Source of the DNA: Candidatus Limnocylindria bacterium
GTDB taxonomy: Bacteria; Chloroflexota; Limnocylindria; QHBO01
Reading direction: 5' to 3'
Length of the DNA: 64,000 nt
NCBI GenBank assembly: GCA_046262115.1
Contig: JBHENJ010000037.1
Location: 22,993-86,992, forward strand
The translations under genes were made by a program, and so were the position numbers. Below, in pieces: positions 1 to 64,000 of this stretch. Positions within the stretch are counted from its first letter, which is position 1. Each line of letters starts with the position of its first letter. A model generated the notes under the pieces. The model did no database searches. It saw only the letters and a list, made by a program, of their open reading frames with translations, and was not told where the DNA came from.

Positions 1-586
1 CGGGCTCGCCCTGGAATTCGCGGTGGCCGTCATGCTGGTGGCGCTCGGCGTGCTCAACCTGACCGGGGTCCTGAGCGCGATCACCGCCCGGCTGACCCCT
101 CCGGCGCCGCTGCACGGGCACGCCCATCACCATCTGCACGCGCACGACGCCCGAGGCGAGCCGCACGGGCACGCGCATGCCCACCTGCACGGTCACGGCG
201 TCGACGAAGACCTCGACGCGCCCCATCCGGGGTGGCTGGCACAGCTCGGGTGGTACCAGCTAGTGCGGCCGGTCTTCGTCGGCCTCGTGCACGGTCTGGC
301 GGGAAGCGCCGCGATCGCCCTTCTGGTGCTCAGCACAATTCACGACACGTCGGCCGCGCTGCTCTACCTGCTGATCTTCTCGGCCGGCGTCGCCACCGGC
401 ATGGCGCTGCTGACGACGCTGCTCGGGCTGCCGATCGCCTACGCGAACGTTCACTACCGCCAGGTCAACCGATGGCTCACTGTCGGATCGGGGGTGCTCT
501 CGATCGCCTTCGGCCTCTATCTCGGCTACCAGATCGGCGTAGTCGACGGGCTGTTCACCGGCGACTTCAGGTGGGAGCCGGCCTGA
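1..586 (+). CDS. NicO/RcnA-like nickel/cobalt transporter (5' partial)
   Basis: ORF runs off window start; polytopic membrane protein with long His-rich loop (HGHAHHHLHAHD...HGHAHAHLHGHG) typical of Ni/Co permease/efflux families. Confidence 0.6.
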   Translation, partial: GLALEFAVAVMLVALGVLNLTGVLSAITARLTPPAPLHGHAHHHLHAHDARGEPHGHAHAHLHGHGVDEDLDAPHPGWLAQLGWYQLVRPVFVGLVHGLAGSAAIALLVLSTIHDTSAALLYLLIFSAGVATGMALLTTLLGLPIAYANVHYRQVNRWLTVGSGVLSIAFGLYLGYQIGVVDGLFTGDFRWEPA

Positions 587-1557
587 CCTCCGACGCACGT
601 ATCGAGATCCAGCGCGTCGATCGCGTCGGAGACCGCGACGCGGCCGCGATCGCGGCGTTGGTCGAGCGGGCAGCCGCTCACGAGCGCCACCCGCCGCTCG
701 GCGAGGACAAGTTCCTCCGGCTGCGCCACGGCGACCCGGACACGTTCGGGCTTGTGGTCCGCGACGGGGACCGACTCGCGGCGTACGCCCACGCCACGCG
801 ATTCGCAGCGCACGGTGCGATGCCGGAGCGCCTGGCGGCGGAGCTCGCGGTGGACCCGCCACGCCGCGGCCGCGGCATCGGTCGACGGCTGTTCGCGGCG
901 GTCGTCGATGCGGCGCGCTCGGCGGGCGTGGAGCGCGTAGACCTCTGGGGCCACCGGGCGGAGGCACCCTGCGCGGCACTCGCCCAGGCGTTCGGCATGC
1001 GCGCGACGCGAGCGCTCTGGCAGCTGTCGCTGGACGTCGACAACGTTCCGCACGAGCTACGAAGCGAGCCGCTGCCCGCCGGGGTGGCGATGCGCTCGTT
1101 CCGGCCGCGGCGCGACGAGGACACCGTGGTCAAGCTCGTCCGCCGCGCGTTTCCGGATCACCCGGAGAACGCGACCTGGACGCGCGGCGACCTTGACGAG
1201 CGTACGACCCAGCCCTGGTTCGATCCATCCGCCGTCCTGCTCGCGGAGTCGGAGTCCGGACAGCTCCTCGGGGTGCACTGGATGAAGCTCGCCGGCGGGG
1301 ACGCGGCGGCGGGCGAGGTGTACATGCTCGGCGTGGCGCCGGAGATGCAGGGCCACGGACTGGGACGGGCGCTGTTGCTCGCAGGGCTGGCCGAGATGCG
1401 CCGGCGCGGGATCGGCCGGGCCTTTCTCTACGTCGAGGCCGACAACGACGCCGCGCTGCATCTGTATCGCGAGGCCGGCTTCCGCCGCGAGCACCTCGAC
1501 ACGTGCTACTCGCTCGACCTCTCCCTCTCGGACGGGACGCGCGGCGTCAGCGGCTAG
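571..1557 (+). CDS. mshD: mycothiol synthase-like acetyltransferase (two tandem GNAT domains)
   Basis: Two GNAT acetyl-CoA motifs (RRGRGIGRRLF; QGHGLGRALL) in ~330 aa; in-frame GTG at 571 overlapping upstream stop; longer listed ORF start at 232 overlaps upstream gene and is rejected. Confidence 0.65.
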   Translation: MGAGLTSDARIEIQRVDRVGDRDAAAIAALVERAAAHERHPPLGEDKFLRLRHGDPDTFGLVVRDGDRLAAYAHATRFAAHGAMPERLAAELAVDPPRRGRGIGRRLFAAVVDAARSAGVERVDLWGHRAEAPCAALAQAFGMRATRALWQLSLDVDNVPHELRSEPLPAGVAMRSFRPRRDEDTVVKLVRRAFPDHPENATWTRGDLDERTTQPWFDPSAVLLAESESGQLLGVHWMKLAGGDAAAGEVYMLGVAPEMQGHGLGRALLLAGLAEMRRRGIGRAFLYVEADNDAALHLYREAGFRREHLDTCYSLDLSLSDGTRGVSG

Positions 1558-1769
1558 CCGTCAGTCCCCCGGCGCTCGTTCAGCACCTGAACGACGACGA
1601 CCACGGCGGCCGCGACGAGAAGCAGGTTCACCAGCGGGCCGAGCTCCAGCAGGAGCCCGATAAGCCACAGCACCAGGATCGCCGCCAGCAGCGCCCAGAG
1701 CGTCACGCCGTGGTCACTCCAGCGGCGACAGGAGCGCCACGAAGCCGAGCACGAGCAGCAGCACCCCAA
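1554..1769 (-). CDS. small hydrophobic membrane protein (hypothetical)
   Basis: C-terminal 50 aa form two strongly hydrophobic helices; Cys-rich N-term may be out of real CDS. Confidence 0.3.
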   Translation of the reverse strand: MGCCCSCSASWRSCRRWSDHGVTLWALLAAILVLWLIGLLLELGPLVNLLLVAAAVVVVVQVLNERRGTDG

Positions 1770-1823
1770 TCCCTGCGGCGGCCACGATCGCGGTCAGCGC
1801 GACCGTGCGCCGATCGAAGCGCA

Positions 1824-2294
1824 TCAGGCGAGCGCGGCAAGCAACTGCCCGGCGTGCTCTGCGGCCTTGACCCGCGGGAAGACGTGCTCGACTCGACCAT
1901 CCGGGCCGATGACGAAGGTCGTTCGCTCGACGCCCATGTATGTGCGACCGAACGAGCTCTTCTCGACCCAGACGCCGTATGCGTCAGCGACGCGATGGCC
2001 CTCATCGGCGAGCAGGCGAAACGGCAGGGCGAACTTCCGCCGGAACTTCACGTGGCTGGCGATCGTGTCGGGCGAGATGCCGAACACCTCGACCCCCAGG
2101 TCGCGGAACGCGGCGAACTCGTCGCGGAGGCCGCATGCCTCGGTCGTGCATCCCGGCGTGTCGTCCTCGGGGTAGAAGTAGAGGACGAACCGACGGCCGG
2201 CGAGCGACTCGAGCGAGACCTCGCTGCCGTCGTCCGCCGGCAGCCCGAAGTCCGGAGCGCGCTCGCCCGGAAGCGGGTAGGTCACGGAACGCAC
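1824..2294 (-). CDS. bcp: thiol peroxidase Bcp (peroxiredoxin)
   Basis: AhpC/TSA motif YFYPEDDTPGCTTEAC; GTG start inferred at VRSVTYPLPG giving ~156 aa. Confidence 0.85.
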   Translation of the reverse strand: MRSVTYPLPGERAPDFGLPADDGSEVSLESLAGRRFVLYFYPEDDTPGCTTEACGLRDEFAAFRDLGVEVFGISPDTIASHVKFRRKFALPFRLLADEGHRVADAYGVWVEKSSFGRTYMGVERTTFVIGPDGRVEHVFPRVKAAEHAGQLLAALA

Positions 2295-2361
2295 CTCACG
2301 TGCTCCATGGACAGGCAGGCCGCCATCGTAGCCCGCTTTAGGTCCGGCGCACGGCGCCCCA

Positions 2362-3354
2362 TCAGCGGTCCTCGTCGATGGCAAGCAGGACCGGCGGCAG
2401 CGCCCTCGGGACGAGGCGTGCCGCCATGTCCGCGGCCAGGTCGTCAATGACGGCGTCGGCCGCCTCGCGCAGGTCGTGGTCTGCGGTCGGGATCACGCGG
2501 AGCGATGGCTCGTTTCCCGCATCCCGCAGCGTGCGCTCAAGGATGCGCACCTCGGCGACCGGCACCCAGCTGTCCGACTCGCCGTGGACGAGCGTCACGG
2601 AGCGGTGCAGCATCGTCGCCAGCGCGAGGGGCGGCGTGTGAAACGCCTCGTGCCACCCCACGAGCGAGAGCGGCACCCGCTCGACCGTCACGCCGCCGTC
2701 CGCCGTCCGGACCGACAGCTCGAAGCTCTCCTCTCGGCGATCGGCGCGTTCGACGATGTCCTCGCTCCATCGGTCGAGCGCCGCGATCAGCGGATCGCGC
2801 AGCGGACGGTGGCGGCGCACGGCGACCTGACGACGGAACACGTCGCGGAACGAGCGGGCCGCCGCGCCGACGAGCGTGAGCGCTCCGACCGCCGGATCGC
2901 CGATCGCGACGCTCAACGCGATCGCCGCTCCTTCGCCGTGCCCGACGATCCCGGTCCGGGCCAGGTCGAGCTCGCGCCGTGAGCGTATGAAGCCGATCGC
3001 GTCGCGCGCGTCGTCGACTAGGGTGAACCAGTCGGCGGCCTCCCACGCACCGGCCGACGCGCGGCAGCCGCGCTTGTCGTAGCGCAGGCTCGCGACGCCC
3101 TGCCTGGCGAGTGCCTCGGCGACGCGCGCCAGCAGCCCGCGCTCCGTCCTCCGCGAGTCGAACCAGCGCGGGTGGCCCCGACGGTCAAGGTCACCATCGC
3201 GATCGCGCGGGTACCAGCTCGGGAGGAGGAGCACGCCCGGCGGTCGGCCACGCCGATCGGCCGCCTGAGTCGCGCTGCTGTCGGGGAGCGTCAGCGTCCC
3301 GGCGAGCGTCACGTCCCCGGCCGTGAAGCGCAGTTCCTCCTCGCGGCCGGCCAT
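2362..3354 (-). CDS. alpha/beta-hydrolase fold protein
   Basis: Hydrolase-like layout (LLLPSW..., VGHGEGAAIA elbow, C-terminal HD...); elbow reads G-H-G-E-G rather than GxSxG. Confidence 0.65.
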   Translation of the reverse strand: MAGREEELRFTAGDVTLAGTLTLPDSSATQAADRRGRPPGVLLLPSWYPRDRDGDLDRRGHPRWFDSRRTERGLLARVAEALARQGVASLRYDKRGCRASAGAWEAADWFTLVDDARDAIGFIRSRRELDLARTGIVGHGEGAAIALSVAIGDPAVGALTLVGAAARSFRDVFRRQVAVRRHRPLRDPLIAALDRWSEDIVERADRREESFELSVRTADGGVTVERVPLSLVGWHEAFHTPPLALATMLHRSVTLVHGESDSWVPVAEVRILERTLRDAGNEPSLRVIPTADHDLREAADAVIDDLAADMAARLVPRALPPVLLAIDEDR

Positions 3355-3455
3355 GCGCCGATGATGCCACCGTTCGGCGGCGCGTCGTCCTCGCAGCCGC
3401 CGCCGAGCGGCCGAGCGCCGAGGCGCCGCGCTCGCCGCGCCGTAGACTGCCCGCC

Positions 3456-4745
3456 GTGACGAGCGCGCTGCGCCTCACGCCACCCGCCGAGCCGGTTGGG
3501 TTTGTGCCCGACCCGGGCGCCGAGCTGCCGCGCTCCGCGGACGCGGTCATCGTGGGCGCCGGGCTGGTCGGTGCCTGGACCGCGTACCACCTCACGCGAC
3601 GCGGCGTCCGTCCCCTCCTGATCGAAGCCAATTCGCCGGCGAGTGGCGCCAGCGGCAGGAATGCCGGCATGCTGCTCCAAGGGCTGGGCGGCCACTTCAC
3701 GCGCGTCACGCGGCTGGCGCAGTCCGCCGGCGCGCGCTCGATCCTCGACTACACGTGTCGCTCGCGTGAGCTCGTCATCGCCGCGCACGACGAGATCCGC
3801 GGCGGCGTCGAGCTCGACCAGGCCGGATCGCTCGACCTGTTCCTCACCGATGACCAGGCGGCCGATGCCGACGCGACGATCGACGCGAAGCGGCGCGAAG
3901 GATTGGACGTGCGCCGCATCGGTCCATCTGATCTCGCCGACATGGAGCCCGCGCTCGACACGAGCCGCGTGGTGGGCGCCTCGTGGACGCCGTCCGATCT
4001 GCTCGTCAACCCGTTTCGCCTCAACCTCGGGTTGCTGCATGCCGCGGTGCGCGCCGGTGCGACGGTCGCCACCGGCGTCCGGGTCGAGCGGCTTCTCGAG
4101 GCCGGAGACGGTGTCGCCGGCGTGCGAACGACACACGGCGACGTGTCGGCACCGCGAGTGGTGGTCGCGGCCAACGCGTGGACGCCTGCGCTCGTCCCCA
4201 CCCTGACCGCCGGCCTGACGCCCATCCGCGAGCACGTCTGCGTCACGGAACCGCTTGCGCGCACGCTGGGTGCGGGCTTCGAGACGAACCGCTGCAACGA
4301 GTACTGGCGACAGATGGCGAGCGGCCAGATCGTGATCGGCGGGTTCGCAGTCGCGGACGAGGGGATGGGGATCGGCACGTACTCGATGGAGACGCGGCCA
4401 CCGGTGCCGCCGCTGCTCGCCGTCCTGCTGGCCGAGCTGTATCCCTCGCTGGCGAACGTCCGGATCGTCCGATGCTGGGCCGGTCTCCTGGACTTCGCGA
4501 CGCTCGAGATCCCGATGGTCGGGCCGCTCCCCACGGTCGACGGAGGCCGCATTGACGGCGCCTTCGTCGCCTGCGGGCTCACCGGCCATGGCATGCCGTA
4601 CGCCCCGATCATCGGGCTCCTGCTTTCCGAGCTCATCGCCGATGGCGGGGCGGCGACGCTCCCGCTCGCTCCGTTCGACCCCGCGCGATACGCCGGCGCC
4701 GCGTACGCCCCGACGTGGCTCGAGCCCTTCGGCGTCTCGAGCTGA
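3456..4745 (+). CDS. FAD-dependent oxidoreductase (DAO/glycine-oxidase family)
   Basis: N-terminal Rossmann GxGxxG (VIVGAGLVGAWTAY), DAO-family length and C-terminal GHGM motif. Confidence 0.8.
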   Translation: MTSALRLTPPAEPVGFVPDPGAELPRSADAVIVGAGLVGAWTAYHLTRRGVRPLLIEANSPASGASGRNAGMLLQGLGGHFTRVTRLAQSAGARSILDYTCRSRELVIAAHDEIRGGVELDQAGSLDLFLTDDQAADADATIDAKRREGLDVRRIGPSDLADMEPALDTSRVVGASWTPSDLLVNPFRLNLGLLHAAVRAGATVATGVRVERLLEAGDGVAGVRTTHGDVSAPRVVVAANAWTPALVPTLTAGLTPIREHVCVTEPLARTLGAGFETNRCNEYWRQMASGQIVIGGFAVADEGMGIGTYSMETRPPVPPLLAVLLAELYPSLANVRIVRCWAGLLDFATLEIPMVGPLPTVDGGRIDGAFVACGLTGHGMPYAPIIGLLLSELIADGGAATLPLAPFDPARYAGAAYAPTWLEPFGVSS

Positions 4746-4751
4746 ACGCGC

Positions 4752-5525
4752 TCAGCCCAGCACGAAACGCCAGGTGCCTGCCGCGACACTGACCGCCGTG
4801 GCGGCCGCTCCGGTCGCGGCGGCGCCCGCCAGCACGAGCCAATCGGCGGCCCCGAATGCGCGGTCCCGGGCCGAGGTCCGGCACGGAAGGGCGCCGAAGC
4901 CGCGAGCGTCCATCGCGTAGGCCAGCCGGAGCCCGCGCCGAATGGCGCCGGTGAGCAGCGTGTGGCTTCGGCTGCCGAAGAGGCTAACCGCAGCGACGGG
5001 TGAGCGGCCGGCGTCGATCCCGCGCGCTCGCCGGGCAAGCCCGAGGATCTCCCACTCCATCCGGAAGAGCGGTACCAGTCGTGTGGCGGCGAGCGCGCCG
5101 ATCGCGAACCGCGCCGGGAGGTGGAGCTGCTGGGTCAACGCGTCGGCGAGCTCGGTCGGCTCGACCCGCGCCAGCCCGACGAGGGCGGTGACCGCGATCG
5201 CGACGAGCCGGACGGCGAGCGACGCGCCGTTCAACAGGCTCGTGTCAGTGAGGCGGAGCGGACCCACGGCCCACAGGAGCTCGCCTGGGCCGCCCGCCGA
5301 CAGGAGTGCGTTCAGCAGGCCGATCGCGATCGCCGCGACGACGACCGGCCAGGCCCGGCTGGCGACGGAACGCAGGGGGACGCCCGATGGCGGCATCGCG
5401 ACGATCACTACTGCGAGCACGAGGGCGGCCGTCACGCCGTCCAGCGCAACGAACACGAAGAGCATGAGCACGAACGCCGCGCCCAGCCTCGCGAGTGGGT
5501 GCCGTCGCGCGAGCGCGCCGCTCAC
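4752..5525 (-). CDS. ykoC: ECF transporter transmembrane (T) component
   Basis: CbiQ/EcfT-like polytopic protein; GTG start at 5525 overlapping ATPase stop (GTGA). Confidence 0.8.
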   Translation of the reverse strand: MSGALARRHPLARLGAAFVLMLFVFVALDGVTAALVLAVVIVAMPPSGVPLRSVASRAWPVVVAAIAIGLLNALLSAGGPGELLWAVGPLRLTDTSLLNGASLAVRLVAIAVTALVGLARVEPTELADALTQQLHLPARFAIGALAATRLVPLFRMEWEILGLARRARGIDAGRSPVAAVSLFGSRSHTLLTGAIRRGLRLAYAMDARGFGALPCRTSARDRAFGAADWLVLAGAAATGAAATAVSVAAGTWRFVLG

Positions 5526-6988
5526 GGCGCCGGTGCCGCGGGTGCGAGCGCCGTGACCCGGTCTGCCACGGCCGCGACGAGGAGCCTGTCGTGCGTCGCC
5601 ATGCACACCGCTCGCCCATCGTCACGGAGCCGGCCGAGCAGCCGGCAGAGCTCGGCATGCGCGCGGCGGTCGAGGCCGAAGGTCGGCTCATCGAGGATCA
5701 GCACATCGGGCCGCGTGGCAAGCGCGGTCGCCACACTCAGGCGGCGCTGCTCGCCTCCCGACAGGGTGTGGGGGTTCGCGGCGGCCAGATGCGTGAGGCG
5801 GAGCAGGTCCATGAGCTCCTGCGCGCGGCGCGTCGCCTCTCGGAGGTCGACGCCGGCACGCACGGGGCCGATGATCATCTCCTCGTCGACGCGCCCCGCG
5901 ACGAACTGGTGGCCGGGTTCCTGAAACACCGAGCCGATGTGCCGGACCAGCCGGCGCGCGGTCCACCGAGCGATCTCGAGCTCGCGCTCGGCGGGCGCGA
6001 GAGCCTTTCCGGCTCGGACGACGCCCGCCGTCGCCCGCCGCAGGCCGCCGAGCAGGTGGGCGAGCGTCGACTTTCCGGAGCCGTTTGGACCCATCACGGC
6101 GACCGCCTCGCCCCGCCGCAGCGTGACGTCGATGGCGGGGAGCGCATCGGCCTGCGAATCACGATGACGGTACGTGACCGCGTCCGCGACGACGAGCTCG
6201 GGACGCGCGCGATTACCGACGTCCACGATCGGTGGCGCCGGCCGCGCTGTTGCCGATGCGCCGAGCGGCGTCCAGACGCCGAGCTCGTCGAGCGCGGTTG
6301 CGTGCCTGCCGAAGACCTCGTCCGGGCGGCCGTCGGCGACGACGCCGGCCTCTCCCCCGAGAACGACCACCCGATCTACGAGTTGGAGCGACTCGTCGAC
6401 GCGATGCTCGACGAGGAGGAGCGTTGTGTCGCCGCCGGCAAGCAGCTCGCGAAGGACCGACCGGAACGCCGCGGCGCCGTCGTCGTCGAGGTTCGAGGTC
6501 GGCTCGTCGAGGAGCAACACCCTCGGCCGCATGGCGAGCACGCCGGCCAGCGCGAGCCGCTGCCGCTCGCCGCCCGAGAGCGCCGACGTCGGATGGCTCG
6601 GCCGGTGCGCGAATCGAACGTCCGCGAGCGCGCGTTCGACGCGTGGCCAGATCTCCGCGCGAGGCACGCATCGGTTCTCTAGGCCGAAGGCGACGTCATC
6701 GCCCGCAGTCGACAGGATGATCTGGCTCTCCGGGTCCTGGAAGACAAGACCGGTGCGGCCGCGACCGCGGTCCGGTGCAATGCCTTCCACGCGAAGGGTC
6801 CCCTCTGCCTCCCCGCCGCGCGACGGGTCGAGCAGCCCGGCCAACGCCATCATGAGCGTGCTCTTCCCGGATCCCGAAGCGCCGAGCACGAGCACGCGCT
6901 CGCCGCAGCGCACCTCGAGATCCACGCCGCGGATCGCCCACCGCTCGCGACCGGGGTGACGCCAACCCCAACGACGCGCCTCGACCAC
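5522..6988 (-). CDS. ykoD: ECF transporter ATPase, duplicated (two ABC ATPase domains)
   Basis: Two Walker A (GASGSGKST; GPNGSGKST), two LSGGE signatures, two Walker B; start reassigned to GTG 6988 (~33 aa before first P-loop); listed N-terminal 170 aa overlap the upstream gene and look non-coding. Confidence 0.85.
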   Translation of the reverse strand: MVEARRWGWRHPGRERWAIRGVDLEVRCGERVLVLGASGSGKSTLMMALAGLLDPSRGGEAEGTLRVEGIAPDRGRGRTGLVFQDPESQIILSTAGDDVAFGLENRCVPRAEIWPRVERALADVRFAHRPSHPTSALSGGERQRLALAGVLAMRPRVLLLDEPTSNLDDDGAAAFRSVLRELLAGGDTTLLLVEHRVDESLQLVDRVVVLGGEAGVVADGRPDEVFGRHATALDELGVWTPLGASATARPAPPIVDVGNRARPELVVADAVTYRHRDSQADALPAIDVTLRRGEAVAVMGPNGSGKSTLAHLLGGLRRATAGVVRAGKALAPAERELEIARWTARRLVRHIGSVFQEPGHQFVAGRVDEEMIIGPVRAGVDLREATRRAQELMDLLRLTHLAAANPHTLSGGEQRRLSVATALATRPDVLILDEPTFGLDRRAHAELCRLLGRLRDDGRAVCMATHDRLLVAAVADRVTALAPAAPAP

Positions 6989-7011
6989 CGGCGCGCCCGT
7001 GGCTCGAGCAG

Positions 7012-7617
7012 TCAGACGCGGCGCTGAAGTCGCCCCGAGGGGAACGCGGCGAGCACGCCTGTCTGCGCGAGCGAGCGCACCAGGAGCCACGAGCCGAGAC
7101 CCGCGATGACCACCCCGCTGGCGAGCATGAACGCCCCGATCGCGAGCTGCAGGTCGAAGGAGAGGCCGGGGTAGTAGAGCGGAACGTCGTGCAGCCACTC
7201 GCCCACCGCCGCCGCGGCGCCGGCGAGGATCGCGATCGGCAGGTTCCAGAGCCGGTACAGCGTGAAGGCGAAGACGAGCTCCGCGGCCGCGCCCTGCAGG
7301 AAGCCCGACACGATCGTGTCGAGCCCCCACACCGACCCGAGAAGGGCGGAGACGGTCGCGGCCACGACCTCGGTGAACACGCCCGCGCCGGGTCTGCGGA
7401 TCACGAGTGGACCGACGACCGCGGGCATCAGCCACACACCGGATATCACGTATCGCGCCGGCGCGAGCGCGAGGAACGCCGGCTCGGCCGCGGCCCACAC
7501 GAATCCCCACGCCCAGAACACGACGCCGAACGCGGCGGCGATCACCGCGGCCACCACGATGTCCTCGGTGCGCCAGCCGCGCTCGGCCGTCAGGTCAGGC
7601 GTCATCGGCCGCTTCAT
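7012..7617 (-). CDS. ykoE: ECF transporter substrate-capture (S) component, YkoE-like (thiamine/HMP)
   Basis: ~200-aa 6-TM protein immediately upstream of duplicated ATPase and T component; ykoEDC arrangement under a TPP riboswitch. Confidence 0.7.
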   Translation of the reverse strand: MKRPMTPDLTAERGWRTEDIVVAAVIAAAFGVVFWAWGFVWAAAEPAFLALAPARYVISGVWLMPAVVGPLVIRRPGAGVFTEVVAATVSALLGSVWGLDTIVSGFLQGAAAELVFAFTLYRLWNLPIAILAGAAAAVGEWLHDVPLYYPGLSFDLQLAIGAFMLASGVVIAGLGSWLLVRSLAQTGVLAAFPSGRLQRRV

Positions 7618-8272
7618 CGCGTGCCTCGCGCGGCGACGTCCGTATCTCGAAGACCAGCAGCGCGCCCGAAGCGAGCGCTACGGACGCCGGCCTCGCGACC
7701 ACCTCGTTGCTCACCCCGCGCGCGCGGCCGAAGCGGAGCCGCTCGCCGTGCAGCGGATACCGAAGCCCTTCGGTCACCACGCCGTCTGCGTCGCCGTCGA
7801 TCGGCAGCAGGCTGACGATGTCGCCGACGCCTGCCTCGAGCACGGCGGAGTCGCCGCCGCGGACCGCGCGCACACGGGTCAGGCCATGGGCGATCTCGAC
7901 CGTCCGTCCGGCGAGCGCGGTATCGCCCAGCAGGAGGAGGTTGGCGACCGCGTGGTCGATGCGGAGCCCGCCGAGGCCACCCAGCAATACGATCCGATCC
8001 GCTCCGGCCTCTACCGCCGCATCGACCGCCAGCTCCATGTCCGTCTCGTCCTTGTCCGGTGGCACGGACCGGAGGCGCGTCCCGGACGCACCGAGACGCC
8101 GCGCAACGGCCTCGTCTATTGAGTCGAAGTCGCCGACCACCAGCGCCGGCCGCCGGTCGAGGCGGTCGAGCGATGACGCGCCACCATCCGCCGCCACGAC
8201 GAGGTCCGCACCCGACAGATGCTCCACATCCGCAGGCGCAAGATCGCCGGCTGCCACGACGACGGCTCTCAC
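7595..8272 (-). CDS. thiN: thiamine pyrophosphokinase
   Basis: TPK motifs (VVVAAGDL..., GDFDSI, DKDETDMELAV, LLGGLGGRIDHAVANL); GTG start at 8272 placed 3' of the riboswitch aptamer; listed ATG at 8365 lies inside the aptamer. Confidence 0.8.
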   Translation of the reverse strand: MRAVVVAAGDLAPADVEHLSGADLVVAADGGASSLDRLDRRPALVVGDFDSIDEAVARRLGASGTRLRSVPPDKDETDMELAVDAAVEAGADRIVLLGGLGGLRIDHAVANLLLLGDTALAGRTVEIAHGLTRVRAVRGGDSAVLEAGVGDIVSLLPIDGDADGVVTEGLRYPLHGERLRFGRARGVSNEVVARPASVALASGALLVFEIRTSPREARDEAADDA

Positions 8273-8337
8273 GTGCTCATCGGTCCTCCGATTCGGCAAC
8301 GAGAAGGCGGCGCGTTGGTGGAACGCGCCGCCTGCCG

Positions 8338-8440
8338 ATCGGTACCCGACTCCCTGCGCTGGCATTACCCAGATCAGGTGTGAGGGTCAGCGGAAGATCC
8401 GCACTCTCAGCGCTTGTCGCGCTCCCCTGTCGTCTTCAGT
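8338..8440 (-). promoter_or_regulatory. TPP (thiamine pyrophosphate) riboswitch
   Basis: Minus-strand read: ACAGGGGAGCGC...GCGCUGAGAGUGCGGAUCUUCCGCUGACCCUCACACCUGAUCUGGGUAAUGCCAGCGCAGGGAGUCGGG contains the CUGAGA, ACCCU, ACCUGAUCUGGGUAAUGCCAGCG and AGGGA hallmarks of the THI element. Confidence 0.85.
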
Positions 8441-8488
8441 TGCGTTGCCAGCGTAGCACGCGTCCGGGCGTGGGGCGCTTGCCGCCGC

Positions 8489-9478
8489 CTACGCGCAGGT
8501 CGCGCAGCCGGACGACGTGACGCGGATGGGGACGTAATACCCACCCAGCGTCGCGTAGTCGAACCACCACAAGGCATTGGCGCGCAGGTTGAAGTACTCC
8601 GTGTACCAGCCGACCGGTGGGGTGGCCTTCAACCCGAAGGTGAACGTCCCGATGCCGTCGGGCGGTATGGAGGACTGCTCGGGCCCACTCGCGAGCCACG
8701 CGCTCGACCAGTCGGCGGCCTGGAACGCACTGTTGCGCGTCGCACCGCCGTTCGACGTCGTCGCCGCGAGCATGATGCGGCCGCGCCCGTAGCCGTCGTT
8801 CCCCGCAGTCCAGGTCCGTCCGCCCGCATTCCTGAACTTCACCCAGTGCGCGACGGTCGTGCCCTGCGTGATGTACTCGGTGCCCCCGTTGCTTTCGCTC
8901 GAGTACACGGCGAGCCACGGCACCCGGCCCGGATCAGTCGTCCAGGTCCCGTTCGGGTTGATCGCGTTGGCGGCGAGCCACCAGTCCCGCGCGGTCAAGA
9001 GGGCGTAATGGAGGTGCGGCGCGCTCGAGACCCCGGTGTTCCCGGACAGAGCGATGTTCTGTCCGGCCGACACCGTGGCGCCGATGCCGGCGGAGTACAC
9101 ACCGTTGTTCTGCAGGTGGTAGTAGAGCGTGAACCGGCTGCTGCTGTGCTCGACGAGGACGTAGTTCCCGCCACGGGGATCGCTGTGGTTGTCCGCGGCG
9201 ACGGCCTCGAGCATCGCCGCGACCTTCCCGGCGCGCGCCGCGGCGACCGGCGCATACCAGAGGCCATAGTCGATCCCGGCGTGCCAATGCGCACAGCTTC
9301 CGTAGGCCGGCTCGGAGGACACGCCGGTGCATCCATACGGCTGCGTCACCGCGACCTTGGGGTCGAAGAACGGGAGTGTGTACGGCCCGGTCGCGCCCGC
9401 GACGGGACCGGGCCGGAGCAGCAGCCCGGCGAACAAGATTGCGAGTGAGCCGACCACAGCGGCGATCCGTACGGTCAT
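8489..9478 (-). CDS. secreted M23 family metallopeptidase with C-terminal domain
   Basis: HxxxD (HWHAGIDY) and HLH (APHLHY) M23 motifs; N-terminal signal peptide from MTVRIAAVVGSLAILFAG; ATGA overlap with upstream gene. Confidence 0.8.
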   Translation of the reverse strand: MTVRIAAVVGSLAILFAGLLLRPGPVAGATGPYTLPFFDPKVAVTQPYGCTGVSSEPAYGSCAHWHAGIDYGLWYAPVAAARAGKVAAMLEAVAADNHSDPRGGNYVLVEHSSSRFTLYYHLQNNGVYSAGIGATVSAGQNIALSGNTGVSSAPHLHYALLTARDWWLAANAINPNGTWTTDPGRVPWLAVYSSESNGGTEYITQGTTVAHWVKFRNAGGRTWTAGNDGYGRGRIMLAATTSNGGATRNSAFQAADWSSAWLASGPEQSSIPPDGIGTFTFGLKATPPVGWYTEYFNLRANALWWFDYATLGGYYVPIRVTSSGCATCA

Positions 9479-10599
9479 GGAGCACATCCTTCCGGGCACT
9501 GCACCCACGCCGCCAGCGGCGACGGGGTTCGGGACAGTTCACGGCCGCCGAGGTCGAGCGCACGGGTGACGCCCGTATCGAGGTCCAGGACACTCAGGCG
9601 GTCACTCGTCGGCGCAAAGCGCGGTCGCGCGCCTCTTCCGAGGTTCCGCGTCAAGCCTCCATCGACCGCGATCAGCTCGACGGTGCCGTCACCGCGCTCG
9701 ACCGCGACGTGGCGGCCGTCAGGACTGACGTCCACGGCGGCGGTCTGGCCGAGCTCGGCCAGCGTCGTCTCGCTCCGGCCGGACAGGAGGCGGAGCGCCG
9801 TGGATCCGTCGGGATTCGAAGCGAAGTAGGCGATCGATCCATCATCCAGGGACGTCGGCTGATACGCCATTCCCGCCTCGGACAGTACGTCCACTCCGCC
9901 GGACTCGACGTCGACGGCGACGACGCGCGACGGGACCGGGACGGTGACCGACGCGACCTGGGCGAGCAGCAACCGGCTGTCGGGGAGCGTGTCGATGGTC
10001 AGGCCGTAGACGAAACCGTCCGACCCGCCGGAGATGAGCGACGGCGCGGCGCTTCCAAGATCGACACGCCACAGCCCGCCCGCGCCGTCCACGGCCGCGA
10101 GCCAGCTCGCATCGGGGGCGAACGCCGCTGCCAGTGGCGCAGCGCCTCCGGACGGCCCAACCGCGACGTCGGCGTCCGAACCATCCGCGTCCAGGACGTG
10201 GAGCGGCCCCGGTGCGCCGAATCGGTCGACGAACGCGGTGAGATCGGCATCGGCGGAGACGCCTAGGAGCCTCGCCGCTTCGTCTCGCGGAGCCGGCCGC
10301 CCGCCGGGCGCGCCAGGCAGAGAGATGGGCACCAGCCGCAACTCACGGAATGCGAAGCTCGCGCTAGACGACGGCGCCGTTGAAGGTGACGGAGTTGCGG
10401 CTGCCGTGGCCGTCTGCGCAGGCGCGGCGGGCGGCCGGCCGACCAGCGTCGGCTCGTCGCTTTGGATCAGGCGAATACCGGCAAGCGTCGCCACGGCGGC
10501 AGCCGTGATGGCGAGCGCGCCGGCCGCAAGCGCGGGGAGTTGACGCCGAAGCCGGCTCGTCTGCCGAGCCGCCCGCGGCGTGCGGGCCCGATGGGGCAT
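9475..10599 (-). CDS. signal-anchored beta-propeller (TolB/WD40-like) protein
   Basis: N-terminal TM anchor, Pro/Ala/Thr linker, repeated DG/GS beta-strand blades; translationally coupled to M23 peptidase. Confidence 0.55.
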   Translation of the reverse strand: MPHRARTPRAARQTSRLRRQLPALAAGALAITAAAVATLAGIRLIQSDEPTLVGRPPAAPAQTATAAATPSPSTAPSSSASFAFRELRLVPISLPGAPGGRPAPRDEAARLLGVSADADLTAFVDRFGAPGPLHVLDADGSDADVAVGPSGGAAPLAAAFAPDASWLAAVDGAGGLWRVDLGSAAPSLISGGSDGFVYGLTIDTLPDSRLLLAQVASVTVPVPSRVVAVDVESGGVDVLSEAGMAYQPTSLDDGSIAYFASNPDGSTALRLLSGRSETTLAELGQTAAVDVSPDGRHVAVERGDGTVELIAVDGGLTRNLGRGARPRFAPTSDRLSVLDLDTGVTRALDLGGRELSRTPSPLAAWVQCPEGCAP

Positions 10600-10668
10600 T
10601 GGGGACCTCCTCAGAAGATGTAGGGCTCGGATGGAGGTCCGTGTGGGGCTCGATCACCGTCCTGGCGT

Positions 10669-11541
10669 GTGGGAAGCTGCCGTGACGCTATGCGACCTGT
10701 CCTTACCGCGCGCTTATCGAGCGACGGCAGGCGCAGCAACCAGCCAGGGGGGAGGCTCCAGCGAGGTGAGACTGCCGCGCCAACGGCCACCGCGCGGGTG
10801 ACTCCGGTCGCTCTCGCCGTCTTCGTGCTGGGTCTCGCGTTGCTGGCGGGCGGCGCATGGCTGGTCCGGCGGAGCGGCGCCCGCGTCCGGATGGCGATCC
10901 GCTTCGCACGAGCGCCGATGATGCGGGTCGGCGATCTCGCTGCGGCGCGTCGGATTCCGCGCGAGGGCGAGGTCCGAGTCGCGGGGCGGGTCCGCTGCTC
11001 GCAGCCCCTCGTGACGCCGGATGGCGAGCGCCTCGTGCTGCTTCACCGCAGGGTCGAGGTCCGGCTGCCCACCGGGACGTGGCGGACCGTCGAGCAGCTC
11101 CGTGAGGCACGCGACTTCGAGCTGTGGGATCACGCCGGACAGCTGACGATCGACGCGGCTCGGTGCACCGAGCCGCTGCTTGCGATCCCCGCAGTGTGGC
11201 GCGGCGGCCCAGACGAGCTCCCGGCGGGGTATCGGGCGGAGATTGCGGCGGTCGAGGAACTGGCCGGGGTGAAGGCCGATGCGGCGCGCGCCGAGACGCG
11301 CGCCGTGAGCGTGGTCGACCGTCTGCTGGTCCTCGCACGCCCTGAGCTCGCTCCGGACGGGTCGGTCTCGCTCGCACCGCCGGAGACCGGGTACGTCATC
11401 AGCGCCGTTCCCATGGACGCTGCGATGCGGCTGCTCGGTGGGACGCGGCGGTTGCTGCTCGCGGGCGTGGCGGCCGCAGCCATCGGCATCGCGGCGCTCG
11501 GTGCCGCGACCCTCATGGCCCTGGCCGACCTGGTCCTCTGA
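10669..11541 (+). CDS. membrane protein (hypothetical)
   Basis: N- and C-terminal TM helices; start uncertain (alternative GTG near 10798 at VTPVALAVFVLGL). Confidence 0.45.
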   Translation: MGSCRDAMRPVLTARLSSDGRRSNQPGGRLQRGETAAPTATARVTPVALAVFVLGLALLAGGAWLVRRSGARVRMAIRFARAPMMRVGDLAAARRIPREGEVRVAGRVRCSQPLVTPDGERLVLLHRRVEVRLPTGTWRTVEQLREARDFELWDHAGQLTIDAARCTEPLLAIPAVWRGGPDELPAGYRAEIAAVEELAGVKADAARAETRAVSVVDRLLVLARPELAPDGSVSLAPPETGYVISAVPMDAAMRLLGGTRRLLLAGVAAAAIGIAALGAATLMALADLVL

Positions 11542-11624
11542 CCTCACGCGGCGATCGTGGCACCCACCCGACGGGTACCTTCGGGTCATGGCGGGGACCC
11601 GCGCCGCGCGCGTAGCGTCACTGC

Positions 11625-12242
11625 GTGGGCACTCCGAGCGCACGCACGCGGACGACGCGGCGAGCGACGAGCGATACCGCCACGCTCGTCGAGCTGGAGC
11701 GTGCCGCACGCGACCTCGGCATCGGCGACGCCGTCTGGCGAGCGACCGTCGAGACCCTTTCCCGCCACCTCGGCGGCACCGTCGCGCTCTACCTCGTCGA
11801 GAACGGGACGATCGAGCTGCGCGCCTCCGCTCTCCGCGACCCTGGAACGCGGCTCGGCTGGACTCCGGGTGACGGCGGCCCGCTGGACGGCGCCCTCCTC
11901 AGCGGTCGCCCGGCGATCTTCCTCCCGCGGCGCCACGCGCCCGCGGAGCCGGTCGGGCAACCGATGATCTGCGTGCCGCTCCGTCACGGAGCGGACGTCA
12001 TCGGGGTCCTCGTCGCGGCGGACGCGCGACCGGGCGCGCTCTCCGAGCGCGACGCGTGGTTCCTGGGAGACGCGGCGCGGCGGATCGCACGCTGGCTCGA
12101 AGCCGACACGTCGATGCAGCCCGTGAGCGACCCCAGTGGCGCATCGGCTCACGAACACCCGCGGCCGCCCGACGTGCGCAGCGTCACGTGGCTCGAGGAC
12201 GCGCGGACCGGTGAGCCGATCGTAACGTCGGGAGCCGCCTAG
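11625..12242 (+). CDS. GAF domain protein
   Basis: GAF-like core (GTVALYLVENGTIELRA...ICVPLRHGADVIGVLVA). Confidence 0.5.
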   Translation: MGTPSARTRTTRRATSDTATLVELERAARDLGIGDAVWRATVETLSRHLGGTVALYLVENGTIELRASALRDPGTRLGWTPGDGGPLDGALLSGRPAIFLPRRHAPAEPVGQPMICVPLRHGADVIGVLVAADARPGALSERDAWFLGDAARRIARWLEADTSMQPVSDPSGASAHEHPRPPDVRSVTWLEDARTGEPIVTSGAA

Positions 12243-12283
12243 ACCCGATCCCTCGGGCGGCACGTGCTACGATCGCGCCTCCC

Positions 12284-12937
12284 ATGACGGCCGCCCCATA
12301 CGTGCCGTGGCGCGCTGCGGCACCGCTCCTGGTCGCGGCTGTCGGGCTTTCCGCGTGCTCCGGGCTCCTCAACGTCGAATCCGGCCCGCCGCCGACGGCC
12401 ACGCCGCTCGCGACCCCCACCCTGACGCCGGTCCCGAGCCCGTCGCCGACCCCCACGCCGTCGCCGACGCCCACCTACACGAATGTCCCCGAACCCGAGC
12501 TGCTGGCCGTCATCCCCGACACCGTCGGTGGCGTCGCGGTCCAGAAACCCAATGCGGTGGCCCTCACACCGGGCGACGTTGGCGAGGTCTTCGGTCCGGT
12601 CGGTGCGCGATTCCGCTCGCTGGTCGTCGCATTCACCGAGGACCCGCGCCTGACGCTGTTCGCCATGCGGATGGACCCGCCCGCAACCACCACGCGGCGT
12701 CTTCGACCGTACCTCGGCGAGATCGGTCAGTACGTGGGCATCGAGAAACCGGATCGCGAGCCGTGGACGCTCGAGACCATCGGCGACAAGGAGGTCTGGA
12801 CGCGGGGCGAGGACGCAGCCACGCTCGTCGGAACCAGCATCTACACCTGGGTCGCGGACGACATGGTGTTCCTGATGGTCGGGACCGATGAGGCAACCAA
12901 CGCGGCGATGCTCGCCGCACTGCCGGGCCAGCCGTGA
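12284..12937 (+). CDS. lipoprotein with Pro/Thr-rich linker (hypothetical)
   Basis: Signal peptide plus lipobox LSAC|S; PT/SP repeat linker; stop overlaps next start (GTGA). Confidence 0.55.
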   Translation: MTAAPYVPWRAAAPLLVAAVGLSACSGLLNVESGPPPTATPLATPTLTPVPSPSPTPTPSPTPTYTNVPEPELLAVIPDTVGGVAVQKPNAVALTPGDVGEVFGPVGARFRSLVVAFTEDPRLTLFAMRMDPPATTTRRLRPYLGEIGQYVGIEKPDREPWTLETIGDKEVWTRGEDAATLVGTSIYTWVADDMVFLMVGTDEATNAAMLAALPGQP

Positions 12938-14004
12938 CGCGCGTCGCGTACGTTGTCAGCGCCGCCGGCTCCGCGGTCGCGATCGTCCTTCGCGTGCTGA
13001 ACGCCGATGCGTCGCTGACCTTCGCCGTCGCCGCGTTCGCCATCCTCGGACTTGCGTACGTCCTCGGCCACGCCACCGAGCAGCTGGGCGCGGTGCTCGG
13101 GCCGCGCGCCGGCGGCGTGCTCAACGCGACCGTCGGCAACATCGGCGAGATCATCATCGCCGGCTTCCTGATCGCGGCGGGCGAGCTCGAGGTGGTGAAG
13201 GCCTCGATCACGGGCTCGATCATCGGCAACCTACTGCTGGTGCTCGGCCTCTCGCTGCTCGTCGGCGGGGTCCGCAACGGGATCCAGCGCTTCGACACGC
13301 GCCTGACCGGGATGAACGCCGCGTCGCTCATCCTCGCCACCATCGGCCTGGTCGTGCCCGCGACGTTCGCCCTGCTGATCGGCGGCGGCGCGGAGACGGG
13401 CGCGGACGAACGCCAGTTCTTTTCGATCGAGGCGCTCAGCGTTGGGGTCGCGGCGCTGCTCATCACCATCTATGGCCTCTCGCTGGTGTACCAGTTCCGC
13501 ACGCCGGGAGCGGCGCCTCCGGACGAGGCTGAGCATGCCGCGGCGTGGCCGTGGAGGCTCTCGCTCGCGGTGATGCTGGGCTCGGCCATCGTGCTCACGG
13601 CAGTCTCGGAGGTCCTGGTCCACACCATCGACCCGGTGGTCGAGACGCTCGGCATCAGCCGCTTCTTTCTCGGGATCATCTTGATCCCGTTCATCGGCAA
13701 CCTCGCCGAGCACGTCGTGGGGATCACGCTCGCCTACAAGAACAAGATGGACTTCAGCCTGTTGACCTCGATCGGCTCGTCCACCCAGATCGCGCTCTTC
13801 GCGGCGCCGGTGCTCGTCTTCTTCAGCCTCCTTATCGGCCAGCCGCTGACGCTCGTGTTTACGACCCTCGAAGTCGTGGCCGTCGCGGTCGGCACCTTCA
13901 TCGCCGCGTACATCGCGGTCGACGGTGAGTCGAACTGGCTCGAGGGGGCGCAGCTCGTCTCGGTCTACCTCATCCTGGCAATCGCCTTCTTCTTCCTGAC
14001 CTGA
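12934..14004 (+). CDS. Ca2+/H+ antiporter (CaCA/ChaA family)
   Basis: Two alpha-repeat motifs (GNIGEIIIAGF; GNLAEHVVGIT), ~11 TM. Confidence 0.85.
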   Translation: MTRVAYVVSAAGSAVAIVLRVLNADASLTFAVAAFAILGLAYVLGHATEQLGAVLGPRAGGVLNATVGNIGEIIIAGFLIAAGELEVVKASITGSIIGNLLLVLGLSLLVGGVRNGIQRFDTRLTGMNAASLILATIGLVVPATFALLIGGGAETGADERQFFSIEALSVGVAALLITIYGLSLVYQFRTPGAAPPDEAEHAAAWPWRLSLAVMLGSAIVLTAVSEVLVHTIDPVVETLGISRFFLGIILIPFIGNLAEHVVGITLAYKNKMDFSLLTSIGSSTQIALFAAPVLVFFSLLIGQPLTLVFTTLEVVAVAVGTFIAAYIAVDGESNWLEGAQLVSVYLILAIAFFFLT

Positions 14005-15029
14005 TGGACGATCGACCGATGGATGGGAGCGAGCGCCGCAAGCGCGATCGCCTGGCGCGTCTCCTGTCCGTTGTCTCGATCCTCTACACCGCCGCCGAGC
14101 GCGACGACGAGGGCGTCGCCGCGATCGAGATCGCGCGGCTCACCGGGATGAACGTGCGCACCGTGTACCGCGACCTGCGCGCGCTGGAGGAGGAGCTCGA
14201 CGTCCCGATCTTCTCGTCCGGCCGCGGCCGCTTCGGGATCGAGCGCAAGTTCTTCCTGCCACCGCTCCGGCTGACCGTGCCGGAGGCGATCGTGTTCTTC
14301 GTCGCGGCGCGGCTCATCACGCAATCCTCGGACGAGTACGACGCGGTCGTGGTCAGCGCGTTCATGAAACTCGCCGATGCGCTCCCGCAACCGATCGCGC
14401 GCCACATCGCGCAGACGATGCTGGCGATCGGCGAGCGGCGCCGGGACGAGGCGTTCACCAGCAATTTCGCCGCGGTCGCACGCGGCTGGGCCGAGGGGCG
14501 TGTCGTCGAGTTCACGTACGAGGGCGGGCACGAGCGGCGGGGCCCGCTCCGGCTGCGCCCGTACTTCATCGAGCCCTCAGCGGCCGGACGGAGCGTCTAC
14601 GTCATCGGCTTCGAGGAGACGAACGGCGGGATGCGGACGTACAAGATCGAGCGCATCCGCCAGGCAAGCGTCACTCTCGACCGATACGAGATACCCCTCG
14701 ACTTCGACGCGGACCGATGGCTTGCGCCGGCGTGGGGCATCTGGTCGGCGGACTCGACACCCCCAGTGACGGTGCGGCTCCGCTTCGATGCCGCAGTCGC
14801 GCGGCGAGTCCGCGAGTCCATCTGGCACCGATCGCAGCGACTGGTCGAGTTGCCGGACGGCCGGGTAGAGCTCCACATGGAAGTCGCAGGCACGGTCGAG
14901 GTGCGGCCGTGGATCCTGGGCTGGGGCGACTCGGTCGAGGTGCTCGAGCCGCCGGAGCTTCGCGCCGCGGTGGCGCAGGCGGTGGGCGCCGCGGCCGACC
15001 ACTATCGCGCCGGCGGGAACGGAGGCTAG
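14004..15029 (+). CDS. WYL-domain transcriptional regulator (HTH-WYL-WCX)
   Basis: N-terminal HTH (IARLTGMNVRTVYRDL), central WYL region (VVEFTYEGGHERRGPLRLRPY...), C-terminal WCX; TGATG overlap with antiporter gene. Confidence 0.8.
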   Translation: MDDRPMDGSERRKRDRLARLLSVVSILYTAAERDDEGVAAIEIARLTGMNVRTVYRDLRALEEELDVPIFSSGRGRFGIERKFFLPPLRLTVPEAIVFFVAARLITQSSDEYDAVVVSAFMKLADALPQPIARHIAQTMLAIGERRRDEAFTSNFAAVARGWAEGRVVEFTYEGGHERRGPLRLRPYFIEPSAAGRSVYVIGFEETNGGMRTYKIERIRQASVTLDRYEIPLDFDADRWLAPAWGIWSADSTPPVTVRLRFDAAVARRVRESIWHRSQRLVELPDGRVELHMEVAGTVEVRPWILGWGDSVEVLEPPELRAAVAQAVGAAADHYRAGGNGG

Positions 15030-15030
15030 C

Positions 15031-15135
15031 TCAGACCTCGCGCGCCACGCGGTCGCGCATCGCCTGCTCGCGTTGCCGCTTGACCAGCTTGCGCAGCCAC
15101 CACACCAGTCCGAAGAGAGCGAGGAATCGGATCAT
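15031..15135 (-). CDS. 34-aa single-TM microprotein (hypothetical)
   Basis: ATG preceded by GAGG 4 nt upstream; MIRFLALFGLVWWLRKLVKRQREQAMRDRVAREV; just downstream of the large membrane protein gene. Confidence 0.3.
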   Translation of the reverse strand: MIRFLALFGLVWWLRKLVKRQREQAMRDRVAREV

Positions 15136-15172
15136 CGCCTCGGGTCAGCGCAAGAACCGCGCCGTGCCGTGG

Positions 15173-17545
15173 TCACCGGCACCAAGCGAGCGGCGCGCGA
15201 GGCGCGCCGCGCCCGGCCGCTCCCCGGGGATCACGCAGCCACTCGCTCGCGCCACCCGCGGACGTCGGCAGAACGACCTGCCGGTTGATGTCGGGAAGGC
15301 TCTCGCGTCGGTACATCCGGCCATCCTCCTCGGGGTCGGCGATCGGGGAATACTCCGGCGGGACGGCGGTGGCGAGATAATAGAGGTTCCCCGAGCGAAC
15401 CCGGGTCAGCGCAAGCACCCGGGCCTCGTTCGCGGCGTCTCGCGCGACGCGACCGGCGACGATTCGCGCGGCCCAGTAGTCCGCGGCGTGCGACTCCGTC
15501 CCGGCTGCACGCTCGAGCAGATCGATCGCTTCCTTGCCGCCGCACGAGAGCGCCAGCGTCAGTGATTCCGCTGCCGCCGGCGTCGCGATCGCCTCGGCGT
15601 GTGCCGTGTCGGCGAGATCGGACCGGCCCGCGAGCCCAACGAGCCAGGTGGGCTGCATGCTGACGATGACGGACGTCCCCTCGCCCGACGCCCACTCGTC
15701 CGCGGCGCTGGACAGCAGGGCGGCCAGGTCGTTGCCGGTGGCGAAATACCGCCCCCACTGACGCGAGCCGGGAAGCCACGGAGCAAGCTGGAGCGCCTCG
15801 CGCAGGTGCTCGTCGGCGGGGGCGCTCCTCCCGCCGCGCTGCTCCACGAGGGCGAGCGTCAGGAGGTTCGCGGTGTCGATCCGCTCGACGGCGACCGCGT
15901 GACGCGCAGCGTCGATCGCCTCTGCGTGGCGTGCGTCGAGCGAGCGGATGATGGCAAGCGCGCGGAACGCGGCATCGTCTACGGGGTTGAGGGCGCTCGC
16001 GCGCTCCAGCTCGGATTCCGCACGTTGCGCATCGCCGATGACGAGCGCCACTGCGGCACGTTCGCGGTGGTACAGCGCGAACGACGGGTCCAGGGCCAGC
16101 GCCACGTCGAGGTCGTGCGCGGCGGCGGCCGGATTGCCCGCGTACAGCTCACGCCGTGCCTCATCGAACCGGGCCGACGCGACGAGCGTCATGCTCATCC
16201 CGACCGCCACGACGGCGAGCACCGTCACGGCGGCGGCCCGCAGCCGGCGCGACGCGACGCCTGGTGAGCCCGAGCCGCGTGGCTCGGCCGCGCCCCCGGC
16301 GGGCGGGCCGACAACGGCCGGCCTGGGTGCCGCGAACGCCGCCCACACCAGGAGAACACCGACGAGGTAGGCGGTGTCGGTCGGGTTGTCGCCCAACGAA
16401 GCGAGCATGAAGAAGCTCACCGCCCAGGCGGCGGCGCCGGATCGCGCCGAGGCGCCGCGGCGGAAGACCATCGAGAACCACACCACGCACGCCGCGAGCA
16501 CCCCGGCCGCTGCGACAAGCCCGCCCTCCGCCAGCAGCTGGATGAGGGCGTTGTCCGCGTGCCGCGGCGTGAACGGCGACTCGTCGTAGAAGCCGGATGT
16601 GCCCAGCGTCATGACGAAAGTCCCCGGGCCGGCGCCGGTCAGAAGACTCTCCATCAACGTCCCGAACGCGCTCGCCCATATCCGGCCGCGGGCACCCAAC
16701 GTCGAGATGTCCGTGAGCCGCTCCGCGGCGTCACCCGCGCCGCCCGGCGAGGCGACCATCAGCGCAACCACGACCATGACCACGAGACCGGCCGCGACGG
16801 ATCCCGCGACGGTCCGCCACCCGATGCGCGACCGATGCGAGCTGGCGCGGAGGGCCAGTGCGGCCGGCACGCAGAGCGCGACGGCCGCCGCGAGCCAGGT
16901 GGTGCGCGAACCGCTCATCACCATGACAGCAAGCGTGGAGACGATCGCGACGATCGCGACGCCCCGCGCAGCGGGCCGTCCCGCTCGCAGGACGAGCACC
17001 TGCGCCGGAAGCAGCAGCGCCACGAACATGCCGATCACCTGGGGGTGCCGGTACGCGCCGGCCGGAAGCGGGAGATCTGTAAACGGCAGCGTCCGGAAGT
17101 CCGTGAGCCGAAGCCACTCGAGCCATACGAGGCTCCACGCGAGCGCAAAGCTCAACGAGATGCCGAGCGACAGGCCCGCCAGCGCCCCGACTACGAGACG
17201 TCGTGCGTCGGGTCGGGCCAGGAGCCGCCGCGCCAGGTAGAACGCCGCAACGTACGCCGTCGCCGCGACGCCGGCGTCGAACGACTGACGGGCGAACCTC
17301 GAAAAGGTACACGCCGCCAGGAACCCGAGGAGCGCGAGGAGCGCGATTCGATCGAGCGCGTCTGCCTCCCTGGGCATCCGTTGCACCCAGAGCCAGATCA
17401 GGACGCCTCCGATCGCGGCGTCGAGCGCACGGAGCAACGTCCCGGTCACCGCCAGCTCGGTGCCGCCCAGGAGGACGAAGAAGACCAGGAGCCCGAGCCA
17501 GGCCAGCAGGGACCGGTCGGCTATCCTGCGGCGGATGAGCATCCG
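15173..17545 (-). CDS. O-antigen ligase (Wzy_C)-like polytopic membrane protein with C-terminal TPR repeats
   Basis: ~12 TM helices with large loop, then ~300 aa of TPR-like helices; start set at MLIRRR (17545), alternative 17653. Confidence 0.65.
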   Translation of the reverse strand, partial: RMLIRRRIADRSLLAWLGLLVFFVLLGGTELAVTGTLLRALDAAIGGVLIWLWVQRMPREADALDRIALLALLGFLAACTFSRFARQSFDAGVAATAYVAAFYLARRLLARPDARRLVVGALAGLSLGISLSFALAWSLVWLEWLRLTDFRTLPFTDLPLPAGAYRHPQVIGMFVALLLPAQVLVLRAGRPAARGVAIVAIVSTLAVMVMSGSRTTWLAAAVALCVPAALALRASSHRSRIGWRTVAGSVAAGLVVMVVVALMVASPGGAGDAAERLTDISTLGARGRIWASAFGTLMESLLTGAGPGTFVMTLGTSGFYDESPFTPRHADNALIQLLAEGGLVAAAGVLAACVVWFSMVFRRGASARSGAAAWAVSFFMLASLGDNPTDTAYLVGVLLVWAAFAAPRPAVVGPPAGGAAEPRGSGSPGVASRRLRAAAVTVLAVVAVGMSMTLVASARFDEARRELYAGNPAAAAHDLDVALALDPSFALYHRERAAVALVIGDAQRAESELERASALNPVDDAAFRALAIIRSLDARHAEAIDAARHAVAVERIDTANLLTLALVEQRGGRSAPADEHLREALQLAPWLPGSRQWGRYFATGNDLAALLSSAADEWASGEGTSVIVSMQPTWLVGLAGRSDLADTAHAEAIATPAAAESLTLALSCGGKEAIDLLERAAGTESHAADYWAARIVAGRVARDAANEARVLALTRVRSGNLYYLATAVPPEYSPIADPEEDGRMYRRESLPDINRQVVLPTSAGGASEWLRDPRGAAGRGAPRAPLAWCR

Positions 17546-18530
17546 ACTCGACCCGGTGCCGGACGGCGCGCCCTCGTCCGCGAGCGAGTCCCTGTTGTAC
17601 GACCCCGCCTCGGAGGGGCGCGCCCTCGGGCGACTCGCCGCCATCGCGATCACCGCCTACCTGCTGCTCGTGGCGTACGCGATGATCCTGACCGGGACCT
17701 GGGTCACGCCCGACCTCCTCGTGATCGCCATCGGCATCGTCGCGATCCTGATCGGGCAGGCCCGGCTCTTCGTGCGCGACTGGGTCCCGTTCATTCTGAT
17801 CTTCCTCGCCTGGGAGGCGATGCGCGGGTACGCCGACAACCTCGGCGCGCCGGTCCACTCGGACGGCGTGATCGCCCTGGAGCGCCTCATCTCCTTCGGC
17901 ACCGTGCCCACCGTGGAGCTTCAGCGTCTGCTGCATCGCGCCGATGTGGTCACGCCGCTCGACATCGCGACGTCGCTGATCTACGCCGCGCACTTCGTCT
18001 TCCCGCTCGCGGTCGCGTTTATCTTCTGGCTCCGCGACCGGCGGCTCTACTACCGGTTCGTCGGAACGCTGATGCTCATGGCGCTCGTTGGGTTTGTCTT
18101 CTACCTGCTGCTTCCCGTGGCGCCGCCGCGCTTCGCACTCCTCCACGGCGAAAACCTGCACGTCCAGGACGTCATTCACAACACGCTGGTCAACCTCGGC
18201 CTCAACGCGAACGCGGACTGGGTCTACTCGAACCTGAACCCGAACGACAACGCGGCCTTCCCGTCACTCCACGCGGCGTTCCCCGTGCTTGCGTTCCTCT
18301 TCGTCCGGCGCATCGCGCCGCGTGCGGCATGGCTGCTCGCGGTGTACGCGTTAGCGGTCTGGTTCGCGATCGTCTACCTCGGCCACCACTACATCGTCGA
18401 CGTCCTTGGTGGCGTGGCGCTCGCCTTGGCAGCCTACTGGGTCGTGATCCGCAAAGGCATACTGGATCGCCTGCTGGTGAGGCTGATGGCGATCCGCATC
18501 CACCCGCCGGCACGAGCCGGGGCCGGCTGA
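17535..18530 (+). CDS. PAP2-superfamily membrane phosphatase/phosphotransferase
   Basis: PAP2 motifs PSLHAAF and GHHYIVDVLGG; start uncertain (17460 or 17535). Confidence 0.65.
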   Translation: MSIRLDPVPDGAPSSASESLLYDPASEGRALGRLAAIAITAYLLLVAYAMILTGTWVTPDLLVIAIGIVAILIGQARLFVRDWVPFILIFLAWEAMRGYADNLGAPVHSDGVIALERLISFGTVPTVELQRLLHRADVVTPLDIATSLIYAAHFVFPLAVAFIFWLRDRRLYYRFVGTLMLMALVGFVFYLLLPVAPPRFALLHGENLHVQDVIHNTLVNLGLNANADWVYSNLNPNDNAAFPSLHAAFPVLAFLFVRRIAPRAAWLLAVYALAVWFAIVYLGHHYIVDVLGGVALALAAYWVVIRKGILDRLLVRLMAIRIHPPARAGAG

Positions 18531-18557
18531 GGGGGACGCCGCGGCGGGCGGCGACCG

Positions 18558-19244
18558 TCAGAGCGGGAGCTTCTGGATGACGCTCAGCGTCGGCCGCACG
18601 GCGCGCGGCGCGGGCTGCGCGATCGGCAGACGGATCCACGCGTCGCCCGCCGGACCGGGCCGATAGCGCGCGGACAGGCGCCGCGCCGAGATCGCTTCCA
18701 TGCCGAGCTCTCCGAGCGCCTCGGCGACGGTCATGCCCTCCTCGCGGAACCCGCGGCCCACGATCGTGGTCTCGCCCCTGCGGACGAGCGCTCGAAGGCG
18801 GTCGCGGCGCTCGACGAACGGTCGGGACGCGAGCGTCTGGCCCTCGAGATAGAGCAGGTCCGTCGCGACGAATGCGGCGCGGCCGGCGGTGACGCCGCGG
18901 ACCGCCAGACGGCGGCGCAGGAGCTCCGGGTCGGGACGGCCGTCGCCGTCCAGCACGAGGAGCGTCCCATCCATGACCACCGCGTCGCCGCGAAGCTGCT
19001 CGCCCAGCGAGCCGAGCTCGGGGAAGCTTTCCAGGAGGTCGGTGAGCTGCTCGCTCTGGAGCCGGACCTGGCGAGACTCGACGAAGGGCAGGGCGCGCAC
19101 GCCAGGCCACCACGGCTCGAAGTAGTACCCCGGGTCATCGAACGGACCGACGCCATCGGTCGCCTGCATCGGTCGCACGTGGAGCGGCAGCCGGCCGCCC
19201 GAGTCGGGTGTGTCGATCGAGAGCGGAAGCTGCACGGCCCCCAC
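18558..19244 (-). CDS. ATP-dependent DNA ligase-fold protein lacking catalytic lysine (LigC/LigD-ligase-domain-like, probably inactive)
   Basis: Nucleotidyltransferase-domain homology (motifs III, IIIa, IV, V recognisable), but motif I KxDG reads EPWWPGVRAL and motif V Lys is Arg; no OB domain; 17 nt downstream of ku. Confidence 0.6.
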   Translation of the reverse strand: MGAVQLPLSIDTPDSGGRLPLHVRPMQATDGVGPFDDPGYYFEPWWPGVRALPFVESRQVRLQSEQLTDLLESFPELGSLGEQLRGDAVVMDGTLLVLDGDGRPDPELLRRRLAVRGVTAGRAAFVATDLLYLEGQTLASRPFVERRDRLRALVRRGETTIVGRGFREEGMTVAEALGELGMEAISARRLSARYRPGPAGDAWIRLPIAQPAPRAVRPTLSVIQKLPL

Positions 19245-19261
19245 CGTGGCTGACCGCCGGG

Positions 19262-20104
19262 TCAGGCGGTCTTGCGCGCCGCTCGCCGCTGGGTGGCGGG
19301 CTCCTCGCCCGCACCCTTCCGGCGCGACTCTCGTGCGGCCGCCACGCTCGCCTCGAGCGCCTGCATCAGGTCGGTGAGCTTGGTCGCCGGCGCGCGCTCG
19401 ACGCGTACGGGCGCCTGCCCCTCGACCTTGGCCTGGATGACGTTCATCAGCGCCTGCCGGTATTCGTCGTGGTACTGGTCGATCTGGAACTCGCCTGTCA
19501 TGGATTCCACGAGCTGCTCGGCCATCTTGCGCTCCGCCGGCTTGAACTCGTGCTCCTCCTCGGGAAGGTCCAGGTCGCGCACGGCACGGATCTCGTCCGG
19601 CCAGTGGAGCGTGGTGAGCAGGAGCGTCTTGTCGAACGGGTTGAGCGACGCCAGCTGCTCGCGATCCTTGAGGACGATCTTGGCGATCGCGGTCCTGCCG
19701 GTGTCATCGAGCACCGATTTCAGCAGGTAGAACGCCTTGCGGCCGATGGGCTCCGGCTCGAGGTAGTAGGCCTGCTTGACGAACTGCACGCCCTGCGTGT
19801 CGCGCCTGGCCTCGGTGAAGAGCTCGATATCGATGGCACGCATCGTCTTGAGCGGCAGCGAGTCGAGGTCCTCGTCGGTGACCACCACGTACTGGCCCTT
19901 CGACCACTCGTAGCCCTTCACCGTGTCGGTCCGGCTGATGACCTCGTCGTCGTACGGACAGTAGGTCTTCATCTGGATCCGGTTCAGACATTTGGCGTGC
20001 AGCATGTTGAAGCCGATGCCGCCGCTTTCGGTGGCGAGGTACAGCTTGACCGGGATCGTCACCAGCCCGAACTGGATCGCGCCCCGCCACATCGGACGTG
20101 CCAT
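19262..20104 (-). CDS. ku: Ku (NHEJ DNA end-binding protein)
   Basis: Canonical start MARPMWRGAIQFGLVTIPVKLY, Ku core and C-terminal basic tail. Confidence 0.9.
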   Translation of the reverse strand: MARPMWRGAIQFGLVTIPVKLYLATESGGIGFNMLHAKCLNRIQMKTYCPYDDEVISRTDTVKGYEWSKGQYVVVTDEDLDSLPLKTMRAIDIELFTEARRDTQGVQFVKQAYYLEPEPIGRKAFYLLKSVLDDTGRTAIAKIVLKDREQLASLNPFDKTLLLTTLHWPDEIRAVRDLDLPEEEHEFKPAERKMAEQLVESMTGEFQIDQYHDEYRQALMNVIQAKVEGQAPVRVERAPATKLTDLMQALEASVAAARESRRKGAGEEPATQRRAARKTA

Positions 20105-20295
20105 GGATCTCCTCGAAGTTCGTGATCGGGTGTGCCCTCCCCGATCGGCCGCAAGACGATACGCCAAACAAGCAAGCCCTTGATGGCATTTCCATGCTCG
20201 CACGGCTGATGCCTGCGGGCAACGATCTTCAGTACCAGCCGCACCGGACGCTGCGGCCATTGTTCGGGCATACCGAAACGACGAGATTCCCGCCG

Positions 20296-20706
20296 ATGGA
20301 ACACGCGCACCTGCCCGTCGCCCAGCGGGCATACGTCCTCGAGGACGAGCCCGCGATCGCCGCGATGGAGGCCGACCTTCTTCGCGAGATGGGGTTCTCG
20401 GTCGTCACCTGCAGCCGGATCGTCGAGCTTGGCGACCTGATCGAGCTGTCACTGCCACACCTACTGATCGTCGACCTGAACCTGCCGGACGGCGACGGCG
20501 ATCAGGTGGCTCGGCTGCTCGCCCACGAGTGGCCGGGCATCCCGGTCGTGTTCGTGAGCGGGGCGCGACGCGAGCGCCTCTACCCGTTGCGCGAGCTCGG
20601 CCCGGTAGTCCAGAAGCCGTTCGACCTCGATGACTTCACCAGCGCGGTGCAGGAGGCGCTCGATCACCCGTACGCCGCGCGGCTCGGTCTCGCGTCAGGA
20701 GGCTGA
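20296..20706 (+). CDS. single-domain response regulator (CheY-like receiver)
   Basis: Receiver motifs (VLEDEP, LLIVDLNLPDGDG, KPFD); start at MEHAHL inferred. Confidence 0.65.
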   Translation: MEHAHLPVAQRAYVLEDEPAIAAMEADLLREMGFSVVTCSRIVELGDLIELSLPHLLIVDLNLPDGDGDQVARLLAHEWPGIPVVFVSGARRERLYPLRELGPVVQKPFDLDDFTSAVQEALDHPYAARLGLASGG

Positions 20707-20713
20707 GCGCCGG

Positions 20714-21199
20714 CTAAATCACCCGGTCGCCTTCCGGTCCCGTGACCGCGACGAGCGCCGACGCCACCTCGCCACCGGCGCGGCTCAGTCGGTATCGGTG
20801 CTCGATCTCGAGCGCCTTCGACAGCATCCTGCTCACCGGGCAGTACTTCATCGCGGAGAGTTCGACCGCGCGACGCACCGCTTCCGCCTCGATCTCGCCT
20901 TCGACCTGGTGCTCGACGACGATGTGGAGGAAGACTGACGGGGTCTCGTCCGCCTTCTGAGCGGTGATCGCGACGCCGTAGCGTGCCGGCGCCTGTCGTT
21001 TCTTGCCGAGGATGCTGACCACGTCGACCGCGGTGCACGACGCGAGGGCGGCGAGCACGAGCTCGGTCGGGCGCGCGGCGCTGTCGCCGCCGGTGGGCGG
21101 GAGCACGTCGGCAACGACCTCGTGACCCGACGCGGTGCGTGACTGGACGCGCGCGCCGCCGTCGAGCGAGACACTCGCCTCGAGCCGGACCTCAGCCAT
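20714..21199 (-). CDS. OsmC/Ohr family peroxiredoxin-like protein
   Basis: OsmC fold signature (ELVLAALASCTAVD... AMKYCPVS). Confidence 0.8.
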   Translation of the reverse strand: MAEVRLEASVSLDGGARVQSRTASGHEVVADVLPPTGGDSAARPTELVLAALASCTAVDVVSILGKKRQAPARYGVAITAQKADETPSVFLHIVVEHQVEGEIEAEAVRRAVELSAMKYCPVSRMLSKALEIEHRYRLSRAGGEVASALVAVTGPEGDRVI

Positions 21200-22916
21200 C
21201 AGCCGCGATCGTATCCTCGCGGATCCCCTTCGTCGCACCGGCGACGCCCTCGGCCAGCAGCACGCGCCCCCCGGCCAGGGACTCGTACAACGCCTCGACG
21301 CGCTCGAGCGTGTCGATCTCGTCGGGCGTCTTGTCGTCGCGAATGCGCACGATGCGCGGAAAACGCATCGCGAAGCCGCTCTTGTGGCGGTTGCTGCGCT
21401 GGATCAGGTCGAAGGCGATCTCGACGACGACCTCCGGCGCGACGCTGCGGAAGCGCCCGAAGTCACGGATCGTGATCGCCTGGAAGTGCTCGGTGTACGC
21501 AGTGATCTCCGCATCTGTCAGCCCGGTGTAGGCCTTGCCTATCGTGACGAGCCGGTCGTTGGCGGTGTCCCGCACGGCGAACGTGTAGTCGGAGAGCACC
21601 GCCCGCCGCTTGCCGTGGCCCCATTCCACGCCGACCACCACACAGTCCAGGGTTGCGAGCGCGCGCTTCAGCTTCAGCCAGCCGAGCCCGCGGCGCCCTG
21701 GCTGATACACCGACGACGGGTTCTTGATCATCAGCCCCTCGTTGCGCCGGGCCTGCGCGTCGTCGAACAACCGGTCGACCTCCTCCGCCGAGCGCGCCTG
21801 GACGAGGTGCGTGTAGAGCAGCCGCTCGCCGCTGCACTCCGGGAGCTCGAGCGCCTCCAGGGCAGCCCGGCGTTCTCTCAGCGGCTCGTCCAGCAGGTCG
21901 CGTCCGTCGAGGTGCAGCACGTCGAACGCCACGAAGACGACCGGTATCCGCTCCTGGAGCGCGGCGTCCGGCGCGACGCGTCCAAGCCGCTGCTGGAGGT
22001 CCTTGAACGAAAGCGCCGCACCTTCGCGGTATGCGAGCAGCTCACCGTCCAGAACGATCTCGCGGCCGAGCGCGGCTCCCGCGGCTGCTGCCTCGGGGAA
22101 TGAGCGCGTCACCTCCTTGAGATCTCGACTGAAGAGGCTCGCCCGTCCGGCGGCGGCGTGCAGTTGGGCACGCACGCCGTCGTACTTGTCCTCGACCCAC
22201 GCCTCGGCGCCGACACGCCGCATGACCTCGTCCGCATCCTCGACCGGCGAGGCGAGCATGAACCGGAGCGGCCTGCCGAGCTGGAGCCGCGCCTCGTCGA
22301 GCCGCCCGGCGCGGGCAAACGTCGCGGCGACACCGATGTCGCCGACGACCATCACCGCCCGCCGGAGCTCGTCGAGCGCCACGTCGAACGCGGCCGCCAC
22401 GGCCTCCTCCAGCAGCCCCTCGCGCAGCCCGATGCGCAGGTCGCGCTGGAGGATCTTGGCGATGTAGCGCGCCTCGCCTCCGCTCGCCCGGCCGAACAGC
22501 GTCGCGAGGCGCGCCGCGCGCTGCTCCCCGCTCGACGACCGCGATATCTCCTCAAAGGCGTCGTGCACGTCCGCCAGTGTCAGCGGCCGCGAGTCCGGCG
22601 TCCGACCCTCCAGGAGCTCGCCGGCCACGTCGCCCAGATCCGAGTGGCGGAGGTAGCTGTCGCCGAATCGTTCGACGTCGACGCCGGCGAGCCCGGTCAG
22701 CGCCGCCGACACCTGGACCCAGCCCAGCCCGAGCCGGTCATCGGCGCCCGGAAGCGGCCTCCCTGCCAGGAAGGTGCAGGCGATCCGCAGGTCCTCGTCG
22801 CGAAGAGCACGGAGGTAGTCGGCCAGGACCGCGCGCTTGCGGAGCTTGCTGGTCGTCGCGGCGGCCGCATCGGCCGCAACCACGAAGTCGGCGAGGGCGG
22901 CCGATCGGGCGGTCAC
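21192..22916 (-). CDS. ligB: ATP-dependent DNA ligase (LigB/Lig I type: DBD-NTase-OB)
   Basis: Motif I EDKYDGVRAQ, motif V/VI present, 574 aa. Confidence 0.85.
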   Translation of the reverse strand: MTARSAALADFVVAADAAAATTSKLRKRAVLADYLRALRDEDLRIACTFLAGRPLPGADDRLGLGWVQVSAALTGLAGVDVERFGDSYLRHSDLGDVAGELLEGRTPDSRPLTLADVHDAFEEISRSSSGEQRAARLATLFGRASGGEARYIAKILQRDLRIGLREGLLEEAVAAAFDVALDELRRAVMVVGDIGVAATFARAGRLDEARLQLGRPLRFMLASPVEDADEVMRRVGAEAWVEDKYDGVRAQLHAAAGRASLFSRDLKEVTRSFPEAAAAGAALGREIVLDGELLAYREGAALSFKDLQQRLGRVAPDAALQERIPVVFVAFDVLHLDGRDLLDEPLRERRAALEALELPECSGERLLYTHLVQARSAEEVDRLFDDAQARRNEGLMIKNPSSVYQPGRRGLGWLKLKRALATLDCVVVGVEWGHGKRRAVLSDYTFAVRDTANDRLVTIGKAYTGLTDAEITAYTEHFQAITIRDFGRFRSVAPEVVVEIAFDLIQRSNRHKSGFAMRFPRIVRIRDDKTPDEIDTLERVEALYESLAGGRVLLAEGVAGATKGIREDTIAADG

Positions 22917-22932
22917 GCGCGGAGTCTAGGAG

Positions 22933-23166
22933 TCAGCCCTCCGCCAGGCTTCGCTTGCCCTTGTCGATGAGGTCGGCCACCTTGCGGCCGCCCTTGCGTC
23001 CGATGGCTTGGAAGTGCTCGTGCGAGTACTTCTGGCTGACGGTCTTGCCGCCCTTCTGGCCGATCTCCTGGTAGAACTCCGGGCCGTACTTGGCTCGCGT
23101 CGTCTTGCCGCCCTTGCGGCCGGCTTCCCGGACGCTCATGTTCCCATTGCCACCGGTGTCGACCAT
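22933..23166 (-). CDS. KGG-repeat general stress protein
   Basis: Repeated GxKGGKT motifs (GRKGGKT, GQKGGKT, GRKGGRK). Confidence 0.6.
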   Translation of the reverse strand: MVDTGGNGNMSVREAGRKGGKTTRAKYGPEFYQEIGQKGGKTVSQKYSHEHFQAIGRKGGRKVADLIDKGKRSLAEG

Positions 23167-23247
23167 GCGGGCTCCCGGGTGCAGAGCGAGCTGTGGACCC
23201 CAGCGCGCGACGGGTTGCAAGATCGATACCGCCTAGAATGCGCGCCC

Positions 23248-23568
23248 ATGCACCCCCTGCTGCGCAACGCCGTCGTCGGCGCAGTGGGGTTCCTGATCGC
23301 CGCCAGCCTCGCCGTGCTTGCCCTGCTCGGCGCCGAGACGCCCAGCTTCCAGGTGCTCGCCATGATCGCCGCCGCAGTCCTTGCGGTGGGCACCGCCGCC
23401 TACCTCTTCGTGCAGGCGTGGCGCTGGTCGGTCCTCGCCTACCGCGAGGGATATACCGGCCGATCGGTGGCGATCGCCTTCGCCGGCGGACTCGTGGCGC
23501 TCGTCGGAATGGCCGCCCTGGCGGGCGCGGTGATCATGGTGCTGCTGTTCGCCGGAACGCTCGGATAG
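23248..23568 (+). CDS. small membrane protein (3 TM, hypothetical)
   Basis: ATG at 23248; 106 aa, hydrophobic helices. Confidence 0.45.
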   Translation: MHPLLRNAVVGAVGFLIAASLAVLALLGAETPSFQVLAMIAAAVLAVGTAAYLFVQAWRWSVLAYREGYTGRSVAIAFAGGLVALVGMAALAGAVIMVLLFAGTLG

Positions 23569-23574
23569 CGACGC

Positions 23575-23796
23575 CTAGGTTCCCGGCTCCTCGTCGTCCT
23601 CGTAGCGGAACGAGATCTTGAGCGAGACGCGGTAGCGCACGATCTCGCCCTGCTCGACGTCCGCCGTCGACTTCACGACCTCGATGCCCTCGATGTTGCG
23701 GACCGTCTTCGCGGCCGTCTCGACGGCCCGCCGGGCCGCGTCGGACCAGCTGCGCGGCGACAGGCCGACCATCTCGCGGACGATGATCACGGACAC
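23575..23796 (-). CDS. dodecin-family flavin-binding protein
   Basis: ~70 aa, dodecin-like sequence (VVKSTADVEQGEIVRYRVSLKISFRY). Confidence 0.65.
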   Translation of the reverse strand: MSVIIVREMVGLSPRSWSDAARRAVETAAKTVRNIEGIEVVKSTADVEQGEIVRYRVSLKISFRYEDDEEPGT

Positions 23797-23861
23797 GGCG
23801 GGACTCCTCTCACGGGCGGGTCGCGAAGCGGCTCGTTGCTAGCATAGGTTCGATCGTCCGC

Positions 23862-23938
23862 GCCCCCATCGTCTAGAGGCCCAGGACGCCACCCTTTCAA
23901 GGTGGAGATCAGGGGTTCGAATCCCCTTGGGGGCACCA
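23862..23938 (+). tRNA. tRNA-Glu (anticodon UUC), CCA encoded
   Basis: Cloverleaf: acceptor GCCCCCA/TGGGGGC, anticodon stem CCACC/GGTGG, loop CTTTCAA, T-loop TTCGAAT, 3' ACCA. Confidence 0.9.
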
Positions 23939-24118
23939 CTAGACATGGTTGATCTCGACGCGGTCCCCGCAGTCGGGGCAGTACAGCATCACGAGCTTGG
24001 GATTCTCGGGATCGGGACGCCAGACCGATACGTCCTTCTCGTACACCCGCTCCCCGCAGTGCGGGCACTCCGCGCCGATCTCGAGCCACTGCTCGCGCGG
24101 GACGTTCTGGCGGCCCAC
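23939..24118 (-). CDS. C4 zinc-ribbon microprotein (59 aa, hypothetical)
   Basis: GTG immediately after upstream stop (TAGGTG); two CxxC pairs (CPHCGERV ... CPDCGDRV); abuts tRNA-Glu 3' end; below the ORF-track length cutoff. Confidence 0.4.
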   Translation of the reverse strand: MGRQNVPREQWLEIGAECPHCGERVYEKDVSVWRPDPENPKLVMLYCPDCGDRVEINHV

Positions 24119-24469
24119 CTAGCGGCGACCCCGGGACTCTTCGCGCGGCTGCGGAGGAGCGATGAGCGGGTAGGCATGCGCCTCGTACCCCCGCCAGCGA
24201 CCCACGTCGCCCTGGCGGATCATGACCTGGCGCTTGATGAAGCGGCCCGTCACGTCGCCGCTGCTGCGGTCGAGCACCTGGAGGTCGGTCCGTCCGGTCA
24301 CCTCTCGGAGTGCCCCGGGCAACGTCTCGACCAGGTACGCGGGGTCCGGGTTCTCGCGCAGCGCGATGTCGAGCGCCGCGACCACGTCCTCGTCGGGGAG
24401 GTCCCGGGGCAGCGGCCGGCTGATGTAGGCCATGCGGACGTCGTTGCTCGGCCCCCGGAAGGTCCGCAT
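24119..24469 (-). CDS. hypothetical protein
   Basis: C-terminal ~116 aa of listed ORF look protein-like; start set at MRTFRGP; divergent from galU. Confidence 0.4.
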   Translation of the reverse strand: MRTFRGPSNDVRMAYISRPLPRDLPDEDVVAALDIALRENPDPAYLVETLPGALREVTGRTDLQVLDRSSGDVTGRFIKRQVMIRQGDVGRWRGYEAHAYPLIAPPQPREESRGRR

Positions 24470-24653
24470 CAGCCCTCGAAACACGCCGGCATGATACGGG
24501 CGAGACCGGCGTGCGTCAGCGAGCAGTGACCGCCGGGCGAGGCGTCGGCTCGTGGGGCCCCGCCTATAATGTGACGCCCCCGGAGCTCGTCCTCCGACTG
24601 CGCGCGGCCGCCGAACGGCCCGGCGTGGCGGCGGCCCACCAGGGAGGAACAGC

Positions 24654-25526
24654 GTGCGCGTCAGAAAGGCAGTCCTCCCGGCGGCGGGATTCGGGACGCG
24701 CTTCCTCCCGGCGACCAAGGCGCTCCCCAAGGAGATGCTGCCGCTCGTCGACCGGCCGATCATCCAGTACGCGGTGGAGGAGGCGGTTGCCTCCGGGATC
24801 GAGCAGCTCATCATCGTTGTCGCGCCGGGCCGGACGGCCATCGCCGATCACTTCGACGCGAATCCGGAGCTCGAGCGCTGGCTCGAGGAGCGCGGCGACA
24901 TCGAAATGCTGCGCTGGGTGCGCCGGATCACCGAGATCGGCCCCATCGCGTTCGTCCACCAGAAGGAGCAGCTCGGTCTCGGCCACGCGGTGCTGATGGC
25001 CAAGGAGCTGGTCGGCAACGAGCCGTTCGCCGTGCTCCTCTCCGACGACGTGATGATCAACCCGCAGCTCCCGATCACGCGGCAGCTGATCGAGACGTAC
25101 CAGGCCCACCGCGGATCGGTGGTCGCGGTGCAGACAGTGCCGCGCGAGGAGGCGACCCGCTACGGCATCATCGTCCCCGTGCGCGAGGAGGGGCGGCTGT
25201 ACGAGATCGGCCGCCTGGTCGAGAAACCGCCCGTCGACGAGGCACCATCGGACCTCGCGGTGTTGGGTCGGTACGTCCTGACGCCCAAGATCTTCGACAT
25301 GCTCGAGCACACCCAGCGCGGCGCCGGCGGCGAGATCCAGCTCACCGACGCGATCAACATGCTGATGGGCGAGCAGCCGGTCTTCGGCTACCGCTTCGAG
25401 GGCACGCGGCACGACGCGGGCACCCGCATCGGCTGGCTCAAGGCCAACGTGGCGATGGCACTCGACTCGACGGACGTGGCCGACGACTTCCGCAGCTACG
25501 TCCGAGGGCTGGACCTGCGCGACTGA
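24654..25526 (+). CDS. galU: UTP--glucose-1-phosphate uridylyltransferase
   Basis: N-terminal KAVLPAAGFGTRFLPATKALPKEMLP motif. Confidence 0.9.
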   Translation: MRVRKAVLPAAGFGTRFLPATKALPKEMLPLVDRPIIQYAVEEAVASGIEQLIIVVAPGRTAIADHFDANPELERWLEERGDIEMLRWVRRITEIGPIAFVHQKEQLGLGHAVLMAKELVGNEPFAVLLSDDVMINPQLPITRQLIETYQAHRGSVVAVQTVPREEATRYGIIVPVREEGRLYEIGRLVEKPPVDEAPSDLAVLGRYVLTPKIFDMLEHTQRGAGGEIQLTDAINMLMGEQPVFGYRFEGTRHDAGTRIGWLKANVAMALDSTDVADDFRSYVRGLDLRD

Positions 25527-27127
25527 TGGACATGATCGGCAGGGTGATCGGCGGTCGCTACACCCTGCAGGCGCCGCTCGGCGAGGGCGGCATGGCCACG
25601 ATCTACCGCGCCCACGACACGCAACTCGACCGCGACGTCGCGGTCAAGATCCTCCGTCCGCAGTACGGCACCGATTCCGGGTTCGCCGCCCGCTTCCGCC
25701 AGGAGGCGCGCAGCGCCGGGTCGCTGTCACACCCGAACATCGTCAGCGTCTACGACTACGGGACCGATGGCGATGCGCACTACATCGTCATGCAGCTGGT
25801 CGACGGACGCGACCTCTCCAGCGTGCTGGCGGAGCGGGGACGCCTGCCGCCCAACGAGGCAGCCGGAATCGCCGCGCAGGTCGCGCTCGCGCTCGAGGCC
25901 GCTCACCGCAATGGGATCGTCCACCGCGACGTGAAGCCGGGAAACATCCTGCTCACCGAGGAGGGCGAGGTTCGCGTCACCGACTTCGGGATCGCGCGCG
26001 CCGTCAGCGAGGCGTCGATGACGATCACCGGCACCACGCTCGGCTCGGTGCACTACTTCAGCCCCGAGCAGGCGCGCGGCGACGAGGTCACCGGCGCCAG
26101 CGACGTATACGCGCTCGGCATCGTGCTGTACGAGATGCTCACTGGCCGGCGGCCGTTCACCGGTGACTCGGCCGCCGGTGTGGCGCTCAAGCGCCTGTCG
26201 GAGGACCCGCCGCCGCCATCGGTCTTCGACCGGTCGCTGCCGCCCGGACTGGTCGCGATCGTCATGCGCGCGCTGGAGCGCGAGCCTGAGGATCGCTTCC
26301 GCGGCGCCAATCCGTTCGCCGAGGCGCTCCGACGGTGGCAGCGTGATCCCGGCGCGATGCCGGTGCCATTCCCGCCGCCACGCCCGCCGACCGGGGACCC
26401 GACGGTCTACATGCCGCGTCCCACGCCGCCGATCCGCCAGGTGAACGTCGCGCCGCCGCCGCCCCGCTACGTCGAGGAAGAGCGCCGCGGCCAGCCGTGG
26501 TGGATCTGGCTGCTCGTCCTTCTCGCGCTCGGCATGCTCGGCGTGGTGGGCTTCATCGGCGTCCAGATCTTCACAGGCTTCGGACCCGGTGGATCACCCA
26601 CGCCGGCCGCCGATGAGTTCGAACTCCCGAACTGGGGAGGCGACCCGATCACCGCCGTGCGGCTGGACGCCGACCGGCTCGGCGTCGACCTCGACGAGGA
26701 CACCGAGAACAGCGACGACGTCGCGGCCGACAGCGTCATCCGCACCGAGCCGGAGGCGGGGACCCTCGTCTCGCGCGGCGACATCGTCCGCGTGATCGTC
26801 AGCAGCGGAGAGGAGACGGTCGCGGTTCCTCCCCTCGCCGGCCAGACGCGGAGGGAGGCGCGCGACACGCTCCGGAATCGTCAGCTCGAACTCGGAAGCG
26901 TCACTTCGGAGGCATCGGGAGCGCCGGAGGGCACTGTGCTGCACAGCACTCCGGCCGAAGGCGTCGAGGTCCCGGTCGGCAGCTCGGTCAACATCGTGCT
27001 GTCCAGCGGCCCGACGCCGACGCCCAGCCCGACCCCCACGCCGACCCCGACGCCGACCCCCACGCCGACCCCCACGCCGACGCCCACTCCGGTCCCGCCG
27101 CCGATCACCCCGCTGCCCAGCTTCTAG
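25526..27127 (+). CDS. Ser/Thr protein kinase with TM segment, two PASTA-like domains and C-terminal (PT)n tail
   Basis: Hanks kinase motifs (VAVKIL, HRDVKPGNILL, DFGIA, APE), TM helix, PASTA-like repeats. Confidence 0.9.
   Translation: MDMIGRVIGGRYTLQAPLGEGGMATIYRAHDTQLDRDVAVKILRPQYGTDSGFAARFRQEARSAGSLSHPNIVSVYDYGTDGDAHYIVMQLVDGRDLSSVLAERGRLPPNEAAGIAAQVALALEAAHRNGIVHRDVKPGNILLTEEGEVRVTDFGIARAVSEASMTITGTTLGSVHYFSPEQARGDEVTGASDVYALGIVLYEMLTGRRPFTGDSAAGVALKRLSEDPPPPSVFDRSLPPGLVAIVMRALEREPEDRFRGANPFAEALRRWQRDPGAMPVPFPPPRPPTGDPTVYMPRPTPPIRQVNVAPPPPRYVEEERRGQPWWIWLLVLLALGMLGVVGFIGVQIFTGFGPGGSPTPAADEFELPNWGGDPITAVRLDADRLGVDLDEDTENSDDVAADSVIRTEPEAGTLVSRGDIVRVIVSSGEETVAVPPLAGQTRREARDTLRNRQLELGSVTSEASGAPEGTVLHSTPAEGVEVPVGSSVNIVLSSGPTPTPSPTPTPTPTPTPTPTPTPTPTPVPPPITPLPSF
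27010..27095 (+). repeat. (PT)n-encoding tandem hexanucleotide repeat inside kinase gene
   Basis: ccgacgcccacg-type units encoding PTPSPTPTPTPTPTPTPTPTPTP. Confidence 0.6.
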
Positions 27128-27211
27128 GTCCGCCCGCCCGGGTTCGAGTCCCACGTCGTGCTACGATTCGAGGGCATTTCCGCGTTTCCCATGGAGGTTC
27201 CCACGCTCATC

Positions 27212-27535
27212 ATGTCTGCCCCGGTCACGGTCGAGGAATCGACCTTCGAGGAGCAGGTCCTCAAGGCTGAGAAGCCGGTGCTCGTCGACTTCTGGGCTCC
27301 CTGGTGCGGCCCGTGCCGCCTGGTCTCCCCGGTCATCGAGGCCGTCGGTCAGGCGCACAGCGAGAAGATCTCGGTCGCCAAGGTCAACACCGATGAGAAC
27401 CAGCAGCTGGCCTTCAAGTACAACATCTTCAGCATCCCCACCCTGATCGTCTTCCAGGGCGGCCGGGAGGTGGAACGCCTCGTCGGCTACATGCCGCAGG
27501 AGGCGATGGAGCGAAGGCTGGCGCAGTACCTCTAG
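27212..27535 (+). CDS. trxA: thioredoxin
   Basis: WCGPC active site; start at MSAPVTVEE gives 107 aa. Confidence 0.85.
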   Translation: MSAPVTVEESTFEEQVLKAEKPVLVDFWAPWCGPCRLVSPVIEAVGQAHSEKISVAKVNTDENQQLAFKYNIFSIPTLIVFQGGREVERLVGYMPQEAMERRLAQYL

Positions 27536-27560
27536 CTGTTGCCAACTACCCTCAATGACC

Positions 27561-27584
27561 GATGGCCGGCGGCAACGCCGGCCA
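27561..27584 (+). terminator. GC-rich hairpin downstream of trxA (candidate intrinsic terminator)
   Basis: Perfect 10-bp inverted repeat atggccggcg-gcaa-cgccggccat; weak U-tract. Confidence 0.4.
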
Positions 27585-27685
27585 TCATGCTGTTCGGTAC
27601 AAGCTGGCCCCCGAGTGGACGCCGCCAACGGCTACACTCCGCACGCTTTCCCGCCCGCAGCCTCCCGCAGGAGCTCTCGCCCTGA

Positions 27686-28243
27686 ATGATCATCAAGCCC
27701 GACCGCCGCGAGCAGGAGCGGAGGCGCAGCGAGGCGGCGGGGACGCCGGCCACGGAGCGCCGACAGAGCGATCGCCGCACGATGTGCTGGGAGGTCGAGC
27801 AGTGCGACCTCACCATCCGGTACCGGTGCCCGGCCTTCATCCTCCGCAGGCCGTGCTGGGAGCTGTGGGCGGTCGAGGGTGTCGGTCCGGCGCGCGCCTG
27901 TTGTTACAACGACAAGGAGTGCGAGCCCGGTCGCTGCGTCATCGCCGAGAAGCATCTCGCCGAGCGGCAGCCGTTGCCGGTCCACGTCGGGCGACGCGGC
28001 GTCCCGCTCGGCTACGGCCGGCCGCGTCGCCACCACTGCCCGCACTTCTACGTGACCGCGGGCAGCAGAGGGCCGATCCCGATCCAGGCGCCACAGCTGA
28101 TGCGGACCGTCATGAAGCAGGAGGGCACGGTGGCGCGTTGCGAGCTGCGCGGCGGCGTGCACCTCGACGGCGGGTACGTCAACGACCTGTGCCTGACGTC
28201 GCAGTTCAACCAGTGCGTCTTCTACGAGGACGAGCGGGAGTGA
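27686..28243 (+). CDS. Cys-rich protein with duplicated CWE motif (hypothetical metal/redox protein)
   Basis: 12 Cys in ~150 aa incl. MCWEVEQC, PCWELW, ACCYNDKECEPGRC, HHCPH; basic N-terminal tail; alternative start at M33 (27782). Confidence 0.5.
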   Translation: MIIKPDRREQERRRSEAAGTPATERRQSDRRTMCWEVEQCDLTIRYRCPAFILRRPCWELWAVEGVGPARACCYNDKECEPGRCVIAEKHLAERQPLPVHVGRRGVPLGYGRPRRHHCPHFYVTAGSRGPIPIQAPQLMRTVMKQEGTVARCELRGGVHLDGGYVNDLCLTSQFNQCVFYEDERE

Positions 28244-28256
28244 CGCGCCGGGCGCG

Positions 28257-29579
28257 GTGAACTACGCCGCCGCGGTCGGCGAGCTCCAGCGGCGCGGCCG
28301 GTTCCGGATCAGCCTGGGTTTGGCGCGCATCGAGCGGCTGCTCGACGAGCTGGACCACCCGGAGCGTGCGCTCCGCGGCGCGCTCGTGGCGGGGACCAAC
28401 GGCAAAGGAAGCGTCGTCGCGCTGGTGACCGCGGCGCTGCACGCCGCCGGCGTGCGGACCGGCAGCATGCCGAGCCCGCACCTGGTCACGTACCGCGAGC
28501 GCATCGCCGTGGACGGCACGCCGATATCCGAGCCGCGCTTCGCGACCGCGGTCGAGCGGGTGATGCCGGCGGTCGATGCCGTGGCCACGACGCTTGGCGA
28601 GCCGACCGAGTTCGAGCTGCTCACCGCGGCCGCGGTGGCTGAGTTCACCGCGGCCCGCGTGGACGCCGCGATCGTGGAGGTCGGGATGGGCGGCCGGCTC
28701 GACGCCACGAACGCGCTCGACCTGGGCGTGGCCGCGATCACCAACGTGCAGCACGACCACGAGCGCCACCTGGGGAGGAGCCTGCGCGCGATCGCGGTCG
28801 AGAAGGCGGCGATCGTGAAGCGTGGCGACCTTGCCGTGACCGGCGCCCGCGGATCAGGATTCACCGTGGTCAGCGAGCGTTGTGCCGCCCTTGATGTCCC
28901 GCTCCGGCGCGCCGGCGGTTCCTCGGCCGACTATCGGACGACGGTACGCCATACCGGCTGGGACGGCGTCGTGGTCGATCTCGCGCGCCCGTCCGGCGAG
29001 CTCGGAGCGCTCCGCATAGGTCTGCTCGGTAGGCACCAGGCGGACAACGCCGCGGTGGCGGTGGCGATCCTGGACGCGCTGGGCGAGCGATTCGGCGGAC
29101 GGCTACGGACGGACGAGCGCGCCGTGCGTCGTGGCTTCGCCGTCGCGCGCTGGCCGGGCCGACTGGAGGTCGTGACTCCGTCGCGCGGCGTGCGCGTCGT
29201 GCTCGATGGCGCCCACAACCCGGCCGGGTGCGCGGTCCTGCGACGCGCGCTCGAGGAGCTCGGGGTGCGGCGCCCGGCCATCGTCTTCGGCGCGATCCGC
29301 GGCAAGCGGGTGACGGCCATGCTGCGGACGCTCGCCGCGCTGGAGCCGACTCCCGTGTTCACCTCGGTCCCGGAGGCGAACGCGATCCCGACCGAACGGC
29401 TCGCCGCGACGTGGCGGCGCCTCACCGGCCGGCGCGCGCGCGTCCGCGAGGCGCCGGTCGAGGCTATGGCGCTTGCGGCGGACCTGGCGCCGGCGGACAC
29501 GCCGGTGGTCGTCTGCGGCTCGCTCTACCTGGTCGGCGCCGTGCGGCGCGCGCTGGTTGGCGACGGCGCCGCCGCATGA
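28257..29579 (+). CDS. folC: folylpolyglutamate synthase / dihydrofolate synthase
   Basis: Mur-ligase P-loop GTNGKGS, FolC family length. Confidence 0.85.
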   Translation: MNYAAAVGELQRRGRFRISLGLARIERLLDELDHPERALRGALVAGTNGKGSVVALVTAALHAAGVRTGSMPSPHLVTYRERIAVDGTPISEPRFATAVERVMPAVDAVATTLGEPTEFELLTAAAVAEFTAARVDAAIVEVGMGGRLDATNALDLGVAAITNVQHDHERHLGRSLRAIAVEKAAIVKRGDLAVTGARGSGFTVVSERCAALDVPLRRAGGSSADYRTTVRHTGWDGVVVDLARPSGELGALRIGLLGRHQADNAAVAVAILDALGERFGGRLRTDERAVRRGFAVARWPGRLEVVTPSRGVRVVLDGAHNPAGCAVLRRALEELGVRRPAIVFGAIRGKRVTAMLRTLAALEPTPVFTSVPEANAIPTERLAATWRRLTGRRARVREAPVEAMALAADLAPADTPVVVCGSLYLVGAVRRALVGDGAAA

Positions 29580-30466
29580 GCACCGCCGTGGCGGAGACGC
29601 GGGCCGGCAGCCACACCCTTCGCTGGGGTGAGCGGACCTACGTCATGGGCATCATCAACGTCACGCGAGACTCGTTCTCGGGCGACGGCCTGCTCGCGGG
29701 AGGTCGCGGCCCCGATGAAGCGGTGGCCGCGGCCGTGGATCTCGCGCGGCGCTTCGTCGACGAGGGCGCCGACATCCTGGACGTCGGGGCCGAGTCGACG
29801 CGTCCACGGGCGGTCTACGGAGAGCACCCCGAGGTCGGCGCCGCCACCGAGGCCCGCGCTGCCGTGCCGGTCGTCGCAGCGCTTGCCCGTGAGCTCGGCG
29901 AGCACGTCCCGATCAGCATCGACACGTCGAAGGGCGAGGTTGCGCGCCAGGCACTCGCCGCCGGCGCCAGCATCGTCAACGACGTGTGGGCAGCACGCCG
30001 CGACCCACGAACCGCCGAGGCCGCCGCCGAGACGGGCGCCGCGCTGGTCCTGATGCACAACAAGGAGCGCGCCGAGTACCCGGGCGGCATGATGGCCGAG
30101 ATCACCGCCTGGCTCCGCGACGCGGTCGACGGCGCGCTCGCCGCCGGCGTGCAGCGGGGGCAGCTGATCGTGGATCCGGGGATCGGCTTCGGAAAGGACT
30201 CGGCGATGAACCTCGAGCTGCTGCACCGGCTGGGCGAGCTGCGGGCCCTGGGGCTGCCGATCCTGGTGGGGCCCAGCCGCAAGCGCTTCATCGGGGAGCT
30301 GCTCGATGACGCTCCTCCGGGCGATCGTCTCGAAGGGACCGCCGCGGCCGTATCGCTGGCGATCTCCGCGGGGGCGGACATGGTCCGCGTCCACGATGTC
30401 CGCAAGATGGCCCGGGTCGTCCGTGTCGCCGACGCGATCACGCGGCTGACGCCGAGCTTTGGATAG
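29576..30466 (+). CDS. folP: dihydropteroate synthase
   Basis: ATGA overlap with folC; pterin-binding motifs (MGIINVTRDSFSGDG, DVGAESTRP). Confidence 0.9.
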   Translation: MSTAVAETRAGSHTLRWGERTYVMGIINVTRDSFSGDGLLAGGRGPDEAVAAAVDLARRFVDEGADILDVGAESTRPRAVYGEHPEVGAATEARAAVPVVAALARELGEHVPISIDTSKGEVARQALAAGASIVNDVWAARRDPRTAEAAAETGAALVLMHNKERAEYPGGMMAEITAWLRDAVDGALAAGVQRGQLIVDPGIGFGKDSAMNLELLHRLGELRALGLPILVGPSRKRFIGELLDDAPPGDRLEGTAAAVSLAISAGADMVRVHDVRKMARVVRVADAITRLTPSFG

Positions 30467-30842
30467 CGGCGTGCCACAGGCCGATCGTCTGACCCTGACC
30501 GGCATGGTCTTCCGAGCGCGCCATGGCGTGCTGCCAGAGGAACACGTCGAGCCCCAGCGCTTCGTGGTCGACGTGGAGCTGTCGGTTGACGCGGCCGCCG
30601 TCGCGGCGCGCGACGAGGTCAGCGCCGCGGTCGACTACCGCGAGGTGTTCGAGGCCGTGCGTGGCCTCGTGGAGGATGCCAGCCATCGGCTGATCGAGAC
30701 GCTCGCAGAGTCGATCGCCGGCGAACTGCTCCGCCGCTTTCCCGTCGAAGAGGTCGAGGTCCGGGTGCGCAAGCCCGACGCTCCGCTACCGGGCCCCTTC
30801 GATCACGTCGAGATCGCGATCCGCCGTCCCGTCAGCCGCTGA
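30459..30842 (+). CDS. folB: dihydroneopterin aldolase
   Basis: FolB motif LTGMVFRARHGVLPEE...VDVEL; alternative GTG start at 30471. Confidence 0.8.
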   Translation: MDSGVPQADRLTLTGMVFRARHGVLPEEHVEPQRFVVDVELSVDAAAVAARDEVSAAVDYREVFEAVRGLVEDASHRLIETLAESIAGELLRRFPVEEVEVRVRKPDAPLPGPFDHVEIAIRRPVSR

Positions 30843-32138
30843 TCACGGCTGATCCGGCATCGTGCCGAGCGTCACACGCATGTTCCGCTCCGTGTCGCCA
30901 CGCAGCACGCGCAGCGTGACGACGTCGCCCGGCTGGTAGCCGAGCACCAGCGCCGAGAGCTCATGCTGCGTGTCGATCTGGACTCCGTCGATGGACACGA
31001 TCACGTCGCCCTCGCGGAGGCCTGCTTCCTCGGCCGGACTGCCCGGGATGATCGCCGGGCTGTCGGTGCTCGTCGGCGCGCTGAGCAGGACGCCGTTCGA
31101 GACAGGAAGGTCGCGCTCCGCGCGCAGCTGCTCGGTGACCGGCACGTAGTAGATCCCGATCCACGGGCGCCGGATCTCCTGCCCGTTGCGCGCCTGCTCC
31201 ATCACGGGCTTGGCGATGTCGATGGGGATAGCGAAGCTGATGCCCTGCGCCGTGGCCGCCACGGCGGTGTTGATTCCGATGACCTGCCCGCCGCTGTTGA
31301 TCAGCGGCCCGCCCGAGTTGCCACGGTTGATCGCGGCATCGGTCTGGATCAGGTTGTTCAGCTGCTCGGAGGTGGTGCCCGTCACGTCTCCGGCCTGGAT
31401 CTGGCGGCCAAGGCCGCTCACCACGCCGGTCGTCACCGAGTTCGGGTAGTTGCCCAGCGGGCTGCCGATGGCGATCGTCAACTGCCCGACCTGGAGGTCC
31501 TGGCTGCTGCCGATCGGCGCCGGCGGCAGGTCGTTCCCCTCGATCTTGACGATGGCGAGGTCGGTGAGGGTGTCCACGCCGATGACGCGACCCTCGAACT
31601 GGCGCGTGTCCTGGAGGACGACGGTCAGTGCCTCGGCGCCCTCGACGACGTGCCGGTTGGTTACGATCCAGCCGTCGGAGTCGTAGATGAAGCCGGATCC
31701 GACTCCCTCGGCGCCGAACAGGTCGCCGCTCTGCGTTCTGATCCGGACGACGGCCGGACCGACCTTCTCGGTGGCGCTGATGACCGCCGAGGACTCGTCG
31801 ATGCGCAGGCTCTGATGCGCCGGCTCGGCGTTCGGTGTCGCGGCCGCCCCCGGCGCGCCGCCACTCGGCCGCACGACGTTGGTGACCGCGAGAGCGCTCA
31901 GCGCACCGGAGATGATGCTGGCCAGGAGCGCGACGAGGAGCACCGGTCCGAGCCCCAGCCGGACACCGCGGTCGCGACGCTCCGCCTCCACGGCGCGCTG
32001 CTGCGGCCACGCTGGGGCGGCCTGCCACGTTGCGGGTCGCTGCGCCTCTACCGGGGGTGGCCCGTAATGCTGGTACTCGATCAGTTCGGTCGGTTCCTGG
32101 CCGCTGCGCGGCTTGTCGGGTTGGTCGGGGAAGCTCAT
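30843..32138 (-). CDS. HtrA/DegP-family serine protease with TM anchor and PDZ domain (PepD-like)
   Basis: Trypsin-like catalytic triad region incl. GNSGGPL; C-terminal PDZ; Pro-rich cytoplasmic N-term. Confidence 0.85.
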   Translation of the reverse strand: MSFPDQPDKPRSGQEPTELIEYQHYGPPPVEAQRPATWQAAPAWPQQRAVEAERRDRGVRLGLGPVLLVALLASIISGALSALAVTNVVRPSGGAPGAAATPNAEPAHQSLRIDESSAVISATEKVGPAVVRIRTQSGDLFGAEGVGSGFIYDSDGWIVTNRHVVEGAEALTVVLQDTRQFEGRVIGVDTLTDLAIVKIEGNDLPPAPIGSSQDLQVGQLTIAIGSPLGNYPNSVTTGVVSGLGRQIQAGDVTGTTSEQLNNLIQTDAAINRGNSGGPLINSGGQVIGINTAVAATAQGISFAIPIDIAKPVMEQARNGQEIRRPWIGIYYVPVTEQLRAERDLPVSNGVLLSAPTSTDSPAIIPGSPAEEAGLREGDVIVSIDGVQIDTQHELSALVLGYQPGDVVTLRVLRGDTERNMRVTLGTMPDQP

Positions 32139-32238
32139 CTCGTGTCTCGTGCGGTGCGGGATAGATGAAGGCGGGACTTGCCGTTTGACTCAGCGTAGGC
32201 GGCGCCGATTGCGCGTGATGCGTTTGGTCCATGAAGTT

Positions 32239-33726
32239 TCATTGATCTTGCTCCGCCGGAAGGTGGACGCGGAAGGTGGTGCCGGCGCCAACCCGGCTCT
32301 CGACCTCGATCGTGCCGCCGTGCATCTCGACGATCGACCTGGCGATGGCGAGCCCGAGACCGCTCCCCGCGCCACGCGCCTCACCGATGTTCGTGCCCCG
32401 GTAGAACCGCTCGAAGATGCGCGGTAGCTCCTCGGCCGGGATGCCAGGTCCCGTGTCGCGCACCTCGAGGATGGCGCCCTCGGGACGTTCCATGAGGCGC
32501 ACGTCGACCACGCCGCCGGGTGGCGTGAACTTCAGCGCGTTTCCGATCAGGTTCGTGAGCAGCTGCACGATGCGCTGACGGTCGAATGGCAGCTGCACCG
32601 GCGCCCCGGGGACCTCGGCGCTGAGCGAGATGTGCCGTTCCTCGGCGATGGCGGCATGCGCCTCGACCGCGGCCCGGATCGGGTCGCGCAGGTCGCCGGG
32701 ACGGACGTCGAGCGGGAAGATGCCCGCCTCGATGCGCGACAGGTCGAGCAGGTTGGAGCTCAGCCACTCGAGGCGGCTGATCTGCTCCGCGGAGCGGTCG
32801 AGAAACTCGCGGCGCGTGCCTTCGTCCACCTCGCCGTCGCGCTGAAGCTCGGTGAAGGTTCGGAGCGCGGCGATGGGCGTCCGCAGCTCGTGGCTCACGT
32901 CGGCGACGAATTCACGGAGCCGATCTCGATCGGCGCTGGTGTCGGTCAATGAGTCGCGTAGGCGGTCGGCCATCACGTTGAAGCGCTCGGCGAGCTGGTC
33001 GAACTCGGCGATCCCGGAGGGCCGGACACGCTCGTTGAGGTCTCCCTGCGCCAGCCGCGTCGACGCCCTCTGCACGCGCTCGAGCGGGGTGGTGACGCGG
33101 CGCGCGGCGATCACGCCCACGATGAACGAGACCGCCAGCGCCAGGACGCTCGCCGCGAGGAGCGCGCTACGCACACCGTTCAGTGTCTCCATCCGCGACG
33201 TGAACGGCTCACTCAGCTCGACGGTGAGTCGGAGCACCGCATCGGGCCCCGTCAGCGCCGGCTCCGGCGCGGGGAGCTGCACGTCGAACGGGCGCGCCTG
33301 CGCCGGCACGAGTGGGTCGCCGGCCAGCCCCTGGTCGCGGAGCGCCGCGACGTTTCTCGGCTCGGCGTGCGCGAAGACCGATCCATCCGGGTTGCTGACC
33401 TCCACCGTCGCCGGCGTCTGGTCCGCCACGAGCTGCGTCAGCCGCGGGATCAGGCTGCCCTCACGCAGCTCCCGCGTGCCCAGCATCTCGGGACGGGCCA
33501 CGCCCAGAATCTGTGTGAGGAAGGCCGCGGAGCTGTCCGCGGCCTGCGCGAGCCGCCGGCCCTCCTGCTCTTCGAAGTACGAGTTGAGGATCTGGTTCAG
33601 CGCGACGCCGAGCACGAGCAGCGCGATGAGCGAGACGACACTCAGGAGCAGGATGAGCCGAAATCGCAGTCCGGCGAGGGCGCGAAGCAGCCGGCGTCGC
33701 GCGGCGTCAGTCCTCGGCGAAGGCAT
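32239..33726 (-). CDS. sensor histidine kinase (HAMP-HisKA-HATPase; MprB-like)
   Basis: H-box HELRTPIAAL, N/G1/G2 boxes; 2 TM; start at MPSPRT inferred. Confidence 0.85.
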   Translation of the reverse strand: MPSPRTDAARRRLLRALAGLRFRLILLLSVVSLIALLVLGVALNQILNSYFEEQEGRRLAQAADSSAAFLTQILGVARPEMLGTRELREGSLIPRLTQLVADQTPATVEVSNPDGSVFAHAEPRNVAALRDQGLAGDPLVPAQARPFDVQLPAPEPALTGPDAVLRLTVELSEPFTSRMETLNGVRSALLAASVLALAVSFIVGVIAARRVTTPLERVQRASTRLAQGDLNERVRPSGIAEFDQLAERFNVMADRLRDSLTDTSADRDRLREFVADVSHELRTPIAALRTFTELQRDGEVDEGTRREFLDRSAEQISRLEWLSSNLLDLSRIEAGIFPLDVRPGDLRDPIRAAVEAHAAIAEERHISLSAEVPGAPVQLPFDRQRIVQLLTNLIGNALKFTPPGGVVDVRLMERPEGAILEVRDTGPGIPAEELPRIFERFYRGTNIGEARGAGSGLGLAIARSIVEMHGGTIEVESRVGAGTTFRVHLPAEQDQ

Positions 33727-34411
33727 ACCCCGCCCCGCGCAGCGTCTTGATGTAGCGCGGCTGGGACGGGTCCGGCTCGATCTTGTCGCGGATGTGGCTG
33801 ATGTGGACGTTGATGGTGCGCTCATCCTGGTCGAGGGAGTCGTAGTCGCGCACAAGCTCGAGCAGCTCACGGCGGGTATAGACGCGGCCCGGTCGCGCGG
33901 CGAGATAGCGGAGCAGCTCGAACTCGGTCGTGGTGAGGCTGATCCGATCGCCGTTCCGGCTGACCCGCCGACGCTCGAGGTCTATCAGCAGGTCGCCGCG
34001 GCGGATGAGGCGGCCGCTCTGCGTATCGGCCAGCTCGCCATACGCCCTGCGCAGTTGCGCCTTGACGCGTGATACGAGCTCACGCACGGAGAAGGGCTTG
34101 ACGAGGTAATCGTCGGCACCGATCTCGAGGCCGACGACCTTGTCGACCTCGTCCGCCCTCGCGGTCAGGAAGATCACGGGCGCGCGCGTGCGCGACCGGA
34201 GGCGGCGGCAGACCTCGAAGCCGTCAATCCCCGGCAGCCGCACGTCGAGCAGGACGAGGTCCGGCGCGACGTCCTCGAACGACTCGAGCGCCTGCTCCCC
34301 GTTAGGCACGACCGTGACCGAGTGGCCCTCGCGCTCGAGCGCGAACTGCACGCCGCGCGCGACTGCGGCCTCGTCCTCGACGACCATCACGGTTCCCGCC
34401 ATGCCGGCCAT
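33707..34411 (-). CDS. OmpR-family response regulator (MprA-like)
   Basis: Receiver (MVVEDE..., LLDVRLPGIDGF) plus winged-helix output; start among three clustered ATGs (34387-34411). Confidence 0.85.
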   Translation of the reverse strand: MAGMAGTVMVVEDEAAVARGVQFALEREGHSVTVVPNGEQALESFEDVAPDLVLLDVRLPGIDGFEVCRRLRSRTRAPVIFLTARADEVDKVVGLEIGADDYLVKPFSVRELVSRVKAQLRRAYGELADTQSGRLIRRGDLLIDLERRRVSRNGDRISLTTTEFELLRYLAARPGRVYTRRELLELVRDYDSLDQDERTINVHISHIRDKIEPDPSQPRYIKTLRGAGYAFAED

Positions 34412-34460
34412 TATCGGCGCCTTGCCGCTGCACGGCACCGCTGCTACCCTTCGCGGGCCC

Positions 34461-35144
34461 ATGGAACTCGAGCTCTCCGTCGACGCGCGCACGATCTCCG
34501 GCAAAGCCAACAAGCGCCTCCGACGGGAGGGCATCGTGCCGGGCGTCGTGTTCGGCAAGGGCAGCGACTCGCAGCTGGTGCAGCTGGACGCCAAGGAGCT
34601 CGACGCGCTGTATCGGGCCGCCGGGAAGACGTCCATCGTGCGCCTCCGCATGCCCGATGGCGGCCGCCCCAAGAGCGTGCTCATCAAGGACCTCCAGCGC
34701 CACCCGCTCACCGGCCGGCCGCTGCACGTCGACCTGTTCCTGGTCGACCTGACCCAAGAGATGCAGGCGGACATCCCGCTCGTGTTCACCGGTGAGGCGC
34801 CTGTCGTCACGCTGGGCGAGGGCACGCTGCTCACCAACCTCGACCACCTCAAGGTACGCGCACTCCCCGTCGACCTGCCTCACCAGCTCGACGTCGACAT
34901 CGCCTCCCTGGTCGATCTCGATGCCACGATCCACGTCCGCGACATCCCCGTGCCGGGCGAGGGGAAGGTGACCGTCCTCAACGACCCGGACGAGCTCGTG
35001 GCGAAGGCGACGCCGCTGCGCGCGAAGGAGGTCGTCGAGGTGCCCGAGGCCGAGGCTGCCGAGGCAGTGGAAGGCGAGGAGCCGGCAGAGGGCGGCGTCG
35101 GCGAAGAGGGTGGCCGCCAGGCGGCCGCGGAACCGGAGAGCTAG
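34461..35144 (+). CDS. rplY: 50S ribosomal protein bL25 / general stress protein Ctc
   Basis: ATG at 34461; L25 N-terminal and Ctc C-terminal domain with acidic tail. Confidence 0.85.
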   Translation: MELELSVDARTISGKANKRLRREGIVPGVVFGKGSDSQLVQLDAKELDALYRAAGKTSIVRLRMPDGGRPKSVLIKDLQRHPLTGRPLHVDLFLVDLTQEMQADIPLVFTGEAPVVTLGEGTLLTNLDHLKVRALPVDLPHQLDVDIASLVDLDATIHVRDIPVPGEGKVTVLNDPDELVAKATPLRAKEVVEVPEAEAAEAVEGEEPAEGGVGEEGGRQAAAEPES

Positions 35145-35199
35145 CCGGCCCTCGTAGGTCGCCTACTGCACCTCGTACAGGTAGCCGCGGGGTCGCGCC

Positions 35200-35349
35200 G
35201 CTACCGACGATCGCGGCCGCCACGTCGCGTCCGACGTACCGGTAGTGCCACGGCTCGTAGTCGTATCCGTCATGACTCGCTGCATGCACCCACGATCGAT
35301 CGCGGCGGCGGCCGCTCGACACGTCCGGACGACCCGATTTGAAGCTCAA
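35200..35349 (-). pseudogene. remnant of M15-family D-Ala-D-Ala carboxypeptidase (VanY-like) C-terminus
   Basis: Short reading frame ...SWVHAASHDGYDYEPWHYRYVG... matches conserved C-terminal YEPWHYRYVG motif of peptidase M15B; no upstream catalytic domain. Confidence 0.3.
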
Positions 35350-35516
35350 CGTTTGCGCGAGGCGGTGCGCGATCGGCGTACGTCCAATGCCCGCTCCGGC
35401 GCTCGACCGATACGTCGAACGTCACATCCTCGGTCGCGTCAGATCGCCCGCATCCGGTTGTTGCGCGGGTTGTGCTCGACGTCCGCGAGACCCAGCGCCT
35501 CGAGAAGCGGCGGCAT

Positions 35517-35591
35517 TGGAGCCGAAGGTGGGATTCGAACCCACGACCGACGGTTTACGAAACCGTTGCTCTACCCCTGAGCTACTTCGGC
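35517..35591 (-). tRNA. tRNA-Thr (anticodon CGU)
   Basis: Minus-strand cloverleaf GCCGAAG...TTCGTAA loop...GTGGGTTCGAATCCCAC...CTTCGGC-T-CCA. Confidence 0.85.
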
Positions 35592-35661
35592 CTCGGCGCG
35601 AGGCCGGATTCTAGCAGGGGCCGCCGTCCCGGCAGCTGGTCGAGCGAGGACTGAGTCGCGG

Positions 35662-36810
35662 TCAGCGCGACGCGAGCGCTGCGCCGAGCGAGATGGTGCG
35701 CGCAAGGCGGGCCGCGGCCGCCCCGAGCAGCGCCTGAGTCGACCTCATTGCGTCATCGAGCGACATCGGCCGGTCCGCGATCGGTTGGACGAGCGCGAAC
35801 CCGGCGTCGTCGAGCGCCGCGGCGCCCTCACCGAGCGCGCCGCACAACAGGACCACCGGCGTGCCGCCCACGAGCGCCAGGACCCCGGCCGCGGTCTTGC
35901 CGCTCAGCGTGGATGCGTCAGCGCGGCCCTCGCCGGTGATGACCAGGTCGCTGGTCGCCAGCGCCTCACCGAGACCGATGACCTCCGCCACGACCTCGAA
36001 CCCCGGCCGGAGCACTCCGTGCGTGAAGGCGAGCAGGCCGAACACCGTCCCTCCCGCGGCGCCCGAGCCGGGCACGTCCGCGACGCGGCGCCCGTTCATG
36101 GCCGCCACGACGGCAGCGAGCCGGCCGAGACTTGCATCGAGCTCGGCCACGGCCGCGGGATCGGCGCCCTTCTGCGGACCGTACACGGCCGATGCGCCGT
36201 GCGGGCCGCACAGCGGGTTGGTGACATCGGTCGCGATCACGAGCTCGACCGATGCCAGTCGCGGGTCGAGCCCGGAAGCGTCGACGCGCTCCAGACCAGC
36301 GAGCGCGGCGCCGCCCTCCGGCAGCTCGTGACCTTCGGCGTCGAGAAAGCGCATGCCCAGAGCCGCGAGCAGCCCGGTGCCGCCGTCGTTCGTCGCGGAG
36401 CCTCCGACACCGATCGTGATCCGGTCGACGCCGGCATCGAGCGCCGCGCGGACCAGCATGCCGGTCCCGCGGGTCGTCGTGCGCCGCGGATCCCGCTCTT
36501 CGGGCCGCAGCATCGCCAGGCCGCTGGCCGCGGCGAGCTCCACGAACGCGGCTCGCCCGCCCTCGAGCACGAGCCACTCCGCGGAGAGCGGCCGGCCCAG
36601 TGGGTCGAGCGCGGCGGCCGTTCGGAGCTCGGCGTCGTCGAGGAGCGCGGCCCGGATCGCGCGGAGCGTGCCCTCGCCGCCATCGGCCATCGGGCGGCGG
36701 ATCAGCTCGTCGTCGCCGCGAACGCCGCTCCAGCCATCCGCGATCGCGTCCGCGGCGTGCACCGAGTCGAGCGCACCGCCGAACGAATCGGGCGCGACGA
36801 CGACCCTCAT
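35662..36810 (-). CDS. glxK: glycerate kinase
   Basis: Glycerate kinase family motifs (MRVVVAPDSFGG, GGSATNDGGTGLLAALG); start at MRVVVAP. Confidence 0.85.
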   Translation of the reverse strand: MRVVVAPDSFGGALDSVHAADAIADGWSGVRGDDELIRRPMADGGEGTLRAIRAALLDDAELRTAAALDPLGRPLSAEWLVLEGGRAAFVELAAASGLAMLRPEERDPRRTTTRGTGMLVRAALDAGVDRITIGVGGSATNDGGTGLLAALGMRFLDAEGHELPEGGAALAGLERVDASGLDPRLASVELVIATDVTNPLCGPHGASAVYGPQKGADPAAVAELDASLGRLAAVVAAMNGRRVADVPGSGAAGGTVFGLLAFTHGVLRPGFEVVAEVIGLGEALATSDLVITGEGRADASTLSGKTAAGVLALVGGTPVVLLCGALGEGAAALDDAGFALVQPIADRPMSLDDAMRSTQALLGAAAARLARTISLGAALASR

Positions 36811-36820
36811 GCCGCCGCCG

Positions 36821-37438
36821 TCAGCCTTCGGGCATCGAGTCGCGATCGCGGCGGCCGAACATGACGTCCAGCATCCCGGGCTGGCGCACGCGGTCGATGG
36901 CGATGCGCACCCACTCCTCATTGCGCTCGCCCGCGAGATAGCGCGAGTTGGCGTGCTTGGCGAGGCTGGCGCGGAATCCCTGTGCGCGCCAGATCGCGAA
37001 CTGCGGACCGAGCGGGGCGCGGACCGCGGGTGTCACCCGCAGCACGTCGCTCTCCGCGACGATCGCCTCGAGCAGCCGCCGGCGCTCGAGGAGCGGGATG
37101 TCCAGCAGCTCCTGGCCGTCGACGACGAGCAGGTCGAGCGCGATGAGCAACGGACGCCCATCCGTGGCGCCCTCCGCGGGAATCCAGCTCTGCGCCCACA
37201 CCGCGTCGATCACGGCGTCATCGGCCTGCACGCCTGCACGCAGTGCGGCGATCGCATCCGGGAAGGAGCGGTCGACGCGCGCGCCGCCCGGATCGGTCAG
37301 ATGAACGGCACCGCCGCGGACGAAGCCGAGCAGCCGCTCACCGTTCCAGTACGGCTCGAAGAGCCACTCGGCACCGGTGCGGACGGATTTGGCCCTGCCC
37401 GCGTACTGCGGAAGGAGCACCCGCCCGGCCACGGTCAT
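36821..37438 (-). CDS. ATP-dependent DNA ligase-fold protein lacking catalytic lysine (paralog of 18558..19244)
   Basis: Motif I reads EPYWNGERLL (K->Y, D->N); motifs III (LDLLVVDG), V (LAKHANSRYLAG) recognisable; no OB domain; ATGA-coupled to DEAD-box helicase gene. Confidence 0.6.
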   Translation of the reverse strand: MTVAGRVLLPQYAGRAKSVRTGAEWLFEPYWNGERLLGFVRGGAVHLTDPGGARVDRSFPDAIAALRAGVQADDAVIDAVWAQSWIPAEGATDGRPLLIALDLLVVDGQELLDIPLLERRRLLEAIVAESDVLRVTPAVRAPLGPQFAIWRAQGFRASLAKHANSRYLAGERNEEWVRIAIDRVRQPGMLDVMFGRRDRDSMPEG

Positions 37439-38712
37439 GCCACGTCGTAGAGCTTCAGGCGTCCCTGCTCGATGTCCGCGTCCAGGCTGGCCATCATCTC
37501 CTGCCACGGCTGGATGTCCCACTCCGCGACGAAGGTGATGGCGGTGCCTTCCTTGCCGGCGCGGCCAGTGCGGCCGATGCGGTGCACGTACGTCTCCGCG
37601 TCCTCCGGGATGTCGTAGTTCAGGACGTACGGAAGGTCGGTGATGTCCAGGCCGCGCGACGCGACGTTCGTGGCGATGAGGAGCTGGAACTTGCCGGCCT
37701 TGAAGTCGGCGAGCGTCCGGTCGCGCTCTCGCTGCGAGAGGCCGCCGTGGAGCGCCGCCGCGCGCTTGCCGCGCCCTTTGAGGCTCGCGGCCAAGCGGTC
37801 GACGCCGATCTGGGTGTGCCGGAAGACGAGCAGCCGATCGAAACCGAAGTCCTCGACCAGCTCGATCAGCGCCGCGACCTTATCCCGCTCCGCGACCTCG
37901 TAGTAGAGCTGCTTCACGGTGTCGACCGGCTGGAGCATGGGCGCGACGCTGATGTGATCGGCGTCGTGGCGCATGAATCGGTCGCAGATGCGGAGGATGG
38001 CGTACGGCATCGTGGCGCTGAAGAGCGCCGTCTGCCGATGGCGAGGGCACCGCGCCAGGATCGTCTCGACGTCGACGATGAAGCCCATGTCGAGCATGCG
38101 ATCGGCCTCGTCGAGGATGACGACCGATACGTGCGCGAGGTCGAGCTCGCGACGCCGGATGAGATCGAGGACGCGCCCCGGCGTGCCGACCACCATCTGT
38201 GCCCCGGCGGCGAGGCCGCGGATCTGGCGGTCCATGCTCGAGCCGCCGTAGATGGCGACCGGTCGCACGTTGCGGAACTGACCGAGCTTGGCGATCTCGT
38301 CGGTGACCTGCACGCACAGCTCGCGCGTCGGAGTGAGGATGAGCGCCTGAACGTGGCGGGCGGCGGGGTCGATGTGCTGCACGATGGGAATTCCGAAGGC
38401 GGCGGTCTTGCCCGTGCCCGTCTGCGCCTGTCCGATCAGGTCGTGCCCCGCCTGGAGCACCGGGATCGAACGCGCCTGGACCTCGGTCGGCTCGGTGTAG
38501 CCCATCCGCTCGAGGGCGCGCGCGATGGTCACCGGGATCGGAATCTCGCCGAACCGATGGGCCGGGAAGGCGGCGACCGCTGCGGTCAGCTCGTCTGCGT
38601 CCGGGGCTGGTGCGTTGCCTGCGCCGTTGGTGTGGTCTGGTCGTTGGGCGGGAGCGGAGCGGCCCCTGCGCCTTGGTGGCCCTGTGGGGGCCCGGCGATG
38701 TGTTTCTAGCAA
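37435..38712 (-). CDS. DEAD-box ATP-dependent RNA helicase
   Basis: Q motif, AQTGTGKT, DEAD, SAT, HRIGRTGRAG motifs. Confidence 0.85.
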   Translation of the reverse strand: MLETHRRAPTGPPRRRGRSAPAQRPDHTNGAGNAPAPDADELTAAVAAFPAHRFGEIPIPVTIARALERMGYTEPTEVQARSIPVLQAGHDLIGQAQTGTGKTAAFGIPIVQHIDPAARHVQALILTPTRELCVQVTDEIAKLGQFRNVRPVAIYGGSSMDRQIRGLAAGAQMVVGTPGRVLDLIRRRELDLAHVSVVILDEADRMLDMGFIVDVETILARCPRHRQTALFSATMPYAILRICDRFMRHDADHISVAPMLQPVDTVKQLYYEVAERDKVAALIELVEDFGFDRLLVFRHTQIGVDRLAASLKGRGKRAAALHGGLSQRERDRTLADFKAGKFQLLIATNVASRGLDITDLPYVLNYDIPEDAETYVHRIGRTGRAGKEGTAITFVAEWDIQPWQEMMASLDADIEQGRLKLYDVA

Positions 38713-38774
38713 ATCTTCTCCATTACTTCGCGCACCGTACCACGCGAAGGGCCGATCGCGCGAGCGGCGTGCGC

Positions 38775-39530
38775 TCAGTCGAGCGTCAGCAGGAGGGCCA
38801 TGATCGCCACGCCGCCGAGCACGCCGGCGAGCTGGAGGACGGAACGGAGCGCCTCGGGCTCCTTGTGGAGCTCGGGGAAGAGATCGGTGCTGGCGATGTA
38901 GATGAAGCCGCCGGCGGTGATCGGCAGCAACACCCGCTCGAAGCCGGCCGTGGCCGAGGCGACAACCAGGGTCACGCCAGCTCCCAGCACTGCCGCCAGC
39001 GCGCTGAGCAGGTTAAGCGCGAGCGCGCGCCGCGTGCCGAGGCCGGCGTGGATCAGGATCCCGAAGTCGCCGAGCTCCTGCGGGATCTCGTGGAGCGCGA
39101 CGGCGAGCGCGGTCGCGACCCCGAGCCCCGGCGACAGGAGGAATGCGCCGGCGACGATCCCGCCGTCGATGAAGTTGTGGAGCGCATCGCCCACGAGGTT
39201 GGTCGCAGCCACGGGATGCAGCACGCGCGGGTCCTCGGACGGTACGTGCGCGTGGTGCCAGTGCAGGATCTTCTCGAGGACGAAGAACAGCACCATCCCG
39301 CCCAGCAAGCCGAACGACGCGAACAGGTCGAGCCCGGACTCGGACTCGGCGAGCTCGGGGATGAGATGGAGGAACGCGTCGCCGAGAAGGGCGCCGGCGG
39401 CGAACGCGATCAGCGTGGGAAGGACCCGGCGCAGCGTGCCCGGCCGCAGGACGAGCGTGATCGCACCGACGAGCGAGACAAGGCTGATCCCCAGGACCGC
39501 GACGAGGGTGGATGCCCAGACGGTCAGCAT
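38775..39530 (-). CDS. ZIP-family zinc/iron permease (ZupT-like)
   Basis: ZIP signature HEIPQELGDF, His-rich loop; start at MLTVWAS. Confidence 0.8.
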   Translation of the reverse strand: MLTVWASTLVAVLGISLVSLVGAITLVLRPGTLRRVLPTLIAFAAGALLGDAFLHLIPELAESESGLDLFASFGLLGGMVLFFVLEKILHWHHAHVPSEDPRVLHPVAATNLVGDALHNFIDGGIVAGAFLLSPGLGVATALAVALHEIPQELGDFGILIHAGLGTRRALALNLLSALAAVLGAGVTLVVASATAGFERVLLPITAGGFIYIASTDLFPELHKEPEALRSVLQLAGVLGGVAIMALLLTLD

Positions 39531-39570
39531 GCCGTCCGGTTCCGCGGGCGAGCGCGCGTCGGATTGCCCC

Positions 39571-40668
39571 TCAGAAGAGGGGTGCGGTGTGCCCCGCCGC
39601 CGCTGCCGCCTCTTCGGCCCGGCTCTCGCGGCCGTCCCCGACCGGCTGGTACTGCCCCTCGTCGCCGGGCACCGCGGGCGGCGCATCCTCGTACCCGTTC
39701 GGATGCGCCTGCTTCCACGCCCAGGCGTCAGCGATCATCTCGTCGAGCTTCGAGACGCGTGGCTGCCAGCCGAGCTCGCGTCGCGCTCGACGGGAGCTCG
39801 CCACGAGCACGGGCGGGTCACCCATGCGGCGCCGAACGACGCGGGCCGGGATCGCGCGGCCGGTAACGCGGCGCGCCGCCTCGATGACCTCCTTGACGCT
39901 GAACCCGGCGGCAGAGCCGAGGTTGTAGACCTCGAGACTCGCTTCGCCCTCGCCGGTGGCGTCGAGCGCGAGCAGGTGCGCCTGCCCGAGGTCGCGGACG
40001 TGGATGAAGTCGCGGATGCACGAGCCGTCCGGGGTCGGGTAGTCCTGCCCGTAGATCTGGACGTGACCGCTCTCGCCGGCCGCGACGCGCAGCACCAGCG
40101 GAATGAGGTGCGTCTCGGGGCGGTGGTCCTCCCCGTTGCGCTCGGTCGCGCCGGCGCAGTTGAAGTACCGAAGACTGATGCAGCGGAACCCGTGCGCGGC
40201 CGCGAACCAGCGCATCGCGCCCTCGAAGGCGAGCTTGGTCGCGCCGTACGGGTTGATGGGGTCGGTGCGATCGGACTCCGCGATCGGCACGCGGCGCGGC
40301 TCGCCGTACACCGCTGCGGTCGAGCTGAACACGAGACGGGTGACGCCGGTGTCACGCATGGCCTCGAGGAGGCTCACGCCGGCCGAGACGTTGTTGCGGT
40401 AATAAGCCGCCGGGTCGTTCATCGACTCCGCGACGAGCGAGCGAGCGGCGCTGTGCAGGACGGCATCGATGCGCTCGCCGCGCAGGATGTGCGCAATCCG
40501 GTAACGGTCCGCCATCTCCCCGACGACCAGGCGCGCGCCGGATAGATCGGCCTTCGGGTGTCCGGTGCTGAGGTTGTCGAGGACGACGACCTCATGGCCC
40601 GCTTCGACGAGGGACTCGACGGTGGTTGAGCCGACGTAGCCCGCTCCGCCCACGACGAGGATCCGCAA
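39571..40668 (-). CDS. galE: UDP-glucose 4-epimerase
   Basis: N-terminal GGAGYVGS Rossmann, YxxxK SDR motif. Confidence 0.9.
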   Translation of the reverse strand: MRILVVGGAGYVGSTTVESLVEAGHEVVVLDNLSTGHPKADLSGARLVVGEMADRYRIAHILRGERIDAVLHSAARSLVAESMNDPAAYYRNNVSAGVSLLEAMRDTGVTRLVFSSTAAVYGEPRRVPIAESDRTDPINPYGATKLAFEGAMRWFAAAHGFRCISLRYFNCAGATERNGEDHRPETHLIPLVLRVAAGESGHVQIYGQDYPTPDGSCIRDFIHVRDLGQAHLLALDATGEGEASLEVYNLGSAAGFSVKEVIEAARRVTGRAIPARVVRRRMGDPPVLVASSRRARRELGWQPRVSKLDEMIADAWAWKQAHPNGYEDAPPAVPGDEGQYQPVGDGRESRAEEAAAAAGHTAPLF

Positions 40669-40762
40669 TAGGGCCTCCCTTGTGCACGGAACGAGGCTAT
40701 CCCGCCGGTCGAGGTTGGTTCGGGCGCACGATTGTAGCAGCCACTCGCCGGCTGCAACCCGA

Positions 40763-42172
40763 CTACTTCGTCGGCTCGCCGGCCTCGGTCGATGGCGCCA
40801 ACCTTCCCGAAGCGGAAAGGTCTTCGCGGGCGATCGCGAGCAGCTCGTCGCGACGGTTGCGCGTGGGATCCTCCATCACGACGTCGAGCAGCCGATGCAG
40901 CAGCCTCCCGATGCGCGGGCCGGCCTCGAGCCCCAGCTCGTCCATCAAGACTTTCCCGTCGATGGCGAGCTGGCGCGTCTCGACCGCTGCGTCGCGCATC
41001 GCCACGTCGATGCGCCGCTCCAGCTCGGAGAGGCCGCCGCGCGGGGGCTCCGCGACGCCTGACGCGGCGTTGTCTGCGCGCCGCAACGCGAAGAGGTCGG
41101 CGAGCTGGTCGCTGCCGACGCGGCGGACGAAACGGCGCACGGCCGCATCGGTCCAATCGGGTGCATAGGCGAACATGTGGTGCCGAACCAGGTGCGTGAC
41201 ACGTTCGATCTCGGCGCGCGAGTACCGAAACCGCTCGAGGATGCCGCGCGCGAGGTCCGCGCCCACGACCTCGTGGCCGACGAACCGATCCTCGACCAGA
41301 GTCTGCGGCTTTCCGAGGTCGTGCAGCAGACCCGCTAGCCGCAACACCGGGTCGTCGGCGGGCAGCGCGTCCATCGTTCGCAGCGAGTGGTCGAGCGCAT
41401 CGCCCGGGAGCGCCTTGGCCTGCAGGACGCCGCGCAGCGCGGCGACCTCCGGCAGCAGCTCGCCCAGGAGCCGCAGCTCCTCCATCAGCGCGAACGCGAC
41501 CGATGGGGGCGGCTCACGCGAGCCGAGGATGCGGCCTAGCTCGTCGCGCACGCGCTCCCCGGAGAGCAGGCGCGCGTCGGCGGCGCGGCGGGCGATCGCC
41601 TCGCGCGTCGCGCTCTCCAGACGCAGGCCGAGCCGGAACGCGAAGCGGACCGCGCGCAGGAGGCGGAGCGCGTCCTCGGAGAGGCGTCGATCCGGGTCGC
41701 CGACCGCGCGCAGGATGCCCGCCCGCAGGTCATCTCGCCCGCCGTGCGAGTCGATCAGCTCCCCGTCCCGCGCCACGCCGCCGTCGGTCGCGTCGCCACG
41801 CCCGGTCGGCGACCATGCCATGGCGTTGATCGTGAAGTCGCGGCGCTGGAGATCCTGGAGCAGACCCGCGCCGAAGCGGACGACGTCGGGGCGGCGGTGA
41901 TCGGCGTACGTGCCCTCGCTCCGGAACGGTGTGACCTGGAGGACGACGCCGTTACGCCGCACCGTGACGGTTCCGAATCGGTTCTCGAGCGAGGACCCCG
42001 CGAAGAGCTCCAGGGTGCGCTCGGGATCGGCCGCCGTCGCGACGTCCCAATCCCCCGGCCGCTCGCCGCGCACGAGGTCGCGCACGCACCCGCCGACCAG
42101 GACAGCCTCGTGCCCGGCGTCGATCAGCACGTCGAGCGCCTCCGACACGGGCGCCGGCAACTCCAGCCGCAT
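40763..42172 (-). CDS. cca: CCA tRNA nucleotidyltransferase (Pol-beta NT + HD domain)
   Basis: LVGGCVRDLV head motif, HD domain (HDLGK). Confidence 0.8.
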   Translation of the reverse strand: MRLELPAPVSEALDVLIDAGHEAVLVGGCVRDLVRGERPGDWDVATAADPERTLELFAGSSLENRFGTVTVRRNGVVLQVTPFRSEGTYADHRRPDVVRFGAGLLQDLQRRDFTINAMAWSPTGRGDATDGGVARDGELIDSHGGRDDLRAGILRAVGDPDRRLSEDALRLLRAVRFAFRLGLRLESATREAIARRAADARLLSGERVRDELGRILGSREPPPSVAFALMEELRLLGELLPEVAALRGVLQAKALPGDALDHSLRTMDALPADDPVLRLAGLLHDLGKPQTLVEDRFVGHEVVGADLARGILERFRYSRAEIERVTHLVRHHMFAYAPDWTDAAVRRFVRRVGSDQLADLFALRRADNAASGVAEPPRGGLSELERRIDVAMRDAAVETRQLAIDGKVLMDELGLEAGPRIGRLLHRLLDVVMEDPTRNRRDELLAIAREDLSASGRLAPSTEAGEPTK

Positions 42173-42192
42173 CGGCGCCCGGCGATCGGCGC

Positions 42193-42732
42193 TCAGTCGC
42201 TCCGCGGCAGAGCCTCCTGCCCGGCGAGGACGAGATAGTTGCGCCACGGGTCGTTGTGCTCGTCTGCGAGGTACGACCCGAACAGGTAGGCGTGGTCGGC
42301 GCGCGGCACGCGCGGCTCGCGGAGGAGCTTCATGCGCGCGTCAGACAGCGTCTTGGACCCCTTCCGGTGGTTGCACACCCGACAGGCCGCGACCAGGTTG
42401 TCCCAGTCATGCCGCCCACCGCGATGCTTGGGCACGACGTGGTCAAGCGTGAGGTCGCGCGTCGATTGCCCGCAGTACTGGCAGGTGTGCCGGTCGCGGG
42501 TGAAGACCTCGCGGCGCGTGAGACGGACGCGCGGGCGGGGCCGCTTCACCAGGTAGACCAGGCGGATGACCGAGGGCGCGTGGAGGCTGCGCGACGGCGT
42601 GTGGATGATCAGGTGGTTGAGCTCGAGCACCTCGGCCTTCTCCGCGCCGAGCAGATTGAACGCACGGCGGATGTCGCACACGTTGAGTGGCTCGTAATTC
42701 GAGTTGAGCACTAGTACCGGTGCGTTCGTCAC
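42193..42732 (-). CDS. HNH endonuclease family protein
   Basis: CQYCG...LDHVVP...H...[11 protein letters not shown]/zinc motif. Confidence 0.7.
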
Positions 42733-42872
42733 GGGAAGCCTCCGCGCGGGATGATAGCCGAGACGCGGCGTTGTCCCCGGGAGACGCGAATTCGGCTCGC
42801 CAGAGCAGTCGCCGGCGCGGCTGCGGCGGAGGAAGGCCTCGTGGAGGGCGGCGGTACAATGTCAAGCACACC

Positions 42873-43763
42873 ATGACCACCATCGAGACCTCGACCTGGG
42901 TGACCAAGGTCGGCCTGGCCAAGATGCTCAAGGGCGGCGTCATCATGGACGTCGTCAACGCCGAGCACGCCCGCATCGCCGAGGACGCGGGGGCGGTGGC
43001 GGTGATGGCGCTCGAACGCGTGCCGTCCGACATTCGCAAGTTCGGTGGCGTGGCGCGCATGAGCGATCCGCGGATGATCGAGTCGATCATGGGCGCGGTG
43101 AGCATTCCGGTGATGGCCAAGTGCCGCATCGGTCACTTCGCGGAGGCGCAGATCCTCGAGTCGCTGGGCGTCGACTACATCGACGAGTCCGAGGTGCTCA
43201 CGCCCGCCGACGAGGAGCATCACATCGACAAGACCCAGTTCAAGGTGCCGTTCGTGTGCGGCTGCCGCGACCTCGGGGAGGCGCTGCGCCGCATAGGCGA
43301 GGGTGCCGCCATGATCCGGACGAAGGGCGAGGCGGGCACCGGCAACATCGTCGAGGGCGTGCGCCACATGCGCGCCGTACAAAGGGGCATCCGCCAGCTC
43401 CAGTCGATGCGTGAGGACGAGCTCTTCGCCGCCGCGAAGGAGCTGCGCGCGCCAAACGAGGTGGTCAAGGAGACCGCGGAGCGCGGTGAGCTTCCGGTCC
43501 CCAACTTCGCCGCGGGCGGGATCGCCACGCCGGCGGACGCCTCACTCATGATGCAGCTCGGCGCCGAGGCGGTCTTCGTGGGGAGCGGGATCTTCAAGAG
43601 CGAGGACCCCGAGCGCGTGGCCAAGGCGATCGTCAAGGCCACCACCCACTATCAGAATCCCGACGTGCTGGCCGAGGTCAGCGCGGGCCTGGGTGAGCCG
43701 ATGCGCGGACTCGAGCTCTCGGAGATCCCCGTCGAGGAGCGCCTGGCCGTCCGAGGCTGGTGA
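42873..43763 (+). CDS. pdxS: pyridoxal 5'-phosphate synthase lyase subunit
   Basis: ATG at 42873 (MTTIETS...[18 protein letters not shown]). Confidence 0.9.
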
Positions 43764-44395
43764 CGCGGGCGATGGCCCATCGAGATCCGTCGACGCCCGC
43801 GCGCGTGGGCGTCCTCGCGCTGCAGGGCGCGGTCCGCGAGCACGCCGAGGCGATCCGCGATGCGGGCTGCGAGCCCGTGGAGGTGCGACTCCCCGAGGAC
43901 CTGCGCGACGTCGACGCGCTCATCCTTCCCGGTGGCGAGAGCACCGCGATCCGGAAGCTGATCGACCACGCCGGTCTCCGCGAGCCGATCCTGGACGCGG
44001 CACGCGAGGGACGGCCGATGCTCGGCACCTGCGCCGGGATGATCCTGCTGGCGTCCGAGATCGCCGATGGCGACGAGTGGGTCTTCGGCCTGCTCGACAT
44101 CACCGTGCGAAGGAACGCCTTCGGCCGTCAGATCGCCTCGTTCGAGACCGATCTCGACGTTCCGTCGTTGGGCGACGCTCCGATGCACGCCGTATTCATC
44201 CGCGCGCCGGTGGTCGAGCATGCTCGGCCGGGCGTGGAGGTGTTGGCGCGCGACGAGCGCGGCCGCGCGGTCGCGGTGCGCCAGGGCTCGCTGCTCGCGA
44301 CCGCGTTCCACCCCGAGCTCACGCCGGACCGCCGGTTCCACCGGCTGCTCGCGTCACTCATCACCGAGCCGGCGCCCGCCGAGGCGCCGGCTTGA
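43760..44395 (+). CDS. pdxT: pyridoxal 5'-phosphate synthase glutaminase subunit
   Basis: [23 protein letters not shown] motifs; start overlaps pdxS stop. Confidence 0.9.
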
Positions 44396-45390
44396 TCCGT
44401 AACGCGCGCCTCACCGACCGCCCTGCGCTCGCCGAGCTGGCGCGGCGCGTCGCTGAGCGCGGCAACGACGACCGCCACACGCTGGGCCTCCCCGGTCGGC
44501 GCGAGGACACCGAGCGCGTCCCCCTGGCGACGCTGATCCCTTCGTGGCTGCCGCTGCGCGCGCCGTCGCTGCATCTCGTGTACGAGGAAAACGGGCGCAT
44601 CATGGGGAGCTGCCGCGCGCTCGAAGAGCCACACCGCCCGGACTGGGTGATCGTCGAGCTCGACGCCGGCGACCATCCGATGGCCTCGGAGGTCCGCTTC
44701 CAGCTCCTCCAGGGCGTCGTCGCGGAGGGTGCGCAGCGTCACGTCGCGCGCTTCCACGCCGCGTGCTCGGCAGCGCCCGAGAACCTCGAGCTATTCAACC
44801 AGCTCGCGTTCGTCGCGTATGCCGAGGAGCAGATCCTCTACCGCGCGCCTGACGCCACACGCAGCGGCGCTAACGGCGCGCCCGGCGGCGGCGCCGACGA
44901 GTTCGTCCCGGCCCAGCCGGCGCATGCGTGGCACATGTTCCGACTCTGGTCGGAGGTGACGCCACCCACGGTCGCGCGCACCGACGGGTATCGCGCCGCC
45001 GACTGGGAGACCGCCGATCGCGAGGCGGTCGTGCCGCGCAGCAGCCTGACGCCGCTGCTTCGCTTCGCCGACGTCCGGTCGTGGCTGCTCCCCGACGACG
45101 GTGGAGCGGCGGCGTTCGTCCAGCACGGGCTCAGCCGGCGCGGACCGCACTACCTGCGCATGCTCGCGGGACCCCGGATCGATCCGGCGCGCGTCGTGGC
45201 CGCCGCGATCTCGGCAGCCGGTCCGGCGGCGCGGCGCGCCGGGATCCTGACCCCGGTGCGGACCTACGAGCCGCCGCTGCGGATCGCGGCAGAGGACGTA
45301 GGATTCGAGCTCGCCGGCGTCGTGACGCTGCTGATCCGCGAGGTGCGCGCCTCGGTCCGACAGCCCGCCATGGTTCCGGCGGTACAGTGA
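44392..45390 (+). CDS. GNAT-like acetyltransferase-fold protein (two-domain, hypothetical)
   Basis: TTG start overlapping pdxT stop; N-terminal GNAT-like region; listed longer ORF N-terminus overlaps pdxS/T and is rejected. Confidence 0.45.
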
Positions 45391-45398
45391 CCGGCGCC

Positions 45399-47204
45399 AT
45401 GCAGGAACAACCTCAGCGACCGCACGACCGTCGCGAGGCGACCGACGACCTCGACGCGCTCATGGCGGCGCTGCCGCCGGAGATCACCCAGCGCCTCGCA
45501 TCGTTCGTGAACCGCGCGGACCTGCTCGAGATCGTCCTCGACCTGGGACGCAAGCCGGAGGCGCGCTTCATCCACGGCGAGGAGGTGCTGCTCGACCGTG
45601 AGGTCGAGGAAGCCGATCTCGCCTACGTGACGGGGCACATCGGCGTCTTCGGCGACGACAACCGCGCCGGCATCGAGCGCACGCTCCACCGCATCAGCGC
45701 CCTGCGCAATCGAGCCGGCAAGATCGTGGGCCTGACGTGCCGCATCGGTCGCGCGGTATTCGGGACGATCGACATCATCCGCGACATCGTCGAGTCGGGG
45801 CAGAGCATCCTGATCCTGGGACGCCCCGGCATCGGTAAGACGACCATGCTCCGCGAGGTCGCGCGGGTGCTGGCCGATGACGCCGGGAAGCGCGTGATCG
45901 TGGTCGACACCAGCAACGAGATCGCCGGCGATGGCGACATCCCGCACCCCGGCATCGGCGACGCGCGGCGAATGCAGGTCCGCACGCCGAATCTCCAGCA
46001 CAACGTGATGATCGAGGCGGTCGAGAACCACATGCCCGAGGTCATCGTGATCGACGAGATCGGCACGGAACTGGAGGCGCAGGCGGCGCGCACGATCGCC
46101 GAGCGCGGCGTCCAGCTTGTCGGCACGGCGCACGGCAAGACGCTCGACAACCTGATGCTCAATCCGACCCTCTCCGACCTCGTGGGCGGCATCCAGACCG
46201 TCACGCTGGGCGACGAGGAGGCGCGCCGCCGCGGCACGCAGAAGAGCGTGCTCGAGCGCAAGGCGCCGCCCACGTTCGACGTATTGGTCGAGATCGTCGA
46301 CCGCGACCGGGTGATCGTGCACCGCAACGTGGCCGAGACCGTCGACGCCATCCTGCGCGGCCAGATGGTCCCGCCCGAGGGGCGATGGCGCGACGAGAGC
46401 GGCGAGCTGCAGGCGGCCGTTCGCTATGACTACCAGATCAGCGAGACCGCGGCCGGCAACCCGGCCTTCCTGCCGCTCGAGCCGGCCGGCGGATACGGGA
46501 GCTTCGGCCGCAACTCGAGGAGCGGCTACGGCCGCGAGAGCTCGACGCGGACGCTTTCGGGGTTCAACGGCGGGCGGAGCAGGGGACGCACGCCGCACGG
46601 GGCGCGCGGCGACAATCAGCCCGACCTGCGCGAGGTGACGAGCGCGATGCCGCCCGCGGACGACGTCGGACAGGGCGCGGCGGCGGTGACGTTCGGCGAG
46701 GCGGCCGCGCCACGCGCGAGCGGAAGCCATCGGCCGATGACCGTCTTCCCGTTCGGTGTGAGCCGCAAGCGTTTCGAGCAGGCAGTGCGCGAGCTTGCCG
46801 TCCCGGTGACCGTGGCGCGTGACATGGACGACTCCGATGCGGTCATCACGCTGCGCAACTACTACCGCCGGAAGCCGGCCGTGCTGCGCGAGGCGGAATC
46901 GGCGGGCGTCCCGATCTACGTCCTCAAGAGCAACACCATCCTCCAGATCCAGAACATGCTGGCCAGCCTGTTCGATCTCGACGTCGACCCGCGGGAGGCC
47001 GCGCTGCGCGAGACCGAGGAGGCGATCGGCATCGCGCAGACGAGCGGACGGCCCGTGGAGCTGGCGCCGCAGAACGCGTACATCCGCCGCCTCCAGCACC
47101 AGATGGCCGAGCGGCACAACCTGATGAGCCGATCGCGCGGGAGCGAGCCGCACCGTCGCGTCGAGCTCGTGCCGGAGGACGGCAGCTCGGCGTCGTGGCG
47201 CTGA
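45399..47204 (+). CDS. Ycf45/SpoIIIAA-like AAA ATPase with C-terminal R3H domain
   Basis: P-loop GRPGIGKTT, Walker B VIVIDEIG; long low-complexity linker; C-terminal R3H-like motif ([13 protein letters not shown]). Confidence 0.65.
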
Positions 47205-47905
47205 ACGCGCTCACTCACGCCGACGCCGCGCACAGCCGCGGCCGATTCATCACCCTCGAGGGTCCCGAGGGAAGCGGAAAGACGACCGCGGCGCGCCACC
47301 TCGCCGACTGGCTGCAGCAGCGCCGCGAGCCGGTCCTGCTCACCGGGGAGCCAGGCGGGACGCCGCTCGGCCAAGAGCTGCGCCGGCTGCTCCTTCACCT
47401 CCGGGACCTGAGCCTGGACCTCGACCCGCGCGCCGACGCGCTGTTGTTCGCCGCGGGCCGCGCGCAGCACGTGGCGCGGCGGATCACGCCGTCACTCGAG
47501 AGCGGCTCGTGGGTCGTGTGCGCCCGCTACCTCGACTCGTCGATCGCGTACCAGGGCTATGGCTACGGCCTGGACGTCGACGCGCTGCGCCAGATCCAGC
47601 GCTTTGCGACACACGACCTGACACCCGACCTCACGATCCTGCTCGACGTGCCGGTGGAGATCGGCCTCACCCGCAAGCAGAGAGAGGCATGGAACCGATT
47701 CGAAAACGAGGCGGGCGCGTCCTTCCTCGACCGCGTTCGCGAGGGCTACCGCCAGCTGGCGAGCGCCGAGCCCGATCGGTTCGTGGTGATCGACGGCTCG
47801 CGGACGGTCGCCGCGGTCGACGCGGACATCCAGCGGCTGCTCCTCGAGCGGTACCCGGCCCTGACACGACCGATGGAGCCCGAAACGTCCAGAACGCCGC
47901 ACTGA
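47195..47905 (+). CDS. tmk: thymidylate kinase
   Basis: [15 protein letters not shown]-loop, DRY-like and lid motifs. Confidence 0.85.
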
Positions 47906-47944
47906 CGGTGCGATAATCGGGCGCCCACGGAGGACCGCTCTGGC

Positions 47945-48274
47945 GTGAAGCTCGTCGCCGCCATCGTCCACAACGAAGACGCCGGCAGCCTGGTCGACGC
48001 GCTCCTCGAGCGCGAGCACCGCGCCACGCGCCTGCACAGCTCGGGCGGCTTCCTCAAGCAGGGCAACGCGACCATCCTGGTCGGCGTCGAGGACGACCGC
48101 GTCGACGACGTGCTCGGGATCATCTCGGCGAACTGCCACTCGCGGCGCCAGTTCGTGAACCCCATGCCGCCGATCCTCGAGCCCGGCGAGTTCTACATGC
48201 CGTACCCGGTCGAGGTGGAGGTCGGCGGCGCGACGGTCTTCGTCGTGCCCGTCGAGCGCTTCGAGCGCATCTAG
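47945..48274 (+). CDS. darA: cyclic-di-AMP receptor DarA/PstA (PII-like)
   Basis: Strong match to YaaQ/DarA incl. C-terminal YVPYPVEVEVGGATVFV; conserved tmk-darA synteny. Confidence 0.8.
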   Translation: MKLVAAIVHNEDAGSLVDALLEREHRATRLHSSGGFLKQGNATILVGVEDDRVDDVLGIISANCHSRRQFVNPMPPILEPGEFYMPYPVEVEVGGATVFVVPVERFERI

Positions 48275-48300
48275 CGCTCGCTCCGCCGTCCGATTGACCG

Positions 48301-48873
48301 ATGGCCGGCTGGATCGACGCCCTGGAGTCCAAGGCGCCGGACGTCGTGGCCGTGTGGCACGTCTGCGACGGCCCGTTCCGCGAGTTCCGTCGCGAGTTGC
48401 GGCGGCGTGCGAGCCGCGAGACGGCGGCGGGCGTACTCAAGCAGCAGGAGGCCGTCGCCGACGTGCTCCGCGACGTGCTCAAGTCGCTCCCCGACGCCGC
48501 CCTGCTGTTGCCCGGCAACGAGGGCGACTGGAACGTGGCGCAGACGTTCGCGCACACCACGGCGGCACGCCGCTTCCTCGCCCGCGGCGCCGCGCTCGCC
48601 GCGACCGGCGGCTGGCCTGCTGACGACCCGCCGACCCCGATCGCCGGCATCCCAGGCCGTGACGCCGACCGGGAGATGCTGCTCGCGCTGCTCGAAAAGT
48701 CCCGGCGCTCGATCGCGGAAAGCGCGGCGCTGATCGCCGGCCACGAAAGCGATCCATGTCCGATGGATCACCCGCTGGTCGGCCATTTGCGCTGCGGAGA
48801 GTGGCTGCTGTTCATCGGCGTCCACGACCTCATGCACCTGGAGCAGCTCGAGACGCTCGCCGCTCGTGTCTGA
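48301..48873 (+). CDS. DinB/YfiT-like (DinB_2) metal-dependent protein
   Basis: His-containing four-helix-bundle motifs (FAHTTAARRF..., HDLMHLEQ). Confidence 0.55.
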   Translation: MAGWIDALESKAPDVVAVWHVCDGPFREFRRELRRRASRETAAGVLKQQEAVADVLRDVLKSLPDAALLLPGNEGDWNVAQTFAHTTAARRFLARGAALAATGGWPADDPPTPIAGIPGRDADREMLLALLEKSRRSIAESAALIAGHESDPCPMDHPLVGHLRCGEWLLFIGVHDLMHLEQLETLAARV

Positions 48874-49957
48874 CGCGCGTGGCGCGCCGGATCGCGCGCC
48901 GCTGGTCCTCCTCGCCGAGCCCGCGGTGGCTGTGACGGGCCCCTACACCGCGCTGGCCGCCGAGGGACGCAGGCTCCTGGGCGACGAGCTGGCGCGGCGG
49001 TTGACGCGAGCTGGAGCTCGGGTCGTGCCAGTCGCCGCCGCGCCCGAGGAGGGCTTCCGGTGGGGGCGCTGGTTCGCCAACGCGGCGCGCCCGCTGCTCG
49101 CCGAGGGCGACGTCGACATGCTCGGATACGCGACCGCGGGGTCGCTCGCACTCGTCGACGACGAGTTCCTGCGCGCGTTGCTCTCACCGGACGACGTCGT
49201 CGTCGTCGCGAACAACCGCTTCAGCGCCGATGCCTTCGTGGTGCGCGGCGACGTGGCGCGCGCCGTATCGGTCCTCGAGGAGGTGGCGAGCGACAACGCC
49301 GCGGTCCGTTGTCTTGCCGACGCCGGTTTCGCCGCCACCGACCTGTCGGACCGACCATTCGCGAGCGCCGATGCGGACACGCCGCAGGACCTCGAGCTGC
49401 TTCGCCTGGGCGGAGCGACAACCGCGTCGCGGTCGATCGCGGAGCTGCCGCGCGTCGGTGATCTCGGGCGCGTTGTTCGCGATCGCAACGCCGAGATCGT
49501 GGTCGCGGGCCGAGTCTCCACGTCCACGGCGCGCTACGTCGAGAGTGAGACGGCGTGCCGGGTGCGGCTCTTCATCGAGGAGCGCGGCATGCGCGCCGGA
49601 CCGGGGGCGCCTCGATCGCTGCTGGCGGCGTGGCTGGATCGTCACGGCGCGACGGCGCTGATCGAGCAGCTCGGATCGCTCGGTGACGCCGTCGTGCTCG
49701 ACACGCGCGTGCTGATGGCGACCATCGGCCGCTCGTCGGATGCGGCGGCCTGGCCGCCGGCCGAGGAACGCTTCGCGTCCGACTTCCTCGACGCGAGCGT
49801 CATCGAGACACCCTGGCTGCGAGACCTGACCGAGGCGGCGAGCGCGAGCCAGATCCCCGTCCTCGTCGGCGCTCACCTGCTCGTCAACGACGGGTTGCGC
49901 ATCCTCGTCCAGCGCGCCTGGGAGGCCGCGGACCTGTCCGAGTCCGCTCCGCGCTAG
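48866..49957 (+). CDS. hypothetical protein
   Basis: 363-aa ORF with coding-like composition, no recognisable motif. Confidence 0.45.
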   Translation: MSDARGAPDRAPLVLLAEPAVAVTGPYTALAAEGRRLLGDELARRLTRAGARVVPVAAAPEEGFRWGRWFANAARPLLAEGDVDMLGYATAGSLALVDDEFLRALLSPDDVVVVANNRFSADAFVVRGDVARAVSVLEEVASDNAAVRCLADAGFAATDLSDRPFASADADTPQDLELLRLGGATTASRSIAELPRVGDLGRVVRDRNAEIVVAGRVSTSTARYVESETACRVRLFIEERGMRAGPGAPRSLLAAWLDRHGATALIEQLGSLGDAVVLDTRVLMATIGRSSDAAAWPPAEERFASDFLDASVIETPWLRDLTEAASASQIPVLVGAHLLVNDGLRILVQRAWEAADLSESAPR

Positions 49958-50069
49958 GACTGCACGTGCCAGGTCGCCGGCCGGCGCAAAAACCGACCGA
50001 AGGAGCGAGCAAGCGCCGGGTCACTCATCGGCCGTGGACCGCCCCCGATGCTAGACTCAACTCAGGACG

Positions 50070-50429
50070 ATGGATCTGACCGGGCTGCTCTACGTCATCG
50101 GTTTCGCGGTGGCCACGACGATCTTCGTGGGCGCCACGATCGCGTTCGCGTGGCTCATCTCGCATCGGCGGCAGCGACCGCAGAAGGGGCTGCCGTACGA
50201 GTCGGGGATCGATACCATCGGCGACACCTGGTCGCGCTTCGGCCTCGCGTTCTACCTCTACGCGCTGCTGTTCGTGGCCTTCGACGTCGAGATCATCTTC
50301 GTGTACCTGTGGGCGACCGTGATCCGGGCGATCTCGATCGAGGGGATCGTGCTCATGGGGATCTTCCTCACGATCCTGATGTTCGGTGAGCTGTACGCAT
50401 GGAAGAAGGGTGACCTTCGATGGCACTAG
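50070..50429 (+). CDS. nuoA: NADH-quinone oxidoreductase subunit A
   Basis: 3-TM NuoA signature. Confidence 0.9.
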
Positions 50430-51082
50430 ATCAGACCGATACGACCCTCACCGGGTCGTCGACGAATGGCGGGAACGGCGGCGGGCCGCTGGTCATCCGT
50501 GACGAGGCCGGCGAGGATCCGGCGCTCCGCGAGTTCGGCATGGAGGACCACCCCCGGGGCGGCTTCCACGGCCTGCTCGAGGTCATCCCCACCAAGGCCG
50601 ATTACGTCCTCGACCTCATCCGCGCGAACTCGCTATGGCCGCTGCTGTCGGGGTTGAGCTGCTGCGCGATCGAGATGATGAGCACGGCGACGGCGGTCAA
50701 CGACATCGACCGATTCGGGATGTTCCCGTTCCGCGCCAGCCCGCGGCAGGCGGACGTGCTGATCGTCGCCGGGACCCTGACGACCAAGATGGCCGGGCCG
50801 CTGGTCCGGCTGTGGGAGCAGATGCCCGAGCCCAAGTGGTGCGTCGCGATGGGAACCTGCACGACGTCGGGCGGTCGCTTCAAGCGGAGCTACAGCGTCG
50901 TGCAGGGCGTGGATCGGCTGATGCCGGTGGACGTCTACGTGCCCGGCTGCCCGCCACGCCCTGAGGGGCTGATCTACGGGATGATGAAGCTCCAGGAGCT
51001 GATCAAGCAGCGCCGCGGCCAGTGGCGCGAGTACGTCGATCGCGGCCCGCAGCGCCAGTCCTGGGAGGGAGACGTCCGATAG
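50420..51082 (+). CDS. nuoB: NADH-quinone oxidoreductase subunit B (N2 cluster)
   Basis: [23 protein letters not shown] cluster-ligand motifs. Confidence 0.9.
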
Positions 51083-51726
51083 CCACCGCCGCTCCGCCGA
51101 GCTCGGGGAGGCTCATCCGGCTCCTCCGCGACCGCTTCGAGATCGACCCGGACCAGGTCTGGGCCGATGGAGGCATCGACGGCGGGCAGGTCGAGATCGA
51201 GATCGGCACTGACCGCATCCACGCCGTGCTGCAGGCGCTGCGCGACGAGGAGGCGTTCGACTTCTACTTCCTCGCCGACCTCGCCGCGGTCGACTACGGG
51301 CCGGGCAATTGGTTCGAGGTGGTCTACCACCTCCACTCGGACCGCCATCCGGCATGGCTGCGCATCCGCACCCGCGTCGACCGGGAGGAGCCGCACGTCC
51401 CGAGCGTCACCGACCTGTGGAAGGGCGCGATGTTCCACGAGCGCGAGGCCTACGACATGATGGGCATCGTCTTCGACGGCAACCGCGACCTGCGGCGGAT
51501 CTTCATGTCGCCGGACTACCGCAGCTTCCCGCAGCGACGCGACTTCCTACTGCCCGATGACGCCGCCGACTCGTCGGCGGCGGGGATCAACCCGCTCGAG
51601 CGTCCCGAAACGTGGGACCTGGGCGCCTTCGCCACCGCGGTCGATCCGGCGGGCACGTGGCCGGCCGCCGACGCGGCATCGGTCGAGGACTCGACCACGC
51701 TGGCCGACGAGAGCCGGCCACGCTGA
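51022..51726 (+). CDS. nuoC: NADH-quinone oxidoreductase subunit C (30 kDa)
   Basis: NuoC core ([26 protein letters not shown]); only in-frame start is GTG 51022 (61-nt overlap with nuoB); CTG at 51061 alternative. Confidence 0.8.
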
Positions 51727-51730
51727 CGCC

Positions 51731-53056
51731 ATGACCGAGTCTACGACGCGACCCGCGACGCCGCCCGAGGAGACCTCGGACGCTCGGCAGGACCAGGCCC
51801 GCGACGAGGACCTGCGGCTCCGCCGCGCGGCAGGCCTCGAGCCGGCGGCGGAGAGCGCGGCGGCGGTCAGGCGGCGGCCCGCGTTCGAGTCGGCGGGCTT
51901 CGAGCAGATCGGGCTTCCGGATCGGCCGCCGCAGACGGAACGCGAGCGCGACTTCTTCACCCTCGGAGAGGGCGAGATGCTGCTCAACATGGGCCCGCAG
52001 CACCCGTCTACGCACGGGGTGATGCGGCTCCTCGCCAAGATCCGCGGCGAGGTCGTGACCGACATGGACCCGGTGCTGGGCTACCTGCACCGCGGGATCG
52101 AGAAGATCTGCGAGAACGCGACCTATACCACCGTCCTGACCTACGTCGACCCGATGGACTACCTGTCGGCGATGCACAACGAGCACGCGCCGGCGATCGC
52201 GTTCGAGAAGCTCTACGGGGTCAAGTGCCCGCCGCGCGCCGAATACATCCGCGCGCTGGTGGTCGAGCTGAACCGCTGCTTCAGCCACGGCCTGATGATC
52301 GGCTTCCTGGGGCTCGACATGGGCGGGCTCACGCCGATTCTGTACAGCTTCATCAACCGCGACGAGATCGTCGACATGCTGTCCGCGATCTCCGGGCAGC
52401 GCATGCTCTTCAACTTCTTCCGCGTCGGCGGGGTGAACTTCGACACCAACGACGAGTTCCTCTCCCGCCTGGGCCGCTGGATGAGCCACGCGCTCAGCAC
52501 GGTGGAGTACAACGAGCGCCTACTCACACAGAACGAGATCTTCACCGCCCGCACGCGTGGGATGGGCGTGCTGACCGGCAGGGAGGCCATCGCGCTGGGC
52601 GTCAGCGGGCCGAACCTGCGCGCCAGCGGCGTGCCGTTCGACGTCCGCAAGGCGCACCCGTACTCGATCTACCCGGAGCTCGAGTTCGACGTCATCACCC
52701 ACGAGAACGGCGACGTCTACGCCCGCTACCTCCAGCGCATCGCCGAGATCAAGCAGAGCATCCACCTGATCGACCAGATCATGGACAAGATGCCGCACGG
52801 TCCCGTGCAGGCGCAGGTGCCGGGCATCATCCGGCCGCGGCCCGGCCGGGCATACGCGGCCATCGAGAGCCCGCGCGGGCTGTACAGCGTCTACGTCATC
52901 AGCGACGGCGGCCCCAACCCGTATCGGTTCCGCATGCGCGACCCGAGCTACATCAGCCTCCAGGCCATCCCGCACCTCATGCCCGGGCACCTGCTCGCCG
53001 ACACCATGGCGATCATGGCGAGCTTCGACCCGGTCATGGGTGGCGTCGACAAGTAG
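51731..53056 (+). CDS. nuoD: NADH-quinone oxidoreductase subunit D (49 kDa), with ~60-aa N-terminal extension
   Basis: GPQHPSTHG, no [NiFe] Cys motifs; ATG 4 nt after nuoC stop. Confidence 0.9.
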   Translation: MTESTTRPATPPEETSDARQDQARDEDLRLRRAAGLEPAAESAAAVRRRPAFESAGFEQIGLPDRPPQTERERDFFTLGEGEMLLNMGPQHPSTHGVMRLLAKIRGEVVTDMDPVLGYLHRGIEKICENATYTTVLTYVDPMDYLSAMHNEHAPAIAFEKLYGVKCPPRAEYIRALVVELNRCFSHGLMIGFLGLDMGGLTPILYSFINRDEIVDMLSAISGQRMLFNFFRVGGVNFDTNDEFLSRLGRWMSHALSTVEYNERLLTQNEIFTARTRGMGVLTGREAIALGVSGPNLRASGVPFDVRKAHPYSIYPELEFDVITHENGDVYARYLQRIAEIKQSIHLIDQIMDKMPHGPVQAQVPGIIRPRPGRAYAAIESPRGLYSVYVISDGGPNPYRFRMRDPSYISLQAIPHLMPGHLLADTMAIMASFDPVMGGVDK

Positions 53057-53076
53057 CCACGCCCCCGGGCTGACCC

Positions 53077-54096
53077 ATGGACTTCGAGCTCGTCCTGGGG
53101 ATCCTTCGCTTCCTCCTGGCGACCACGCTGCTGCTCCTGCTCACCGTGCCGAGCGCGTTCCTGATCATCTACCTCGAGCTGAAGGTGATCGCGCTCATGC
53201 AGCTGCGCATCGGTCCCAACCGGGTCGGCCCGTATGGGATCTTCCAGGCTGCGATCCACGGCTTCAAGGTGCTCGGCAAGGAGGACGTCAGTCCGGACCA
53301 GGCCGACAAGCCGATGTTCACCATCGCCCCGTGGATGGTGTTCATGGCCTCGGCGATGAGCATGCTCGTCATCCCGTTCGCGCCCGGGCTGATCGCCGCG
53401 GACTTCAACATCGGCGTCATCTACTTCTTCGCCGTCATCGGCCTCTCGGTGGTCGGGCTGCTGGTCGCCGGCTGGGCGAGCTACAACAAGTACTCGCTCC
53501 TCGGCGGGCTGCGCAGCGCGGCGCAGATGGTGAGTTACGAGATCCCGCTGACGCTCTCCGTGGTCGGCGTGGTGATCCTCGCGGGAACCCTGTCGTTCAG
53601 CGACATCATCGAGTGGCAGCGGCTGCACGGCTGGGCGGTGCTGTGGCAGCTGCTGGGCTTCCCGATCTTCTATATCGCATCGACGGCCGAGATCAATCGG
53701 GCGCCGTTCGACCTGGTGGAGGCCGATTCGGAGATCGTCGCCGGCTTCGCCACCGAGTACTCCGGCATGCGCTTCGGCTTCTTCTTCTTCGCCGAGTACG
53801 TGAGCCTGTTCATCATGAGCGCGATCGTGGTGGCGCTCTTCTTCGGCGGCTGGCTGGCGCCGTGGCCGTTCCCCGCCGAGCTCGACCCGGAATGGGGCAT
53901 CCTGCGCTCGATCTACGGGCTGCTGTGGTTCTTCGGCAAGACCTACTTCTTCGTCTTCGTCTCGATCTGGCTGCGCGCCACGCTGCCGCGAGTGCGGGTC
54001 GACCAGCTGATGGGGCTGGCGTGGAAGGTGCTCCTGCCGCTGGCGCTGGTGAACCTGTTCGTGACCGCGATCGTCGTCGCGGTCTTCGAGCTCTAA
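53077..54096 (+). CDS. nuoH: NADH-quinone oxidoreductase subunit H
   Basis: 8-TM NuoH/ND1 signature. Confidence 0.9.
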   Translation: MDFELVLGILRFLLATTLLLLLTVPSAFLIIYLELKVIALMQLRIGPNRVGPYGIFQAAIHGFKVLGKEDVSPDQADKPMFTIAPWMVFMASAMSMLVIPFAPGLIAADFNIGVIYFFAVIGLSVVGLLVAGWASYNKYSLLGGLRSAAQMVSYEIPLTLSVVGVVILAGTLSFSDIIEWQRLHGWAVLWQLLGFPIFYIASTAEINRAPFDLVEADSEIVAGFATEYSGMRFGFFFFAEYVSLFIMSAIVVALFFGGWLAPWPFPAELDPEWGILRSIYGLLWFFGKTYFFVFVSIWLRATLPRVRVDQLMGLAWKVLLPLALVNLFVTAIVVAVFEL

Positions 54097-54117
54097 CCGC
54101 AAGGAGCGCATAGGCAA

Positions 54118-54957
54118 ATGGCTGTGGTCGGCGTCGGGATCCTCAAGGGCATGGCGACGACGCTGCGCAACCTGTTCGCGGCCAAGGTCACGCGCCAGTA
54201 CCCCGAGGTCCGGCCGGAGATCCCCGACCGATGGCGTGGCCGCCTCGACCTGATCTACGACGCCTTCGGCGAGCACAAGTGCGAGGTCTGCTTCCAGTGC
54301 GCGCAGGTCTGCCCGGTCGAGGCGATCGACATGAGCGGCTTCGACCAGGAGGGGAACCGGATCCGCTACGGCGTCCCGGAGATCTACGACGAGCGCAAGG
54401 ACCCCAACGCCTACCGCCGGGCGGGCCTGCCGGCGCGGCCGATGCGCAACCCGGCCCGCTGGGACGAGGGAATCGACACGCCGTTCGTGACCGAGGTCGT
54501 CGCGCGCTATCACGCGCGTCCCGAGGCACTGGTGGCGATCTTCAACGCCGTGCAAGCGCGGTTCGGGTACCTCCCCGAGCGGGCGCTGCGCATCATCAGC
54601 GACCGCATGACGATCCACTGGGCGCAGGTCTTCGGCGCCGCCGGGCTCGGCGGGTTCCGCCTGCTCCCCGCCGAGGGCCACGTCATCACCGTGTGCGACT
54701 GCGCCGCGTGCCGCTTCGCGGGCGGCGATCGCCTGCTGGCGGCGCTGCGCGAGCAGCTGGGCGTGGCGCCGGGCGAGACCACCGCCGACGGCCGCTTCAC
54801 GCTCGAGGTCGACTCGGATGTCGCTGCCGGCACCATCGCGCCGGCGATCCGCGTCGACACCCTGGTCTACGGGCCCGTGACGCCGGACCAGGCGCTGCAC
54901 ATCCTGAACGAGCGCCGTCGGACCGCGGACGAGCGCACCGCAACGCCCGTCAGCTGA
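54118..54957 (+). CDS. NuoI-like (single 4Fe-4S motif) fused to NuoE-like thioredoxin-fold domain
   Basis: AAGGAG RBS; N-half matches NuoI but only one CxxCxxCxxxCP (CEVCFQCAQVCP); C-half matches NuoE but has only CDCAAC (second Cys pair absent). Confidence 0.7.
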   Translation: MAVVGVGILKGMATTLRNLFAAKVTRQYPEVRPEIPDRWRGRLDLIYDAFGEHKCEVCFQCAQVCPVEAIDMSGFDQEGNRIRYGVPEIYDERKDPNAYRRAGLPARPMRNPARWDEGIDTPFVTEVVARYHARPEALVAIFNAVQARFGYLPERALRIISDRMTIHWAQVFGAAGLGGFRLLPAEGHVITVCDCAACRFAGGDRLLAALREQLGVAPGETTADGRFTLEVDSDVAAGTIAPAIRVDTLVYGPVTPDQALHILNERRRTADERTATPVS

Positions 54958-54959
54958 CC

Positions 54960-56357
54960 GTGGCGACCAACCTCTCGCCCGGCATCACCAGCGTGCCGGG
55001 CGGCGAGCCGCGGCTGCTGACCGACATCGGTCGGGTGGACCCGGACACCATCGGCAGCTATCTCGAGCTCGGCGGATACGCCGGACTGCGGCGCGCGATC
55101 GAGCAACTATCGCCCGAGCAGGTCATCACGGAGGTGGAGGCCGCTGGCCTGCGTGGCCGCGGCGGAGCCGGCTATCCCGCGGCGGCCAAGTGGCGCGTCG
55201 CGCGCGGCGAGGAGGCGGCCCGCAAGATCGTCGTCGCCAACGTGATGGGCGCCGATCCCGCCGCGCTGGGCGACCGGGCGCTCGCCGAGGGCAACCCTCA
55301 CCTGATCCTCGAGGGGCTGCTGATCGCGGCGTTCGCTGTCGGCGCCGGCGAGGCGATCATCGCGGTGCGCCGCGACTGGACGCTCGCCATCGAGCGGCTG
55401 CGCCGCGCCATCGCTGAGGCCGATGAGGCCCATCTCGGCGGACCGCTGATTCTCGGCACCGACGTCAGCGTCGCGGTCAGCGTCTGGGAGGGATCGGGCG
55501 CCTACGTCGCCGGCGAGGAGACCGCACTGATGCACGCCCTCCAGGGCGACCGAGGCATGCCCATGATCCGGCCGCCCTACCCCGCCGAGCGCGGCCTGTG
55601 GGGCGTGCCGACCGTCATCCAGGGCGCCGAGACGCTGGCGCACGTGGCGTGGATCCTCCTGCACTCCGAGGAGGCGTTCCGCTCGGTGGGCAGCGAGGCG
55701 TCGCACGGCACGAAGCTCGTCACGCTCCAGGGCCGCGTCCGGAACCCCGGCCTGATGGAGATCGCGATGGGCACGCCGCTGCTCGCAGTCCTCGAGGCAG
55801 CGGGCGGCGGGAGCGGCGTCACCAAGGCGCTCTTCGTGGGCGGGCCCGGCGGCGGGGCGATCGCCGACGAGGGGCTCAACACGCCGTTCGACTACGAGCC
55901 ACTTGCCGCGGCGGGCGCCGTCGTCGGCTCGGGCTCGATCCTCGTGACCGACACCGACACCTGCATGGTCGACACGGCACGCTTCTTCCTGAACTTCTCG
56001 TCGCGTGAGGCCTGCGGCAAGGCGGTCCCGTGTCGCATCGGCACCAAGCGTCTCGTCGAGGCGCTGGACCGCGTGCTGGCTGCGCGCCCGCGGCCAGACG
56101 ACTTCACGCTCCTCCGAGCCCTCTCACGCAAGGTGGCCGATACGGCCCTCTGCCAGCTCGAGGCGCTCGCGCCTCAGCCGATGCTCACCACGCTCGCTCT
56201 CTTCCCGGAGGAGTACCGCGCGCACGCCGAGCGCGGCGAGTGCCTTGCCGGCGCATGCGACGTGAGCGGCGTGACGCCGCTCCTCCAGCCGCTTACCGAC
56301 CTCGACCCCACCCCGCAGCTCGCGACCGAGGCCGATACCGCGCCGCCCGCGAACTGA
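54960..56357 (+). CDS. NuoF-like (51 kDa) subunit, divergent
   Basis: GLRGRGGAGYP NADH-binding loop, FMN-region AGEETALMHAL...PTV; Fe-S motif reads ACGKAVPC (second Cys replaced by Ala); GTG start at 54960. Confidence 0.75.
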   Translation: MATNLSPGITSVPGGEPRLLTDIGRVDPDTIGSYLELGGYAGLRRAIEQLSPEQVITEVEAAGLRGRGGAGYPAAAKWRVARGEEAARKIVVANVMGADPAALGDRALAEGNPHLILEGLLIAAFAVGAGEAIIAVRRDWTLAIERLRRAIAEADEAHLGGPLILGTDVSVAVSVWEGSGAYVAGEETALMHALQGDRGMPMIRPPYPAERGLWGVPTVIQGAETLAHVAWILLHSEEAFRSVGSEASHGTKLVTLQGRVRNPGLMEIAMGTPLLAVLEAAGGGSGVTKALFVGGPGGGAIADEGLNTPFDYEPLAAAGAVVGSGSILVTDTDTCMVDTARFFLNFSSREACGKAVPCRIGTKRLVEALDRVLAARPRPDDFTLLRALSRKVADTALCQLEALAPQPMLTTLALFPEEYRAHAERGECLAGACDVSGVTPLLQPLTDLDPTPQLATEADTAPPAN

Positions 56358-56710
56358 CCGCAACGGCGCCACCGCGCCGACTCGTACTGAGCCGCGATAC
56401 GGCATGACTCCATCCAGCCGGCGGCATAACGGCACCCGCGTGTCGCTGCATCCGGTTGAGATATGGAGCGTATGCCAGTTAGTAACGTCGGCGACCGCCG
56501 GGGGCGCTCGGATATGCCAGGCATCCATGTTCTCGCGCCGCGATCGCGCGAGGCATGTCAGTAATAAGGCACGACTGCATATCTGCGCCCCGATCCCGGC
56601 TGGGAGCGTTGGATTAGGCGCCCGGTGCATACACCGCCGCCAGGCGGGCAAAACGGACCCTTGGCGCGCGATGAACGGCTCGCCGAAAGTGCCGGTACCA
56701 TAGCGGCGCG

Positions 56711-59167
56711 ATGACGTTCGGCTCGACCAACGGTCACGGCCCCGGCGGCCCCGGCGGCCCCGGCGGACCCGGCGGACCCGGCGGCGACGGAGTGGGCGCG
56801 CGCGAGGGCGACGGCGTCCACGCCACGCGATCGGTCGTCGACGAGTACACGCCCCTGTGGCCGATGGTCCCGGGCACGAAGCCACTTGCCGTCACCCTGA
56901 ACGGCGCGGAGGTGCTCGCCGAGGAAGGGCAGACGATCCTCCAGCTCTGCCGCGTGCAGAACGTGGAGATCCCTACGCTGTGCTACGAGCCCAAGCTCGC
57001 GCCGTACGGCGCGTGCCGCATCTGCGTCGTCGAGGTCGAGGGCGCCGCCGGAACGCCGATCTCCTGCGGCACCCAGGTCGAGGAGGGGATGGTCATCACC
57101 ACCCACTCCGACCGCGTGCTCGAGAACAGGCGCATGGTCCTGGAGCTCATCTTCAGCGACCACGACGCGTACTGCCTGCCGCCGTGCCAGTTCAAGTGCC
57201 CGACCCGCGTCGACATCCCGGGCTACCTGAAGCAGAACACGCTGGGCAACTGGGAAGAGGCAACGCGCATCCTCAAGCGCTCCCTGCCGTTCCCCGCGAT
57301 CCTGGGCCGTGTCTGCCCCGCGCCGTGCGAGACGCACTGCCGGCGCGAGGAGGTGGACACGCCGATCGCGATCCGCGACAGCCACCGGTATTGCGCGGAC
57401 CGCGTGCTCGAGGTCGACGCCCCGGCGCCGATCCCGTGGCCCAAGGAGCCGCCGAGCGGCAAGCGGGTGGCAGTCATCGGCGCCGGACCGGCGGGACTGG
57501 CAAACGCCTACTACCTCCAGCTGCGCGGCCACCAGTGCGACGTCTACGAGGCCGATCCGGAGCAGGGCGGCATGCTGCGCTACGGCATCCCGCAGTACCG
57601 GCTGCCCAAGGGCTGGATGGACCGCGAGCTGAACCACGTCTGGGAGCTGGGCGCGACGTTCCACCCGAACATGCGGCTGGGCCGCGACTTCCACCTCGCC
57701 GATCTGAAGGCCCAGGGCTACGACGCGATCTACGTGAGCATCGGCTGCTACAAGCCCAACGAGCTGGGCATCCCGGGCGAGGACGCCGACGGCGTCATCA
57801 ACGCGCTCGAGAACCTCTACAACTCGACGCGCGGCATCCCGATCCCGCGGCTGCGCGACTCGCGGATCGTGGTCATCGGCGGCGGGTTCACGGCGATCGA
57901 CTGCACGCGGACCAGCATCCGCCAGGGCGCCGCCGAGGTGAACCTCGTCTACCGCCGCGACCTGAAGGACATGCCGGCGCAGGACGAGGTGCACGAGGCG
58001 ATCGAGGAGGGGGCGCGGGTCATCTTCCAGGCCGCGCCGACGCGGATCATCACCGACGAGCGCAATCGCGTCACCGGCATGGAGTTCCAGCGCATGAAGC
58101 TGGGCGAACCCGATGAGAAGGGCCGCCGCCGCCCGACGCCCATGGCGGGCACCGAGTTCGTGATCGAATGCGACGTGGTACTGGGAGCCATCGGTCAGGG
58201 ACCCGAGCTGTCATGGATCGAGAGCGAGCCGGAAGAGATCCGCAACGGCCTCACGGTGAGCCGGCGCAACACCCTCGAGTCCGAGGAGGACACCTTCCGC
58301 ACCGGGGTCGACGGCATCTTCGTCTCGGGCGACGTGCGGACCGGGTCGGCGACCGTGGTCGAGGCCATCGGGGAGGCGCGGCGCGCCTCGTACGCCATGG
58401 ACTACTGGCTGCGCGGCCACGACCTGGACGATCCGCAGGTGCGCCGCATCGTCGCCGAGCCGCAGCCGCAGTTCCTGACCATCGTGCCCTTCACGGACGA
58501 CGTGAAGGAGCCGCGCGCGATCATGGGCAAGCTGGGCGCCGAGGACCGCAAGACGAACTTCGGCGAGTACGAGCACGGCTACACCCACGACCAGGCGATG
58601 GCCGAGGCGGGCCGATGTCTCCAGTGCACCTGCGAGGCCATCGGCCACTGCGACCTCCGCGAGGCGGCGATCGAATACGAGACGACGCTCAACATGGCGA
58701 TCGACGAGCGCTCGATCCAGGACAACCCGTACGTCGGGGTCAACCACGGCTACGGCCGGGACGAGACGCACTCCTTCATCCTGCGCGACTACTCGCGCTG
58801 CATCGACTGCGGCCGATGCGCGCAGGTCTGCAAGGACATCGTGGGCGCCGGCTGTTACGACTTCATCCGCAAGGGCTTCGACTCACTGGTCACGACGGCC
58901 GATGAGGTCTCGCTCAACGAGACCCCGTGCGTCTCATGCGGCCGGTGCGCGGAGACGTGTCCGGTCGGCGCGCTCATGCCGCGGCCGCGGATCCTGGAGA
59001 CGTATCAGCTCGACGTCGCGCGCTGCATCTTCTGCGGCATCTGCGCCGATGCCTGCCCGTACGACGCCCTGCGCTGCGGGCCGGAGTTCGAGTTCAGCGA
59101 GTACCAGCGCGACCTGCCGATGCTCGACATCCTGGAGATGTCCGACCGGGAGCGGCCAACGCGCTGA
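56711..59167 (+). CDS. mosaic redox protein: NuoG-type 2Fe-2S N-terminus + GltD-like NAD(P)H/FAD oxidoreductase + NuoG/NuoI-like 4Fe-4S ferredoxin C-terminus
   Basis: LCYEPKLAPYGACRICVVEV (2Fe-2S); GltD-like Cys clusters, VAVIGAGPAGL and GGGFTAIDC dinucleotide motifs; C-terminal CIDCGRCAQVC, CVSCGRCAETCP, CIFCGICADACP motifs. Confidence 0.75.
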   Translation: MTFGSTNGHGPGGPGGPGGPGGPGGDGVGAREGDGVHATRSVVDEYTPLWPMVPGTKPLAVTLNGAEVLAEEGQTILQLCRVQNVEIPTLCYEPKLAPYGACRICVVEVEGAAGTPISCGTQVEEGMVITTHSDRVLENRRMVLELIFSDHDAYCLPPCQFKCPTRVDIPGYLKQNTLGNWEEATRILKRSLPFPAILGRVCPAPCETHCRREEVDTPIAIRDSHRYCADRVLEVDAPAPIPWPKEPPSGKRVAVIGAGPAGLANAYYLQLRGHQCDVYEADPEQGGMLRYGIPQYRLPKGWMDRELNHVWELGATFHPNMRLGRDFHLADLKAQGYDAIYVSIGCYKPNELGIPGEDADGVINALENLYNSTRGIPIPRLRDSRIVVIGGGFTAIDCTRTSIRQGAAEVNLVYRRDLKDMPAQDEVHEAIEEGARVIFQAAPTRIITDERNRVTGMEFQRMKLGEPDEKGRRRPTPMAGTEFVIECDVVLGAIGQGPELSWIESEPEEIRNGLTVSRRNTLESEEDTFRTGVDGIFVSGDVRTGSATVVEAIGEARRASYAMDYWLRGHDLDDPQVRRIVAEPQPQFLTIVPFTDDVKEPRAIMGKLGAEDRKTNFGEYEHGYTHDQAMAEAGRCLQCTCEAIGHCDLREAAIEYETTLNMAIDERSIQDNPYVGVNHGYGRDETHSFILRDYSRCIDCGRCAQVCKDIVGAGCYDFIRKGFDSLVTTADEVSLNETPCVSCGRCAETCPVGALMPRPRILETYQLDVARCIFCGICADACPYDALRCGPEFEFSEYQRDLPMLDILEMSDRERPTR

Positions 59168-59211
59168 TCTCCGGACCGAACGGCCTTGGCGGATCGGCGG
59201 CTCTCGTCCGC

Positions 59212-59240
59212 GACACCGGATTCGCGGCGCGAATCGGGTG
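59212..59240 (+). terminator. GC-rich hairpin after the 818-aa gene (candidate terminator)
   Basis: ccggattcgcg-gc-gcgaatcggg near-perfect inverted repeat; no clear U-tract. Confidence 0.3.
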
Positions 59241-59264
59241 GTGAAGTGCACGTCCTGCGGCCGA

Positions 59265-59484
59265 GGCGTATTCGTCCGGTGAATGTATCGGTCAATCCTC
59301 GGGCCTCAATCGTCCTTTGGTTGGCCGTCGACGCTCACCGTAGTCGCCTGACGCATGGCGTGATCACGAATGGCCCGTCCGATCCGGCATCGAAGGACGT
59401 CGTTGTCCGATAGATCCGTCGGGCGAATACCGACCCCCTGCGGCGCGTCGACCGTTGCACCGCATTCGTCGGCCGAATCCGATG
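59265..59484 (+). repeat. ~220-bp noncoding repeat element, copy A
   Basis: ~75-80% identical to 61391..61609 in direct orientation with conserved blocks GGTGAATGTATCGG, GAATGGmCCGTCCGA, TTGTCCGATAsATCCGTCGGGCGAATAC, CCGAATCCG; 5' block and internal block are mutually complementary (long-range stem). Confidence 0.55.
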
Positions 59485-59530
59485 GGCGGCGGCGGCCGTG
59501 GATGTGCGACTTGCGACGGTAACGTGGCTC

Positions 59531-60505
59531 GTGAAAGCGATCGTTCGGTCGGAGTACGGGACGCCTGACATCCTCCGGCTCGAGGAGATCCCAACCCCCG
59601 AGCCCGGTGACGGTGAGGTGCTGGTCAGAATCCGGGCGTCATCGGTCAACCGAACGGATCTGGAGTCACTCGCGGGCAGACCGCTGGTGTATCGGGCGTT
59701 CATGGGGCTGCGCAGGCCTCGCAACGGACGGCTTGGGCTGGACGCCGCGGGCGAAGTCGAGGCGGTCGGGCCGGGCGTGGAGCGCTTCAAGCCGGGCGAC
59801 AAGGTGTTCGCGGATCTGCTCTACCACGGGATGTGCGCCTTCGCGGAGTACGCCTGCGCGCGGGAGAAGGCGTGGCGCCCGATCCCTGACGGCGTCGACT
59901 TCGAGACGGCGGCGACGCTGCCGGCGTCGGCGGTGCTCGCGCTCCAGGGACTCGGCGGCCGCGACGGCGTCCGCGCGGGCGAGCGGGTTCTCATCATCGG
60001 CGCCTCCGGGTCGGTCGGGATCTTCGCGGTGCAACTTGCGAAGGCAGCCGGGGCGCACGTGACCGGCGTGTCGAGCGCCGGGAAGTTCGATCTCGTCCGC
60101 TCCATCGGTGCCGACGACGTCATCGACTACGCCCGCGAGAACTACACGCGCGGCGACCGACGCTACGACCGCATCCTCGATGCCGTCGCGATGCACTCCG
60201 TTTTCTCGGTGCGCCGCGCCCTGACCGCTGGCGGCGTCTACGGCGCCCACGGCGGTCGGTCGAGCGGCGGCCTCCTCCAGGCGATGGCGCTCGGGCCTTT
60301 GCTCTCCGTGGGGCGCAAGCGGCGGATCGGGGTCGTGATGGGCAGACCGAACGACGCCGCGGACCTCGCGACCGTGGGCGAGATGGTGCGGGCGGGCACG
60401 CTGGTCCCGCTGATCGATCGCACCTTCACGCTCGCTGGGGTGCCCGAGGCGTTGCGCATCTATGCAGCGGGTGAGGCGCGCGGCAAGCTCGTGATCAGGA
60501 TCTGA
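59531..60505 (+). CDS. zinc-type alcohol dehydrogenase/quinone oxidoreductase (MDR family)
   Basis: MKAIVRSEYG start (GTG), GxGxxG (GASGSVGIFAVQLAK); listed start 59498 extends into repeat A. Confidence 0.8.
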   Translation: MKAIVRSEYGTPDILRLEEIPTPEPGDGEVLVRIRASSVNRTDLESLAGRPLVYRAFMGLRRPRNGRLGLDAAGEVEAVGPGVERFKPGDKVFADLLYHGMCAFAEYACAREKAWRPIPDGVDFETAATLPASAVLALQGLGGRDGVRAGERVLIIGASGSVGIFAVQLAKAAGAHVTGVSSAGKFDLVRSIGADDVIDYARENYTRGDRRYDRILDAVAMHSVFSVRRALTAGGVYGAHGGRSSGGLLQAMALGPLLSVGRKRRIGVVMGRPNDAADLATVGEMVRAGTLVPLIDRTFTLAGVPEALRIYAAGEARGKLVIRI

Positions 60506-60532
60506 CGGGCGCCAAAGTCCAAGGAGGCCGAT

Positions 60533-60946
60533 GTGGAGATCCGACCGAAGCCGCCGTCCAGGAAGGGCGGCTCCGACATGTTCATCGGCGACGTCTGGAT
60601 CGACCAGATCACCGGGGGCGAGGGCGGCTCGCGCATCCGGGTCAACGTCGTGCGCTTCGCACCCGGCGCGCGCAACGCCTGGCACGCGCACGCGCTCGGT
60701 CAGACGCTACACGTGACCGAGGGCCTCGGGCGGACCCAGGCGCGCGGCGGCGACGTCATCGAGATCCGGCCCGGCGACACGATCTATACCGCGCCGCGCG
60801 AGTGGCACTGGCACGGGGCTGGGCCCGACCACTTCATGACCCACGTCGCGATCTGGGAGGCGCCCGCGGAAGGGCCCGAGACCGAGTTCGCCGAGCAGGT
60901 TACGGACGCCGAGTACGACGCCGAGGGTGCGGATCGCGGCCGGTAA
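60533..60946 (+). CDS. cupin-domain protein
   Basis: AAGGAGG RBS; cupin motifs (NAWHAHALGQTLHVTEG, GDTIYTAPREWHWHGA). Confidence 0.7.
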   Translation: MEIRPKPPSRKGGSDMFIGDVWIDQITGGEGGSRIRVNVVRFAPGARNAWHAHALGQTLHVTEGLGRTQARGGDVIEIRPGDTIYTAPREWHWHGAGPDHFMTHVAIWEAPAEGPETEFAEQVTDAEYDAEGADRGR

Positions 60947-60966
60947 CCGACCGTGTACGGCCTCGG

Positions 60967-61332
60967 CTACATCGCTTCCGTCATCGGGCTCATGAGCTGG
61001 AAGTAGTTGCCGTCGGGATCGCTGAACGTGGCGATCAGGAACTCCGGCGGACCACCGGGGTTGTAGGGCTCGCGGACGACGGTCGCGCCGGCGGCGACGA
61101 ATCGGTCGAAATCGGCCTTGACGTCCTCGCTCTCGATGTTCCAGATCAGGCGGCCCGGCTGCGGATTCTTGCCGGTGACCTCATCGTGCGCGCCGATGCT
61201 GATGAAGCCGTTGCCGAGCTGCCACCCGGTGTACGCGCTGTCCTCGAAGCCCGGCTTGCCGAGGACCCTTGTGTAGAACTCCGTCAGGGCCTTTGGGTTC
61301 TCGGAGCCGATCAGGATGCTGTTGAAGTTCAC
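60967..61332 (-). CDS. VOC/glyoxalase-family protein
   Basis: AAAGGAGGAG RBS 5 nt before GTG (MNFNSILIG...); listed longer N-terminus rejected. Confidence 0.75.
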   Translation of the reverse strand: MNFNSILIGSENPKALTEFYTRVLGKPGFEDSAYTGWQLGNGFISIGAHDEVTGKNPQPGRLIWNIESEDVKADFDRFVAAGATVVREPYNPGGPPEFLIATFSDPDGNYFQLMSPMTEAM

Positions 61333-61390
61333 GCTCTCCTCCTTTGACGCTAGTCGGCGATGGATGACCGATCCGTATCGATCGGCGTCG

Positions 61391-61609
61391 GCGCGTTCGT
61401 GCGGTGAATGTATCGGCCATTCTTCGGTCGCGATCGGTACGTAGATCGCCGCCCGACGCGCACCGCAGTCGCTCGGTGCATGCCTTGACGCTGAATGGAC
61501 CGTCCGAGCCACACGGCGACGATCTACTTGTCCGATACATCCGTCGGGCGAATACGGATCGGCGACCGAGCTTTGACCGTTTCACCGTATTCACCAGCCG
61601 AATCCGGTG
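61391..61609 (+). repeat. ~220-bp noncoding repeat element, copy B
   Basis: Direct repeat of 59265..59484; here the 5' GAATGTATCGG and downstream CCGATACATCC are perfectly complementary. Confidence 0.55.
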
Positions 61610-61645
61610 CTAGCGAGGTCCGCCTGGCGACCTGGATCCGCGTCG

Positions 61646-62157
61646 TCACGACGTTGGCGGCACCTCGATGACGCGGCCATTCGCGACGCCGAAGTCCCAG
61701 ACATCGATGTCGGGCGGCTCAACGCCGAGCGCCGTGAGCGCAGTGCAGATCTGGCTCCGATGATCGCTGCCGTGATGCAGCGCCTGCGCGAGCCGGATGC
61801 CGATCGGCGCGTCTCTCTGATACCCGTCGTCCTCGTCGACCTCGCGCACGACGGCGTCGGGATCGAGGCCCTCTGCCAGGAACCGCGACCAAGCGGCGCC
61901 GTTGCGCTCCATGACGCCCCGGAGCTCGGCAAGGCCCATGCGCTCGTCGTCGATGGCGTGGGTCCGATCGCCAGTCAGATAGAACAGGTACCCGGCGTCG
62001 CCGCCGATGAAGTGGCGCTGCGTGTCGAGGATCGAGCCGTAGGTCCCGGGCACGACGCTGTCGAGCTGCTCCGGCTCAGCTCGACGCACGCATCGATCAA
62101 ACGCAGCGTCGCCCACACGTGGTGGGCGAACGCGTCTGCCATCAGGGATCTGCTCAT
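61646..62157 (-). pseudogene. DinB_2-family protein with apparent -1 frameshift
   Basis: N-terminus (MADAFAHHVWATLRLIDACVELS) in one frame, remainder (AEPEQLDSVVPG...HHGSDHRSQI...) in another; switch around 62075-62085. Confidence 0.5.
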
Positions 62158-62167
62158 CTCGTCCGCG

Positions 62168-62908
62168 ACTATAGCGACGAGCGAAGACGCGTCCGCGGCA
62201 GCCGATCAGCCCTTCTCGAGCACCTCCCGAGCTCCAGCAGCCGATCGCGCCAGTAGGCCTTCATCCGGTCGGCCGTCGACTCATCGGGAAGCCACTCGTG
62301 CCCGATCGTGACCACCGTCTTCGCGTCGCCCTTGGCGGTGAAGTAGACGACGACGATCGATGTCGGGTCGTCCCAGTCGAAGCGGACCGATGTTGCCGAT
62401 TTCGTCGGCCGCTGTCGCAGTGAGACGCCCGCGAGCCAGAGGCCCGCTGCGCCGCATCGGTGAAGGCGGCGAACGCACGGTCCGCCGACGCGTTGATCGT
62501 GCGGTTGACCGTGATCGTGAACCCGGTCGCCATCTGTCCCTTGGCGCGGAGGCCCCGTGCTCGCTCATAGCCGACGGTGACGCTTTGCGCCCACCAGCCG
62601 TCGACGCCGTGCTCCTCGCGCAGCCAGTGCGCGATCTCCGGGTGGCGACGTTCCGTGCCACCCCACTCGTCGAGGAGGCCGAACCAATCGGTCCAGCCCC
62701 TGCCGGTCGCGCTGCGGATGGCTTCATCGGTCGTCGGCATCTCGACGGCGGACTCGGCCGGCGCAACGGCCGGCGCCGATGTCTCTCCCGACGCTCCGGC
62801 GCCTGCATCGGCTCGGCGGATCAGCTGGGCCCGAGCCGCGGTGTACGACTCGCCGGTCTTCTCGGAGCGCGCGCGGACGCGGCGCTTGAAGGTCTTCTGC
62901 GTGGGCAT
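62168..62908 (-). pseudogene. DUF4287-like N-domain + SRPBCC/AHSA1-like C-domain protein with apparent frameshift
   Basis: Frame 1 reads MPTQKTFKRRV...TITVNRTINASADRAFAAFTDAAQ then low-complexity; SRPBCC-like continuation (SVRFDWDDPTSIVVVYFTAKGDAKTVVTIGHEWLPDEST...) is in another frame; 3' end uncertain. Confidence 0.4.
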
Positions 62909-63099
62909 GATTCGCTTCCTTCCCGCGACGGCGCTCCGGACTCACGCTCCCTTGCTCCGTCGAGAGAGGGCGAAACACGTCCCGGGGAAGCGAGTTCCCC
63001 TTTTCCCGCGAGGCCGATGGCGTGAGCACCGGATTCGGGGTTCGGCTGGGAGACGCCGTTGCGCGAGAGTCTAGCGCGCAGTCACAGTCGAATGGAAGA

Positions 63100-63627
63100 C
63101 CGATGCTCGACGTCACCATCCGCCCCGAACGCCCGGGCGAGGCCGATGCGGTCCGCGCCGTCAACGACGCTGCCTTCGGCGAGCCCGTCGAGGGCCGCAT
63201 CGTCGACGACATCCGTGGCACGGACCGATGGATCGACGGCGGGTCGCTCGTCGCGGAGGACGCCAGTGGCCGCATCGTGGGCCACCTCCTGCTCAGCGAA
63301 GGCGACCTCGAGACCGATTCCGGCGCGGCGCGCCGGATCTGGATGCTCGGCCCGGTGGCGGTGCTCCCCGCGGTGCAGCGGCGGGGCGTCGGCGCGGCGC
63401 TGATGCGCGCGGCGATCGAGCTCGCGACTTCACGCGGACAGCCGCTGATCTGTCTGCTCGGCCACGCCAGCTACTACCCACGGTTCGGCTTCGAGCCGGC
63501 GCGAGAAATCGGCATCCAACCGCCGCGACCGTGGCGCGACGCGAACTGGATGGCGCTGCGCCTCCCCGCCTGGACGCCGGATCTCCGCGGCGCCGCCCGC
63601 TACCCCTCCGCGTTCCCCGACGACTGA
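63100..63627 (+). CDS. GNAT family N-acetyltransferase
   Basis: Acetyl-CoA motif (VQRRGVGAALMRAAIE); start at MLDVTIRPE. Confidence 0.75.
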   Translation, partial: PMLDVTIRPERPGEADAVRAVNDAAFGEPVEGRIVDDIRGTDRWIDGGSLVAEDASGRIVGHLLLSEGDLETDSGAARRIWMLGPVAVLPAVQRRGVGAALMRAAIELATSRGQPLICLLGHASYYPRFGFEPAREIGIQPPRPWRDANWMALRLPAWTPDLRGAARYPSAFPDD

Positions 63628-63654
63628 CCCTGGGCCACCCGACGCTCGGCACAA

Positions 63655-63690
63655 AGGAAAACGCCCGCTATAGCGGACGTTTCTACGCAC
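63655..63690 (+). terminator. hairpin + T-tract downstream of GNAT gene (candidate intrinsic terminator)
   Basis: aacgcccgc-tata-gcggacgtt stem-loop followed by tct. Confidence 0.4.
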
Positions 63691-63869
63691 CAGGGGCTCG
63701 GAACACTTGTGGAATCTTTAGCAATGATCCCACCCCTTGCGGGGCCGCCCTGTTGTTCCCTGGTGCGCGAGGACCATAGCGGCCGCGCCGAGCGGTCGTC
63801 AAATGCGCACCCTGCGCCGGGTCATCCGGATCTCGTAGCGGCGGCTGCGCCTCGATCTGGTCGGCGACT

Positions 63870-64000
63870 CTAGGCTCGCGGATTCGGCCGATGTTCGAGC
63901 GCCGCCACGGCATCGGTCAGGAAGGCCCTCGCATCCGGGTGCTTGCCTTCGGCGTGGAGCCGGAGCGCGACGTCGAGTGACTCGGCGGCGACCCACCAGT
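63870..64000 (-). CDS. hypothetical protein, 3' end only (runs off window)
   Basis: Reading frame ...AAESLDVALRLHAEGKHPDARAFLTDAVAALEHRPNPRA* helical/TPR-like. Confidence 0.3.
   Translation of the reverse strand, partial: WWVAAESLDVALRLHAEGKHPDARAFLTDAVAALEHRPNPRA

Follow-up and report, generated by a model that had tools for sequence, protein, structure and literature searches.

According to the textbook view, NHEJ in bacteria relies on two proteins, Ku and LigD. In ATP-dependent ligases, the Glu of motif III, the aromatic residue of motif IIIa (a Phe that stacks on the adenine), the Lys of motif IV and the Lys-x-Lys of motif V provide the nucleotide and metal contacts, and the OB domain is required for adenylation. 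Eukaryotic NHEJ also includes non-enzymatic scaffolds, namely XRCC4, XLF and PAXX. In M. tuberculosis, the C-terminus of Ku contacts the ligase domain of LigD (bioRxiv 10.64898/2025.12.12.693941), and catalytically dead Lig4 has been found to support eukaryotic NHEJ structurally while Lig3 seals (PMC9638927, PMC11754673). Here we describe a conserved ligase remnant, predicted to be catalytically dead, that nearly always accompanies Ku in one uncultured group of soil bacteria, suggesting that end joining there uses a third, non-enzymatic component. In the open-access literature searched, we found no description of a bacterial ligase homologue that is linked to Ku or lacks the lysine. This ku-linked "pseudo-ligase" would represent a third gene, maintained by selection and derived from a ligase, yet predicted to be unable to ligate.

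Organization of the ku Locus

Ku (280 aa, MARPMWRG...RKTA before the stop codon; TIGR02772, 2.1e-80; PF02735, 1.7e-38) is encoded by the first gene of a bicistronic unit, at 19262..20104 (-) of the window, as we will refer to the whole 64-kb stretch of DNA analyzed. The second gene, that of the pseudo-ligase (18558..19244 (-)), encodes 228 aa when read from the GTG at 19244, and comprises only a LigD-type nucleotidyltransferase (NTase) domain with no OB domain; NCBI places its start at the GTG at 19235, which results in a 225-aa version, and a database protein (P0001) is 100% identical to that of the window. The gap between ku and the pseudo-ligase ORF is 17 nt long (8-25 nt across loci of the window's type). 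A simple scan for sigma-70 promoters and terminators between 18200 and 20500 returned nothing, and the promoter-like element upstream of ku (20154..20177 (-), GCTTGCTTGTTTGGCGTATCGTCT) was recovered only through the comparison of loci. It shows the pattern TTGCnn-N8-TAnnnT, a PafBC-like layout of "-26 element plus -10", found in 95 of the 107 ku upstream regions vs. 0.7 in shuffles; the window contains a single match to the pattern (0.12 expected), and across 1.26 Mb of loci the position-weight matrix has 62 matches, 61 of them at ku. Judged by the 17-nt gap and the single conserved promoter upstream of ku, the pseudo-ligase is predicted to be transcriptionally coupled to it. A candidate regulator of the unit is a PafBC-like wHTH-WYL-WCX protein encoded at 14004..15029 (+) (PF25583 WCX, 2e-21; PF13280 WYL, 2.5e-9; HTH_11/HTH_PafC), which is syntenic with the ku/pseudo-ligase unit, being 61-68% identical and situated within 1-5 kb in type-A loci.

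The linkage is strict from the side of the pseudo-ligase, as ku immediately precedes it, in the same orientation, in every locus for which upstream DNA was available (78/78). When the scan was centred on Ku, the pseudo-ligase was present in 44 of 67 assessable relatives, and its absence tracked a separate Ku clade. Since in these relatives ku is directly followed by LigD, the Ku proteins of the lineage do not all require the pseudo-ligase. The basic C-terminus of Ku (RRRK[TS]A) is conserved across all Ku classes, and no C-terminal signature specific to the pseudo-ligase-linked operons was found. A more distant Lys-less relative that has kept its OB domain directly follows ku in a locus of Candidatus Dormibacteria (L170), and the same arrangement is seen on a metagenome contig (L084).

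The preliminary description of this DNA stated that the gene sits where an NHEJ ligase normally resides. It is indeed tied to ku, but in one clade (18 of the 80 fetched loci) the operon consists of ku, the pseudo-ligase, LigD (PE, KWDG ligase and OB) and PolDom; with a complete LigD in the same operon, the pseudo-ligase is therefore an extra component and not the ligase itself. No LigD was found within the 64-kb window, whose ATP-dependent ligase is a three-domain enzyme (21192..22916 (-); 574 aa; motif I KYDG; PF04675, PF01068 with 2e-45, and PF04679). Its gene lies about 2 kb upstream, and of the 80 fetched loci about half have it in synteny, 2-6 kb upstream of ku; it is the candidate sealing enzyme in loci of the window's type. 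Which ligase accompanies the unit varies by clade: some have the three-domain enzyme, others LigD, and others no ligase within 10 kb. The pseudo-ligase thus coexists with real ligases, whether a same-operon LigD in one clade or the nearby three-domain enzyme here.

Fold and Catalytic Motifs

The earlier suggestion of a ligase-fold gene after ku was borne out by both profiles and structure prediction. The pseudo-ligase matches PF01068 above the cut-off (33.2 bits, gathering score 26.2), positions 476-657 of 781 of the LigD profile PRK09632 (1e-29), and the structures 1VS0 and 6NHX of the M. tuberculosis LigD ligase domain (1e-17). The AF2 model is a single domain (pLDDT 89.8, pTM 0.86), and its best Foldseek matches are all NTase domains of ATP ligases (TM ~0.7, rmsd 2.3-2.4 Å). 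The OB domain is missing, as had also been noticed: there is no PF04679 match, the profile matches end with the NTase domain (position 183/302 in TIGR02779), and the C-terminus lies about 20 residues past motif V. The curated NCBIfam/NHEJ-ligase cut-offs are missed by far (TIGR02779, 86 vs. 227.75; TIGR02776, 67 vs. 373; PRK09632, 103 vs. 989). These data are best explained by descent from a LigD-type NHEJ ligase, of which the pseudo-ligase keeps the NTase domain, with no OB domain and none of the residues required for AMP binding and transfer, while purifying selection has retained it as an obligate operon partner of Ku.

At motif I, the remnant EPWWPGVR (19095..19118 (-)) stands where LigD has EPKWDGYR. 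The residue alignment to MtLigD pairs the nucleophile K481 with W45 and D483 with P47, in agreement with the reported replacement of both Lys and Asp, while G484 and R486 are kept; E43, P44, W45, W46 and G48 are invariant in the orthologue alignment A1. Motifs III, IV and V had been considered recognizable, which is right as far as remnants go, but none of them keeps its catalytic residue. The assignment of ATDLLYLEG to motif III has to be corrected, as this is motif IIIa (LigD FDLLYLDG); its remnant VATDLLYL (18846..18869 (-)) corresponds to WAFDLLYL of LigD, with the Phe replaced by Thr/Ser in the family (T128 here). Motif III is instead VMDGTLLVLD (remnant DGTLLVLD, 18948..18971 (-); LigD DGEAVVLD), where the Glu has also been lost (T94, nearly invariant). 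In the motif IV remnant EAISAR (18681..18698 (-); LigD EGVIAK), K618 of MtLigD is replaced by the nearly invariant R188. The Lys-to-Arg change previously read in motif V (WIRLP, 18624..18638 (-); LigD WVKDK/WLKLK) corresponds to K635 of MtLigD and R205 here, with the second Lys replaced by P207, both positions being nearly invariant among orthologues. The Arg of motif Ia is also lost.

Zero Lys residues are present in 61 of 97 family members. Because most members of the family are devoid of any lysine, the pseudo-ligase is predicted to be unable to form the lysyl-AMP intermediate; canonical self-adenylation, already deemed impossible in the preliminary description, would be precluded by the replacement of all the adenylation residues. 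Lysine depletion was also considered as a special feature of the family and discarded, as the whole genome is Lys-poor (median 1.1%, with no more than 0.4% Lys in 7 of 29 long ORFs); on this reading of the sequences, lysine scarcity is relevant solely as proof that there is no alternative Lys nucleophile. The top-scoring "real" ligase (P0132, 856 aa) was rejected too, since it is a mis-called ORF that fuses the C-terminus of a pseudo-ligase to LigD.

Conservation and Distribution

The conservation of the W/P substitutions across orthologues had been proposed as a check of function. FEPWWPG is kept in 80 of 81 orthologous loci, and such a recurrence of the substitutions in independent loci excludes chance. 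In the alignment, whose mean identity is 52%, 33 columns are invariant, and purifying selection is apparent from dN/dS values of 0.04-0.25 (twelve lowest-dS pairs, dS 0.14-0.40) vs. 0.01-0.21 for Ku. The family comprises more than 443 proteins, and is encoded, with intact reading frames, in 215 species genomes, mostly of Candidatus Limnocylindria. On these grounds the pseudo-ligase can be classed as a pseudoenzyme, i.e., an enzyme homologue predicted to lack catalytic residues and under purifying selection comparable with that acting on Ku. A mobile-element or defence origin was considered and dropped: there were no PADLOC matches, and viral contigs, phages and plasmids yielded no family members, only generic ligases of <37% identity.

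In public annotations, the family is named "bifunctional NHEJ protein LigD" or "ATP-dependent DNA ligase". NHEJ surveys have a domain-based classification scheme (PMC7719229). Domain-based surveys would score pseudo-ligase genomes as NHEJ-proficient, which is unsafe where the sole Ku-adjacent "ligase" is the pseudo-ligase.

Terminal Peptides and Sister Families

The pseudo-ligase carries N- and C-terminal peptides which are absent from LigD. The first one, QLPLSI (19215..19232 (-), residues 5-10), resembles the β-clamp-binding hexapeptide, and 94 of the 99 proteins of the family carry its consensus [DE]QLxLx[ILVF] near residue 4. The β-clamp motif consensus has been described as QLxLxL or QLxLF (PMC4564189), and E. 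coli Hda bears its clamp motif near the N-terminus as well (6-QLSLPL-11; PMC5397184). The N-terminal hexapeptide matches this consensus as a putative β-clamp-binding motif, an assignment made from six residues. The second peptide, LSVIQKLPL (18561..18587 (-); RPTLSVIQKLPL in the protein of the window), follows the family consensus LxLIxRLPL, zero to few residues from the C-terminus, and is present in 98 of 99 members of the family and in 118/118 proteins of a sister family. In the AF2 model, the N-terminal motif falls in a region of low confidence (pLDDT ~52-67), and the C-terminal tail has a pLDDT of ~75-78. To our knowledge, no NHEJ factor uses the clamp, and we know of no motif matching the C-terminal one. 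Among the best 150 representatives, the C-terminal peptide is absent from Lys-containing ligases, and both peptides occur together in Lys-less proteins only (0/29 Lys-containing ligases); in OB-containing relatives (P0147) the C-terminal peptide comes after the OB domain.

The motif I Lys is missing in about 70 of these best 150 representatives, and several Lys-less sister families can be distinguished (EPxWGG, P0147-type and P0151/P0188-type). They share with the pseudo-ligase the terminal peptides, a motif I without its Lys and the K->R change in motif IV, but differ at motif I, with xWGG or [DN]WDG where the pseudo-ligase has WWPG. Some retain the OB domain (P0151/P0188-type; P0188 is from Candidatus Dormibacteria), and some of their members also follow ku or precede LigD, P0147 being situated 4 nt upstream of a full LigD. 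The EPxWGG family (>2,800 proteins, Limnocylindria) is encoded by monocistronic genes found beside a Tricorn/S9 peptidase gene and not beside ku; its N-terminus reads DQLSLRLE in 118/118 proteins, and the residue at the motif I Lys position is variable, unlike in the WWPG family. As the same peptides are present in this non-ku-linked family, their partner need not be Ku-specific, and the core role of the pseudo-ligase family may be broader than NHEJ. No description of the sister families was found in the open-access literature searched; Lys-less ligase-like proteins being common, a sizeable class of pseudo-ligases has gone unstudied. The window itself holds a second lysine-less ligase-like gene, which had been overlooked in the preliminary description.

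Proposed Role and Alternative Explanations

Among the roles put forward earlier, the evidence favors that of a structural, scaffold or regulatory partner of Ku. A DNA-binding pseudo-enzyme is not favored, given the acidic character of the family (median pI 5.3), the lack of an OB domain and the loss of the motif Ia Arg. We propose that the pseudo-ligase might be a Ku-bound adaptor or scaffold with a non-catalytic function in end joining, a reading for which we regard the chances as evenly balanced. The retained acidic NTase core would dock on Ku, the simplest route being a LigD-like contact with its basic C-terminal arm. Against this, D522, K579 and L580, which have been reported to lie at the interface of MtLigD with Ku, are not conserved, and align with G86, D148 and R149. 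The two conserved flexible terminal peptides would draw partners to the Ku-bound end, so that clamp-associated or other non-LigD enzymes could be brought to the break, or the repair complex could be stabilized for sealing by another ligase. In the former active site, Trp-Trp-Pro is invariant, and these residues probably block the vacant nucleotide pocket or else make a new binding surface. A more far-reaching version, which we consider rather unlikely, is that NHEJ in Limnocylindria and relatives such as Dormibacteria has at least three components, in which an obligatory pseudoenzyme would bridge the Ku-bound end to the β clamp and thereby reach non-LigD polymerases and ligases; it would be the prokaryotic counterpart of the eukaryotic scaffolds, and part of a large undescribed superfamily of lysine-less "QLxLxL-NTase-RLPL" proteins.

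The pseudo-ligase could instead work as a decoy or brake, its dead NTase competing with LigD or another ligase for the Ku arm or the DNA end, and limiting or timing mutagenic joining until displaced. The retention of the LigD NTase fold, the presumed stoichiometric production with Ku from one promoter, the position between ku and ligD in one clade and the Ku-LigD ligase domain contact of M. tuberculosis are all in line with such competition. Nonetheless, a pure competitor would have no need for two extra conserved terminal peptides, which are also kept in a paralogue without ku linkage; the Ku-interface residues of MtLigD are not retained, and in the window's locus type there is no LigD to compete with inside 64 kb. 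We see this role as improbable.

It is more doubtful that the dead NTase is a prozyme-like subunit, heterodimerizing with the three-domain ligase or LigD and coupling the enzyme to Ku. Such a partnership would suit the genuine three-domain ligase, which is found in synteny 2-6 kb upstream in loci of the window's type, and the P0147-type relatives that lie 4 nt upstream of a full LigD, and has a precedent in dead Lig4 plus Lig3 (PMC11754673); however, a single fixed ligase partner is unlikely because the accompanying ligase differs between clades. Very doubtful is a ligand or DNA-end sensor, whose remodeled pocket (E43, W45, W46, P47, G48 and R50) would bind a nucleotide, a 5'-phosphate/5'-AMP end or a flipped base with no catalysis. 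The replacement residues WWPG are invariant, whereas the Lys position is variable in the sister family, which suggests a specific use of a new site, and the Glu, Gly and Arg of motif I are retained. Against it, none of the ribose/phosphate contacts is left (Glu of motif III, Phe of IIIa, Lys of IV and V), the protein is acidic, without OB domain or motif Ia Arg, and the two Trp may merely fill the pocket. Finally, a decaying gene (also offered in the preliminary description), an error confined to one strain, or a ligase with cryptic activity through another nucleophile, for which only the missing canonical motifs speak, is extremely improbable: decay or error is refuted by identical substitutions in all but one of the orthologous loci at ~50% identity, by the Ku-like dN/dS and by the intact frames in 215 genomes, and the lysine-free majority of the family and the missing OB domain needed for adenylation speak against a cryptic enzyme.

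Should the adaptor or scaffold role prove true, the pseudo-ligase would become the first "dead ligase" of natural origin among NHEJ factors, with a structural role in bacteria that parallels the one of Lig4 and XRCC4/XLF; Ku might then be linked to the sliding clamp.

Comparison With Known Systems

The ligase domain of LigD (M. tuberculosis Rv0938; 1VS0, 6NHX, 6NHZ) is the closest sequence and profile match to the pseudo-ligase (1e-17 to 1e-29). Both have a common fold (Foldseek E 7e-13, rmsd 2.3 Å), LigD-specific stretches (PFDDP.W.FEP.W.G.RA, GRPD and DLLYL.G) and a genomic association with ku. Unlike LigD, the pseudo-ligase lacks the Lys nucleophile and the catalytic residues of motifs I, III, IIIa, IV and V, as well as the OB domain (motif VI) and the phosphoesterase and polymerase domains. 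With β-clamp binders such as E. coli Hda and Pol IV, it shares a hexapeptide of the same consensus, situated at its extreme N-terminus, predicted to be disordered and conserved across two paralogous families, a likeness that is six residues long.

Dead vertebrate DNA ligase IV (K273A-type) offers a functional parallel to the model proposed here, in that a ligase body without catalysis supports end joining. Nevertheless, dead Lig4 is an engineered mutant, and XRCC4, XLF and PAXX have unrelated folds, whereas the pseudo-ligase is a separate natural gene found alongside active ligases; it has no homology to the vertebrate factors beyond the ligase fold.

The ku Locus and Its Ligase-Like Partner

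In the window (G+C ~70%), ku (20104->19262, minus strand) encodes 280 aa from MARPMWRG (TIGR02772, 2e-80; PF02735, 2e-38), and 17 nt past its TGA begins, on the same strand, an ORF of 228 aa (18558..19244), whose NCBI start is a GTG at 19235, three codons downstream. The product is 100% identical to P0001, a hypothetical protein from a Candidatus Limnocylindria (Chloroflexota) MAG. The ORF is followed by a convergent PAP2 gene, and ku is preceded by a divergent response regulator gene; ku and the ORF therefore form an isolated two-gene unit. The ORF product matches PF01068 (33.2 bits, over the 26.2 cut-off), the LigD profile PRK09632 (positions 476-657 of 781, E = 1e-29) and the solved ligase domain of M. 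tuberculosis LigD (MtLigD; 1VS0, 6NHX, 6NHZ; E ~1e-17). The best structural matches of its AF2 model (pLDDT 89.8, pTM 0.86; residues 1-20 alone poorly ordered) are all NTase domains of ATP-dependent DNA ligases, including 3RR5 (E = 1e-15) and MtLigD 6NHX (E = 7e-13, rmsd 2.3 Å), in agreement with the ligase fold assigned to it in the preliminary description. By fold and descent, the protein is a LigD-type ligase domain.

In this lineage, Ku has a near-invariant basic C-terminal tail, RRRK[TS]A-COOH, preceded by a variable Ala/Lys/Glu-rich linker. The tail is present in the window (19262..19279) and in all fetched loci, with or without the downstream gene.

Loss of the Catalytic Apparatus

Substitutions were read from a residue-by-residue alignment with MtLigD. 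In motif I, the adenylated lysine K481 corresponds to W45 and D483 to P47, while G484 and R486 are kept (G48, R50). The Glu of motif III (DGE) is T94, the adenine-stacking Phe of motif IIIa is T128, K618 of motif IV is R188, K635 of motif V is R205, the second Lys of motif V is P207, and the Arg of motif Ia is Glu. The OB domain is also absent: all profile matches end at the NTase domain, the AF2 model comprises one domain, and the C-terminal end lies ~20 residues past motif V. Judged from the alignment, the whole catalytic apparatus is gone. The earlier account of a ligase-fold gene after ku with motif I KxDG lost, Arg for the motif V Lys and no OB domain thus holds, and even understated the losses; its assignment of ATDLLYLEG to motif III does not, as this stretch is motif IIIa.

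Cryptic enzyme activity is a very unlikely reading of such a protein: 61 of 97 full-length family members have no lysine at all (the window protein has one, K225), so that no alternative lysyl-AMP chemistry is available to the family. Lysine scarcity is itself no special adaptation, since the genome as a whole is lysine-poor. Because the protein departs from the enzyme family in every functional criterion (motifs I, III, IIIa, IV and V, OB domain, curated score cut-offs), we file it as a pseudo-ligase and not as LigD. Public annotation names pseudo-ligases “bifunctional NHEJ protein LigD,” and a published domain-based NHEJ survey set its classes by domain presence only (PMC7719229). The metagenome protein P0132 (856 aa), top-scoring “ligase” of the representative search, is a mis-called ORF in which a pseudo-ligase, reduced to its C-terminal half, runs on into the LigD that follows, an example of mis-annotation at such loci.

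Conservation of the Family

At least 443 relatives are present in the protein database; the best 120 range from 200 to 264 aa in length and from 51 to 100% in identity. A pseudo-ligase is encoded in 215 species-representative genomes, and among the best 80 almost every one bears the label Limnocylindria or Chloroflexota. E43, P44, W45, W46 and G48 are invariant in a 39-sequence alignment (mean identity 52%), and T94, R188, R205 and P207 nearly so. Across the window and 80 genomic loci, FEPWWPG occurs 80 times and FEPWWTG once, with FEAWWPG in a few metagenome copies; the W/P substitutions are therefore conserved across orthologs, as would be looked for in a functional protein. The dN/dS of the pseudo-ligase is 0.04-0.25 (Nei-Gojobori; twelve lowest-dS pairs, dS 0.14-0.40), against 0.01-0.21 for ku by the same measure. 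The gene is under purifying selection, and these data, together with its spread over 215 genomes, refute the earlier suggestion of a decaying gene. No family member was found in the viral contigs, phage records and plasmids searched, and PADLOC gave no match. Very probably, the pseudo-ligase is conserved as a Ku-linked protein without catalytic activity.

Linkage to ku and to Active Ligases

Wherever a fetched locus includes upstream DNA (78 of 78), ku directly precedes the pseudo-ligase in the same orientation. Three contexts occur. Type A, that of the window, comprises a three-domain ATP-dependent ligase, OsmC, sometimes a response regulator, and then ku and the pseudo-ligase, with a WYL regulator beyond. 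The window ligase (21192..22916, minus strand; 574 aa; DBD, NTase with KYDG, OB) is genuine and is directly followed by the OsmC-like peroxiredoxin gene (20714..21238, minus strand); the ligase is kept 2-6 kb upstream of ku in about half of the 80 fetched loci. In type B (18 loci), ku and the pseudo-ligase are followed by LigD, which joins a phosphoesterase, a ligase bearing EPKWDGYR and an OB domain, and then by the polymerase domain. Type C loci show just ku and the pseudo-ligase within 10 kb. The 64-kb window contains neither the phosphoesterase nor the polymerase module of LigD. In the converse test, which started from Ku and covered assessable metagenome loci with Ku 64-75% identical, 44 loci carried the pseudo-ligase, 17 passed straight to LigD and six had neither; the Ku of loci lacking it forms a separate clade, and ~97% of loci in the linked Ku clades carry it. 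The pseudo-ligase co-exists with active ligases, and the type B operon shows that it is an addition to the NHEJ ligase rather than a substitute.

A Promoter-Like Element and a WYL Regulator

A conserved promoter-like element, cTTGCnn-N8-TAnnnT, lies ~50 nt before the ku ATG (20154..20177, minus strand), and is the only match in the window (0.12 expected). It is present in 95 of 107 ku upstream regions (L001-L167) against 0.7 in shuffles, and 61 of 62 position-weight-matrix matches in 1.26 Mb of loci are the ku element, which is therefore essentially specific to ku within these flanks. The 8-nt spacing excludes a sigma-70 -35 box, and equals the “-26 plus -10” layout of PafBC “sigma-adaptation” promoters, whose -26 element is contacted between positions -23 and -28 (PMC8635444). 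In type-A loci, a wHTH-WYL-WCX (PafBC/DriD-like) regulator gene (14004..15029, plus strand, in the window) is syntenic within 1-5 kb of the unit, its products 61-68% identical; its product is a candidate for activating the ku promoter in response to ssDNA. Given this layout and synteny, damage-responsive control by a WYL activator is a reasonable hypothesis. In some loci the -10 lies only ~8-10 nt before the ku ATG, which suggests leaderless ku mRNAs.

Terminal Peptides and Lysine-Less Relatives

Two short peptides frame the NTase body. The first, [DE]QLxLx[ILVF], set ~4 residues in from the N-terminus, is shared by 94 of 99 family members (QLPLSI in the window, 19215..19232, minus strand) and falls in a low-confidence AF2 region, being probably flexible. 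The second, LxLIxRLPL, sits at the C-terminus or close to it in 98 of 99 (LSVIQKLPL in the window); we know of no motif matching it. None of 29 lysine-containing ligases (representatives with complete N-termini) has both, which indicates that the peptides came with loss of catalysis.

A profile search against 1.84 billion representatives ranked ~45 clusters of the pseudo-ligase (WWPG) family on top. Below them came genuine LigD and LigC enzymes (KWDG), interspersed with ~35 further ligase-like clusters without the lysine, and several of the latter also carry both peptides; the motif I Lys is missing in ~70 of the 150 best-scoring representatives. Among these is a very large sister family of NTase-only proteins, more than 2,800 in number, with EPxWGG as motif I, DQLSLRLE invariant at the N-terminus and RLPL at the C-terminus; its genes are monocistronic and adjoin a Tricorn/S9 peptidase gene, not ku (L085-L087). 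Other clusters with both peptides, P0147 and P0151/P0188, keep the OB domain, after which the C-terminal peptide comes. A gap of 4 nt separates P0147 from a full LigD downstream (L168), P0188 is the last gene of a LigD-x-HNH-ku-pseudo-ligase operon in Candidatus Dormibacteria (L170), and P0151 likewise directly follows ku (L084).

The window holds a second lysine-less ligase-NTase-like gene (36821..37522, minus strand; probable start ATG at 37438), with motif I LFEPYWNGERLL (K->Y, D->N), PF01068 at 3.8e-8 and 28% identity to the Ku-linked pseudo-ligase. Neither the QLxLxL nor the RLPL peptide is present. The gene lies between a DEAD-box helicase gene (37435..38712), whose stop codon is overlapped by its ATG (ATGA), and a glycerate kinase gene that follows. 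It possibly represents another pseudo-ligase family, coupled to the helicase.

Discussion

The pseudo-ligase is a naturally evolved, Ku-coupled dead ligase with new peptide motifs, one of a large group that is so far undescribed; in the open-access papers searched, no bacterial ligase homologue that is Ku-linked or lysine-less was described. We infer that the pseudo-ligase is a non-catalytic NHEJ accessory factor. In the simplest model, the retained NTase body would dock on Ku and the terminal peptides would recruit partners, the N-terminal one the sliding clamp, while sealing in type A loci could be carried out by the nearby three-domain ligase. An adaptor or scaffold of this kind has about an even chance of being correct, and a specific bridge from Ku to the clamp is considerably more doubtful. 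The C-terminal arm of M. tuberculosis Ku contacts the LigD ligase domain (bioRxiv 10.64898/2025.12.12.693941); the MtLigD interface residues D522, K579 and L580 are not conserved (G86, D148 and R149 aligned). The terminal peptides are, moreover, common to a paralogue without ku linkage, a caveat on this mechanism. Rival readings take the pseudo-ligase as a decoy or brake, as a prozyme-like partner of a ligase, or as a ligand or end sensor. With a median pI of 5.3 and a net charge of -4, the family is acidic; as it also lacks the OB domain that clasps DNA and the Arg of motif Ia, strong DNA binding by the protein alone is not expected.

Among known systems, the N-terminal peptide of the proposed accessory factor fits the beta-clamp-binding consensus, pentameric QLxLF or hexameric QLxLxL (PMC4564189), and is similar to 6-QLSLPL-11, the N-terminal stretch that E. 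coli Hda inserts into the cleft of the clamp (PMC5397184). The role proposed here would resemble that of catalytically dead Lig4, which supports repair structurally while Lig3 seals (PMC9638927, PMC11754673).

Follow-up and report, generated by a model that had tools for sequence, protein, structure and literature searches.

A conserved two-module cysteine-rich protein encoded ahead of folC in Limnocylindria, with a probable two-CW-like module and a possible metal- or redox-related role

The stretch of DNA analysed here (the window, 64,000 nt of contig JBHENJ010000037.1 from a Candidatus Limnocylindria bacterium) carries, between a thioredoxin gene and the folate genes folC, folP and folB, a gene that we refer to as gene X. 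Judged from its sequence and those of its relatives, the product, protein X, represents a genuine, conserved and undescribed family, in which a divergent version of a named domain, the two-CW domain, is joined to a module without known relative. Limnocylindria are abundant, uncultured Chloroflexota of soil and freshwater. Protein X is among the most conserved products encoded in this region and a near-signature of the class, yet it has no description in the databases.

Gene X, its cysteines and its segments

The open reading frame delineated by the initial annotation was recovered with exactly the same coordinates and strand and a length of 185 residues (Table 1). A database search returned 900 homologues of its product at E ≤ 1e-3; the full-length ones share 65–89% identity, are labelled 'hypothetical protein' and belong to Chloroflexota or Candidatus Limnocylindria MAGs. 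Relative to the window copy, differences at first, second and third codon positions numbered 315, 62 and 1275 in the segment encoding the N-module (80 related loci) and 808, 640 and 1558 in that encoding the C-module (72–80 related loci), and the codon differences in the N-module comprised 1119 synonymous and 299 non-synonymous ones. The GC3 of gene X, 0.925, is similar to that of the neighbouring genes, and relatives carry GAGGAGG at the same distance ahead of a conserved MIIK(T)ERR start as the Shine-Dalgarno-like sequence in the window. Given the homologues, the third-position-dominated divergence, the GC3 value and the Shine-Dalgarno site, gene X is a real gene under purifying selection. 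The initial annotation had regarded a lack of homologues together with poor coding statistics as the sign of a chance reading frame, and the data show the reverse on both counts.

Open reading frames of 102–232 residues overlap gene X on both strands. As the DNA has a G+C content of 70.6%, we regard them as ordinary high-G+C artefacts, and the database sequences that follow an alternative frame over gene X are frameshifted calls.

Table 1. Features of the gene X region, with positions numbered from the first nucleotide of the window.
Feature	Position	Strand	Description
Thioredoxin gene (trxA-type)	27212..27535	+	TIGR01068 124.5 bits (cut-off 96.8), PF00085
Hairpin	27561..27586	+	11-bp G+C-rich stem, GCAA loop; 26 nt past the trx stop; no U tract
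Shine-Dalgarno-like AGGAG	27669..27673	+	12 nt before the gene X ATG, by sequence reading
Gene X	27686..28243	+	185-residue two-module Cys-rich protein; ATG start, TGA stop (stop included)
N-terminal tail, residues 1–32	27686..27781	+	Arg-rich mixed-charge (D/E)RR repeats; predicted disordered, pLDDT about 40
N-module, residues 33–85	27782..27940	+	8 Cys, two-CW-like
Linker, residues 86–113	27941..28024	+	Length and sequence variable among homologues (alignments); pLDDT below 50
C-module, residues 114–185	28025..28240	+	4 Cys; family core
folC (dihydrofolate synthase / folylpolyglutamate synthase)	28257..29579	+	TIGR01499 314.8 bits (cut-off 162.65)
folP (dihydropteroate synthase)	29576..30466	+	TIGR01496 251 bits, PF00809
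folB (dihydroneopterin aldolase)	30459..30842	+	PF02152 122 bits

Protein X contains 12 cysteines, at residues 34, 40, 48, 57, 72, 73, 79, 84, 118, 152, 169 and 177. Their span of 144 residues agrees with the earlier description of 12 cysteines over about 150 residues, and the motifs quoted there are all present: MCWEVEQC (residues 33–40), PCWELW (56–61), CCYNDKECEPGRC (72–84) and HHCPH (116–120). Cysteine accounts for 6.5% of the protein versus 0.29% of eight neighbouring proteins (8 cysteines in 2761 residues), a 22-fold enrichment with a binomial P of about 5e-13. In alignments, all 12 cysteines are kept in homologues down to about 30% identity.

The tail that precedes the modules combines 10 Arg or Lys with 6 Asp or Glu residues, so that its former description as highly basic holds for its Arg-rich character and is somewhat overstated as to a purely basic charge. 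ERRxxDRR repeats just ahead of the first CW motif also occur in relatives and in several distant homologues, and a DPFAP motif found in the tail of most relatives is missing from the window copy.

The N-module follows the pattern C-W-E-x3-C, x7, C-P-A, x6, C-W-E-L-W, x10, C-C, x5, C, x4, C, which in the window copy places its cysteines at C34-W-E-x3-C40, C48-P-A, C57-W-E-L-W, C72-C73, C79 and C84. Seven of these cysteines, the tryptophans of both CW motifs and W61 are invariant in 10 diverse homologues, and the eighth cysteine is shifted in position in three of the 10. The C-module has the pattern RRxxC118PHFY … R-C152-xLRGGVH159L … YVxD-x-C169(L) … x-C177-VFYED. Across 102 sequences, its residues C118, C152, C169, C177, R114, R115, R151, R155, H159 and D167 show little or no variation, and the four cysteines, R151, R155, L160 and F179 are invariant in a set of 61 that includes homologues of about 30% identity. 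A comparison of the two modules with each other, made as a test for internal duplication, revealed no similarity.

A sequence scan found no transmembrane or signal-like stretch in protein X, and the maximum Kyte-Doolittle mean over 19 residues is 0.55. Protein X is accordingly predicted to be soluble and cytoplasmic; the same lack of a membrane or signal-like segment makes an extracytoplasmic role with structural disulfides unlikely and favours metal or redox chemistry.

Relation of the N-module to the two-CW domain and searches for other relatives

A duplicated CW motif is the defining feature of the NCBIfam 'two-CW domain' (NF045718). Its profile gave no match at E ≤ 10 for the window protein and none for close or short-form relatives. 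Two distant homologues, P0181 and P0185, matched almost the full length of the profile with scores of 7.4 and 7.6 bits, respectively (E about 5), the cut-off being 35 bits; the positive control P0224 ('two-CW domain-containing protein [Bacillota bacterium]') scored 118.6 bits. A reference set of two-CW proteins was gathered with a probe sequence that retrieved 3882 database proteins, P0224 among them, and 30 of these were used in the profile. Using hhalign, the N-module (10 diverse sequences) aligned with the 30 two-CW proteins at P = 0.0081, with a score of 18.0 and a probability of 4.9%. Six of seven cysteines were aligned, and CWExxxC, CPA, RxCW and the closing cysteine pair (C-x-C) fell in register. 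Column-shuffled N-module profiles that retained the cysteine content scored 10.4 on average (sd 2.4), with two of 300 reaching a score of 18, and cysteine-rich negative controls gave P values of 0.098 and 0.41. The C-module showed no similarity to the two-CW proteins. On the strength of the in-register alignment, the shuffle test and the negative controls, we regard the N-module as probably a distant, compacted and divergent relative of the two-CW domain, one that falls below the threshold for membership.

The features shared with two-CW proteins are two Cys-Trp dipeptides, the first of them within CWE-x3-C (C34-W35-E36…C40 and C57-W58), a C-P-A between them (C48-P49-A50), an arginine two residues before the second CW, and a closing cysteine pair; both groups are small, soluble and functionally uncharacterised. 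CWE-x3-C, C-P-A and the second CW are invariant or nearly so in the 30 true two-CW proteins. The N-module differs in having shorter loops (about 51 residues from first to last cysteine versus about 69 in the two-CW domain), in having eight cysteines rather than seven, with a CC pair replacing the fifth, GTLC cysteine, and in missing the Gly-rich segments GREPGG and GGKNGGR. It is also fused to an unrelated module with four cysteines, whereas two-CW proteins are stand-alone proteins of about 100 residues that have no such module.

Beyond this faint resemblance, the initial reluctance to place the protein in a named family was borne out by profile searches of the kind called for at that stage, since Pfam, NCBIfam, PHROGs, PADLOC and the PDB sequences all failed to yield a match. 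In Pfam, neither the window protein nor 16 relatives had a match at E ≤ 10; close relatives, short forms and distant homologues matched no family in Pfam, NCBIfam, PHROGs or PADLOC apart from the faint two-CW hits; and the PDB sequences contained no match with protein X or with the profiles of both modules. The cysteine spacings, read from the sequence, correspond to no canonical Zn-ribbon, ferredoxin, Wbl or ZAS motif, in keeping with the absence of Pfam matches. Protein X resembles folate enzymes (for example HPPK/FolK, PF01288) in neither sequence nor fold. A database search with the N-module profile returned four matches from 36 candidates, the short profile being ill-suited to the word index. 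AlphaFold2 modelled the full-length protein weakly (pLDDT 52) and the C-module alone with a pLDDT of 72 and a pTM of 0.52; the C-module had no fold match in the PDB, and we make no claim as to its fold because the full-length and C-module models assign different secondary structure to its second half. A search of the literature turned up no work on either the two-CW domain or the folate genes of Limnocylindria.

Family extent and gene neighbourhood

A very large group of homologues, 100–170 residues long, consists of the C-module alone behind a Pro/Arg/Gly-rich tail. In these short forms, which belong to a large soil lineage, the C-module is the sole part of protein X, and the loci leave no room upstream for an N-module that might have been missed. 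When 1.84 billion cluster representatives were searched with the C-module profile, 83 clusters at 50% identity were recovered, which makes the protein X family a narrow one. Among the weakest full-domain matches are proteins of about 30% identity (P0161, P0173, P0179, P0181, P0185, P0193, P0194, P0197 and P0199) that lie on unrelated contigs and retain both the two-module layout and all 12 cysteines. Because such distant homologues share this layout, the two-module form is probably ancestral and the short form would have arisen by loss. The clusters of the distant two-module homologues are composed of metagenome sequences only.

Protein X is under strong constraint. The N-module is 77–93% identical among long-form loci, versus 49–70% for FolC, and the C-module is 64–68% identical to that of the short forms, versus 34–56% for FolC, FolP and FolB. 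The C-module, rather than the CW part, is the conserved, indispensable core of the family.

Scanning one genome per GTDB species, we found relatives of gene X in at least 572 species genomes. Among the best 80 of these loci, almost all come from MAGs titled Limnocylindria, Chloroflexota, Chloroflexi or Chloroflexia; the remaining nine comprise two unclassified MAGs labelled 'uncultured bacterium' and seven with the titles Steroidobacteraceae, Binatia or Angelobacter. All nine have the same syntenic block as Limnocylindria, and the seven named titles are probably mislabels. The family is in essence confined to Limnocylindria, a class of the Chloroflexota. P0001 (Chloroflexota bacterium, M3295_07230) and P0035 (Candidatus Limnocylindria bacterium, VJA85_07285), two unnamed 'hypothetical proteins' with 65–89% identity over the full length, are true orthologues of protein X. 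Orthologues such as these have the identical gene order galU-pknB-trx-X-folC-folP-folB and show no substantial difference from protein X.

In long-form loci with enough flanking sequence, the order is galU – PASTA Ser/Thr kinase – trx – X – folC – folP – folB, with a convergent htrA and a two-component system beyond. The window likewise has folC, folP and folB downstream of gene X and co-oriented with it, as first described, their identities borne out by family matches (Table 1). The gap between gene X and folC, previously put at 14 nt, measures 13 nt with folC starting at its GTG. The folP ATG overlaps the folC stop codon (ATGA), folB overlaps the end of folP by 8 nt and closes the co-oriented run, and the next gene encodes a convergent HtrA-type protease. 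Where enough downstream sequence is available, gene X adjoins folC in 80/80 long-form loci and in 62/64 short-form loci (from 80 soil-metagenome loci in all), and in relatives the X stop and the folC start are a few nucleotides apart or overlap. As the first cistron in front of folC-folP-folB, gene X is predicted to be expressed together with the late folate genes and coupled to them in translation. Several long database matches (P0158, P0168–P0171, P0187 and P0192) are frameshifted gene calls that run X into folC; we considered them as Rosetta-stone fusions of X and FolC and rejected this, each being a frameshift artefact.

Synteny with the fol genes, a check proposed in the initial annotation, holds across Limnocylindria and fails in the distant homologues. 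Distant two-module homologues are rare, and the five whose flanks are usable have no fol neighbour and lie in unrelated contexts: 20 nt ahead of dnaA, following yceG and sua5, following a KS-KS-KS-AT cluster, next to a molybdopterin-oxidoreductase-like gene, and divergent from a CCA-adding enzyme and recG. Within one class the folate link is robust and tight; it does not extend to the family as a whole, and with distant two-module homologues in such contexts a direct role in folate synthesis is not supported.

The thioredoxin noted upstream of gene X is canonical by its TIGR01068 score. The ATG at 27212, preceded by GGAGG at a distance of 13 nt, is its likely start, and the ATG at 27191 and the GTG at 27158 are alternatives in the same frame. 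A thioredoxin gene lies directly upstream of X in 78 of 81 two-module Limnocylindria loci, the other three having little upstream sequence or their best match far off, and in 0/47 short-form loci with enough upstream sequence, so that among the Limnocylindria loci compared it is limited to those whose X carries the 8-Cys module. None of the five distant homologues just described has a thioredoxin neighbour. The co-occurrence of thioredoxin and N-module is a single evolutionary split and not a set of independent events, and because the enzyme is a canonical, housekeeping-type TrxA, its adjacency may be incidental.

The hairpin described between thioredoxin and gene X is present within the 150-nt spacer (Table 1), whose RNA fold has an energy of -60.4 kcal/mol (z = -2.84). 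A consensus scan of the spacer found neither a terminator nor a promoter. The hairpin may terminate transcription weakly or stabilise the mRNA; since just 16/79 related loci have a comparable stem of 10 bp or more (29/79 one of 8 bp or more), such a role would be at most occasional. Relatives with trx-X spacers of 40–65 nt are numerous, and in them trx and X are probably transcribed together. In the 150-nt leader, no match to an Rfam family or riboswitch reached threshold, and on this ground, together with the poor conservation of the hairpin, a THF or ZTP riboswitch was rejected.

Possible function

We tentatively propose that protein X is a cytoplasmic, Zn- or Fe-S-binding and thiol-redox-sensitive regulator or adaptor that is co-expressed with the late folate genes. 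The sequences show that the gene is real, that its product has the architecture and invariant cysteines described, and that synteny and coupling hold; that protein X binds metal, senses redox state, works as a regulator or adaptor or has any effect on the folate enzymes is what we infer. Both modules would hold metal (Zn2+ or an Fe-S cluster) through their invariant cysteines; the 8-Cys module would serve as a redox input of a thiol- or metal-based kind, which the thioredoxin encoded upstream would keep reduced, and the C-module would be the output, binding a conserved cellular partner. In Limnocylindria, the X-folC-folP-folB operon, with X as its first cistron, would ensure that the protein is made alongside the late folate enzymes. 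The suggestion of a Zn or Fe-S redox sensor or small metalloprotein, raised already from the sequence of the window, fits the conserved cysteines, the Cys-poor proteome around them and the co-occurrence with thioredoxin.

The WhiB-like (Wbl) proteins of Actinobacteria offer a functional analogy. Wbl proteins are small, soluble and lineage-restricted, have four invariant cysteines and a basic tail, occur in variable housekeeping contexts and act as [4Fe-4S]- or thiol-based redox-responsive regulators. Protein X has no match to PF02467 and no sequence similarity to them; the cysteine spacing of its C-module is C-x33-C-x16-C-x7-C versus C-xn-C-x2-C-x5-C, and the G(V/I)WGG turn and cluster motif of Wbl proteins are missing. 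Unlike in Wbl proteins, the basic tail of protein X is N-terminal, and an additional 8-Cys module is present.

The main rival to the proposed redox-sensitive regulator is a small, purely structural Zn-binding housekeeping factor, for instance one associated with nucleic acid, the ribosome or RNA polymerase, whose tail would contact RNA or DNA; such a factor would sense no redox state, and its place before folC would be inherited gene order. That the C-module is far more conserved than the neighbouring enzymes is in line with such a factor, as are the basic or Pro-Arg-rich disordered tails of both long and short forms and the position of distant homologues beside dnaA, ribosomal proteins, yceG/sua5, the CCA-adding enzyme and recG. 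The block galU-pknB-(trx)-X-folCPB-htrA-HK is moreover syntenic as a whole across the class, so that conserved order alone need not mean function. We nevertheless consider this explanation somewhat unlikely: protein X is similar to no known Zn-ribbon, ribosomal or RNAP-binding family in sequence or fold, its tight coupling to folC is kept where other upstream neighbours have changed, and a family of 83 clusters would be unusually narrow for a factor of the core machinery.

Protein X might instead be a dedicated folate component. It could assist FolC or FolP as an accessory subunit or chaperone, regulate either enzyme, or stand in for a step missing from the operon, such as FolK. FolK normally follows FolB. 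No folK follows folB in the operon, and a tblastn search with an E. coli FolK probe, of low sensitivity and covering little of each genome, found no match in the window or in the ±8-kb loci; folK could, however, lie elsewhere in the genome. Near-universal X-folC adjacency in the class, with stop and start codons overlapping or nearly so, and the tight junction seen in the frameshifted X-into-folC calls also speak for such a component. Against it stand the distant two-module homologues, 5/5 of which lack a fol neighbour where flanks are usable, the want of genuine X-Fol fusions, and a domain of roughly 70 residues and four cysteines that is unlike HPPK or any folate enzyme. Owing to these distant homologues and to the missing resemblance to folate enzymes, we regard a direct folate role as improbable. 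A substitution for FolK was rejected specifically, given the lack of similarity and of fol context in distant homologues, and is kept only as a rival of low probability. We hold equally little confidence in a more elaborate version of the regulator hypothesis. There the C-module would be a new metal-cluster domain that, with the two-CW-like input and thioredoxin, makes folate synthesis in Limnocylindria responsive to thiol or metal status, be it by association with FolC or FolP, by control of the X-folCPB operon or in some other way.

It is extremely unlikely that gene X is a chance open reading frame in G+C-rich DNA or encodes a secreted disulfide-rich peptide or RiPP precursor. The overlapping frames described above, expected at this G+C content, speak for a chance reading frame; the hundreds of homologues, the third-position-biased divergence and the conserved start with its Shine-Dalgarno sequence led us to reject that explanation. 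A secreted or RiPP peptide is effectively excluded, as protein X has no signal peptide or hydrophobic segment and none of the neighbourhoods examined contains radical SAM, protease or transporter genes for maturation.

Whatever its function, the C-module merits a family model of its own, which would allow consistent annotation of hundreds of 'hypothetical proteins' and of many frameshifted X-folC chimeric calls. To our knowledge, Chloroflexota have no Wbl proteins of the actinobacterial kind. Should protein X prove to be metal-binding and redox-responsive, it would constitute a new family of small regulators in a phylum lacking Wbl, offer the first experimental entry to the widespread, unstudied two-CW domain, and could show how folate synthesis is tied to redox state or metal supply. 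If the coupling of thiol or metal status to folate synthesis were true, one-carbon metabolism in this class would have a new redox regulator of its own in protein X, which would also give a first functional handle on the large, uncharacterised two-CW domain family.

Tail and cysteine setting of the X protein

In most relatives of X, the two-module Cys-rich protein encoded between the thioredoxin gene (trx) and folC, the N-terminal tail reads MIIKTERRxGxDRRQxxDPFAPDRRxxDRRTMCW (related loci L003-L083), with the conserved DPFAP motif placed between two (D/E)RR repeats. The tail of X in the window retains the (D/E)RR repeats but lacks DPFAP, and several distant two-module homologues (~30% identity) carry similar ERRxxDRR repeats ahead of the first CW. 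The proteome local to X is extremely Cys-poor: the proteins of the eight surrounding genes total 8 Cys in 2761 aa, and cysteine is absent altogether from five of the eight, among them the kinase (533 aa) and the HtrA protease (431 aa). At the 3′ end of the kinase gene, DNA repeated in tandem with a period of 12/24 encodes a low-complexity C-terminal tail, (Thr-Pro)n / PTPSPTPTPTP. Both tRNA genes flanking the X region are ordinary.

Coordinates of features in the window
Feature	Position	Strand
tRNA-Glu(TTC)	23862..23938	+
Eight genes around X	24654..33870	
PASTA Ser/Thr kinase gene	25526..27127	
Tandem repeat, period 12/24	27010..27104	
ORF in shifted frame	27562..28260	
X tail	27686..27781	
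ORF in shifted frame	27879..28055	
folC-folP-folB	28257..30842	
folP	29576..30466	
tRNA-Thr(CGT)	35517..35591	-

Database entries and taxonomic labels

Many database "proteins" begin as X and then switch to the +1 frame (P0045, P0050-P0052, P0158, P0168-P0171, P0187 and P0192), continuing as …STSGDAA.RSATA.R.ATTARTST… or …ALQPVRLLRGR…, in the frame of the two shifted ORFs of the window; some of them reach FolC. These entries are frameshifted gene calls from error-prone high-G+C assemblies, which consequently leave false X-FolC chimeras and truncated entries in the database.

The full Limnocylindria-type block galU-pknB-trx-X-folCPB-htrA-HK was found, with X identities of 72-87%, on seven contigs whose MAG titles read Steroidobacteraceae (L004, L042, L046, L051 and L074), Candidatus Binatia (L056) and Candidatus Angelobacter (L009). 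Probably these MAG labels are wrong, or the contigs were mis-binned.

Folate genes and sul4

Both in the window and in loci L001-L083 and L094-L173, folC-folP-folB are co-oriented with overlapping stop and start codons, and the gene order of this same set shows no folK directly after folB, the next gene being a convergent htrA. In locus L001, one 466-aa product is an apparent folP + folB fusion.

The folP product of the window, a dihydropteroate synthase (DHPS), scored 242 bits against the NCBIfam Sul4 profile, which describes sulfonamide-resistant DHPS, and fell below its cut-off of 600; the generic DHPS model gave 251 bits, only slightly more than the 242 bits on Sul4. It has been postulated that sul4 was mobilised out of a Chloroflexi folate-synthesis cluster (preprint 10.1101/472472). 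The folP genes of Limnocylindria type could be candidate relatives of the source of sul4.

Follow-up and report, generated by a model that had tools for sequence, protein, structure and literature searches.

A conserved, probable pseudoenzyme with the fold of a LigD-type DNA ligase domain, encoded in overlap with a DEAD-box RNA helicase in one lineage of Limnocylindria

What is a protein with the fold of a DNA ligase but without the ligase lysine doing directly downstream of a DEAD-box RNA helicase? This question is raised by a locus in a stretch of 64,000 nucleotides of contig JBHENJ010000037.1 from a Candidatus Limnocylindria bacterium (hereafter the window). A preliminary description of this DNA had suggested that the ligase-like gene and a similar, Ku-linked gene represent a conserved non-catalytic family rather than a random pseudogene, and that the helicase and the ligase-like protein could form an RNA/DNA repair or processing module. 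The features of the locus are as follows.

38775..39686, minus strand: ZIP/ZupT-like metal transporter gene, upstream of the helicase gene (NCBIfam ZupT, E 8e-16; given for context only)
37435..38712, minus strand: DEAD-box RNA helicase gene, 425 aa (425 codons), Pfam DEAD and Helicase_C
37435..37438, minus strand: ATGA junction, start codon of LIGL2 over the stop codon of the helicase gene, read from the sequence
36821..37438, minus strand: ligase-like gene, here termed LIGL2, 205 aa plus stop, a stand-alone NTase-fold domain of the LigD type
37334..37357, minus strand: degenerate motif I of LIGL2, E28-P-Y-W-N-G-E-R35, from alignments
36824..36898, minus strand: C-terminal tail of LIGL2, residues 181-205, from an alignment of 14 orthologues
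35662..36810, minus strand: glycerate kinase gene (Pfam Gly_kinase 425 bits, TIGR00045 399 bits)

LIGL2, which is 100% identical to the NCBI entry "hypothetical protein ABR509_04285" from a Candidatus Limnocylindria MAG, has the NTase fold of LigD-type ATP-dependent ligases. It matches the Pfam model of the ATP-dependent DNA ligase adenylation domain, PF01068, with 34.5 bits (cut-off 26.2), while the LigD-type NCBIfam models reach 54-67 bits, which is far under their cut-offs, and are covered only in their NTase part. An AlphaFold2 model of LIGL2 has a pLDDT of 87.8, and the top 50 Foldseek matches of this model in the PDB are all ATP-dependent DNA ligases, matched in their NTase domains. The best of these structural matches is LigD of M. 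tuberculosis (28% identity, Foldseek E 1e-13), which is also matched by a LIGL2 profile with E 1e-16. Thus, the ligase domain of LigD (M. tuberculosis Rv0938; PDB 1VS0, 6NHX, 6NHZ), together with the stand-alone LigC, is the closest sequence relative of LIGL2. The two share the E-x-(K)-W-x-G-x-R frame of motif I, the FxxxDLLxLDG/PLxERR segment and the SRYxPG loop.

By contrast, the residues on which ligase chemistry depends are missing from LIGL2. Its motif I aligns to fEG(K481M)WDGYR of M. tuberculosis LigD in 6nhx, so that Tyr30 takes the position of the adenylylated lysine and Asn32 that of the aspartate, as the preliminary description had read it, while the motif I Glu, Gly and Arg are kept. 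In the LIGL2 family, the Ser-Arg of motif Ia is gone (LTDPGG vs LRSRSG in LigD). Motifs III and V had been called recognisable, and they can indeed be located, but only as degenerate remnants: the motif III Glu is lost (VIDAVW for the LDGE of VLDGEA in LigD) and so is the Lys-x-Lys of motif V (WVRIA for WVKDK). LIGL2 also has no match to the OB domain model PF04679; the protein stops 25 residues past motif V, and the next gene is that for glycerate kinase. This loss of the OB domain had escaped the preliminary description. Unlike LigD, LIGL2 carries neither a polymerase nor a phosphoesterase domain and is not encoded beside Ku. As far as its residues tell, LIGL2 would therefore fail as an ATP-dependent DNA ligase, having lost the motif I Lys, the residues of motifs Ia, III and V, and the OB domain. 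From these losses, we infer that LIGL2 is unable to seal nicks and that its role is, most likely, to bind something.

A protein that has lost one set of catalytic residues may still be an enzyme of another kind. Specifically, LIGL2 could catalyse nucleotidyl transfer or ligation in an atypical way, with a different nucleophile, for instance the conserved Lys of AKHANSRY, or with an OB domain supplied in trans. In favor of this, the motif IV position has a conserved Lys or Arg, motif I retains its Glu and Arg, and in other families, according to a review (PMC10211241), there are pseudoenzymes whose catalytic residues have migrated. However, the positions of the nucleophile and of the aspartate vary freely in the family, motif III has lost its Glu and motif V both of its lysines, the motif IV position is an Arg in some members, and no gene for an OB domain lies nearby. 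Hence, we consider it very improbable that LIGL2 has retained catalysis.

The distribution and the conservation of LIGL2 relatives speak to the question of whether the gene is functional at all. Relatives are encoded in 402 GTDB species-representative genomes of the class Limnocylindria (Chloroflexota). The searches recovered 81 database clusters with relatives, and 113 clusters of the family at 50% identity with E<=1e-30. In the first search, none of the 72 members with a readable motif I had the lysine; among cluster representatives, three of 93 with a readable motif carry K, and these include P0347 and P0348, which are full ligases with OB domains. The lysine position is variously occupied by L, V, A, Q, D, H, Y, E, M or F, and the aspartate position is similarly free. 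By contrast, E28, P29, W31, G33 and R35 are invariant in both alignments of the family (A1 and A2), and 19 columns are invariant at an overall identity of only 30-40%; the kept residues comprise E-P-x-W-x-G-x-R, the PLLERRRLL helix, WRAQGF and (K/R)xxNSRYxPG.

A decaying pseudogene, i.e. a functionless remnant of a LigD-type ligase gene, would account for the loss of the catalytic residues and of the OB domain, and for the fact that the ligase-like gene has diverged far more quickly than the neighboring helicase gene (49-78% vs 84-95% identity). However, the reading frame is intact in every complete related locus, across about 400 species, the start-stop overlap described below is conserved, the fold is confidently predicted, and dN/dS, the check that had been proposed for a pseudogene, is well under 1. 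It is 0.12-0.19 in unsaturated pairs of the LIGL2 family and 0.26-0.33 among the nearest relatives of the window, similar to the 0.15-0.25 of the adjacent glycerate kinase, with LIGL2 itself giving 0.26-0.29 when compared with its nearest orthologues; values of 0.4-0.9 in distant pairs were disregarded because synonymous sites are saturated there (pS 0.45-0.6). A pseudogene is hardly credible on these data, being contradicted by both dN/dS and conservation. LIGL2 is, instead, a real and selectively maintained gene, most likely for a pseudoenzyme, and the earlier suggestion of a conserved non-catalytic family is supported.

Ku is absent from all 80 related LIGL2 loci. In the window, it lies about 17 kb away, beside the other paralogue, in the following arrangement.

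21192..22916, minus strand: full-length catalytic ATP-dependent DNA ligase of the LigB type (Pfam DNA_ligase_A_N, A_M and A_C)
19262..20104, minus strand: Ku gene (TIGR02772 Ku_bact 268.8 bits, Pfam Ku 131.9 bits), its start set at MARPMWRG inside a longer ORF
18558..19244, minus strand: second lysine-less, NTase-only copy, here termed LIGL1, with FEPWWPGVR at motif I (PF01068 33.2 bits), 17 nt downstream of Ku

The LigB-type ligase has an intact motif I (KYDGVR) and its DNA-binding, NTase and OB domains are all present. LIGL1 is 28% identical to LIGL2 (E 3e-14), which substantiates the claim of a second lysine-less paralog beside Ku. It too belongs to a conserved lysine-less family, as had been supposed: the family has at least 441 members, and EPWWPG is found in 115 of the 120 best matches. 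The adjacency to Ku is conserved in three further loci (L170-L172), and no LigD-type ligase lies beside Ku in the four loci examined. LIGL1 resembles LIGL2 in being about 200-235 aa long, OB-less, lysine-less, acidic, confined to Limnocylindria-type genomes and fixed in its synteny. The two differ in their neighbors, Ku and the LigB-type ligase for LIGL1 and the helicase and glycerate kinase for LIGL2, and in motif I, where the Lys and Asp positions are fixed as W and P in LIGL1 while they are free to vary in LIGL2. In a neighbor-joining bootstrap tree of both families, a single origin did not resolve.

What, then, connects LIGL2 to the helicase? Reading the sequence directly bears out the overlap noted earlier: the ATG of LIGL2 (37438-37436) overlaps the TGA of the helicase gene (37437-35) to give ATGA, an arrangement that is consistent with translational coupling of the two genes. 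The placement of LIGL2 directly upstream of the glycerate kinase gene was likewise accurate, with the start of the latter 10 nt past the LIGL2 stop, and these two genes are probably in one operon. A longer LIGL2 reading frame from a GTG at 37522 (233 aa) was rejected, since the orthologues and the NCBI record begin at the ATG or GTG that overlaps the helicase stop. Antisense ORFs on the plus strand (36353-37450 and 37243-38709) owe their length to the GC content of 72%, with homology and selection both lying on the minus strand. A scan of 35300-42400 for promoters and terminators gave no match and is uninformative for this organism, and Rfam has no RNA element inside or adjoining the helicase/LIGL2 pair.

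The helicase starts at TTG 38712, the sole plausible start, which has GGAG 6 nt upstream. Its core is intact, with GQAQTGTGKT, DEAD, SAT and HRIGRTGR readable in the translation and with Pfam scores of 165.4 bits for DEAD and 99.8 bits for Helicase_C, and about 50 aa of Arg-rich sequence extend it at the N-terminus. The best NCBIfam matches, CshA with 444 bits (cut-off 646) and DbpA with 391 bits (cut-off 524), both stay under the equivalog cut-offs, and the DbpA model is covered only at positions 5-370 of 460. Judged by its sequence, this is a minimal helicase consisting of a core without the C-terminal RNA-binding domain of DbpA/CshA-type helicases.

The pairing of the two genes is conserved only in part. 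A DEAD-box helicase gene lies directly upstream of the ligase-like gene at 18 loci, whose ligase-like proteins are 36-78% identical, and at 12 of these the two genes overlap by 4 nt, either as ATGA (L009-L012, L014, L015, L017) or as GTGA (L003, L088, L089, L173/L174); the order ZIP, DEAD-box helicase, ligase-like gene recurs in L174. However, all of these loci belong to the sub-lineage that is closest to the window, and the helicase is absent upstream in 69 of the 80 best species loci. Even within the close group the pairing is broken: in the close relative L001/L002, ZIP and not the helicase is upstream of the ligase-like gene, and the helicase orthologues in L090 (77%) and L092 (55%) are followed by other genes, so that the pairing cannot be an obligatory one.

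Based on these data, we lean towards a model in which LIGL2, derived from a ligase but without catalysis, is an adaptor that this lineage produces together with a minimal DEAD-box helicase. In this model, LIGL2 would have originated from the NTase domain of a LigD-type ligase and would have lost the ligase chemistry. Helicase and LIGL2 would be made together by termination-reinitiation at the overlapping codons, and the acidic LIGL2 would then be the helicase's catalytically inactive partner or adaptor, in a physical or a functional partnership, and may act by binding a ligand. DEAD-box helicases that rely on non-enzymatic partners are well known, e.g. RhlB with RNase E, eIF4A with eIF4G and Dbp5 with Gle1. 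The system considered here would resemble these in combining a minimal core, which lacks a substrate-targeting domain of its own, with a separately encoded binding partner; it differs in that the partnership of helicase and LIGL2 is deduced from the gene arrangement. We know of no DEAD-box partner with the ligase NTase fold.

By contrast, nothing so far supports the proposal of an RNA/DNA repair module. The ligase-like proteins are acidic, with a median pI of 5.1-5.6, which, together with the loss of the DNA-contacting Arg of motif Ia, argues against canonical binding of nicks or nucleic acids. The 150 best cluster representatives include no fusion to a helicase. Other domain fusions were discarded as a hint to function because the long matches are wrong-frame read-throughs or true ligases, with the one exception of P0339, a fusion of a phosphoesterase to a lysine-less NTase. 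An origin in a defence system or a phage was also rejected: neither ligase-like protein has a match in PADLOC or PHROGs, and the helicase gives only generic SF2 matches. The ligase-associated DNA-damage-response operon, which comprises an Lhr-type DExH helicase (TIGR04121), a ligase (TIGR04120) and a nuclease/phosphoesterase, likewise combines genes for an SF2 helicase and for an ATP-dependent-ligase fold. However, the helicase here is of the DEAD-box type and reaches only 47 bits against TIGR04121 (cut-off 850), LIGL2 is predicted to be non-catalytic and reaches 26 bits against TIGR04120 (cut-off 400), and neither an exonuclease nor a PdeM partner is present.

A wider view of the class provides the material for a different explanation. 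The best 80 of the 402 LIGL2 relatives are all in one syntenic block, and the family occupies one fixed chromosomal position throughout Limnocylindria. The class-wide order is GalE upstream, the ligase-like gene, and then a cluster of GpgS-like, GpgS and glycerate kinase genes, with an HhH-GPD glycosylase closing the block. The oldest and most persistent neighbors of the family are sugar-metabolism genes and not nucleic-acid genes. The adjacency of the helicase could then be incidental, with the helicase having landed in a variable upstream slot and LIGL2 acting independently of it, either as a nucleotide- or protein-binding regulator tied to the GpgS-like, Usp-GpgS and glycerate kinase genes, or in DNA repair together with the Ku-linked paralogue, the LigB-type ligase or the HhH-GPD glycosylase. 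In 42 of the 80 loci, the GpgS-like gene follows downstream on the same strand at a distance of up to 300 nt, and in 23 more it is present farther away; glycerate kinase is nearly always in the block downstream of the ligase-like gene, and the Usp-GT2 gene encodes a true GpgS (glucosyl-3-phosphoglycerate synthase; 379.6 bits, cut-off 262). Moreover, the upstream slot is filled, depending on the lineage, by GalE, an MFS gene on the opposite strand, ZIP or the DEAD-box helicase; the broken pairings in L001, L090 and L092 fit such a slot as well, and the retained Glu and Arg of motif I and Lys/Arg of motif IV contact adenosine in real ligases. However, the 4-nt overlap is kept where the ligase-like proteins are only 36-58% identical, which goes beyond chance adjacency. 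In addition, the window's own lineage has lost both glycosyltransferase genes and kept the ligase-like gene, and the ligase-like and the GpgS-like genes are separated by other, inserted genes in 23 loci. Also counting against a metabolic role, no biochemical link between the NTase fold and glucosylglycerate synthesis is known to us. Overall, we regard an incidental adjacency as a real possibility, albeit not a probable one.

The adaptor model that we favor can be extended, and here we speculate. Helicase and LIGL2 might form a two-protein machine, with LIGL2 as its dedicated, catalytically inactive subunit. The dead NTase pocket would then read something that resembles a nucleotide, for example a 5'-phosphate, a free adenine nucleotide, or an end that is adenylylated or NAD-capped, and by doing so it would target or gate the helicase. 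Limnocylindria would then have turned the LigD ligase domain into a binding module twice, once for Ku-dependent end joining and once for RNA metabolism. We consider this extended version unlikely.

Among kinases, phosphatases and ubiquitin ligases, dead versions have been studied in depth as regulators. In our literature search, we found no account of LigD-like proteins that lack the lysine or of an operon of helicase and ligase-like genes, and no description of a conserved, catalytically dead and OB-less derivative of an ATP-dependent DNA ligase domain; LIGL2 is thus apparently an undescribed variant of a known fold. One bacterial class from soil and freshwater keeps two dead ligase-domain families under purifying selection, one of them beside Ku. 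If a binding function were found, it would be a new role for the ligase/capping-enzyme fold, would bear on Ku-dependent repair in Limnocylindria and could reveal a new kind of DEAD-box cofactor. The labels "LigD" and "ATP-dependent DNA ligase", which some automated pipelines use (JGI names), do not fit these genes.

Finally, we considered whether the termini of the two proteins mark the pairing. A C-terminal L-x-L-Y of the helicase was rejected as a marker, since it occurs with or without a ligase-like gene downstream. In LIGL2, the tail pattern R.R.PG....F.GRR.R (residues 181-205) is shared, among the 14 orthologues, by the group that has the helicase upstream and is missing from the other group, which speaks for the adaptor model. 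The tail is modelled with low confidence (pLDDT 45-68), with a short predicted helix at residues 189-193, and the L001 protein keeps it without an adjacent helicase.

The window has a GC content of ~70-72%. At 36.8-38.7 kb, three genes lie close together on the minus strand, and the gene string ends at a tRNA gene:

37435-38712, minus strand: DEAD-box helicase, 425 aa (Pfam DEAD 165 bits, Helicase_C 100 bits)
36821-37438, minus strand: ligase-like protein, 205 codons, ATG at 37438-37436
35662-36810, minus strand: glycerate kinase (425 bits), beginning 10 nt past the ligase-like gene
35517-35591, minus strand: tRNA-Thr(CGT), directly downstream of glycerate kinase

The helicase start, TTG 38712, is preceded by GGAG and is the sole possibility upstream of the Q motif; the protein consists of the DEAD-box core and an Arg-rich N-terminal extension, and a C-terminal RNA-binding domain is absent. 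As the preliminary description had it, the start of the ligase-like gene overlaps the helicase stop in the sequence (ATGA; TGA at 37437-37435), and the gene lies directly upstream of that for glycerate kinase. The 205-aa protein is a 100% match to a "hypothetical protein" in a Candidatus Limnocylindria (Chloroflexota) MAG.

The ligase-like protein passes the cut-off of the Pfam ATP-dependent DNA ligase adenylation domain (34.5 bits, cut-off 26.2). Among NCBIfam models, those of LigD-type ligases match best, at scores far below their cut-offs and over their nucleotidyltransferase (NTase) part alone. AlphaFold2, with 33 homologues as input, gives a confident model (pLDDT 87.8, pTM 0.83), and the PDB structures that match it best are without exception NTase domains of ATP-dependent ligases, the closest in sequence being M. 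tuberculosis LigD (28% identity, E 1e-13). The family profile aligned to this LigD gives the following motifs (family vs. LigD):

Motif I: vEPlWsGeR vs. fEG-K481-WDGYR
Motif Ia: LvdedG vs. LRSRSG
Motif III: vvdgvl vs. VVLDGEA
Motif V: waias vs. WVKDK

The family has lost the lysine nucleophile and the aspartate of motif I, the Ser-Arg of motif Ia, the glutamate of motif III and the two lysines of motif V; it retains Glu, Gly and Arg in motif I and a Lys/Arg in motif IV. The alignment agrees with the earlier reading of motif I as EPYWNGERLL, with K to Y and D to N, while motifs III and V, then called "recognisable", are so as degenerate remnants and not in any stronger sense. As to ligase membership, the protein has the NTase fold and fails on the lysine, on motifs Ia, III and V and on the OB domain, which is entirely absent. 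Judged from its sequence, ligase chemistry is excluded. The protein is compact, well folded and acidic (median pI 5.1-5.6), keeps half of the adenosine-contacting residues and lacks the motif Ia arginine that contacts DNA; residual catalysis by such a protein is very improbable.

That the ligase-like gene is a pseudogene is extremely improbable, being contradicted by the breadth of the family, its invariant columns and its dN/dS. A database search gave 81 clusters. With each GTDB species represented by a single genome, a relative is encoded in 402 genomes, of which the best 80 are all Limnocylindria-type MAGs; 113 clusters (defined at 50% identity), nearly all of 200-250 aa, reach E<=1e-30 in an exhaustive profile search. 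Across 33 aligned members with 30-40% identity, 19 columns are invariant. The residue at the lysine position is L, V, A, Q, D, H, Y, E, M or F; K stands there in P0081, P0347 and P0348, which are true ligases with OB domains, and in one further cluster representative. dN/dS (Nei-Gojobori) is 0.12-0.19 in unsaturated pairs of ligase-like genes and 0.26-0.33 for the window's gene against its nearest relatives, the same comparison giving 0.15-0.25 for glycerate kinase, its neighbour, and values of 0.01-0.06 for the helicase. The preliminary description had named a value near 1 for both paralogs, together with a pairing not conserved in relatives, as the sign of pseudogenes; its proposal of a conserved non-catalytic family is upheld by the 0.12-0.33 obtained here together with breadth, invariant columns and motif I. 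We conclude that the gene represents a genuine and conserved family of pseudoenzymes, restricted to one class, that descends from the LigD ligase domain.

A second such protein is encoded beside Ku:

19262-20104, minus strand: Ku
18558-19244, minus strand: lysine-less, OB-less NTase protein, 228 aa, FEPWWPGVR, 17 nt after Ku
21192-22916, minus strand: complete LigB-type ligase, KYDGVR
23862-23938, plus strand: tRNA-Glu(TTC), near the Ku/ligase region

The Ku-linked copy is 28% identical to the 205-aa protein (E 3e-14). Its own family is larger, with at least 441 matches; the median member has zero lysines, and 115 of the 120 best matches carry the fixed motif EPWWPG. The order Ku, lysine-less NTase, LigB is found again in other Limnocylindria contigs (L170-L172); there and in the window the LigB-type ligase lies 2-4 kb away, and no catalytic LigD-type ligase is next to Ku (window 18558-22916, L170-L172). 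In a bootstrapped NJ tree each lysine-less family forms a clade, and a shared degenerate ancestor is neither supported nor excluded. Sister to the 205-aa protein's family in the NJ tree (74% bootstrap) is P0339, a 339-aa protein from the search of cluster representatives in which a LigD 3'-phosphoesterase domain is fused to a lysine-less NTase domain (FEPDLGGAR) without an OB domain. The labels "LigD" or "ATP-dependent DNA ligase", given by some automated pipelines to members of both families, are misleading.

PADLOC and PHROGs searches returned nothing for the ligase-like proteins, full-text literature searches found no published accounts of lysine-less or inactive LigD-like proteins, pseudo-ligases or helicase/ligase-like operons, and two ligase reviews mention none. 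The only bacterial helicase-ligase operon known to us is the Lhr-type DExH "ligase-associated" damage-response cluster, the models of which both window proteins fail by a wide margin.

When the loci are annotated by tblastn, with reference proteins as queries, the ligase-like family falls in one class-wide syntenic block, in the order CCA-adding enzyme, GalE, variable slot, ligase-like, GpgS-like, Usp-GpgS fusion, glycerate kinase and HhH-GPD glycosylase. Among the 80 species loci, GalE precedes the ligase-like gene in 41, an MFS gene on the opposite strand in 21 and the DEAD-box helicase in 11; on the downstream side, the GpgS-like gene is the neighbour in 65. With 379.6 bits against a cut-off of 262, the Usp-GpgS fusion is a true glucosyl-3-phosphoglycerate synthase; the GpgS-like protein (433-456 aa) is degenerate, with 28-49 bits to the GpgS model. 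Ligase-like, GpgS-like, Usp-Usp-GpgS and glycerate kinase genes follow in sequence in most of the related genomes (L003, 1707-6115; L005, 6722-11212; most of L008-L087), and the last three resemble a glucosylglycerate-type cluster in which one glycosyltransferase may be dead. The window has neither glycosyltransferase gene; because its lineage lost them, the ligase-like gene abuts glycerate kinase directly, as it also does in L088, L089, L173 and L175. The same Limnocylindria-type block is present in MAGs labelled Steroidobacteraceae, Anaerolineaceae, Actinomycetes or Methylomirabilota (L008, L027, L024, L034, L041, L044, L080), which are probably mislabelled or come from contaminated bins.

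Linkage to the helicase is seen in the loci most closely related to the window. Counting species loci and metagenome contigs, the helicase is directly upstream in 18 loci (window, L003, L008-L018, L088, L089, L091, L173/L174, L175) with 36-78% ligase-like identity; 12 have a 4-nt ATGA or GTGA overlap and the rest gaps of 7-183 nt. Their ligase-like proteins share AKHANSRY and a C-terminal tail, R.P.....LF.G.R.R, that is lacking in the rest of the family. The pair put forward in the preliminary description does recur in other genomes, but it is lineage-specific (11/80 species loci) and broken in L001/L002, where ZIP lies upstream and there is no helicase. Close helicase orthologues in L090 (23-1285, 77% identity) and L092 (20-1264, 55%) have the same L-x-L-Y C-terminus, but the genes after them are unrelated (a putative secreted protein; an MBL-fold hydrolase-like ORF), and the helicase therefore exists without the ligase-like gene too. 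The pairing is not obligatory; the coupling is lineage-specific but conserved.

The main rival explanation, to which we give a substantial minority chance, is that the adjacency arose by operon rearrangement without functional meaning and that the role of the family lies with its older neighbours or in DNA repair; the RNA/DNA repair or processing module proposed earlier is not supported by the evidence so far. A conserved start-stop overlap and a lineage-specific tail are as expected of proteins that are made together and work together, and for this reason we favour, at somewhat better than even probability for the reading as a whole, a conserved non-catalytic gene whose product would act as partner or adaptor of the helicase in the window's lineage. 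In this model, the two proteins would be produced together and function together. The conserved, non-catalytic part of this reading is highly probable; the helicase partnership by itself is less probable than not. The pair poses a clear, testable biochemical question.

Most helicase-linked orthologues (L009-L018) have an acidic insert of ~30 aa at about residues 95-125 of each protein, between motifs III and IIIa (SAAERWSEALADEAG..DLPEDGPDP); the non-helicase group has a longer insert there, and the window's sub-lineage has lost it entirely. Elsewhere in the window, a TPP riboswitch is located at 8334-8438 on the minus strand (Rfam RF00059, 68 bits, gathering score 54.3).
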